A DNA stretch of 64,000 nt from Octopus vulgaris (lineage: Eukaryota). Each line of letters opens with the position of its first letter. Position 1 is the first letter of the stretch. Where the stretch lies: contig OX597840.1 in assembly GCA_951406725.2 (NCBI GenBank), positions 23,994,001 to 24,058,000 of the forward strand, read 5' to 3'. Below the pieces are notes generated by a model. The model was not told where the DNA came from. It ran no database searches and saw only the letters and a list, made by a program, of their open reading frames with translations. The position numbers and the translations under genes are program-made. Positions 1 to 64,000 of this stretch are shown here, one piece after another.

Positions 1-491
1 GGAGGGAGGGAGGGAGAGAGACGTTAGAGGAGAGGAGGAGAGAGTAGCTGGGGGAAAGAGAAAATAAAGAGAAGAGATGGAGGGAGAGATAGATGAGATG
101 AGAGAGAAAGAGAGGGAGGGAGAGAGAAAGAGAGGGAGGGAGAGAAAGAAAGATAGGGAGGGAGAGAAAGAGAGGGAGGGAAAGAGGAAGAGAAAGAAAG
201 AGATGGAGGGAGAGAAAGAAAGAGAAGAGAGAGGTGTTATCATTGTGTTTCTGTCCACTTTTCCAGACAGAAAATGTTCCGTGGAGATTTCCTACCGTTG
301 CCAGGTGCTCTCCCTGTCAAAAACCCTCCCCCATTTCCAAATAGTCTTCTTACTACTACACAACCACATTGTGTCTCTGAAGAAAAACGACAAAAGAGAT
401 GATGGTCGCAGCTGGCACATGCTTTGACCATCTCTCAACTGGATCGGGATCGTCCCGGGGCTATAAATCTGTAGTTGTGTGCTGTACTCAC

Positions 492-627
492 CATAGACAG
501 TAACTGGTCAATCAAGACGGAATCGTAGGTACTCCTGTTACTGGCCACACAGACCCTCTCCAGTTCAGGACAACTCCACAAGGAACGGAAAAAGGTTTCA
601 TTGAGTTTCATGTTGGGTTGTTCTATT
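492..627 (-). CDS. FBXL18: FBXL18-like coding exon 8 (gene continues beyond window start)
   Basis: cctccacag acceptor (phase 2), ATG|GTGAGT donor. IEQPNMKLNETFFRSLWSCPELERVCVASNRST parallels FBXL18 LEQPYFSANAQFFQALSQCPSLQRLCLVSRSGT. No stop codon is reached in the window. Confidence 0.9.
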
Positions 628-1339
628 CTGTGGAGGACAAGAAAAAAATAAAGAATTAAAGGATACAAAGATACAATAGGGGGTGGTGATGGGGTGGCGA
701 GATGGAGGTGGAGGAGTGTGATGGTATGTATATACAAAAACACACGTTTATATACACACACATATATATATACACATTATACATGTGTCTGTATATATGT
801 ATATTATACACACACACACACACACACACTCATATACATAGAAACTCATAAATATATACACACACATGTATATAAACACCTACATCCAAGCATATATATA
901 AGTACACACACCCATGCATATATATATATATAAACACACACCTATGCATATATATATAAACACAGACACCCATGCATATAAATACACACATACACACCCA
1001 TGCATATAAACACACACACACCCATGCATATAAACACACACACACACACACTATGTTTCATATATTTCATATAAATGAGTAATGTTAGGAGGTATGAGAA
1101 GCGAGTATATATTTGCACATATTAATGCAAACATGTATAAATAATATCTTCCATACTGAAACCAACACTACATGAAGAAGGTTGCGAAACAGCTGTAACC
1201 TTATGGAAGCCACATGGTTAGATAAATATGTATCCACTCCTCACACCTCCTGACTTTATAGTTTTATATATTCCTCACTCACACACACACACACACACAC
1301 ACAAAGATCATTATTATTTTAATTGCCAATGTCTTTTAC

Positions 1340-1493
1340 CTGAAATCTTTCAGCTGTTTGCAGTGGGTTAATGCTTTACATAGGTTAGAATGGTATGTAA
1401 TGTGACCAGGTAAGCCTAGCTGAGCCAGGTGAAGCCTTTCTAAGTGGATGCAGTGTTTACAGATTGAGACCAGACTGGTTCCAAGACGAATTT
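1340..1493 (-). CDS. FBXL18: FBXL18-like coding exon 7
   Basis: cttctttcag acceptor (phase 1), AG|GTAAAA donor (phase 2). SLVSICKHCIHLERLHLAQLGLPGHITYHSNLCKALTHCKQLKDFR parallels FBXL18 ...LSLANLGMMGKVVY...LKHCKRLRDLR. Confidence 0.9.
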
Positions 1494-1863
1494 CTGAAAG
1501 AAGAAACAAAAAAAAAATGGTTTTTGACAAGGAATTGTGGCAGGAGATGTGAAGGTGCTATACAAGCTTTTGTCCTTTTACTAACACAAGGAATGGTTCC
1601 TCTCAGCCAGAGTATTTGTTGACTTGTTGCCCGAAAAAGCTGTTTGTTTTCTGCTCTGTGTATAGGATGTGTAGCAGCCTTCTGAAGCACTTGTGTTCAA
1701 ACGGCTGGATTCTTTGCTCCTAGTCAGCTGTAAGAGTTCAACTCTCACCATCAACAGAAGGATCCAAGTCACCAGGGACTCGTAAACTCTGATTCTTGTT
1801 GGAAAACTAATGAAACTGCTTTTCCATATGGTGTTTAGCTAAGCTGAGTCTTATTGAGATAAC

Positions 1864-2250
1864 GGAGGCACAATGGCCCAGTGGTTAGGGCAGCGGACTC
1901 GCGGTCATAGGATTGCGGTTTCGATTCCCAGACCGGGCGTTGTGAGTGTTTATTGAGCGAAAACACCTAAAAGCTCCACGAGGCTCCGGCAGGGGATGGT
2001 GGTGATCCCTGCTGTACTCTTTCACCACAACTTTCTCTCACTCTTACTTCCTGTTTCTGTTGTACCCGTATTTCAAAGAGCCGGCCTTGTCACTCTCTGT
2101 GTCACGCTGAATATCCCCGAGAACTACGTTAAGGGTACACATGTCTGTGGAGTGCTCAGCCACTTACACGTTAATTTCACGAGCAGGCTGTTCTGTTGAT
2201 TCGAATCAACCGGAACCCTCGTCGTTGTAACCGACGGAGTGCTTCTATCC
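1864..2250 (+). mobile_element. SINE family C (tRNA-like head tggcccagtggttagggcagcggactcgcggtc)
   Basis: A box tggcccagtgg and B box-like gtttcgattccc. Related copies near 15440(-), 23920(-), 33286, 36500(-), 39150(-). Confidence 0.8.
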
Positions 2251-2479
2251 CATTGAGATAACGAGACTCAGTTTAGTTTCGGCTGCCCTTTACTGACCAA
2301 CCCTCATGAAAAATAGGGAATCAACTGATTCCCCACATAAAAGAAAAATGAATGTAACTGACCACATTCCACTGCAAAACATGGAATGAACTGACCGTCT
2401 ACCGTTTAAAGAATGAAAATTTTCTTGTGAATATGATGAAGAATAACACAAAAACCAGTGGAACAGAAATTTAACGAAC

Positions 2480-2568
2480 CTGGAATTCCAGTTAATTGAA
2501 GATAACGAAGGTTTCTCCAGTGACCAATCCACATTAACTGACTTTCATGTAACTGGCGAGAGGGTTCA
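2480..2568 (-). CDS. FBXL18: FBXL18-like coding exon 6
   Basis: atcctcag acceptor (phase 2), CCAG|GTTCGT donor (phase 1). (C)EPSRQLHESQLMWIGHWRNLRYLQLTGIP. Phases fit both neighbouring exons. Confidence 0.82.
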
Positions 2569-2583
2569 CTGAGGATATAATAG

Positions 2584-2714
2584 AAGGGTACTCATGTAGC
2601 AATGGAAAGGTACTTGTAAACAACAAAAGGGTACTCATGTAGCAATGGAAAGGTACTTGTAAACAACAAAAGGGTACTCGTACAACAACAAAGGGAGGTA
2701 CTCATATAACAACA
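2584..2714. repeat. 43-bp tandem repeat
   Basis: aagggtactc at 2584, 2627 and 2670. Confidence 0.8.
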
Positions 2715-3196
2715 TATATAGACATGGTTTAATCATTATCATCATCATTCAACGTCCACTTTCCCATACGTGCATGGGTTGGAGAGTGTGGTTTAATAGT
2801 ATGGTGGCTATTTCTAGCAGGTCAAAAGACCACGTAGTGGCTATCATGCCAGCTCTGATCCCGTAGGCCTATCATCAAACATGTACATATTCCAGTTATG
2901 ACCATCCTGAAGGAACGAGTTCCTGCAGGTTGACCGATCATGTATATATACCCTCACAAGACATTCAAAGAATGAGGTGCCCCTCTTGGTCAACAGCCTC
3001 AACCAAGTGTTGAGCCCTTTTGATATCAATCCACCTGAGACATCCCTGATTCTATACTACAAACTTTTGGTTTTAAGAGGATCTGAAGTAAAACTTTCCT
3101 TCAAAATTTCGCATTAATTTTATGTCTCAAACATCGGCTTAGCATTATGGTTCTGGGTTCAGACCCACTGCATGGCACCTTGGGCAGGTGTCTTCT

Positions 3197-3448
3197 CATC
3201 ATCATCATCATTGTTCGACCGTGGTTGAGACAATGGAATTTACCATGCTACGCCAGACTTCACGGTCCATCATGGCATTACGGAGGTCCTGTTGCTGGAT
3301 GCCTGTAACCCTGGAGATTACATCAGGGTAGGAGAGTGTGCGCCCTCTGGTATCGCGAGTAGATGGCTTCCAGAGGAGGAGAGTAGAAATTACCTCTTTT
3401 TCAGCTCTACAACAATGTCCAGCAAACTGGACTCTCCTACCTTTCACA
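3197..3448 (-). mobile_element. RTE/RTE-X-like LINE 3' fragment nested in a SINE head
   Basis: Encodes RRVQFAGHCCR...MMDREVWRSMV (RTE-type C-terminus). (TGA)n tail. 11-bp TSD aggtgtcttct at 3186-3196 and 3449-3459. Confidence 0.85.
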
Positions 3449-3522
3449 AGGTGTCTTCTACTATATGATAACAAAAGGGTTTAAAATATTTTAAAACAGA
3501 AATATAAAAAGGCAATACATAC

Positions 3523-3725
3523 CAAGCATAGAAATTCTGTTCCCTCGTACACATTCCAAGAACTTTATGGAAAACTGAATAGAAGTTGGGTGTAATGAGT
3601 TCAAAATGTTCCATGTTGGGGCAGCCCTTCACCAAAGTTTCCAAATCTTGGCAGCTGGAGTTGGTTGTTGCACCAGATGAGAGTGAATCAGTGGAGTAGA
3701 GGTTCACATCAGAGGAAAGCTCTGA
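3523..3725 (-). CDS. FBXL18: FBXL18-like coding exon 5
   Basis: cttttgcag acceptor (phase 0), TG|GTATGT donor (phase 2). LETLVKGCPNMEHFELITPNFYS resembles FBXL18 LPFLEHLELIGSNFSS. Confidence 0.87.
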
Positions 3726-4485
3726 CTGCAAAAGAAAGAAGGGGAAAATAATTTTATTCCTTATTGCCCACAAGCGGCTAAACATAGAGGGGATAAACAA
3801 GGACAAAGGAATTGAGTCAATTACATCGACCCCAGTGCGCAACTAGTATTTATTTTATTGACCCCAAAAGGATGAAAGGTAAAGTTGACCTCGGCAGAAT
3901 TTGAACTCAGAACGTAACGGCAGATGAAATACCTATTTCTTTACTATCCACAAGGGGCTAAACACAGAGAGGTCGAACAAGGACAGACAAAGGAATTGAG
4001 TCGATTACATCGACCCCAGTAACGGCAGATGAAATACCGCTAAGCATCTTGCCCGGTGTGCTAACGTTTCTGCCAGTTTTTCCGGGGGAAAATAATAAGG
4101 ATTCCTGGCTTTCACCCAGGTAGTCTAAGGTTTGATTCCTGGCACTATTTCCTGGGCCATAGCTTTTCAGCTGAAATGCATAATTGAATAAAAAAAAAAA
4201 TATTCTAATAGATAAGGCATCTAACTTTGAAGAAGAAGACTGCAAGTTCGTGTTTCATCGTGGTTGACTTGCTGTTTAGGTTCAGGCATCGCTGTGTGGT
4301 TAAGAAGCTGGCTTCCTAAGCATATGGTCTTGGGTTCAGACGAAATATGGCTACACATTTCGCCCGGCGTGCTAACGTTTCTGCCAGCTCGCCGCACTGG
4401 ACTTGACCTGCCATCAAATTAATTAGGTTTTCTCAGTCCCCTAAGAGAGTGTTACATACAATGATGAGAAAAAAGGCCCACTTAC

Positions 4486-4625
4486 GAAGGGACTATTTGG
4501 TTCCATCCATGACATGCGGCGTTTCTTGGCTGGTACTTCATCTAATTTGATATTGAACGTATGTTCTCTGGCATCAGAATGTTTATGGACAACAGCACAG
4601 GATGAGAGAGCCAGGGACTTCAAAC
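4486..4625 (-). CDS. FBXL18: FBXL18-like coding exon 4
   Basis: ctttgtgtag acceptor (phase 1), TTC|GTAAGT donor (phase 0). LKSLALSSCAVVH...NSPF, within ORF 4441..4623. Confidence 0.85.
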
Positions 4626-5518
4626 CTACACAAAGAGAAAAAAAGGGGACATTTGATTATTGATTTCAAATTTTGGTACAAGACCAGCAATCTTAGGGAG
4701 AAGGAGTGCTCAACCAGTATTTATTTTATCAACCCCAAAAATATGAATGGCAATGCTGACCTCACCAGCATTTGAACTCAGAATGTAACACCAGTAGAAA
4801 CGCTATTAACCATTCTTTTTTGCCTGGCACAGTAATGATTCTAATTTGGAATTGATTTATTTGACTATGCTCCAGCATGGCCATAGTCCAATGCCTAAAA
4901 CAAGTTAAAGATAAAAGTCATGCAATGCTGCCTGAAAAATAATAGGTTTATCCCGTGGTATATCACAGGTACAGGCATGGCTAAGTGGTGAGAAGTTTGC
5001 TTCTCAAGTGGCACTTGGGGCAAAGGTCTTCTACTGTAGCCCTGGGCTGATCAAAGTCAGTGGATTTGGTAAACAGAAACTGAAAGAAGTTCGTTGTTTG
5101 TTTGTGTGTGTGGGTTTGTTTGCGCCCCGCCTCCTCACTGCTTGACCCCCTCATCCCGCCATTGTTGGTGTACTTAGCAGTTTGGCAAAGAGACCAATAA
5201 ACAGGAAAAATAATCCAGAATCCCTTATCCGGTATTTTGGGGTTGATCTGGATTAACTCCAAAATCTAGTCAGTTCAGGCCCTGAAAATCTCGTCCTAAT
5301 CCATCCAGCAAAAGAGACTGGGGTTAATTTATTCAACAAAAAATTCTTCGATGCGGTGCCCCAGCATGGCCGCAGTCTAATGACTGAAACAAGCAAAAGA
5401 TAAGATACAATGAACGGACGAAAAATAAGAACTGATTTCTGGAAGAGAAGCAGAAGGACGGGAGAAGAGAAGACAACTCTGGGAGACTTGAGGCATTATA
5501 AGAGGAGATAACTCTTAC

Positions 5519-5675
5519 CAGGAAGCTCGGCAAGCGCATCGCAAATTGTGGTTTCATTGTGACGAAGATAATGTGAGTGGATGCCGCTCAGATTTAAGTG
5601 TGTCAAATGCCGACATGAAGAGATTAATGCTTGTAAACCTTTCAAATCTTCTTGTAATGGATAATTATTTTTGCC
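5519..5675 (-). CDS. FBXL18: FBXL18-like coding exon 3
   Basis: ttacag|GGC acceptor (phase 0), G|GTAAGA donor (phase 1). Translates GKNNYPLQEDLKGLQALISSCRHLTHLNLSGIHSHYLRHNETTICDALAELP, resembling FBXL18 LETLVASCCNLRHLNLSAAHHH. Confidence 0.88.
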
Positions 5676-5924
5676 CTGTAACGAAGGAAAATTTAGATAA
5701 TTAATTATGATTTTACAGCTTGGAGATAAAATAAAAAAGAAACGGAAAAGTGAAAATTAAAAACTAAAAAAAAACCAAATATCAGCGGTTGTGCCCCAGC
5801 ATGGCCGCGGCCTTCGGGCTAAGACATTTTTAAAGATTTATCTGTGGATATGAACTGATAATTAATCCTTAAATAATTCAGTCCTTCCATCTTATCACTA
5901 TCATCATTTTGAGGTCCACTTTTC

Positions 5925-6324
5925 GGATCTTTTTGGATTGACCGGCAGTTTTTTAAAAACACTTTTAAACTTCGTATACTGGTAGAATATGTTTATAAAA
6001 CATATTTTTCTCTTGGCTTTATTGAGAAAATTCAATAGTTTGTAAGATATTTGTTGTTTTTTTTTCTTCAATTTCTGCAATTTCAACCAATCAATGACGT
6101 CTATTGAGGTGAAAACATTCTGTGCCGTATGAATATGTCCCTCGTTTAAGAAACAGATTGGGTTTATTTACATTTGTGAAGAAAAAAAGATACCCTTCCC
6201 CCCACCCCTAACACTAACCCTAAAACAGATTGAAATGCAATAGATCGATACTAGGGTCATAATTATGGGTGACAATTTCATATGACACCACTAGAAAAAA
6301 CTGCCGTTCAAACCAGAAAGATCC
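5925..6324. mobile_element. MITE with ~30-bp imperfect TIRs and 8-bp TSD
   Basis: Left TIR ggatctttttggattgaccggcagtttttt versus reverse complement of the right end ggatctttctggtttgaacggcagtttttt. Flanks cacttttc / cagttttc (7 of 8 match). Confidence 0.75.
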
Positions 6325-7456
6325 CAGTTTTCCATCTTTGCATCAGTCATCCAGAGTTTATAGAAGCAGTTTTTCTACGGCCAGATGCCTTTCCTGTCGC
6401 CAACCCTTCCTGGTTTCCAAGCAAGGTAATGTTTCCTCTCATGGCCAGAAACATTTTAGCAGAATATTGGAAATAAATGACGTTCATTTACAACATGACG
6501 CAATGTCAGGACAAGGAGACAAGAACATACACACACTGATACACACACACACACATACAGCAATCTGCGTATCATATTCCATGCAGAAACATAAGTGTAT
6601 TTGAGATTGGGTTCTGTTTGTCGTTGACCAGCACTTGACAATCAGTGTTAGTTCATTTATGTCTCCGTAACTTAGCAGTTCAACAACAGAGACCAATAAA
6701 ATAAGTACCAGGTTTAAACACACACATACACACACGTGTGCGCTCACACACATGATCGGCTTTCATACAGTTTCTTATTTCTTTACTGCCCAAAAGGGGC
6801 TAAACATAGACGGGATAAACAAGGACAGACAAAGGGATTAAGTTGATTACATCAACCCTAGTGCAAAGCCGACCTCGGTAGAATTTTGAACTCAGAACGT
6901 AACGGCAGACGAAATACCTATTTCTTTATTACCCACAAGGGGCTAAACACAGAGGGGACAAACAAGGACAGACAAACGGATTAAGTCGATTATATCGACC
7001 CCAGTGCGTAACTGGTACTTTATATTATCGACCCCAGTGCGTAACTGGTACTTTATATTATCGACCCCAAAAGGATGAAAGGCAAAGTCGACCTCGGCGG
7101 AATTTGAACTCAGAACGTAACGGCAGACAAAATACCGCTAAGCATTTCACCCGGCGCGCTAAGGTGTCTGCCAGCTCACTGCCTTTCATACAGTTTCTGT
7201 CTAACGAATTCACTCCCAAGGCATGAGTCAGTCCAGGAGTATAATAGACAACACTTGCCTAAGGTGCCAAGCAGAGGGACAGAACCTGAAACCACAGAGC
7301 CACATCTGGAGTCAAGAAGTCCATTTTACAACCAAAATATTCTAAGTTCAATCCCACTGCATGTAGTTTGGATTCATCTCTTCTATAACCTCCCGGAGAC
7401 ACTGTCGAACCACCCGATCCATGGCAACACAAAAGGAGGACATTAAATGATGAATA

Positions 7457-7619
7457 GGTGCAGGAGTGGCTGTGTGGTAAGTAGCTTGTTTACCAACCAC
7501 ATGGTTCCGGGTTCAGTCCCACTGCGTGGCACCTTGGGCAAGTGTCTTCTGCTATAGCCTTGGGCCGACCAATGCCTTGTGAGTGAATTTGGTAGACGGA
7601 AACTGAAAGAAGCCCGTCG

Positions 7620-7664
<45 letters not shown>

Positions 7665-7867
7665 TTGTATGTTTGTCTCCCTAGCATCGCTTGACAACCG
7701 ATGCTGGTGTGTTTACGTTCCCGCCACTTAGCGATTCGGCAAAAAGAGACCGATAGAATAAGTACTGGGCTTACAAAGAATAAGTCCCGGGGTCGATTTG
7801 CTCGACTAAAGGTGGTACTCCAGCATGGCCGCAGTCAAATGACTGAAACAAGTAAAAGAGTAAAGAG
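7457..7867 (+). mobile_element. SINE family A (tRNA-like head, internal (TA)n(TG)n, tail ...gactgaaacaagtaaaagag), full-length copy
   Basis: Head ggtgcaggagtggctgtgtggtaag...gggttcagtccc has A/B-box-like motifs. Approximate further copies: 9954, 10801(-), 18309, 20572(-), 22520, 25580(-), 27622, 30193, 33700(-), 40467, 42930, 43715(-), 47570, 49220, 56823, 58279, 61744, 62715. Confidence 0.85.
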
Positions 7868-8984
7868 TATGATGATGATGATGATGATGATATAAACGGT
7901 GTCCTTCATTTCCAGTCATTCCATAAAAACATGTCAGGTCGTGGGGAAATATGACCTTATTTGGAAATAGGTGAGGGTTGGCAACTGGGAAGGCATTACG
8001 GGGCTGTAGAAGATCTTGCTCAACAAATTGCGTCTGATATTTGCAAGGATGGAAAAGAGATTGTTATGATGATGAGGATGATGACCATGACAGTATTGTT
8101 TGTTGCTTTTTGTATTTTGAGATAGAGTATGGATGGTGGAGAGGGGTATGGCTGCTATTTCTAGCAACTTCAGTGGCAATGAAGAAGTTCTTTTTAACTC
8201 CAAAATACTCCCTGATCTTAATTTTTTTTTAAAAGAATAAAAGAGCGGTGAGAAGGAGAGGGAGGGAGAAGGAGAGAGGGGATGAGAGATGGGGGGAGAA
8301 AAAGAGAGGGGAGGAGAGATGGGAGGAGAAAGAGAGATGGGGGAGAAAGAGAGAGGGGAGGAGAGAGGGGAGAAAGTGAGGGGAAGAAAGAGGGAGGGAA
8401 GGTGAAAGAGAGGGAGAGAAGGTGAAAGAGAGAGAGAGTGAGGATTGTTGCTATTTAACCCTAGGTCAGTCTTGATCCAGTTGACCTATGATCCAAATCT
8501 TCACCCACCCACCCACCCAACCATCCACCCAGGTCTTTTAATCAAACATGGAACATTTCAAACGAAATGCATTATCCAAAAAGAATCCTTCCTTTTTTTT
8601 TTAATCTTTTTCCTTTAAAAGGAAGAAGACTTAGCTGCTATTTCCAGCTGGCGAGGCAACAACCAGGTTAGAGACTTTCTAGCAATTTATGACAGGTTCC
8701 TGTGGCCCCCACCCTACCAACCCAAACCTCCCTGGAGAAAAGAGAGAGAGAGAGAGAGAGAGTGGGAACACTGTATAAATCCACCACATCTTGTTCTAAT
8801 CACATGAGCACACACACACACACACACATATATACACACATATATACAATGGCTGTGTTGTTTATATCTGGTAGTTAGGTCAAGTCATAGATTCCTTCTA
8901 CATCAGGAAACTCCCCTGTACATTCGCCCCCCCCCTCCTCCTCCCAACCAACACTCAGGCCCAACGCTTCCCCCCCCCCACACC

Positions 8985-9493
8985 TCACCATCTTCGCCAC
9001 CACTACCACCACCACCATCCTCCAGTCACCACCACCACAAGCACCACTAACAATATCCTTAGCTACAACCTGCTCCCACCACAACCATGACCACCGCCAC
9101 CAACACCACCACCACCATCACCGCCGCCACCACCACCATCCTCCAGTCACCACCACCACAAGCACCACTAACAATATCCTTAGCTACAACCTGCTCCCAC
9201 CACGACCATGACCACCGCCACCAACACCACCACCACCATCACCGCCGCCGCCACCACCAACAGTGGCAATAACCTCCACCACCACCACCACCACCACCAC
9301 CACCGTCACCTACACCACCGTCACCACCACCACCACCACCAACCAGGACAATAACCTCCACTACCACCACCACCACTACCATAAGCATCATTAACAATAT
9401 CTCCTCCCCCCGTCCCGCCTCCCCCCCACCACCACCAGCTTTGTCATCAACATGACACACCCATTGTTCGCACTTCATGCCCACACCATCGCC

Positions 9494-9524
<31 letters not shown>

Positions 9525-9525
9525 G
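8985..9525. repeat. (CCA)n/(CAT)n low-complexity tract with internal ~121-bp duplication
   Basis: tccagtcaccaccaccacaagcaccactaacaatatccttagctac at 9021 and 9142. Confidence 0.85.
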
Positions 9526-10140
9526 CTAATCAACACCCTATTGTTGTGAACTCAGTCAGTCAGCTGCAAGGTGGGGGGGGGGGGCAGAGGGAAGGGACAC
9601 CAGCTTAATGAGTGTGAGTGTGAGTGAGTGTGTGCATAGGAGTATAAGTGAGTGAGTGAGAGGGAGAGAGCGAAATACACACAGAGTCATTGACACTTAT
9701 ATCTTGTATGCATCTCCCCCACAGAGACACCCCCCCACACTGACATATTCGCTGACAGTTATGTATACACACACACTCAAATGTGCTGACACACACACGT
9801 ACTAATAAACATATGCATCCACTTCCTGACATATATACCCCCCCCCATACATATGTACATACATACTCATAAATGTACGGATACACAGACACACTAATAC
9901 GCATATACATCCACTCCCTGACATGTATACAAAAGCACACATTTATATATATAGGCGCAGGAGTGGCTGTGTGGTAAGTAGCTTGCTAACCAACCACATG
10001 GTTCCGGGTTCAGTCCCACTGCATGGCACCTTGGGCGAGTGTCTTCTGCTATAGCCCCGGGCCGACCAATGCCTTGTGAGTGGATTTGGTAGACGGAAAG
10101 TGAAAGAAGCCTGTTGTATATATGTATATGTATATATATA

Positions 10141-10177
<37 letters not shown>

Positions 10178-10419
10178 CCCCCCCCCCCAACATATATTGG
10201 TCTTCTTATATTTGTTTCAGTCATTTGACTGTGGCCATGCTGGAGCACCGCCTTAAGTCAAGCATATCGACCCCAGGACTTATTCTTTGTAAGCCTAGTA
10301 TTTTATTCTATCGGTCTCTTTGCCGAACCGCTAAGTTACGGGGACGTAAACACACCAGCATCGATTGTCAAGCGATGTTGGGGGGACAAACACAGACACA
10401 CATACATATATATATACAT

Positions 10420-10790
10420 AAGACCTGTTGAAGCAAGTGAAATCAGAATGGAAATCACTAAAAAATTAATGGAATTTGCAGTTGTGACACCAGTGCCGGT
10501 GGCACATAAAGAACCATCTGAACGTGGCCGTTGCCAGGGCCGCCCCATCTGGCGTCCATGCCGGTGGCCCGTAAAAAGCACCAACTGATCGCGGCCGTTG
10601 CCAGCCTTACCTGGCACGTAAAAAACACCCACTACACTCACGGAGTGGTTGGCGTTAGGAAGGGCATCCAGCTGTAGAAACATTGCCAGATCAGACAGGA
10701 GCCTGGTCCAGCCTCCTGGCTTCCCAGACCCCAGTCGAACCGTCCATCCCATGCCAGCATGGAGAACAGAAGTTAAACGATGATGATGAC
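10420..10790 (+). mobile_element. Repeat family B (internal ggtggcacgtaaaaagcacc subrepeats; tail ggttggcgttaggaagggcatccagc...(GAT)n)
   Basis: Recurs at approximately 12170(-), 18510, 21380(-), 24870, 28345, 39530, 42200(-), 42580(-), 57295 and 63780. Variable 5' truncation and a constant (GAT)n 3' end suggest retroposition. Confidence 0.8.
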
Positions 10791-11251
10791 GATACATATA
10801 TACGACAGGCTTCTTTCAGTTTCCGTCTACCAAATCCACTCCAAGGCTTTGGTTGGTCCGAGGCTATAGTAGAAGACACTTGCCCAAGGTGCCATATAGT
10901 GGCACTGAACCCGGAATCATGTGGTTGGTAAGCAAGCTACTTACCACACAGCCACTCCTATGCCTATATCTTGATTATCTTAGGTAAATAAGTTATTTTT
11001 TATTAAACATAACTAGTCTGGGAACTTTTTGATACGACCTTGTGTATGTATATACACAACAAGCTCTTATCAGTTTCTATCTACCAAATCCACTTTCAAT
11101 GCTTTGGTCGGTCCGAGGCTATAGCAGAAGACACTTACCTAAGCTGCCACGCAATGGGACTGAACCCAGAACCATGTGGTTGGGAAGCAAACTTCTAACT
11201 ACACAGCCATGGATGAAGTTTTTCCCTTTATATAAGAGGAGTGTATTTACC

Positions 11252-11291
<40 letters not shown>

Positions 11292-11800
11292 GGTATATGG
11301 CCTAGTAGTTAATGCATTGGGCTACAATTATAATCATGAGATAGTCAGTTCAACTTCTGGACTGGGTAGTAATCTTGACCTTAAACGAGAAACATTCATC
11401 AACAGCAGAGGTTCTCAAACTTCTTAACCCCACCTCATGGCCAAATAACACCCTCAGCGCCCCACCCCTATTTTTATGCATAAATAAATATTTTATATTC
11501 TACTAATTTATATATACTATGAATCATTTGATGTTCAATATAATATTATATAATTTATATACAATACTATAATAATATAATAAATTCATAGTGTACCCCA
11601 ATCCACTGCCTTCCTCCCAACGCCTCCTTTTTCTCTACCCCAGAGTGAAATATGTCACTAACATATTTTAACTAACCTAAATCTCGTTCATTCTTCATTA
11701 CTGCTTGGCACCAATAATGCTGTATCTATTCTAAGTGGTCTGCAAGCACAATCAATCACTCAATGATATTGACCGTTCCAAAATAAAGCTATGGCTTTAA

Positions 11801-12019
11801 CCCTTTAGTATTTAAACCGGCCATATCCGGCCAAAATATTTAATCTGTTTTATGTTCAAACTGACCAGATCCAGGCTCTCACACCTACCCTACAATGTTA
11901 TTCTACATTAAGTAATTACACCATCAAGATCTTGAAGATATGAGATAATGCATGATTAATTCAAATCAATGGGAATCAATAAGCATTATGTTTGATAAAA
12001 TAATTGGAACACTAACGGG
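11801..12019. mobile_element. piggyBac-type MITE
   Basis: TTAA|CCCTTTAG ... CTAACGGG|TTAA. Related partial copies near 39330-39770 and 42040-42136. Confidence 0.7.
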
Positions 12020-12924
12020 TTAAAATCTGCTCACAGTTGTCTCTCTTTGGTATCTTCTACTGAAGAAGGTTAAGGAGTCAGAAACACATCCAGGAGTCCG
12101 CTAGGGGAAGACACTGAGCAAAAAAAGGCTTTTTTTTTTATTTACACCTTTAACGATCATCATCATCATCATCATCCTCATCATCATCATCGTTTAACGT
12201 TCATTTTCCATGCTAGCATGGGTTGGACAGTTCGACTGGGGTCTGGGAAGCCAGGAGGCTGCACCAGGCTCTAGTCTGATCTGGCAGTGTTTCTACAGCT
12301 GGATGCCCTTCCTAACGCCAACCACTCCATGAGTGTAGTGGGCGCTTTTTATGTGCCATAAACAAGAATTTCTTTCTCCATGGTAACCGTAGTGAATTTG
12401 CCTTTAGAAGAAGTTAGAATATGTCACAAAATATTTTGACTGACCTAAAGTTCATATCATGCAGTTCCGTCCCTATCTCCCTCCCTCCCTCCAGTTGCCA
12501 CATACTCGGATGTTTCACTGGGTCAAAGGTGAAAGAGCTAAGATGGTGTTTACATCTGCTTAAGACTCCGAGGCAGCAAAAGCAATCGGCAAAAAGCACA
12601 ACACATGCTTGCAATGACAGCTGTAGAGACTATGTCAGTAATGTGCATGTGTGTGCAGCTACATGTATGCACATGCTGTATGTGTGTGTGTGTGTATGTA
12701 TGCATGTGTGTGTGTGAATGGGTCAGTGACCTTACAGTTTTGTCTTCAATCCCATGGCTTGGCACCTTTGGTAAATAAATATCTTCTGCAGCCCCAGGAC
12801 GACCGAAGCCTTGCGAGTGGATTTAGTAAATGGAAACTGAAAGAAGCCCATTGCATATTAGTGTGTGTGTGTGTGTGTGTGCATGCATCTCAATCTCTTT
12901 CTGTTATATATATAATATATAGAC

Positions 12925-13400
12925 ATGTGTGTGTATGTGAATGTGTGTGTGTGTATGTGAGTGTGTGTGTATGTGAGTGTGTGTGTGTGTGTATGTGAGT
13001 GTGTGTGTATGTATGTGTGTGTGTGTACGTATGTGAGTGTGTGTGTACGTATGTGAGTGTGTGTGTGTGTGAGTGTGTGTGCGTGTGAGTGTGTGTGCAT
13101 GTGAGTGTGTGTGTATGTGAGTGTGTGTGTATGTGAGTGTGTGTGTATGTGAGTGTGTGTGTATGTGAGTGTGTGTGTGTGTATGTGAGTGTGTGTGTAT
13201 GTATGTGTGTGTGTGTGTATGTATGTGTGTGTGTGTACGTATGTGAGTGTGTGTGTACGTATGTGAGTGTGTGTGTGTGAGTGTGTGTGCATGTGAGTGT
13301 GTGTGTATGTGAGTGTGTGTGTATGTGAGTGTGTGTATGTGTATGTGAGTGTGTGTGTGTTTGTGAGAGTGTGTGTGTGTGTGTGTGTGTATACATACAT
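12925..13400. repeat. (TG)-rich compound microsatellite
   Basis: Reiterated gtgtgtgtatgtga. Confidence 0.9.
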
Positions 13401-14012
13401 GTACAGATGTGTATGTGTGTATATGTATCAATATATATATATGCGTGTATGCATGTGACTGCACATTTAAGAAGTGTGTGTACGTGTGTATTGACGTATG
13501 TGTGTGCTAGACAAATGTGTGATTCTGCACATGTCACTTACGAGTTTTCGTACATATCAGTGTGTGTGTGTGCACGCCCGCGTGTGTCAGTGTGTCCGTG
13601 TATGTGTGTGTGTGTGTGTGTCAGTGTGTCCGTGTGTATGTGTGCATGCGTGAGTCATAGCAGTCTGAACATAATTCTATTGATTTTTTCCGTAACTGCA
13701 CCAAGCTACGGAGATCTCGGAGGAATACAAAGACACTTAGAGATTAGAAAACAGAGATGGCAGGGGAAGGGGGGGGGTGCGAGGGACACACGCACACGCA
13801 CACAGACACACAGATGCACGCATGCACACGCATATATGCACGCATGCACACGCAGAGTGTTACATTTGTCTGTAAGATAATAAGCAGGATTACATTTAAA
13901 TAATAATGTTTTGGAGATAAAAATCATTTGTTGGTCGTTTAGGGACAGCTGACATCTATCACTTGCAATAAGGCCCCTTTTTTTCCTGCCATATTCTGCT
14001 GGAAAATATCAT

Positions 14013-14812
14013 TATGATGGTGGTGGTGGGATGATGGTGGTGGTGGTGGTGGTGGTGGTGGTGGTGGTGGTGGTGGTGATGATGGTGGTGGTGGTGGTGG
14101 TGGTGGTGGTGGTGAGATGATGGTGGTGGTGGTGGTGGTGGTGGTGGTGGTGATGGTGGTGGTGATGATGGTGATGGTGGGATGATGGTGGTGGTGGTAA
14201 TGGTGGTGGTGGTGGTGGTGATGATGGTGGTGGTGATGATGGTGGTGGTGATGGTGGTGGGATGATGATGATGATGATGGTGGTGGTGATGATGGTGGTG
14301 GTGATGGTGGTGGGATGATGATGATGATGATGGTGGTGGTGATGATGGTCATGATGACAGCAATGATGATGATGGTGGTGATGGTGGGTGTATGTGTGAT
14401 AACGATGATGACAAAGATGATGACAGCAAATATGATGATGCTAGCGACAACAATGATAGTAGTGATGATGACGATGATGATGATCACAATGGTGATGACA
14501 GTTGTGGTGATGATGATGATGATGGTAGTGATGGTGGGTGTATGTACGATAATGATGATGACAAAGATGAGGATGATGACACCAAAGATGTTGAATGATG
14601 ACAACAAAAATGATGATGATGATGCTAGTGACAACAATGATAGTAGTGATGGTGATGGTGATGATGATTAGGAGTGGTGGTGGGTGTGTGCGCAATGATG
14701 ACGACGATGATGATGATGGTGATGACAGTAGTGGTAATGATGGTGATGGTGATGATGGCAGTGATAGTGGTGGTGGTAGTAGTGATGACGGAAGTGGTAA
14801 TGATGAATGATG
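14013..14812. repeat. (GGT)n/(GAT)n trinucleotide tract
   Basis: Directly visible. Confidence 0.9.
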
Positions 14813-15344
14813 TCAATAGAGACGCTGACAATGCCAATAATTATCGTTAACTATTACGATGATAACGAAGAAGTAGTTATTTTATAGTCACGGGTCACCC
14901 CCCCCCACCCCGCTGAAGCAAATACATGATCAAAGGCACTCCAGTTGTGACCATCCAGTACTTTTCCAATGTTTATTTCCTTCCGTGCAGGGAGAGAGAG
15001 GAAGGCATAGTTTATCTAGAGGTACACATCCAGTGTGTCCCTTCACAGTGCAGAGTGATTCGAGGGAGATCCGACTGCTGTTTCTAGCAGACAAACCGAC
15101 TACACACGAGCTCTCTCGTTAGCTCATAATCAATTACGGATGATGAGAAATCAGGTCTTGTGGCACAAGTAGTGACACAACAGTGTTTTTATACTGGCCC
15201 CCAGTATCTTACTGGTATTTTATCTTAAATTGCGACTTCAGTGAGATTTGAACTAGGAATGTAAAGAGTAAGAACAAATTCTGCAAAACAACAATTCTTC
15301 TAATCCACAACCCCATTCATCATCATCATCATCATCATCATAAT

Positions 15345-16180
15345 TCTTTCTACAGGTGGCACAAGGCCCCTCAATTTGGGGGAAGGGATTAAGTCGATTA
15401 CATCGACCCTAGAGCGTAACTGGTACTTATTAGGCACTTACCATCCCCTGCTGGAGCCTCATGGAGCTCTAGGTGTTTTTGCTCAATAAAGACTCACATC
15501 GCCCGGTCTAGGAATCGAAACCGCAATCCTACAACAGCGAGTCCACTGTCTTAACCACTGGACCATGGCACCTCCACATTTTGAATTAATCATTCATTAT
15601 TTTATCGCTTCAAGATTTGGAAGATGTGATTGTATATATTCTACAAGGCGGTGAGCTGGCAGAAACGTTAACAAGCCGGGCGAAATGCGTAACCGTATTT
15701 CGTCTGCCGTTAAGTTCTGAGTTCAAATTCCGCTAAGGTCGACTTTGCCTTCCATCCTTTCGGGGTCGATAAATTAAGTACCAGTTACGCACTGGGGTCG
15801 ATGTAATCGACTTAATCCCTTTGTCTGTCCTTGTTTGTCTTCTCTGTGTTTAGCCCCTTGTGAGTAGTAAAGAAATACGTAGCGGCAAACAAAATACCGC
15901 TAATCACCCAGCATGCTAATGATTCTAATAGCTTGCCTCCTTCATCATCATCGTCATAATAATATTCCTTTCTACTATAGGCACAAGACCTAAAATTTGA
16001 GGGGAGGGGACTAGTCGATTACCTCGACCCCAGTGTTTCACTGGTACTTAATTTATCAACCCTGAAAGGATGAAAGGCAAAGTCGACCTCGGTGGAATTT
16101 GAACTCAGAACGTAAAGACGGGCGAAATGCCGCAAAGCATTTTGTCTGGCATGCTCATGGTTCTGCCAGTTCCCTGCCTT

Positions 16181-16215
<35 letters not shown>

Positions 16216-17423
16216 GTGCCCCGATGCAATATCAGGCAGTGGTATTGATTGTGAGTGTTATCATGTACATTGTTTTGTCTTGGTATAAAAGATGGGTTAC
16301 AGCAAATATTCTACTCAATACCACAGATTTGCTTGTCAGTTGTTTGACCTTAACCAGTTGAGCATGTCCCTTAGTGGCTGAAGATATGTTCATCTCTGAT
16401 CACGAGCAGAAGTAGTGGGGGTGCATCATAGCCATGTGTTGAGAGAGATTCTTGGAGATTTGGATAATTCACTTTTGGAAACCTAGGTGTTTTGTTCAAC
16501 ATTCTTAAACAACCCTTATTTGGGGACCTTTTGAGCGGGATGGGTTACCCGACCTGAAGAAAATTCTAACTGGGCCCCACCTGCAAGGTCATGTGCTGTT
16601 TATCTTGATAGGAGATCACCATGTCGCGTGCATATGGTTGTGATGTATGTAACCCAGTGTACCTTTATCAGGCGGGAAGTCATGGTGGGTATAATGGGTT
16701 TCGTATATTTTACCCCAGTGTCACTCAATAATAAACATAATAATAATGGCAGTTTCAAATTTTGGCCCAAGGCTGGCCGTTTCATGAGAGTGGGTAAGTT
16801 GATTACCAGTGCTCAATTGGTACTTATTTTACTGATCTCGATTGGATGAAAAGCAAAACTGACCTCAGCGGAATTTGAACTCAGAATGTAAAGGCAGACA
16901 AAATACCACTAAGCATTCCGCCAGCTCACCACCTCAAAGTTGGTTTCAAATTCTGGCACAAGGCCAGTAATTTCATGAGAAGGTGGGGCAAGTCGATTAC
17001 ATCGAAGCAAGTGCTCGACTGGAACTGATTTTACCAACCCTGAAAGGACGAAAGGCAAAGTCAACCCTGGCTGTATTTGAACTCAGAACATACAATTAGA
17101 AGAAATGCTGTGAAGCACTTCATCTGACCTTGCTACTGATTCTGCCAACTCACTGCCATAATAATAATAATAACAGTTCTTTCTGCGATAGGCACAAGGG
17201 CAGAAATTTTGGGGAACGGGAGTAGGGGACTGTTGATTACACTGACCCCAATTCTCGTCTTGTAATTATTTTATCAACCTCAAAAAGGATGAAAGGTGAA
17301 GTTGATCTTGGTGGAATTTGAACTCAGAACAAAAATCCGGAAAAAAATGCCATTAAATATTATCTCAAGTGTCTTAATAATAATAATAATAATAAAAACA
17401 ATAATAATAATAATAATAAAAAC

Positions 17424-17461
<38 letters not shown>

Positions 17462-17885
17462 CAACAACAACAACAATCCTTTCTACTATAGGCATAAGGC
17501 CTGAAATTTGGTGGAGAAGGGGCTAGACGATTACATCAACCCCAGTGTTTCACTGGTACTTAATTTATTGACCCCAAAACGATGAAAGGCAAAGTTGACC
17601 TCGGCGGAATTTGAACTCAGAATGGAAAAACTGGATGAAACGCTGCTGAGCATTTTGCCGGGCGTGCTAACGATTCTGCCAGGTCGCTGCCTTAATTGTA
17701 ATAATCTTTTCAACTAAAGACAGAAGGCCTGAAATATGAGGGGAGGGGGAATAGTTGATTACACCGACCCCAGTGTTTCACTGGTACTTAATTTACCAAC
17801 CCCCGAAAGGACGAACAGCAAGGTCGACCATGGCAGAATTTGAACTCAGAACGTAAAGATGGACAATATACCAGTAAGCATAGGA
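15345..17885. repeat. Dense cluster of family E-related SINEs separated by (TAA)n tracts
   Basis: Many diverged copies of the gatgaaaggcaaagtcgacctc...tttgaactcagaa core. Confidence 0.75.
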
Positions 17886-18472
17886 GTGGCTGTGTGGTAA
17901 GTAGCTTTCTTACGAACCACATGCTTCTGGGTTCAGTCCCACGGTTGGTTTGTTCGACTTAAAAGAACCCTTTAAGGCGGTGCTCCAACATGGCCGCAGT
18001 CAAATGACTGAAGCAAGTAAAAAAAAGAATAGAAGACTATTACAGGCTTCCACACAGTTTCCACCTAACAAATTGACTCACAAGGAACTGATTGACCAGA
18101 GGCACCAGAAAACACACACGTCCCAGGTGCCATGCAGTGGGACTGAACCAAGGACGGGAGTGGGGTTTTCAATCATAGCAATGAAAGTGGGAACTGAAAA
18201 TGTATTTGTAAAAGAAAAAGGGACCATAATTAAAAGGGAGTTTGGTAAGCACCATATTGTTTATGAAGGCACTTGATCTGAGATATATTGTTAGTTAATA
18301 AAGATTATAGGCACAGGAGTGGCTGTGTGGTAAGTAGCTTGCTTATCGACCACATGGTTCCGGGTTCAGTCCCACTGCGTGGAACCTTGGGCAAGTGTCT
18401 TCTACTATAGCCTTGGGCTGACCAAAGCCCTGTGAGTGGATTTGGTAGACGGAAACTGAAAGAAGCCCGTCG

Positions 18473-18513
<41 letters not shown>

Positions 18514-19316
18514 GCCAGCCCCGCCTTGGCTGGTTTCCATGCCGATGGCACGTTAAAAGCACCGATCGTGGCCGCTGCCAGACTCCCCTGGCACCTGTGC
18601 AGGTGGCACGTAAAAAGCACCCACTGCACTCGCGGAGTGGTTGGCGTTAGGAAGGGCATCCAGCTGTAGAAACACTGCCAGATCAGACTGCAGCCTGGTG
18701 CAGCCTCCTGGCTCCCCAGACCCCGGTCGAACCATCCAACCCGTGCTAGCGCGGAAAACGGACATTAAACGATGATGATGTGTATATGTTTGTGTGTCTG
18801 AGTTTGTCCCCACCAACATCGCTTCACAACCGATGCTGGTGTGTTTATGTCCCCCGTTACTTAGTGGTTCGGCAAAAGAGACCGATAGGATAAGTACTAG
18901 GCTTACAAAGAACAAGTCCTGGGGGGGTCGATTCGCTCGACTAAAAGGCGGTGCTCCAGCATGGCCGCAGTCAAATGACTGAAACAAGTAAAAGGGTAAA
19001 AGAGTTGTTGTTCAGAGAAACCTAATGAGAGAGTGGAGGTCCATGACAAGAAAAGAAGCAGGTCTGTAGGTGCCAGGGACAATGGGGGAGATCAGTGAAT
19101 AAGGGAAGAGTGTTTGGTGAAAGGGGTGGGGGGGAGGGGGTAGACGGAGGAACAGAGAAAAAAAAGGTGAGGCAGAGAAAGAGAGGAAGGGGGAGGAGGA
19201 GGAGGAGAAAGAGAAAGAGGAGGAAAAAGAAGGAAAAAGAAAAAGGAAAAGACAAAAAGAAAGAAGACAGCAAGGAAGAAAGAAAGGGAAAAGAAAGAGG
19301 AGGCTAGGAAGATTAA

Positions 19317-19433
19317 GTGGTGGTGGTGGGGGTAGTAGTAGTAGTAGTGGTAGTAGTAGTAGTGGTGGTGGCAGTAGCAGTAGTGGTAGTGGTAGTAGTA
19401 GTAGTGGTGGTGGTAGTGGTTGTGGTGGTAGTG

Positions 19434-19507
<74 letters not shown>

Positions 19508-19550
19508 GGTAGTAGTAGTAGTCGTAGTAGTAGTAATGGTAGTAGTAATG

Positions 19551-19597
<47 letters not shown>

Positions 19598-19598
19598 G

Positions 19599-19690
<92 letters not shown>

Positions 19691-19709
19691 GGTGGTAGTA
19701 GTAGTAGTG

Positions 19710-19762
<53 letters not shown>

Positions 19763-19778
19763 GGTAGTAGTAGTAGTG

Positions 19779-19837
<59 letters not shown>

Positions 19838-19841
19838 GGTG
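19317..19841. repeat. (GTA)n/(GTG)n trinucleotide tract, ~520 bp
   Basis: Directly visible. Source of the poly-T/V/L ORFs in the track. Confidence 0.95.
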
Positions 19842-20350
19842 AGTGAAAGCACATCTAAAAAGAATTAATTGTAAATATTCATTAGTTGTGGAGAAAATTG
19901 GTGACGAAAGAATTTTAAAGATTGAAAGTGGTTTTTTAAGCCAGTTTCACAGTCAACAAATACCAGTTTACACTGGTTTTGTAATGCAAAACCACACCGG
20001 TTCAAACTGGTTTTGCAGTCATCAACACCAGTTTTAACTGGTTTATTAATAGAGGCATTTCTCTTGGAATGTCACAAATAGTTTGGAAAATTAAAGTCAC
20101 AGGGGAGGAAGAGTACGGAAGAAGGAAATCAATTCTTATTCAAAAATGTATATATATATATATGGAAATATATACACTTGCACACACACACACACATTCA
20201 ATATACGTATATACATATATACATATAGACACTCACATACATGAAAACACAGTCAATACACACAACACATTCCGTATATGTACATACATACACACACACA
20301 CACACAGGTGAACACATACAAAACAAGATATACATACATACATACATACG

Positions 20351-20399
<49 letters not shown>

Positions 20400-20531
20400 G
20401 AGGGGAGAGAGGGAGAGAGAGAGACAGCTACACACGAACACATACATGCACATATACACATTTAAATGCATATCTATGCACACATATATACACACCCAAT
20501 GAGTGTATATATGTGTGTGTGTGTGTATGTT

Positions 20532-20572
<41 letters not shown>

Positions 20573-20768
20573 TTACTCTGTTACTCGTTTCAGTCATTTG
20601 ACTGCGGCCATGCTGGAGCACCGCCTTTAGTCGAGCAAATCAACCCTGGGACTTATTCTTTGTAAGCCCAGTACTTATTCTATCGGTCTCTTTTGCCGAA
20701 CCGCTAAGTGACGGGGACGTAAACACACCAGCATCGGTTGTCAAGCAATGCTAGGGGTACAAATACAG

Positions 20769-20811
<43 letters not shown>

Positions 20812-21024
20812 TACGACGGGCTTCTTTCAGTTTCCGTCTACCAAATCCACTCACAAGGCATTGGTTAGCCCGGAACCATGTGGCTGGTTAGCAAGCTACT
20901 TACCACACAGCCACTCCTGCTGTATATATATATATATACAGACACACACAACCAATATGTAGATACACACACATTTATAGAAATGCATATATATGTACAC
21001 ACACACACTGATTCACACATACTA

Positions 21025-21057
<33 letters not shown>

Positions 21058-23446
21058 TACATACACACACACATACACGGATGCACACAGACAAAGCAAC
21101 ACATATACAAGCACACACACACGCATGTACATACACACATACACATATAGACACACACAAACATACAGAGATGCATATCCTCCTCCTCATCATCATCATC
21201 GCTTTAATGTCTCCTTCTCCATGGTCACATGAGTCAGACAGAATTTTCTGACACTCATTTCCTACGTCCGGGTGCTCTTCCTGTTGCCAACCTCCACCTG
21301 TTGCCATACAAGATAATATTTCCCATAACCAGATACATCTGGAAGACTAGAAATGCAACACCCTACTTATGACAGCCATCATCATCGTTTAACGTCCGTT
21401 TTTCCATGCTAGCATGGGTTGGACGGTTCAACTGGGGTCTGGGAAGCCAGGAGGCTGCACCAGGCTCCAGTCTGATCTGGCAATGTTTCTACAGCTGGAT
21501 GCCCTTCCTAACGCCAACCACTCCGAGAGTGTAGTGTGTGCTTTTACGTGTCACCGGTATGGGAACCAGTCAGGTGGCACTGGCATCGGCCTCGTTTGTA
21601 TGATGCTTTTTATGTGCCCCCAGCACAGGAGCAAGTCAGAGCAAGGGGCTGGCATCGACCACATTCGGATGGTGCTTTTTATGTGCCAACGACACGGGGA
21701 GCCAGTCAGGTGGTACTGGCATCAGCCATGTTCGGATGGTGCTTTTTATGTGCCACCAACACAGGAGCCAGTCGGTACAGGGGGTTGGCTTGGCATCAAC
21801 CACTCTTAGATGGTGCTTTTTATGTGCCAGCGGCATGGGGAGCCAGTCAGGTGGCACTGGCATCGGCCACAACTACAATCTCCATTTTGATTTCGATCTG
21901 ATTGTGGTCACAACACAAACACACACATCTTGTTTCAGTCAGACTGTGGCCATGCTGGGGCACCACCTTGGGATTTTGTATTTTAGTACTTATTCTATTG
22001 GGTTCTTTTGCCAAACTGCTATGTCATGGGGATGTAAACACACCAACACTGGTTGTCAAGCAATGGTGGGGGGGACAAACACAATCACACACACACACAT
22101 ATATATATACACGACAGGCTTCTTTCAGTTTCCATCTATCAGATCCACTCACAAAGCTTTGGTCAGCTCAAAGAGACACTTGCTCAAGGTACCACGCAGT
22201 GGGACTGAACCCAGAATCACCCAGCTTCTTACCACACAGCCATGCCACCACCTGTGTGCAATATGGGGAATATTTATAATATTTATTTATGCAGTGTTCA
22301 TCGTCAGCAATATTTTGGGCCTTATTGCCTACCATACATTTCTCTTACAACTGCAGCAGTATTGTATGTTTACATTACTTGAATGCACAGGCAAAAATAT
22401 TCCGAAAATAACCTTAGCTTAATAAATAAATTAATGAAGACACAACACTATTTTATATCTGCCTGTATATATTTTGTATATATATTATGTATATATATAT
22501 ATATATATATGTGTGTATTGGCGTAGGAGTGGCTGTGTGGTAAGTAGCTTGCTTATGAACCACATGGTTCTGGGTTCAGTCCCGCTGCGTGGCACCGTGG
22601 GCAAGTGTCTTCTACTATAGCCTCAGGCCGAACCAAAGCCTTGTGAATGGATTTGGTAGACGGAAACTGAAAGAAGCCCGTCGCTGTTTTTGTCCTGTTA
22701 TTATTATTATTGTTTTTTGTATTTATATTCGTGAGGCATCGTTCATTTTTCTGTCCTTGTTTCATATACATTTGATCCTTTTTCCAAGAAATCTAATGCT
22801 CGTTGCTTAGTTTTTCCTTGGGGCTGGCCGGATCGGAGCGATCTCAAGATTAATCAGCCAAAATTGCGAGGATGATCCAGTTCTTGACTGAAGATTAGAG
22901 GCTTCGAGTGACCCGTCCGTTTTTTTGTGTCGTCTATTTGAATGTTTTGCGTTCTTGTCCCATTTTGTATTTTTATATATATATATATATATGTATGTGT
23001 ATATGTTTGTGTGTCTGTATTTGACAACCGATGCTGGTGTGCTTGCGTCTCCGTAACTTAGCGGTTCGGCAAAAGAGATTGATAGAATAAGTACTAGGCT
23101 TACAAAGAATAAGTCCTGGGGTCGATTTGCTCAACTATAGGAGGTGCTCCAGCATGGCCACAGTCAAATGACTGCAACAAGTAAAAGAGTATATATACAT
23201 ATATATGATGATGATGATGAGGCAAGTCCTTCATGTCCAGAGCTGAAGAGGATGGGCAGCATGTTCTCATGTGGCTGTGTAAGCTGATCTTTGACCAACA
23301 GCTTCTGGCAGTCTTCCTGTTTGTAATTTTAATGTGAGAGTCAGACCATTACAATCGGATCCCTTGCTTTAGGCCTGGAGGGCTGACCACAGTGGTTCAG
23401 CAAATACACACACACACACACGTGTGTGTGTGTGTGTGTATATATA

Positions 23447-23485
<39 letters not shown>

Positions 23486-24246
23486 GTATGTATATATATA
23501 CACACACACACAGAGTTTTTCACTGACGTCAATCCATTACAAAGATTACAAAAAACAGGAAGTAGAAGAGGTGAAGAAGAATGAGGTGGTGAGGGGGGCT
23601 GTGATTGAGGGGCGAGAGAAAGAGAGGGAGGGAGGGAGAAAGAGAGGGAGAGAATTTGTGTGAGAAGCAGTGTGTGACATGAGTCAGTTAGTATGTAGTG
23701 GAAGGGCAGGAGGGCTGGCAATATAGGGGAGGGGTTAAAAACTAGAATAATACAAAGAAGAATTGTGCAATGGAAGCAGAGGGGGGGACTATACAAGGCT
23801 GACAAACAAATTCATAAAATATTTTATATTCATGAGCTCAAGCATGGCTCAGTTCCCACTGAGCAACATCTTGTCTTCAACTACAGCCCAGAGAAAGACA
23901 ATCCCTGTGAATGAATTTGTTCCTTCTTGAGCCATGCCTGGCTCATAAGGGCCGGTTTCCCGGTTTCCTTGGCGTATAGGTTCCCCCACCTGGACGGGAC
24001 GCCGGTCTGTCGCAAAAGAGTCAGCAGAAGTTTCGCCATTACCTTCTGCCGGAGCCGCGTGGAGCTTAGGTGTTTTGCTCATAAACACACACGTCGCCCG
24101 GTCTGAGATTCGAACCCATGACCCCTCGACCGCGAGTCCTCTGCTCTAACCACTAGGTCATGTGCCTCCACTGTGAATGAATCTGAGAGATGGAAACTGT
24201 GAAGAAGCCCATCATCAGAGTGTGTGTCTGTGTGTATCTTTGCTGT

Positions 24247-24851
24247 ATGGATAATCCTCCATACAACACGACTGTGCTTACAAATATAGCTAGAAAATTT
24301 CTGAAGATCAGAGGTACTCACTCCCCACATTCACATAAATACTGCAAGATTTTCAATAGAAATATGGTTAAAGTTAGCTATAGTTGCCTCCCCAACAGAG
24401 GATTCATGATTTTTCAATTACAATGAGAATAACAACATTAGGAACACCCACAAAAGATACTGAAATTATAGATCTCCACCAACTGTCCCCTGAACTACAG
24501 GTTCCCATAAAAAAAGAGAACTAATGTACAAGGCCAGCAACAAAAACTTACACTGGAATGACAGGAAACACCTTCAAAGAGAGATATACAAGCATTTGAC
24601 TTCATTCAAAGACCAAACAAAAGAAACACATCTTTATCCAAATTGTATGAACACTTAAAGAGAGGAACATGAACAAACCCCACCCCCATACAAACTGGAG
24701 AATCATAGTTAAGGAAACTAAATATAGGGGACAGGACAGTAAATGCAAATTCTCTATTATGGAAAAATTAAATATAACATCAATAGAAAATGTTTTAAAT
24801 ATTAGGGAGGAAACCTTCTCCCCATGCATGTACAAGCAACAATTCATACTT
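24247..24851 (+). mobile_element. Degraded Penelope-like element (linker + GIY-YIG endonuclease remnant)
   Basis: Frame-broken peptides NPPYNTTVLTNIARKFLKI, KIFNRNMVKVSYSCLPN, CPL, YTGMTGNTFKERY, WRII...CKFSIMEKLNI and LNIREETFSPC occur in the order typical of Penelope-like C-termini. Confidence 0.75.
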
Positions 24852-25579
24852 GGGACAAGGTTTTGGATGAACATCAATGGAATTTGTAGTTTTGTGATAT
24901 CAGTGCCGGTGGCACATAAGAAAACCATCCGAACGTGGCCGTAGCCAGTACCGCTTAGACTGGCCTCTGTGCTGGTGGCACGTAACAAACACCATCCGAT
25001 TGTGGCCGTGCCAACCTCACCTGGCCTCCATGCCGGTGGCACGTAAAAAACACCATCCGAGCGTGGCTGTTCGCCAGCCTCGTCTGGCACCTGTGTCGGT
25101 GGAACATAAAAAGCACCCACTACACTCGTGGAGTGGTTGGCATTAGGAAGGGCATCCAGCTGTAGAAACATTGCCAGATAAGACTGGAGCCTGGTGCAGC
25201 CTTCTGGCTTCCCAGACCCCAGTTGAACCGTCCAACCCATGGAAAGCGGACATATGATGATGATGATGTATGTTATGCATCAAAGATATATACTCCCATG
25301 AACTTATGCCGGATTCCCTACCTACACAGATAAATATGCATTGCACATACTTGTGACATATGATTCACAGAAGAACCATTTGACATCATATGATTCACAG
25401 AAAAAACTTGTGTTTCGACTTATGAACTTACGACTCCACTGACGAAGTTTGGTGTCAAAAATCTCTGAAATCCTATAAATAATTATATGCACAAATACAA
25501 ACACGAGCAAAACACATGATGCAGAAGTGTGTGTGTGTGTGTGTGTGTTTATATTTTTCATATGTGCGTGTATGTATGC

Positions 25580-25993
25580 TCTTTTGCTTGTTTCAGTCAT
25601 TTGACTGTGGCCATGCTGGAGCACCGCCTTTAGTCGAGCAAATCGACTCTAGGACTTATTCTTTGTAAGTCTAGTACTTATTCTATCGGTTTCTTCTGCC
25701 GAACCGCTAGGTGACGGGGACGTAAACACAACAGCATTGGTTGTCAAGTTATGCTAGGGGGACGAACACAGACACATAAACACACATACACACATATATA
25801 TATATATATATTTATACATATATATATATACGACGGGCTTCTTTCAGTTTCCCTCTACCAAATCCACTCACAAGGCTTTGGTCGGCCCGAGGCTATAGTA
25901 AAAGGCACATGCCCAAGATGCCACACAGTGGGACTGAACCCGGAACCATGTGGTTGGTAAGCAAGCTACTTACCACACAGCCACTCCTGCACC
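25580..25993 (-). mobile_element. SINE family A copy just downstream of exon 2
   Basis: Reverse complement of the 7457-7867 element. Confidence 0.85.
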
Positions 25994-26306
25994 TATGAGT
26001 ACATATATTCATAAAAATGGGCCTGCACAAGCACTCTTGAATAAGACAGTTCTCAAATAAGATACTTCACAAAATACATCTAGCTGTATTTTTTGCAGAG
26101 CAGTTTGTGAGAGTGCTCAACAAACTCGTCAGAAAACATCTAGTTAACAATGTAATTAAATGCAATTAGTGGTACACAAGAAACCAAATCAAGAGATATA
26201 AATAACAAGGGTAACATATAAATACATGTGTGGGGTAGTGAAACAAGTAAAAGAGTATATAAAAACATACAAAAACAAAAATGAAAAATGAAAAGGGGTC
26301 ACCTAC

Positions 26307-27192
26307 CGCTTGGAAAGATGAGATACAGTATTGAAGGTTGAGGCTAATGATGTGAGGACACAAACCAGCTAACGTGGACAACTGTTCGCTATTTATCTTG
26401 ATGTTCTCTAACAAGTTCAAATGTCGCAAATTTACAGCTTCTTCCCATTTAATCATATCCATCGGAACCTCGATGTTAGACCGAGACAGATCCAAGTTCT
26501 CCATCTCCGACATGTTTTTGAAAATGTTTGCAAAATATGGTTTGGTCGTCAGGTTAGCCATCGGCTTCAACAGAGTCTTCAGGTGGAGGTCGACTTTACA
26601 CAATTCCAATAAAGTTCCGAAGAAGAAAATCCGAGCGGCCGGATCGGCGGCATCGTTTATGGCAAGTTCTTTGATTCTCTGGAAGTTATTTACATTCAAG
26701 ATCAGCGGACTGAGCATGTCTTTCGGTAATCCCCTATGTGGCGTGCCCAGAACGCGTAAACTCTCCAGGTTGCCACAGTAATGAAACAAAGAAGTGTTGT
26801 GAACAAAATTCACCGAAACGGACAAATCCAACTTACAGGTCTCCTGTTTGAAATGGAGACAGAGTTTCTTCAGGTGCCAGAGTGTATTCTGTGCCGCCTT
26901 GTTCCGCATCACTTGTTCCGTTATGTCTGTGATACTGGCGATTGAGCAGGAAAATACTCGGATCAGTTGGTTCTTTGCGAGGATCTGAACGAGTTGGTGA
27001 GATCGGAGTTTGCATTCAATCAGGTGCAGGTCGGTGACCTTCTGGCACTTGAGCACCATTTCGGTAACGACCTGAGCCGGGAGCCAGTAACAGTGGTTCA
27101 AGTTCAGCTTGCAGATATGGTGACAGGAATTGCTTATGATCTCTTTGTAGATGTCTTTGGACATTTCGTGGAAACAACTGAGATGAAGAGAA
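26307..27192 (-). CDS. FBXL18: FBXL18-like coding exon 2 (LRR region, 886 nt)
   Basis: Lies inside ORF 26166..27269. Pyrimidine tract + ctgcag acceptor; donor GCG|GTAGGT (phase 0). LRR motifs KLNLNHCYWLP, ENLDLSRS, RHLNLLEN, SLNLQYC. CYWLP recalls vertebrate FBXL18. Confidence 0.9.
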
Positions 27193-27557
27193 CTGCAGAG
27201 GAAGAGGAAGAGAAAAAGAGAAAGATTAGAAATTGGTAACAAAGGAAATACAGATATATACACACACACGTATACAGAAATGAATAAATAATAATATATA
27301 TATACATATACTCATACATACACCTGAACATATGTATATACAAACATGTTTACATACGTATATATACTCATACACATACATATATTCATACACCTACACA
27401 CATATATATATTCATACACCTACATATCTATATATATACTCATATATATATATATATACATATATTCATCCACACACACATACATATGTATACATGTATG
27501 TGTGTGTTTGTATATCAAAAGGATGTGTTATAATACTATTCCATATGTACAAAAACA

Positions 27558-27607
<50 letters not shown>

Positions 27608-27621
27608 CATACATATATATA

Positions 27622-27935
27622 GGTGCAGGCCTGGCTGTGTATGATAAGAAGCATGGTTCCCAGTTTAGTTCCACTGCATGGTGCCTAGGGCAAGGGTCTT
27701 CTACTATAGCATCAGGTTGACCGAAGACTTGTGAGTGGATCTGGTGAACAGAAACTGAAAGAAGTTCATTGTGCACATGCGCACGCATGTGGCAAGAAGC
27801 TTGCTTCCCAACCACATGGTTCCGGGTTCAGTCCCACTATCTGGCACCTTGAGCAAGTGTCTTCTACAATAGCCTTGGGCCGACCAAAGCCTTATGAATG
27901 GATTTGGTAAACGGAAACTGAAAGAGTCCTGTCGT
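27622..27935 (+). mobile_element. Two tandem SINE family A heads just upstream of exon 2
   Basis: Both match the family A head up to ggaaactgaaaga. Confidence 0.8.
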
Positions 27936-27959
27936 AGTATATATATATATATATATGTG

Positions 27960-28299
27960 AAGGCGCATGGCTCAGTGGTTAGAGCGTCGAGCTTACGATC
28001 GTGAGGTTGTGAGCTCGAATCCCGGACCGGGCTGCGTGTTGTGTTCTTGAGCAAGTCACTTTATTCCACGCTGCTCCAGTTCACTCAGCTGTAGAAATGA
28101 GTTGCGACGTCACAGGTGCCAAGCTGTATCGACCCCTTTGCCTTTCCCTTGGATAACACTGGTGGCGTGGAGAGGGGAGGCCGGTATGCATGGGCGACTG
28201 CTAGCCTTCCATAAACAACCTTGCCCGGACTTGTGTCTAGGAGGGTAACTTTCTAGGTGCAATCCCATGGTCATTCATGACCGAAGGGGGTCTTTACCT

Positions 28300-28300
<1 letters not shown>
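27960..28300 (+). mobile_element. SINE family D (tRNA-like head, ttgtgttcttgagcaag.cacttta core)
   Basis: Head ggcgcatggctcagtggttagagcg...tcgaatccc. Related copies near 38710(-), 56560 (split by a family A copy) and 57880(-). Confidence 0.75.
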
Positions 28301-28347
<47 letters not shown>

Positions 28348-28526
28348 GTAAAAGCACCCACTACACTCTCAGAGTGGTTGGCATTAGGAAGGGCATCCAG
28401 CTGTAGAAACTCTGCCAGATCAGACTGGAGCCTGGTGCAGCCATCTGGTTCGCCAAACCTCAGTTAAGCCGTCCAACCCATGCTAGCATGGAAAGCAGAC
28501 GTTAAGCGATCATGATGATGATGATG

Positions 28527-28626
28527 NNNNNNNNNNNNNNNNNNNNNNNNNNNNNNNNNNNNNNNNNNNNNNNNNNNNNNNNNNNNNNNNNNNNNNNNNN
28601 NNNNNNNNNNNNNNNNNNNNNNNNNN
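28527..28626. other. Assembly gap (100 N)
   Basis: Run of n characters. Confidence 1.
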
Positions 28627-30713
28627 CGTTAAGCGATCATGATGATGATGATGATGATATATATATGTATGTGTGTGTATGTGTGTTTGTACCCCCACCA
28701 TCGGTTGTCAAGTGATGGTGGGGGTACAAACTTAGCGGTTCAGCAGAAAGGACTGATAGAATAAGCACCAGGCTTACAGAGAATAAGTCGAGGGGTTAAT
28801 TTCTTTGACAAAAAGGCGGTGCCCCCGCATGGCCACACAGTCAAAATGACTGAAGCAAGTAAAAGCTATAAAGGACAAAAGACATAGATGTGGATTAAAG
28901 GGGAAGAAAGGGACAGAATGGGATTGACGGAGGGCAGACAGAAGATGAAAGAGGGATCAGCAGAAGATGGAAGGAAATTGAAATGAGGGACAAAAAATAT
29001 ATATAAAGAGGCAGGCAGTCAGGCAAGCAGACTAAAAAAAAGATGCAGAGTGGAAGGGGGAGAGAGAAATGCAGAGGAGGAGAAGGGAGGGAGGAACTAT
29101 GCACTATGGGTAAAAGGGGAAGCCCAGGGAAGAAGGGATTGGAATGTGGGACGCGTACGAATGAGAATTTCAATGAAAAGAAATGAAAAATGGAAGGGGA
29201 ACAGAAATATGGTCGCGATGTGGGTGGAGATTCTATTTTCAATGTGGAAGAATCCATTTAAAAAACAGAAATGTATATCACAACTATTCTGTCACCCCTC
29301 CACCGCCGCCATCGCCGCCACCAACATGAACTCGGCAATTAGCAGCTTTTCATGTATTTCACTCCTACTCCTTCTCACTATCACCTCCTACTCCTACTCA
29401 CTCTCACCTCCTCCTCTTGACAGCAGACGTAGCAACTTTTATTACACATAAAAAAAAGCCAAGAGCCCAGAAGGAAGGGCCTGGCTGTGGTTGTTTGACC
29501 TGCTAGAAATAGCAGCCAAATATTTCCAAATCAGTCTCTTACTTTTCTATCTTTTACTTATTCTCAGCCACTGCGCCGTGGCCATACTGGAGCACTGCTT
29601 TGAAGGCAGTGATGGGTTTTAATCAAACAAACTGACACCCCAGTACTACCTTTTTTTTTTGCTTTTTAAGTCTGGCACATATTTTATCGATAACTTTTGC
29701 TGAACTGCTAAGTTACCGAGGCATAATCAAACGAACTTTCGTTGTGAAGCTGTAGTGGTGGAGGCGGGGAACAACACACACACACACATATGTATATGTC
29801 TATGTGGTTAAGAAGCTTCTTTCTGAACCGCATCCTTCTGGGTTCAGTCCCACTGCATAACACCCCGGACAAGTGTCTTCTACTACAGCCTTAGGTTGAC
29901 CAAAGCCCTGTAAGTAGATTTGGGAGAAGGAAACTGAAAGAAGCCCATCTTGTGCGTGTAGGTGCATATGTGAGTGCGTGCGTGTGTTACTCTCTCCTTA
30001 CCTTGACATCGTAAAATACCTAATCACGGGGGAAATATCATCTTATTTGGAAATGGGTAAGGGTTGGCATCAGGAAAGGTACCCAGCCACAGAAAATCTG
30101 ACTCAGCAAATTCTATCCACCCCTTGCAAGCATGGAAAAGTGGATTGTTAAAACAATGATGATTATATATGATTATATATATATATATATATAGTCACAG
30201 GAGTGGCTGTGTGGTAAAAATGTTGCTTTCCAACAATATGGTTCTGGGATCAGTCCCACTGCATGGCACCTTGAGCAAGTGTCTTCCACGATAGCCTCAA
30301 GACAACCAAAGCCTTGTGAGTGGATTTGGCAGATGGAAACTGAAAGAAGCCTGACATATGTGTGTGTGTATATGTTTGTGTCTGTGTTTGTCCCCCCAAC
30401 ATCGCTTGACAACCGATGCTGGTATCTTTACGTCCCCGTAACTTAGCGGTTTCGGCAAAAGAGACCGATAGAATAATTACTAGGCTTACAAAGAATAAGT
30501 CCTGGGGTCGATTAGCTCGACTAAAGGCCGTGCTCCAGCATGGCCACAGTCACATGACTGAAACAAATAATAAAAAAAAATAAAGGGTTGGTGTTAGGAA
30601 AGGCATCCAGCCGTAAAAACCCTGCCAAAACAGACAGTGAAGCCTAGTACAATCTTCTGCATAGTCTAACCCATGCTAGCATGGAAAATGGATGTTAAAT
30701 GAGGATGATCACG

Positions 30714-30772
<59 letters not shown>

Positions 30773-30773
<1 letters not shown>

Positions 30774-32435
30774 GTCTTAGCAGCAATAAAGGAAATGAAG
30801 CATAATTCAGCAGTAGGTCCCGATAGGTTCCCTGCTTGTGTCTTGAAGATGTGTCAAAACCAACTTGCACCCCCTCTAGCCAATCTGTGGCGGAACTCAT
30901 TGGATGCTGGATATATACCAGAAGACCTTCTATCCCAGTCTGTTGTCCCAGTTTTCAAAAAAGGAAACAAATCGCTTGCCGTGAATTACCGTCCAATCTC
31001 ACTCACCTCTCATATCATCAAGGTATTTGAGAGGGTGCTGAGATCGCGTATGACTCACTTCCTTGAGAGTCATAATATGCTGAACCCCAACCAGCATGGA
31101 TTCCGTAATGGGAGAGATTGCCTGACGCAGCTACTGCATCATTTTGATGACATTTTGAGAGCCTTGGGAGAGGGTTCCAACACTGATGTCATCTACCTTG
31201 ATTTCAGCAAGGCCTTTGACAGGGTTGATCATAAGATCCTTCTGAGAAAGCTGTCCAATATTGGTGTCACTGGAAAGCTGCTGCAATGGATCAAGTGCTT
31301 CCTCTCTAACAGAACCCAACATGTTGTAGTCGAAGGAGTCAAATCCAGCCCAGCCAAAGTCAGCAGTGGTGTCCCACAAGGCACTGTGTTGGGCCCACTT
31401 CTCTTCATCATCTACATAAATGATATTACTGACACCATCAAACACAGCAACATCAGAACCTTCGCTGATGATTCCAAGCTCCAGAAGGTCATCAATGGCG
31501 TGGATGACCGAATAAACCTTCAGTCAGACCTACTAGCTGTTGTCCAATGGGCGGAAAAGAATAACATGTTGCTAAATGAAGACAAATTCGAACTGATCCA
31601 CTTTGGAAGGGAGGACGCTCTGAAACTCCCATACTCTCTTCCTTCTGGAGAAATTCTCATGGCATCCGACAACATCAGAGACCTGGGAGTAACAGTGGAC
31701 AACAACATAAGCTGGGCTACACATATAAGCAGCAAAGTTGACATGGCCCGCAGAATGTGTTCCTGGATTCTCAGAACCTTCCAGTCGAGAGATTCCCACG
31801 CTATTATCCTTCTCTTCTCCACTTTTGCCCGACCCCACCTTGAATACTGCTGTCCACTGTGGTCTCCCTACACAAAACAAAATATTATGAGAATTGAAGC
31901 TCCCCAAAGGTCAATCACAAAAAAGATAGATGGCATGTCAGACCTTGACTACTGGGGTAGACTAGAGAAGCTGAAATTGTATTCACTCCAACGACGCCGT
32001 GAACGCTACATTATCTGTATGATGTGGAAAATATTCCATCAGCACTGTCCGAATGATGTTGGCATCACCTTCAAAATGCATCCAAGGCTTGGACCACGTG
32101 CCATCCGTCCACAACAAAAATCTAAATCGCATCACATAACGACAATACGGCACAACTATTTCACCTCAATTGGACCCGCTCTCTTCAACATTACACCAGG
32201 ACACGTCAAAAAAAGAAACTGACCACACAAAATTCAAGAAGTCTTTGGACAAATTCCTTCAAACAGTACCGGACAAACCATCCACACCCGGATATGTCTC
32301 CGCAAACAATAACTCTCTGCTCGAATGGGCCTTGGTGCCCAAATCCTGAACTGAAAGACTTCGCCAGGTGGTGCTATTAAGTTAGACATGGCCTGGGCCA
32401 ATACTGGCCAAAAACCTTTCTAAGTTATTCTAAGT
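30773..32435 (+). mobile_element. 5'-truncated LINE (CR1/L2/Jockey-group-like) with reverse transcriptase and 3' end
   Basis: ORF 30699..32222 carries RT motifs NYRPISLTS, QHGFR, YLDFSKAFD, GVPQGTVLGP, FADD, RPHLEYC. C-terminus continues after an A7 frameshift to TGA 32347-32349. Tail (TTCTAAGTTA)2. Candidate 12-bp TSD tatatatacata at 30761-30772 and 32436-32447. Confidence 0.93.
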
Positions 32436-32453
32436 TATATATACATACATACA

Positions 32454-32499
<46 letters not shown>

Positions 32500-32741
32500 C
32501 ATATATATACATATATATATACATATACATACATACATATATATATATACATACATATATATACATATATATATACATATACATATATATATACATACAT
32601 ATATATATACATACATATATATATACATACATATATATATATACATACATATATATACATATATATATACATATACATATATATATACATACATATATAT
32701 ATATACATACATATACATACATATATATATATACATACATA

Positions 32742-32796
<55 letters not shown>

Positions 32797-33275
32797 ACAT
32801 ATATATATATACATATATATATACATACATATATATACCTATATACATACATACATATATATATACATATATATATACATATATATATACATACATATAT
32901 ATATATACATATATATATACATATATATATACATACATATATATATACATACATATATATATACATACATATATATATACATATATATATATACATACAT
33001 ATATATATACATACATATATATATACATATATATATACATACATATATATATACATATATATATACATACATATATATATACATACATATATATATACAT
33101 ATATATATACATATATATATACATACATATATATATATATACATACATATATATATACATATATATATACATACATATATATATACATATATATATACAT
33201 ACATTTATATATATATATATATACATATATACATATATATATATACATATATACATATATATATATACATATACA
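32436..33275. repeat. (TA)n/(TACA)n microsatellite, ~840 bp
   Basis: Directly visible. Abuts the LINE 3' end. Confidence 0.95.
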
Positions 33276-33611
33276 TAGATATATGGTGGCGCAATGGCCC
33301 AGTGGTTAGGGCAGTGGACTCGCGGTCATAGGATCACAGTTTCGATTCCCAGACCGGGCGTTGTGAGTGTTTATTGAGCGAAAACACCTAAAAGCTCCAC
33401 GAGGTTCTGGCAGGGGGTAGTGGTGATCCCTGCTGTACTCTTTCTCCCACTCTTTCTTCTGTTGGCCTGCTCGCTTAGCCAGCAGGGTGGCGTCATTCGA
33501 AGGCTAAAACAATGCGGAGCGCATTGTGACCAGCGATGTGTAACATCTGATGGTCTGGTTGGTCACGTGATCACATGTGATATATATATATATATATAAA
33601 TTTATTACAAA

Positions 33612-33688
33612 CAGGGTGCAGCAGAAACGTTGCCCTAATTTCAAATTATTGACCTTTGAAATCAGGGCAACCTTTCTGCCACACCCTG
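33612..33688. mobile_element. Miniature Tc1/mariner-type fold-back element
   Basis: ~34-bp arms cagggtgcagcagaaacgttgccctaatttcaaa / tttgaaatcagggcaacctttctgccacaccctg with a ~9-nt spacer. TA follows the right end. Confidence 0.65.
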
Positions 33689-33911
33689 TATATATATACT
33701 CTTTACTCTTTTACTTGTTTCAGTCATTTGACTGCGGCCATGCTGGAGCACCGCCTTTAGTCGAGCAACTCGACCCCGGGACTTATTCTTTTATAAGCCC
33801 AGTACTTATTCTATCGGTCCCCTTTTGCCAAACCGCTAAGTGACGGGACGTAAACACAGCATCATCAGTTGTCAAGCAATGCTAGGGGGACAAACACAGA
33901 CACACAAACAT

Positions 33912-33964
<53 letters not shown>

Positions 33965-34131
33965 TACGACAGGCTTCTTTCAGTTTCTGTCTACCAAATC
34001 CACTCACAAGGCTTTGGTCGGCCTGAGGCTATGGCAGAAGACACTTGCCCAAGGTGCCACGCAGTGGGACTGAACCCGGAACCATGTGGTTGGTAAACAA
34101 GCTACTTATATATATATCATCATCATCATTT

Positions 34132-34287
34132 AGCGTCCGCTTTCCATGCTAGTATGGGTTGGACGGTTCAACTGGGGTCTGTGAAGCCAGAAGGTTGCAT
34201 CAGGCCCAGTCTGATCTGATGCAGCCTTCTGGCTTCACAGACCCCAGTTGAACCGTCCAACCCATGCTAGCATGGAAAGCGGACGCT
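34132..34287. repeat. 72-bp inverted repeat with 12-nt spacer, made from a family B tail
   Basis: Arms 34132-34203 and 34216-34287 differ at two positions. Confidence 0.9.
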
Positions 34288-34964
34288 TTTATATATATAT
34301 ATATAATGATATATATATAATGATATGTAAAGGTAAGACCCAAGGATCCAGGTGTAGGGAGTTATTAGGCTTCAAGCAGTCGGTAGAATGTATAAAAAGC
34401 AACTTTCAGGAACAATAGTGGTTTATCGATGTAGAAAGTTGCAAATGTTTCCCATATCGATGTTCGATAAGCTGGAAAAAAGTTATTTCACGGTTCACAG
34501 TTAGCAGTTGGGGTTGCTGTGTATATAAACAAAAATCCAAATTTAGGGAACAGAGCTGGTAAAATGTAGGTTACATATGTTTCCTAGCTAGCAGAACCTC
34601 AGAAGTAGTAATTACTCAACGAGGGTGACTCCACCAGCTACTCATCTGGTTGAAGATACCTTAGTTAAATGAAGGTTACACTGTTGTCAAGGGATCCCAA
34701 GTTAACTAACTGGAGATATCATCATCATCATTTAACATCCCCTTTTTTTTTTCCATGCTGGCATGGGTTGGATGATTTGATAAGAACAGACAAAGCAAAT
34801 GGTTCCATCAGGTCCTGTGTCTGCTTTGGCAGGGTCTCTACATTTGGATGCCCTTCTTAATGCTAACCCCACTTAACAGGATATACTAGGGTTTTTTTTT
34901 ACGTAGCACCAGCACCAGTGAGGTTACCAAGTACCCAGAAGAAAAGACCCCTCAACGGAGCAGG

Positions 34965-35124
34965 AATTACAACTGTGTTTCGTGGTCTGCTACCAGAACA
35001 GATCCTTTATAGGATCCAGTTAGCTCAAGACATCATCAGGAGGAACCACGTCCGGTTTTGGCTCCTACTCCTCTACTGTTTTGACGTGGCAGGGCCCCCT
35101 CTTTCGGAGGTGTCTTCAGCTACA
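34965..35124 (-). mobile_element. 160-bp insert with hammerhead-ribozyme-like motifs (Penelope/retrozyme-like)
   Basis: Flanked by direct repeat ggagcagg (34957-34964, 35125-35132). Minus strand reads CTGATGA - long hairpin - CGAAAC acagtt GTA, with a second CTGAAGA upstream. Confidence 0.55.
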
Positions 35125-35340
35125 GGAGCAGGTGTCTTGAAGAGGTAGACACATGGCTTGCCCACCTGGGAAGTGAGAGAGTGAGATGTGAGGTCCAGGT
35201 GGGAAGTAAATATGAGACAGAATAGGACAGAAGAGGGCCAAAGGTGGATGTGTGAATAAGGGCACAAAGTGAAAATAGGGTGACAGATGATTAGAGATAG
35301 GGAACAAGTTGGATGCAGAGGAGATGTTTACAGTGGAAGC

Positions 35341-36050
35341 ATGGCTGCTCCACTAGAAATGTGCACCAAAGGAAAACAAAGAGCGGCGATCTGAGAGATG
35401 GCTATGATGAATCGGTTCATCATTACCATCTTTTGAGCTTGCTGCTGAATCGTCTTGTCAGTGATGGAGGTTGACATGCATCCTGCTCCCTCTGTGTATC
35501 ATGCTTGTCTGGCCACTTTTTACTTCTCAATCCACTCATACCCACTTCTACATGATAGTGCACTGGTAAGGCGGTGATCTGACAGAAACGTTAGCACGCC
35601 GGGCGAAATGCCTAGTGGTATTTCGTCTGCCACTACGTTCTGAGTTCAAATTCTGCCGAGGTCGACTTTACCTTTCATCCTTTCGGGGTCGATTAAATAA
35701 GTACCGGTTACGCACTGGAGTCGATATAATCGACTTAATCCGTCTGGCTGTCCTTGTTTGTCCTCTCTGTGTTTAGCCCCTTGTGGGTAGTAAAGAAATA
35801 GGTATTTCGTCTGCCGCTACGTTCTGAGTTCAAATTCCGAGGTCGACTTTGCCGTTCATCCTTTCGGGGTCGATAAATAAAGTACCAGTTACGCACTGGG
35901 ATCGATATAATCGACTTAATCCGTTTGTCTGTCCTTGTTTGTCCCCTCTATGTTTAGCCCATTGTGGGTAGTAAAGAATTAGGTAGTGCACTGTCCCCGT
36001 ATTGTGCTAAAAGCTTCAGTTGTATTTCAGCACCTGACGCACCTTTAACC
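35341..36050. mobile_element. Rearranged mariner transposase remnant interrupted by a SINE dimer
   Basis: Plus strand 35341-35390: MAAPLEMCTKGKQRAAI. Minus strand (36045-35994, then 35565-35400): GASGAEIQLKLLAQYGDSALSCRSGYEWIEK*...STSITDK, a mariner N-terminal HTH region. Confidence 0.7.
35566..35983 (+). mobile_element. SINE family E dimer (core gcctttcatcctttcggggtcgataaa, Deu/Nin-domain-like)
   Basis: Head plus two ~190-bp body units. Perfect 10-bp TSD tagtgcactg at 35556-35565 and 35984-35993. Domain name is from recall. Confidence 0.85.
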
Positions 36051-36811
36051 AGTGCTTATACTGTAAAGCCAGAAAGAAAATTGGTGCGATCAGGCTCAAA
36101 CTTCGATCATGTGAACCACAATAGCACCAACTATAAGCATGCATGCTCAGAATGCAGTGTGCAGCAAGCTGGCAGAATCGTTAGCATGCTGGGCGAAATG
36201 TTTAGCAGTATTTCGTCTGTCTTTACATTCTGAGTTGAAATTCAACTCATGAGTTGTGACACAACGCTATGAGTTCAAATTCAAGCTGAGGTCAACTTTG
36301 CCTTTCATCCGTTCGGGGTCGATAAATTAAGTACTAGTTGCATTCTGGGGTTGATCTAATCAACTGGCCCCCTCCCAAAAATTTCAGGCCTTGCACCTAG
36401 ATAGAAAAAAAAAGGAAAGCAGCGTAACAATAATAAAGATATGTTATGGTGAAAGTGTGGATAATTTTTGAATTCTCCTAGTGTATATGTATATATCACC
36501 GTGACGACCAGGCTATCAGATGTTGCTACACATCACTGGTCACAATGCACTTCACAATGTTTTAGCCTTCAAATGACGCCACCGCGCTGGCTAAGCGAGC
36601 AGGCCAACAGAAGAAAGAGTGAAAGAAATTTGTGGCAAAAGAGTACAGCAGGAATCGCCACCATCCCCTGCCGGCGTGGAGCTTTAGGTGCTTTCGCTTA
36701 ATAAACACTCACAACGCCCAGTCTGGGAATCGAAACCGCGATCCTACGACCGCGAGTCCACTGCCCTAACCACTGGGCTATTGCGCCTCTACATGTATGT
36801 ATGTATGTATG

Positions 36812-36846
<35 letters not shown>

Positions 36847-36848
<2 letters not shown>

Positions 36849-37228
36849 TAGCAGTATTGCCCGGCGTTGCTCTGGTTTGTAAGGGAAATAACTATAAAGC
36901 ATTTTTAGAGAGTTATAGCCAAAAAATAGCCAAAAAATGGAAAAAAATGATAACTTTTTTTTGAGAGTAAAAAAAGGTGGAGTTGCGTCCCCTAGACAGA
37001 TTGCGGTTTGTGCTTCTGATTCTCGACCCCATGTCGAATTTATCGATTTTTTTCAGAACTGGGGGAACTTTTCGAAATTTTCGCTGCGTTAGTTTTGAAT
37101 TATGACATTGGGCTATGTGTGTGTCAAGTTTCATCAGAATCGGTTGAAAGCCGTGGTCAGGGTGAGGGTTCAAGCAAACAGACACACAGAAACACGCACA
37201 GACAAACTGCCGTTTATATATAGAGAGA

Positions 37229-37231
<3 letters not shown>
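36847..37231. mobile_element. Non-autonomous Helitron/Helentron-like element
   Basis: ACTAG end followed by a GC hairpin (cccggcgttgctctgg). Internal aagtttcatcagaatcgg motif, cagac/acac tract near the far end. Inserted in (TA)n. Architecture recalls Lep1/HINE-type elements. Confidence 0.6.
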
Positions 37232-37268
<37 letters not shown>

Positions 37269-38009
37269 CAAAATGGGACTAGAACGCAAAACATCCGGAC
37301 AGTTAAGTGATACAAAAATGGGACAACAAAAACTCCAGATAGATAATACAAAGAAAACAAGGACGGGTCATTTGAAGTTTTCTTTCCTTAGTCAAGTATC
37401 AGATTATCTTCGCAATTTTGGCTACACACACACACACACTCACATATATATATATATACAAGCACACATACTGTTGTGACAATATTAGAATTCACTCTTA
37501 GAATTTTCTGGGCTAATAATCCAATCTTTAGAATATATATTTTCAATACTCGTATCTCTGCTTGAATCAGTTTAATCTCCATCAAGATGGTTTTATTCCT
37601 GCATATGTAAATAATCTGTGGCTTAGAGGATAAATATATCACTACATTCCAATAGGCCTGATAAAGATATTCCAGATATTTGCACTGTAAATATTTGTAG
37701 GCTGTGTGGTAAAAAGCTTGCTTCCCAACTACATGGTTCCAGGTTCCGTTCCACTGCGTGGCAATGTGGGTGAGTGTCTTCCAGTATAACCACAGGCCGA
37801 GCAAAGGTTTATGGGTGGATTTGGTGGACATAAATTGTACCTGTATTTCAAAGGGCCAGCCTTGTCACATCTTGTGTCACATTGAATCTCCCTCAGAACT
37901 ACATTAAGGATACACATGTCTGTGGAGTACTCAGCCACTTGCACGTTGTTCCATCGATCAGATCAACTGGAACACTCATTGCCATGACTGAAATGCAACC
38001 AAAATGCAA

Positions 38010-38291
38010 ATATATGGGAAACTACCACCTGTGTCATCTCTTGTGAAAGGTAGGAGAGTCCAGTTTGCTGGACATTGTTGTAGAGCTGAAAACGAGGTAA
38101 TTTCTACTCTTCTCCTCTGGAAGCCATCTACTCGCAATACCAGAGGGCGCACACTCTCCTACCCTGATGTAATCTCCAGGGATACAGGCATCTAGCAACA
38201 GGACCTCCGTAATGCCATGATGGACCGTGAAGTCTGGCGTAGCATGGTAAATTCCATTGTCTCGACTACGGTCGAACAATGATGATGATGA
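38010..38291 (+). mobile_element. RTE/RTE-X-like LINE 3' fragment
   Basis: Near-identical to 3197-3448 but longer (YGKLPPVSSLVKGRR...). Nonsense TAG at 38193-38195. (TGA)n tail. Confidence 0.85.
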
Positions 38292-38451
38292 TATATATAT
38301 ATATATATTTATATAACTAATGTAGGATAAAATTTTTTTCGAGAAAAAAATTTTATCAATGGCCAGCATATAAAAAAATACCTTTAAAGGTTAAATTTAT
38401 AAATAATTTACAAAATAATTTACAAAATTTTGTAAATTATATATATATATA

Positions 38452-38622
38452 TGGAAGCCATCTACTCGCAATGCCAGAGGGCGCACACTCTCCTACCCTG
38501 ATGTAATCTCCAGGGATACAGGCATCCAGCAACAGGACCTCTGTAATGCCATTATGGACCGTGAAGTCAGGCGTAGCATAGTAAATTCCATTGTCTCGAC
38601 CACGGTCGAACAATGATGATGA
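38452..38622 (+). mobile_element. RTE/RTE-X-like LINE 3' fragment (third copy)
   Basis: Same terminal ~170 bp ending gtcgaacaatgatgatga. Confidence 0.8.
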
Positions 38623-39956
38623 CCAACAGAATACCAGACTGAAGATCAATATTTTGTCTTAGTTTGACCTTGCTTCCAACTGCCCCTAAAGGTTACCTTC
38701 TCGAATCATAGACTCATAAGGGCCAGTTACCTGGCTTCCATGGTGTATAAGTTCCCCACCTGGATGGGATACCTGTCCATCACAGGATTACTCATTTTTG
38801 CCAGCTGAGTGGACTGGAGCAACATGAAATGAAGTGTTTTGCTCAAGAACACAATGCGTTGCCTGGTCCAGGCATTGAAACCACAATCTTACGATCACAA
38901 GTCCAACACCCTGACCACAAAGCCATATACCTCCACTAACAGAAATATAGTAACAAAAGAGTTAAAATGGGTTTTTTTTTATCTTCCCATGTAAAGTCCG
39001 AAGGTAATTTTGTTTTTACATGGTCTCCAGGACACTCAGTAAACTGGAAAAGCATCCAACCGAACAAACCATGTGAAAGCAGACAGACACCGGATGCTGG
39101 CACAGTCCTCTGGCTCCTGTCAAACCAGCCAACCAACAGAAACAGAAAGAAAGAGAGAAAGTTGTGGTGAAAGAGTACAACAGGGCTCGCCACCATCCCC
39201 TGCTGGAGCCTCAAGGAGCTTTATGGGTTTTTGTTCAATAAGCGCTCACAACGCCTGGTCTAGGAATCAAAACCGCAATCCTACGACTGCGAATTCACTG
39301 CCCTAACCACTGGACCATGGCACCTCCATATTTTGAATTAATCTTGCATTATTTTATAGCTTCAAGATTTTGACAATGTGATTGTATATATTTTACAATG
39401 CCATTGTAAGGTAGGTGTAAGAGGCCAGATCTGGCCAGTTTATCTTTTATCTTGGTTTCAGTCATTAGACTGTGGCCATGCTAGAGCACTGCCTTGAACA
39501 TAAAACAGGTAAAATATTTGAACCAGTTCCGTGCCAGTGGCATGTAAAAAGCACCAATCCGATCGTGGCCGTTGCCAGCCTCACCTGGCACCCACTACAC
39601 TCACAGAGTGGTTGGCATTAGGAAGGGCATCCAGCTGTAGAAACACTGCCAAATCAGACTGGAGCCTGGTGCAGATCCCGGTCAAACCATCCAACCCATG
39701 CTAGCATGGAGAACGGACGTTAAACGATGATGATGATGATGATGGCTGGTTTAAATGGTTAAGGGGTTAAACAATGATGAGCAGAGCAATAAGTCAAACA
39801 GGCCAGGGAACCACCAGCTGTTATCAGAGTCTATATTCAAGTACCAGTAATACACGCGGGTTTGGATTAAACAGGTAACATAACGCTTCTTCCCCCATTG
39901 CGAACTTCCAAGACACACCGTAACATGTGATAATTATCTGCAGTGAAGAAGACAAG

Positions 39957-40013
<57 letters not shown>

Positions 40014-40156
40014 AGGGGGTTTGCGAAAAAGCATTAGTAACATGTGTCGTTGTGACATTTGGCCATACGAGAAACTGTGTTGTGCTATTGATTTATTTTA
40101 AGTCGGCAAAGCAGATAAACAGATTGTATTGAGCTTCCTTAGAGAGAAGGAAGGAG

Positions 40157-40197
<41 letters not shown>

Positions 40198-40466
40198 CAC
40201 ACACACGCGCACATACGCATGCACAAGATAATATATAGCGATGTAAATTAAACTACCCCTATCCACCCATCCATCCATCCACCCGACGCTTACCTGATAT
40301 ATTTATCTAATATACTCGATATATTATTATTGCAGATATCGAATGAAGAACCTTCGATATTTGGTTTTTTTTTTCTTCTTTTTATTGATCCAGGGGAAAG
40401 GAATGAAAATAGATGTAAATGGACCCTAGGAAAGCATTATCATATATTATTATCATTATTATTATT

Positions 40467-40638
40467 AGGCACAGGAGTGGCTGTGTGGTAAGTAGCTTGC
40501 TTACCAACCACATGGTTCCGGGTTCAGTCCCACAGCGTGGCACCTTGGGCAAGTGTCTTCTACTATAGCCTCGGGCCCACCAAAACTGTCTGAGTGGATT
40601 TGGCAGACGGAAACTGAAAGAAGCCCGTCGTATATATG

Positions 40639-40671
<33 letters not shown>

Positions 40672-40875
40672 TTGTGTGTCTGTGTTTGTCCCTCTACCAT
40701 CGCTTGACAACCGATGCTGGTGTGTTTACATCCCTGTAACTTAGCAGTTCGGCAAAAGAGACCGGTTGAATAAGTACTAGGCTTACAAAGAATAAGTCCT
40801 GGGGTTGATTTGCTCGACTAAAGGCGGTGCTCCAGCATGGCCGCAGTCAAAATGACTGAAACAAGTAAAAGAGTA
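40467..40875 (+). mobile_element. SINE family A full-length copy
   Basis: Same head, microsatellite and tail as 7457-7867. Confidence 0.85.
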
Positions 40876-40889
40876 TTAACAAAAATGTG

Positions 40890-41995
40890 ATGAGGCGGCA
40901 GAATCGATGGCAAACCAGGCTGAATGGTTAATGGCATTTCATCCGTCTTTGCGCTGAGTTCAAATTCTACGAAGACCGACTTTGCCTTTCGTCCATTCAG
41001 GGCCAATGAAAGAGATAACAGTTGAGCACTGGGGGGTCGACGTAATCAACTTACCCCTCCCCCAAACTTGCCGGCCTTGTGCCAAAATCTGAAACCATTA
41101 TCCTTATGACTATTATTATAATTTATTATTATCAAAAATGTGACGAGCAGGCAGAATCCTAAGTACATCAGGCAAAATGCTTAGTGAGATTGCATCCGTC
41201 CAAACATTCTGTTGAGGTCGACTTTACCTTTCATCTTTTCAGAGTTGATGAAATAAATACCAGGGGCGCACTGGGGTCGATGTAATTGACTAATCCCCTC
41301 ACCTCAAATTTCAGACCTTGTGCTTATAATAAAAAGAATTATTATTATATAAGGCAGTGAGCTGGCAGAATAGTTAGCACGGTGGGTGAAATTCTTAGTG
41401 GCATTTCATCCGTCCGTACATTCTGGGTTCAAATTCTGCTGAGGTCGACTTCACCATTTATCCTTTCGGGGTCGATAAATTAAATACCAGTAGAGCACTG
41501 GGGTCGATGTAATCAACTAGCCCCCTCCCTTCAAATTTCAAGCCTTATGCCTATAACAGAAAGGACACTGGACAAAACGCAGAGTGGCAGGTCTTCGAGT
41601 TTTATGTCGTGAGTTCAAATTCTGCCAAGATCAACACTTTGCCTTTCAGCTTTTTGAAGTTGAGTAGTGGGGTCGATGTAATCAACTTACCCCGACCCAA
41701 AAGCTGCTTACCTCGGAACCATTAAAGCAGCCAGCTTGCAGAATCATCAGCACATCACCCAAAATGCTTTTGGCATTTCTTCCGGCTTTTACATCTTGAA
41801 TTTAAATGCCGTTGAGGTCGACTTTGCTTTCCATTTTGTGGGGCCAAAAAACTAGGTACCGGTCAAGTACTTGGGTTGATGTAATTGACTTTCTCTGCCT
41901 ACAACTGCTGGCCTTGTGCCAAAATTAAAATTATTATAACTATCGCTTTTGGCAGAATTGTTAAGAGAAAGTAAAAAAATACCTAGCGGTATTTC
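40890..41995 (+). repeat. Head-to-tail cluster of diverged family E-related SINEs
   Basis: About five same-orientation copies of ggcagaat...gagttcaaattc...ggggtcgatgtaatc. Confidence 0.75.
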
Positions 41996-43330
41996 TTGTG
42001 TTAATTTTTAATCTAGCTGTTAATTTTTAAAACAATATTGTAGGGCTGGTGTGAGAGACCAGATCTGGCCAGTTTGAACATAAAACAGGCAGAATGCTTT
42101 TGGCCGGATATGGCCGGTTTAAATGCTAAAGGGTTAAAGGATGGTACTAATTTAGATTACTTTAAAACAGGAAGTTTCTGGGACTAGAGGAAGTTTCATC
42201 ATCATCATCATCGTTTAACTTCCGTTTTCCATGCTAGCATGGGTTGGACGGTTCAACTGGGGTCTGGGGAGCCAGCAGTCTGCACCAGGCTCCAGTCTGA
42301 TCTGGCAGTGTTTCTACAGCTGGATGCCCTTCCTAACACCAACCACTCCGTGAGTGTAGTGAGTGCTTTTTACGTGCTGCCAGCACAGATGCCAGGGGAG
42401 GCTGGCAGCGGCCATGATCGGTTGGTGTTTTTTACGTGCCACCAGCTCAGAAGCCAGTCAAGGTGGCACTGGCATTGGCCACGTTCGGATGGTGCTTTTC
42501 GCATGCCACCGGCACAAGTATCACAACTGCAATTTCCATTATATGAGTATAAAAACACTATTGTCCTCCCCTTCATCATCGTCATCATCATTTATTGTCT
42601 GTTGTCCATGCTGGAATGGGTTGGACGGTTCAACCAGGGTCAGGGAAGCCTGGAGGCTGCACCAGGCTCCAGTCTGATCTGGCAGTGTTTCTACAGCTGG
42701 ATGCCCTTCCTAACGCCAACCACTCCGTGAGTGTAGTGGGTGCTTTGTTTTAGACGTCAAATCGCCATTACCATGAAGAGGCGATTTGACATCTATGTTT
42801 AGCATATAGGCTGTCCACTTTAGTGGTCAATCCTCTAAATTTTGTATGTAACATAATTTTTAATCTTCTGATTTTTTAAATATGCTAAGCCACTGGTTTT
42901 AATTGATTAATATCAATTTCTACCCTTATGTGTGGTAAGTAGCTTGCTAACCAACCACATGGTTCCGGGTTCAGTCACACTGCATGGAATCTTGGGCAAG
43001 TGTCTTCTGCTATAGCCCCGGGCCGACCAATGCCTTGTGAGTGGATTTGGTAGATGGAAACTGGAAGAAGCCTGTCGTATATATGTATATATATGTATAT
43101 GTATGTATGTGTATGTATGTGTATGTGTGTCTATGTTTGTACCCCTAGCATTGCTTGACAACCAATGCTGGTGTGTTTACGTCCCCGTCACTTAGTGGTT
43201 TGGCAAAAGAGGCCGGTAGAATAAGTACTGGGCTTACAAAGAATAAGTCCCGGGGTCGATTTGCTCGACTAAAGGCGGTGCTCCAGCAGGGCCGCTGTCA
43301 AATGACTGAAACATGTAAAAGAGTAAAGAG

Positions 43331-43368
<38 letters not shown>

Positions 43369-43588
43369 TTTATGTGTCTCTTATGACTGTGTTTGTCCCC
43401 CCCACCATTGCTTGACCACTGACGTTGGTGTGTTTACGTCCCCGTAACTTAGTGGTTTGGCAATAGAGACCAATAGAATAAGACTTAGGCTTACAAACAG
43501 TAAGTACTAGGATTGATTTCTTAGACTAAAACCCTTTAAGGTGGTGCTCCAGTATGGCCACAGTCAAATGACTGAAATAAGAATAAAA

Positions 43589-43630
<42 letters not shown>

Positions 43631-43670
43631 TCATCATCATTTAGCGTCCGTTTTCCATGCTAGCATGGAG

Positions 43671-43711
<41 letters not shown>

Positions 43712-43919
43712 TATTCTTTTACTTGTTTCAGTCATTTGACTGTGGCCATGCTGGAGCACCGCCTTTAGTCAAGCAAATTGACCCCAGGACTTATTCTTTG
43801 TAAGCCTAGTACTTATTCTATCGGTCTCTTTCGTCGAGCCGCTAGGTTACAGGGATGTAAACACATCACCATCTGTTGTCAAGCGATGTTGGGGGCGGGG
43901 GACAAACACAGACACACAA

Positions 43920-43952
<33 letters not shown>

Positions 43953-44115
43953 CGACGAGCTTCTTTCAGTTTCCGTCTACCAAATCCACTCACAAGGCTT
44001 TGGTCAGCCCAAGGCTATAGTAGAAGACACTTGCCCAAGGAGTCACGCAGTGGGACTGAACCCAGAACCATATGGTTAGTAAGCAAGCTACTTACCACAC
44101 AGCCACTCCTGCGCC

Positions 44116-44147
<32 letters not shown>

Positions 44148-44596
44148 GCTTCTTTCAGTTTCCACCTTCCAAATCCAGTTACAAGGTTTTGCTTGGCCCA
44201 AGGCGCTGAACCCAGGACCATGTAGTTGGGAAGCAAACTTCTTACTACAGGGCCATTTAGGGGTACGGGTCAAGTACCCACCTAAGTAATGGGTTCAAAT
44301 CCTGTTCAAGCTAGCCCTGACTTTAACCTTTCATCTGTCCAGAGGTCAACATAAAATCGGTCAAGAGGTCAACATAAAAGAAAGAACCTGTCATATATAC
44401 TGAATCATGCAATCCATTGTGCCCAACCCCTATGAATTTTCGACTTTGGGCCAACCTTTGAAAATTACTAAGTAGTAGTAGTAGTAGCAGCAGCAGCAGC
44501 ATAATGTACAGTGTGACTGCATGAAATCAAATACCTCAATACTTAAAAGGTTTGATGTGGGTGGGAGGGTGGGGCAGATGGGAAGAACTCTAATGT

Positions 44597-44632
<36 letters not shown>

Positions 44633-44709
44633 CAAACAAGACAGACATCAAATGTATTGAAAGATTTAACTGGTATATAAATGTAAACACACATCTTTAT
44701 TACAAATAA

Positions 44710-44744
44710 ATTATATATATATATATATATGTATATATACACAC

Positions 44745-44783
<39 letters not shown>

Positions 44784-44928
44784 AACTTAAATAACAAACT
44801 ACATATGTCAAACTTTAATAAATACATACACACACATAGATATACATACACACAAACGTACATACACAAACACCTCTCTCTCTATATCTACACACACACC
44901 TCTCTCTATATATATATACACACACCTC

Positions 44929-44961
<33 letters not shown>

Positions 44962-45245
44962 ACATATATATACACACACATATATATATACACACACACA
45001 CATATATATACACACATATATATATACACACACACACACATATATACACACACATATACATACACACACACACACATATATACACACACACACCTCTCTC
45101 TATACACACACATATATACACACACACACCTCTCTCTATACACACATACACACACATATATACACACACACACCTCTCTCTATACACACATATATACACA
45201 CACACACCTCTCTCTATACACACATACACATATATACACACACAC

Positions 45246-45292
<47 letters not shown>

Positions 45293-45330
45293 CACACACA
45301 CATATATATATATAGGATATATATATATTA
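44710..45330. repeat. (TA)/(CA) compound microsatellite
   Basis: Directly visible. Confidence 0.9.
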
Positions 45331-45504
45331 TGTATGTCCATGTTAGAGTAAACAAGAGGCGAAGAGGAAACGTTTAATGAGGTCGGGCAGTTTTAGAAAA
45401 CAATTCTATTCCAGGATAAGAAAGAAACAAATGCTAAAAAAGCTTTGTTGATATTCGTCTCACTGCCTGACACCACCACCACCACCACCGCCGCCGATGC
45501 ACGG

Positions 45505-46530
45505 CTACACCTTTCATTATACGGTTGCTAGAAACAGCAGCTAAACTGCCCTCAATTCGCAGCCTGGTGGTCTGTACGAAGAAAAGGCACATTGAATAAT
45601 GAAGCCTAGGTACACAATGCCTAAAATGAGATAGCCACTGTTGGAGCGACTTTAATTAGAAATTTGCTAGAAACAACAGCTAAACTGCCCTCGATTCACA
45701 TCCAGATGTGTAAAAAACGAAAAGGCACATTGGATAATTTAGTCTAAGATACACAATGTCTAAATAGGGTGGCCACGATTGGAGCGACTTTCATTATACG
45801 TTTGCTAGAAATAGCAGCTAAATTGCCCTCAATTTGCAGCCTGGTGCCTGTACGAAGAAAAGGCACATTGAATAATGAAGTGCTAGATACACAATGTCTA
45901 AATGGGGTGGCCACGATTGGAGCAACTTTGATTAGAGGTTTGCTAGAAACAGCAGCCAAATCTCCCTCGTTTCACAGGCTACCACCTGTAAAACAAGAAG
46001 CAGACGAACATAGTCCTAGGTACACTATGCCTGAACAAAAAAGAAGGGTGGGTCACGACTGGAGCCCTTGTAGTTCTGCTCGGCTAGGCTTTAACAGGGG
46101 CTAAAACCGTAACGAAAGCATGAGGAACAAACGAGGGAGCCACTAGGCGCTTGCAATATCTGCAAGAAATGGCAACCAAATCGCCCTCGTATCACGCATT
46201 CGCCGAATTAAATGAGACAGGGCACAATGGATGTTGTAGTCCAAGGAAGACTATGCCTGAAATATAAAACCTAGGATCAAAAGTATTCCTGCTAAAAATA
46301 ACAGCCAAATTGCCTTCGTTTCATAGCAAAGTGTCTGGAAAAAGGACGGAGACATTTGAGAACGTAGTCCTCGGTACACTGTGACTAAACAGGACAGCCA
46401 CAACGGGAACACTTTTGATCGTAAGTTTTGCTAGAAACAACAGCCAAGTCTCCCTCGTAGCACACATTTACCGAATTAATCGAGACAGGACAAAGTCGAT
46501 GTAGTAGTCCACGCAATACTATGCCAGAAA
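45505..46530. repeat. ~138-bp tandem repeat array
   Basis: gctagaaa anchor at 45527, 45666, 45804 and 45942, with more diverged units to ~46530. Confidence 0.75.
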
Positions 46531-49034
46531 ATATAATCTATGAATAAAACACGATCCGGCCACGACCATCCCGTCTTTTATACAAACAATGCATTGTCAT
46601 TCTCGGGGTATTTAAAATTTTTCTTAAAGACAAGTGAAAAGATTTTAAGTTTAAAATGTGGCTGTTGTTTCTAGCAATTCCAGCAACCACACAGACCAGC
46701 AGTTCCCAACCGGGGTCCATATAAGATTAACATTTATGTACAATAAATTAGATTTCTGCAACATACAATTATTATTATTATTATTATTATTTTTAAAAAT
46801 ACAATTTCCTAATAAAATATAATTATAGAAATATTATAATGTATGTATATATGTGTGTATATATATATATATATAGTACAAAGTAAGATAGGGGTTATAA
46901 GGGTAACCCAATATATATATATATATATTACCGTGACCGACCAGGCTATCAGATGTTGTTACACATCGCTGGTCACAATGCGCTTCACATTGTTTTAGCC
47001 TTCAAATGACGCCACCCCGCTGGCTAAGCGAGCAGGCCAACATATATATATATATATATGTTTCTTTATTGCCCACAAGGGGCTAAACATAGAGGGGACA
47101 AACAAGGACAGACAAACGGATTAAGTCGATTACATCGACCCCAGTGCGTAACTGGTACTTAATTTTATCGACCCCTAAAGGATGAAAGGCAAAGTCGACC
47201 TCGGCGGAATTTGAACTCAGAACGCAACGGCAGACGAAATACGGCTACGCATTTCACCCGGCGTACATAGAATGGCTACGGAGGCCCAGGAGGGTAAAAT
47301 AAAAATCTAAGGGATCTACAGGTAAAAACGAAAAGGGTTGAGAAACAGACGCCTCTCCCTCGTCAGCCCCACGACCGCCAACTATATTTCTGCATTTACC
47401 TAGCGAGGCCCCTACAATGATTATACGGCGATGGGGCGGTGGCTACTGCCGAAGAGAAAAAGGGTGGAGGGCTTTTGTTGTTACTGCTACTGTTTCCGCT
47501 TGTTTAGGATCCTTCCTCGTGGGACGGCTGGTGTCAAAATAACGGACCAGGAATGTGTTGTCTTTAAGAAGCTTGCTTCCCAACCACATGGTTCTCGGTT
47601 CAATCCTACCGCCCGACACCTTCGATATGTGTCTTCTAAAATAACCCCGGGGAACGTGTGTGGATTTTTGATAGATGGAAACTGAAAGAAGCCTGTGGTG
47701 TGTGTGTGGGGGGGGAGACACAGACAGACAAACAGATGTGTATGTATTTGTACCCCCACAACAGCTTGACAACCGGTGTTGGCTTGTTTACATCGCCGTC
47801 ACTTAGCGGTTCGGCAAAAGTACCCAACAGACTACATAAGCTTAAAAAATACTGGGGTCGATTTGTTTGACTAAATTCTTGAAGGTGGTGCCCCAGCATG
47901 GCCGCAGTCCAATGACTGAAACAAGCAAAAGCTAAAATCCAAACACTCAACGTGCCTTGCTAAAAACAATAGCTCATATCTCCCTCAGCTATACTATACA
48001 AGGAAGGTATTGGTGCTCCAATAAATAAATAAACGCATTATACCAGGAAATGAGATGGGATAATCACGGTTGGAGCGCCATAGATGCTATATTTGGTCCG
48101 TTGGGGGCTGACCAAGTAAAATATACAACGTACATACATACACACGCATTGGTCTTCTGCTTTGATGAATACTAATTGGAAAATTATGGTGTCTAATTAG
48201 AACACAAAGCGAGAAATAATTGGGATAAAAGAACCAACAGTTAATTATGGCGACCCCAGTACCTGATGAGTCGCTCGTGGGTTCGCGGGTCCCTGATTTT
48301 GTCGAACCCCGGAAGAACGAAAGGCGAAGTGGGCGGCCCCTCAAAAAACTAGAAATGTGCGTGCGTTTGCATTTGTGAAAGAAAAGAGACGGCGCCATAC
48401 AGACATATGAAAACCTAATTGTATGTATGTGTACATACACACACATATATATACATACAGAAACATGCATATACATACACACATATGTACATATGCATAG
48501 ATACACCCACACACACGGGCGCATACAAACACACATATATACACACGCACTAGTGTTCGTATGCTCGTGTTTGCTAAATGCCAAACACACGAAAATCTCG
48601 ACCCTCAAGTCACTTTGTAATTTTTGCTGAATATCAATTAAAAAAACTGTGAGTGTGTATATATATATACACATACATACATACATATACACTCTTGTTT
48701 TGAGTTATATTTTCTTGTCCGTGTCACCGAATCTACATACATATAAATACACACAAATACACATTAATTTCATGTCAAAGCTAAATTAAAAACAATTTCA
48801 CATTCAAAGGCGATCAAGCTGATACTTCGAAGTCACAATCAACACTCTTCTTGTAAACGTGTGTGTGTGTAATACAGACAGCTGAAGATATACAATGTGT
48901 AAGACATACACATATATATATACACAAATGCACGTCTATATAAACAAAGAATATTAATATGCGTATATATTATACAGACAACGAGAGATCACAACACATA
49001 TATATATATATATAAACAGATGTATGTATATAAA

Positions 49035-49070
<36 letters not shown>

Positions 49071-50044
49071 AACCAACACACACATAGATAAGTCATACAT
49101 TAACCCATGTGTTGTGTAAGATATGAGTGTATGTGGTGGTAGGCATGGTTAAGTTCGTTTCGCCACTGTGGGGTTCCGAGTTCGAATCCCCAAAAGGTTT
49201 TTTTTTCTCTCTCTCTCTGCTTCTCAACTACATGGTTTAGGGTTCACTCCCACTGCACAGCACCTTGGGCAAAGGCCATCTACTATAACCCCAGACCAGC
49301 CAAAGCCTTGGAGTACATTTGGTAGACGGAAACTGTGCAGAATCCCCTCGTGCGTGTGTGCGCGTGTATATATATGTGTGTGTGTGTGTGTGTATGTTTG
49401 CATGTGTCCACTTCTTGGCAACCGGTGTTGGTTCGTTTACATCCCGGAAAGTTAGCGTTTCAGTAAAAGAGGCAGATACAATAAGTACCAGTTTTAAAAA
49501 AAAGGTACTGGTATCGATTTATTCGACTTAAATCTTTTCAATGCGGTGCCCCAGCATGGCCGCAGTCAAATGACTGAAGCTACGAAGAAATATATATATA
49601 TAAAAGATATATATAGCTGTCGGGTCGGCCATACATGGTGAGGGAAAACTGGGGTAGAGAGAATTTGCAGGAACAGGTAGTATTTTGCTCTTCGAGATAG
49701 GAATTGCCATAATGCCATAATGGTCCTGCCTGAAAAAATCGTAGAATGAATGCACGTGTGTGTTGCAGACTGAGGAATACTCGGCCAATCAGTTAGCAGA
49801 TGATCGAATGAGTTGGAAGATAAATAGTCGAACATAGTAAATGATATCTATTTGTTTGGGTTATTATACAAATCTGTGTTTCTGTGTGTGTATAGTGTGA
49901 GCATTTGACAGCACTTAGTAAGACACGCGCGCACTCGCAGATATATATATATATATATACATACCGTTTATTAAATGTGGTGTGGACATACACACATTCT
50001 GTTTGTGTACATGTTTGCACGTACATACATACGCGTATATTAAC

Positions 50045-50124
50045 CGTGTGTGTATGTGTATATGTATATATATATATATATAAGTGTGGGTGTATGTATA
50101 TATATATATGTGTGTGTGTGTATG

Positions 50125-50169
<45 letters not shown>

Positions 50170-50432
50170 GTGTGTGTGTGTGTATGTATATATATATATG
50201 TGTGTGTGTGTATGTATGTATATATATATGTGTGTGTGTATATATGTGTATATATATGTGTGTGTGTATGTATATATATATATGTGTGTGTGTGTATGTA
50301 TATATATATATATGTGTGTGTGTGTATGTATATATATGTGTGTGTGCATGTATATATATGTGTGTGTGTGTATGTATATATATATGTGTGTGTGCATGTA
50401 TATATATATGTGTGTGTATGTATATATATATA
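50045..50432. repeat. (TA)/(TG) compound microsatellite
   Basis: Directly visible. Confidence 0.9.
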
Positions 50433-51020
50433 GGAAAAAAATTGCTGGCGATATATATATATATAATGTATGTATACGTATGTGTGTGTATAATACATTA
50501 ACTATATGGTGTGTACATACATACATACATATATACATACATAAGTACGTTCACAATGTATAGTAACTACATATAGGGTGTATATATACATACATGAGTA
50601 TATTAACAACGTGGTGTGTGTGTGTATATAAACAGTGGGGTATTTCGGAACAAGATATAACAGGATGTTCATATAAGAAACAGAAGCGTGCATGTTAAGC
50701 AAAAAATCCCACCCCGACTCACAACGGATAATACAATTGTTGCATACATCCGTAACCATACATACATCGGGCATATGTGTGGTGTGTATAAATTACGAGC
50801 ACACCATACATGCATTTTTGAGTCGGCTTGCTTGTAAATTACAAGGCACGCTATACAAGCTTGTCCGACCGTCGTTTTATCAGAGGCATGAAACTTATAG
50901 TAGCTCGTATTTGAATCCTATGTATATTAAATGACATTTATCTTTCACTGAATTGAATACTTTTTTTTATTGATCCCACCAGTCTAAATATTTTTTTTAT
51001 TGATCCCATAGTCAAAAATA

Positions 51021-51060
<40 letters not shown>

Positions 51061-51493
51061 TGTACGAGATGTTTGGAAACACGAAATATATACATTATTA
51101 CAGGATATTCAGACGTGTGTATATAAATACGAACTAAGGTTTCTTTCTATCTTTCTCACTCCGTAACCCAACTAAGCTCACAAAAATTCTTAGAGAAAAT
51201 ACAATTGTTGCATATATCCAAAACCACACACACACATTGGGGATGTGTGGTGTGTACACACACATACATACATGGAACAATGGGAAAATGGTTCTCGAAG
51301 CACAGCACATAGATCTATAACGAACAACCATTGGTTGATGGAGGGGGATGTCGTATCCCAAAACGATTTTTCAACCTAATATTTACATGCGGTTCTTTAT
51401 AGCTTTACGTGGTGAGCTTCGAGAACCAGTATTCCAATGAAGAATTATTTCGCATTCCCTCGAAAGTTCATAAAATTCTTACATCAACGACAT

Positions 51494-51542
<49 letters not shown>

Positions 51543-51544
<2 letters not shown>

Positions 51545-64000: not shown

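Follow-up and report, generated by a model that had tools for sequence, protein, structure and literature searches.

A Hero-like retrotransposon of Octopus vulgaris carries a predicted hammerhead of undescribed strand order and may retrotranspose through a circular RNA

The 160 nt at positions 35121-34962 on the minus strand of the window (the whole stretch of 64,000 nucleotides of Octopus vulgaris DNA analysed here) are the 5'-truncated 3' end of a non-LTR retrotransposon of about 3.9 kb that encodes a reverse transcriptase (RT) and a restriction-like endonuclease (RLE). The reading that we consider somewhat favored by the evidence is that this element is Hero-like, that its terminal region holds a predicted hammerhead with a strand order not described so far, and that it is retrotransposed from a unit-length RNA closed into a circle and primed internally. 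A wider proposal, which we would place slightly below even chances, is that Hero elements are autonomous by means of an RNA circle made by their ribozyme, that this ribozyme represents a seventh natural wiring of the hammerhead, with the chain broken between A9 and G10.1, that the lifestyle of Penelope-like elements and retrozymes was thereby reached independently, and that an R2-type protein primes in the middle of the circle. Hero elements, SGC hammerheads and Penelope pseudo-LTRs were each already known; no publication uniting them, or describing the splitting of the conserved block discussed below, was found in the openly accessible part of the literature. According to the text of PMC13580325, Hero elements are inventoried in a supplement to Fell et al. 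2025, and the main text of bioRxiv 10.64898/2026.07.22.740005 contains no mention of Hero or RLE. Likewise, a hammerhead, partial tandems or internal priming in Hero elements were not found reported in the literature searched.

The Insert in the Window

The insert (34962-35121, minus strand) is intronic with respect to an FBXL18-like gene and has the sense of that gene. This placement derives from the initial annotation and from an FBXL18 LRR exon at 26166-27311 (-), which matches PF19729 (E 1.2e-8), rather than from a gene model. Two copies of an 8-bp direct repeat, CCTGCTCC on the minus strand, bound the insert, as seen both by re-reading the sequence and by a search for target site duplications (TSDs): the left copy (35125-35132) is separated from the insert by three extra bases (35124-35122), and the first three bases, CCT, of the right copy (34957-34964) overlap the end of the element as a microhomology. 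Re-reading also confirmed the remaining minus-strand motifs from which the initial annotation had started, namely CTGATGA (35039-35033), CGAAAC (34982-34977) and a terminal GTA (34970-34968), an upstream GTA (35076-35074) followed by GAGGAG (35073-35068), and an extended hairpin (35031-34985). The hairpin, formerly read as stem II, is evident from sequence and folding, stands between the predicted ribozyme and the priming site, and likely acts as a protein-binding or priming element.

That annotation had seen in the insert a 106-nt, non-coding retrozyme monomer, with a type I hammerhead cutting at the terminal GTA, so that the 3' end of the insert would coincide with a cleavage site. A terminal AC-A/loop/U-GU-A hairpin does resemble a stem III, as such a model would have it. 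However, the copies of the family end 2-14 nt past GTAATT, at a common 3' end (34962-34970 in the window, minus strand) that is probably the internal start of reverse transcription; in longer copies the sequence runs straight on from there into the 5' UTR, and the CCT with which the right-hand repeat opens doubles as the end of the family. Moreover, the strand needed for stem I follows the last GTA in none of 130 non-redundant copies, in which the five bases after ...GGTTG are TAATT (115 copies) or close variants (15 copies), and neither the type I nor the type III order fits any of 33 diverged loci. The copies are in fact the ends of a coding element, the actual unit being 3.9 kb long and protein-coding instead of 106 or 160 nt, and we give the retrozyme model almost no chance of being correct. 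What holds from the initial annotation is that the insert is a retrotransposed cDNA with a hammerhead-like core.

Other repeats are present in the window. A tRNA-derived SINE-like repeat at 35570-35700, 440 nt away from the insert, presumably resembles known cephalopod SINEs, and a weak Rfam tRNA match (30.2 bits) at 58123-58184 (-) is probably a SINE head. A 507-codon open frame at 30699-32222 (+) contains an RT domain (Pfam RVT_1, E 1.7e-31) and corresponds to another LINE, which lies antisense to the gene like FBXL18.

The Parent Element and Its Clade

The insert proved to be multi-copy: a search of the octopus genome itself (2.8 Gb) returned more than 1,000 candidate copies (1,327 candidates), and the 40 of them that were scored gave 42 matches at 91-97% identity. 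All 30 copies that were fetched share one 3' end, while their 5' ends vary, and the longer ones extend upstream, where a 3' UTR of about 430 nt leads to the end of an ORF. When this ORF end was used as the query, the same terminus was found in 30 of the 30 loci recovered. The encoded protein contains an RT domain (Pfam RVT_1, E 8e-22), and translation shows a single ORF in which a CCHC knuckle and the PD..E..K motifs of an RLE come after the RT; the closest solved structures in a PDB search were R2 proteins (E 7e-43). The ORF is broken in all genomic copies examined. A zinc-finger-like motif, C-C-G...H...C, with no Pfam match, was recognized at the N-terminus in the translations of two loci (L003 and L065), and we take it to resemble the N-termini of Hero proteins. 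Judged by eye on three rows of the alignment, the RT motifs agree closely with those of HERO-2_DR and HERO-1_BF as given by PMC5678591 (supplement file 6).

On these sequence features, the element likely belongs to the Hero clade of RLE non-LTR retrotransposons. It shares with this clade of the R2 group (HERO-1_BF, HERO-2_DR) the single ORF with the N-terminal zinc-finger-like motif, RT, CCHC and RLE, as well as dispersed, 5'-truncated copies and TSDs of variable length. The latter amount to 8 bp at the window copy and to roughly 21-33 bp at four other loci (L012, L028, L110 and L229); under a simple search few loci gave any TSD, and most gave none. The element is not a Penelope, as its protein combines an R2-type RT and an RLE and contains no Penelope RT with a GIY-YIG endonuclease. 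Nor is it a retrozyme, that is, a non-coding unit bounded by type I or III hammerheads with ends at the cut. Retrozymes, as described in PMC4918200 and PMC7229834, are alike in having a hammerhead-bounded unit and a proposed circular RNA intermediate, but they are non-coding, non-autonomous and of type I or III, whereas the octopus family encodes its own RT and nuclease. Contigs from four sequencing runs, which we guess to be of RNA, cover the unit piecewise and are silent on its ends, strand and circles.

A Predicted Hammerhead with a Permuted Strand Order

As the core is read here, the middle GAAA (35059-35056, mutated in the window copy) pairs back with the bases preceding the upstream GTA, and it takes the place of the GAAA at 34981-34978 that the initial annotation had chosen. 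From 5' to 3', the parts of the fold on the minus strand are then the following. The 5' strand of stem II, with the equivalent of G10.1, is located 5' of the cleavage block (35091-35096), and after it comes the 5' strand of P4 (35083-35090), a helix that links stem II to stem I at their distal ends; both were recognized from the pairing in relatives. Block S (35068-35078) comprises one strand of stem III, U16.1-A17, the predicted cut and the stem I strand GAGGAG, and block G (35053-35065) the 3' strand of stem II, the GAAA core (with G12 replaced by A at 35059) and the other strand of stem III. The 3' strand of P4 (35046-35052), again from the pairing in relatives, immediately adjoins stem III, and finally the stem I strand TTCCTC and the CUGAUGA core (35033-35045), defined by sequence and pairing, stand without a stem II strand after them. 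The pairing of GAGGAG with TTCCTC as stem I thus survives from the initial annotation, while the cut, predicted by analogy, moves from the terminal GTA to 35074/35073, 112 nt inside the element. An upstream CTGAAGA (35119-35113), previously suggested as a second core, has no stem I partner and was not seen in relatives, and it was discarded.

The order of cleavage site, GAAA and CUGAnGA corresponds to the non-circular type SGC, and the full order, as read from the pairings, is 5'-IIa, P4a, IIIb-UH/cut/Ia, IIb-GAA-IIIa, P4b, Ib-CUGAnGA-3'. Because one strand of stem II has moved, with its helix arm, from the 3' to the 5' terminus, the opening of the chain falls within the core, between A9 and G10.1, and the strand order can be described as a circular permutation of type SGC. 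The conserved fold of the terminal region is predicted to be a self-cleaving hammerhead ribozyme. Type SGC, in the description given by Eckert et al. 2023 (PMC10085705), has the same order of site, GAAA and CUGAnGA, a short linker between stems I and II, and a helix that joins the far sides of these stems and sometimes abuts stem III without a spacer. In contrast, its stem II strand follows CUGAnGA, within a block C that was assumed to be unbreakable, whereas in the octopus family this strand lies upstream of the cleavage block. According to the same source, nearly all SGC ribozymes came from metatranscriptomes and, apart from one GCS candidate, none was found in the genomes of known organisms, unlike the SGC-like fold predicted here in an animal retrotransposon clade.

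Support for this order came from a diverged set of 80 metagenome loci that encode protein relatives of the element. A strict motif scan found the SGC order in 12 of 33 eligible loci, with no match for the other 11 combinations of order and strand in the same 33 loci and none in 20 shuffles. A relaxed scan, in which stem II was no longer required, placed it behind the ORF in 23 out of 34 eligible loci and never in antisense, and failed to find it in the other 11; over 263 kb there were 34 sense matches versus 0 antisense. After setting aside matches judged to be due to chance (L116 at 2649, L168 and two in L189) and near-identical rows (L120, L128, L132, L134, L136, L149 and one end of L163), 26 non-redundant diverged loci remained, with a median amino acid identity of 45% and forming 24 clusters at 70%.

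The core, namely CUGAnGA, GAAA and UH with A15.1-U16.1, is present in 27 of 27 families, as a search criterion demands, and is missing from the window copy, where G12 is A. Similarly, no family has a G as H17 and none departs from A15.1-U16.1, a result in part imposed by the scan. The pair closing stem II was not a criterion, and it is G-C in 26 of the 27 families and G-U in one. Neither the upstream stem II helix nor P4 was used as a criterion in the relaxed scan. The upstream strand of stem II, located 15-26 nt 5' of the cut, forms at least 4 bp in 25 of 27 families, with a mean of 4.85 bp versus 2.95 bp in shuffles (maximum 3.81 in 1,000) and 2.96 in cross-family pairings, and its inner positions show three to four pair types. 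An adjacent partner after CUGAnGA is impossible in 14 of the 27 families (mean 0.85 bp); in L117 and L166 a 4-bp downstream stem II can also be drawn, and in L116 the upstream stem forms only out of register. P4 spans 3-11 bp in all 27 families, with 6 or more in 21, and its duplex was calculated at -10.5 kcal/mol. Most positions of stems I and III have three to five pair types, the pairing of these stems being partly by construction as both were search criteria. Pair-type counts and cross-family controls show the three stems I, II and III to be backed by compensatory changes. Pairs were counted from anchors, the upstream strand of stem II having been missed by a MAFFT alignment.

It could be argued that the fold is only hammerhead-like and acts as a structural, non-cleaving signal for protein binding or priming. 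A chain broken between A9 and G10.1 goes against what PMC10085705 assumes about the blocks, and Rfam gave no hammerhead match in the window, either at gathering thresholds or locally with E up to 10, nor in 9 related loci, so that the scan proposed in the initial annotation was negative. The Rfam result is, however, expected because the strand order is non-canonical. Against a non-cleaving signal, the catalytic positions are all kept across 24 protein clusters while the helix sequences vary freely, and both the spacing and the helix joining stems I and II are as in SGC ribozymes that cleave; we regard this possibility as very improbable. ViennaRNA, which cannot model pseudoknots, folds an intact copy into P4 and an alternative stem I and not into the full core. 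The consensus structures of HDV-like and pistol ribozymes were also compared by eye with the two crossing helices, and both readings were rejected on account of an absent P3/L3 or strand order.

Within the octopus family, the site of G12 carries G in 100 of 113 copies, A in 12 and T in one, and core and stems are intact in 32 of 116. This proportion is expected from decay and is no proof of selection within the genome. The window copy has three lesions, the change of G12 to A and one mismatch each in stems II and III, and for this reason its predicted hammerhead is likely dead, in agreement with the inactivity suspected in the initial annotation. It is an ordinary dead fragment, and its interest lies in the family feature that it reveals.

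Partial Tandems and Continuity of the Template

In the longest copies, the terminal region stands also before the 5' UTR, and they are therefore partial tandems of more than unit length. Five complete partial tandems define a unit of 3.77-3.92 kb, and the exact junction is identical in 8 of 8 spanning loci (9 with L065). A search with the start of the 5' UTR yielded 30 fetched loci out of 40 scored, which collapse to 22 independent ones when shared flanks are considered; 17 of these reach 157-1,000 nt upstream of the junction, none stopping at 112, and the remaining 5 end no more than about 20 nt away from it. These near-junction stops would fit an RT reaching its own start on a circle, as well as an RNA whose 5' end lies there. 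In two further loci the stop lies 62 and 99 nt, respectively, to the upstream side of the junction. At the other end, the agreement of terminal copies with the internal continuation lasts for 2-4 nt in 42 out of 50 cases, for 5-7 nt in 6 and for less in 2, the longest tail (L233) entering about 11-14 nt into the 5' UTR.

The behavior of the copies at the predicted cut is equally relevant. In a sample selected with the last 70 nt, 55 of 57 non-redundant loci continue past it; of the other two, one is a short internal duplication and one (L267) starts at the cut within a 3-nt microhomology. Among 118 readable copies (the other 12 of the 130 either fell short of the site or failed to match it), 116 show no indel at the cut, and the two exceptions are deletions. 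Since copies pass the cut without indels and the junction is exact, the template is, judging from the genomic copies, continuous across both. Truncation points are rare between 70 and 158 nt from the family end (2 of 57), and several copies begin at 157-163 nt, like the window copy.

Partial tandems may extend beyond the octopus. In seven of the 27 diverged loci with upstream DNA the motif is also found upstream of the ORF (L120, L121, L128, L135, L140, L150 and L172), these loci being metagenome contigs that may be collapsed repeats; an eighth upstream match, in L180, is located after an upstream ORF. Separately, a 3.8-kb metagenome contig (L163) has the predicted ribozyme at both ends and a unit of 3,733 nt, being either an assembled circle or a collapsed tandem, and many close protein relatives lie on contigs of 3.6-4.4 kb, about one unit.

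Proposed Replication Cycle and Its Alternatives

All these observations could be integrated in a cycle in which a partial-tandem master copy would be transcribed across both copies of the predicted ribozyme, and two cuts would free an RNA of exactly one unit, bearing a 5'-OH and a 2',3'-cyclic phosphate at its ends, which would then be ligated into a circle. The element endonuclease would nick the DNA, and the nick would prime cDNA synthesis 112 nt downstream of the cut, often with the aid of CC/CCT microhomology. The RT would travel round the circle and in most cases stop early, leaving short copies such as the 160-nt insert of the window; occasionally, it would pass its own start and thus rebuild the upstream repeat that the next master needs. 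Since cleavage in the 3' ribozyme would take away the priming site at the 3' end and spare only the one near the 5' end, the cleaved RNA would be usable only as a circle or by a jump. A circle is, as we infer from the copies, the most likely form of the template. From the initial annotation, the possible involvement of circular RNA is thereby kept, now on account of the partial tandems, and the 106-nt unit proposed for it is dropped.

The main rival keeps the same element and ribozyme and takes as template the uncleaved, linear read-through RNA of tandem or partial-tandem loci, with internal priming of the kind put forward for Penelope; the ribozyme would then serve another step, such as removal of a host leader, translation or the limiting of expression. 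Seamless passage across the cut site is equally expected from such a template, and in RNA viruses small ribozymes can, according to PMC13725137, have a role in the initiation of translation. It also has a precedent in the Penelope element PAc, for which PMC11167929 describes unprocessed RNA as the dominant substrate in vitro and no reads starting at the ribozyme site, a result that, by analogy, would count against the circle. However, no full tandem array was found among the fetched loci, in which the longest upstream extension is about 1,000 nt; without a circle or a jump the upstream repeat could only shrink through truncation, and the 3' priming site would be lost whenever the 3' ribozyme cut. 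We hold this alternative, with the other role for the ribozyme as part of it, to be unlikely but deserving of serious attention.

A second alternative lets the ribozyme produce a linear unit RNA on which the RT would prime 112 nt from the 5' end and then jump end-to-end to a 3' end. The R2 RT is capable of such jumps, and they often add untemplated bases. More-than-unit copies would in this way be explained without a ligase, and L267 does start at the predicted cut, but one copy in 57 is near chance, no insertion was observed at the cut site in 118 copies and the 5' ends do not pile up there. A jump is thus rather improbable, and a circle is retained as the preferred template.

R2 and other non-LTR elements prime at the 3' end of their RNA. 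R2 and other elements are known to carry 5' HDV-like ribozymes (PMC7650587). The arrangement proposed here resembles that of Penelope-like elements, for which pseudo-LTRs, minimal type I hammerheads and internal RT initiation are described in PMC11167929 and PMC4209133, and which are alike in their partial-tandem copies, the hammerhead in the repeated end and a tail matching the sequence past the upstream repeat. Penelope-like elements have a telomerase-related RT and a GIY-YIG nuclease, in contrast to the R2-type RT and RLE of the octopus element, and because the proteins differ in this way the shared architecture would be convergent.

If this proposal is true, a non-circularly permuted hammerhead, so far metatranscriptomic, would be present in the chromosomes of animals, belonging to a retrotransposon throughout its clade, with a wiring beyond the six permutations enumerated in the 2023 paper (PMC10085705). 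[quoted passage not shown]

Other Features of the Octopus Family

In the 3' UTR of the family, a TATA-like box and, some 30 nt after it, the sequence TCAGTC, which we take to resemble the initiator consensus, lie about 275-243 nt before the element end in 17 of the 20 loci that reach this region (for instance, L002 and L027). The TATA-like motif was not found upstream in 22 diverged loci, and the pair was set aside as evidence for lack of conservation there. In nine loci (L003, L074, L077, L085, L086, L090 and L095-L097), internal deletions fuse the 5' UTR and the zinc-finger region to the 3' UTR, and these copies are possibly non-autonomous mini-units of about 1 kb, or the result of RT skips. 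Inverted element segments are present at 5' junctions or within the 3' UTR in L007, L010, L065 (6500-6685 of the oriented locus) and L242, and from their sequence they resemble the products of twin priming or template switching. Finally, clusters of copies with identical flanks occur in the octopus genome at 20.5-21.0 Mb of C30, 17-18 Mb of C29 and 2.70-2.75 Mb of C28, and represent segmental duplications that followed insertion.
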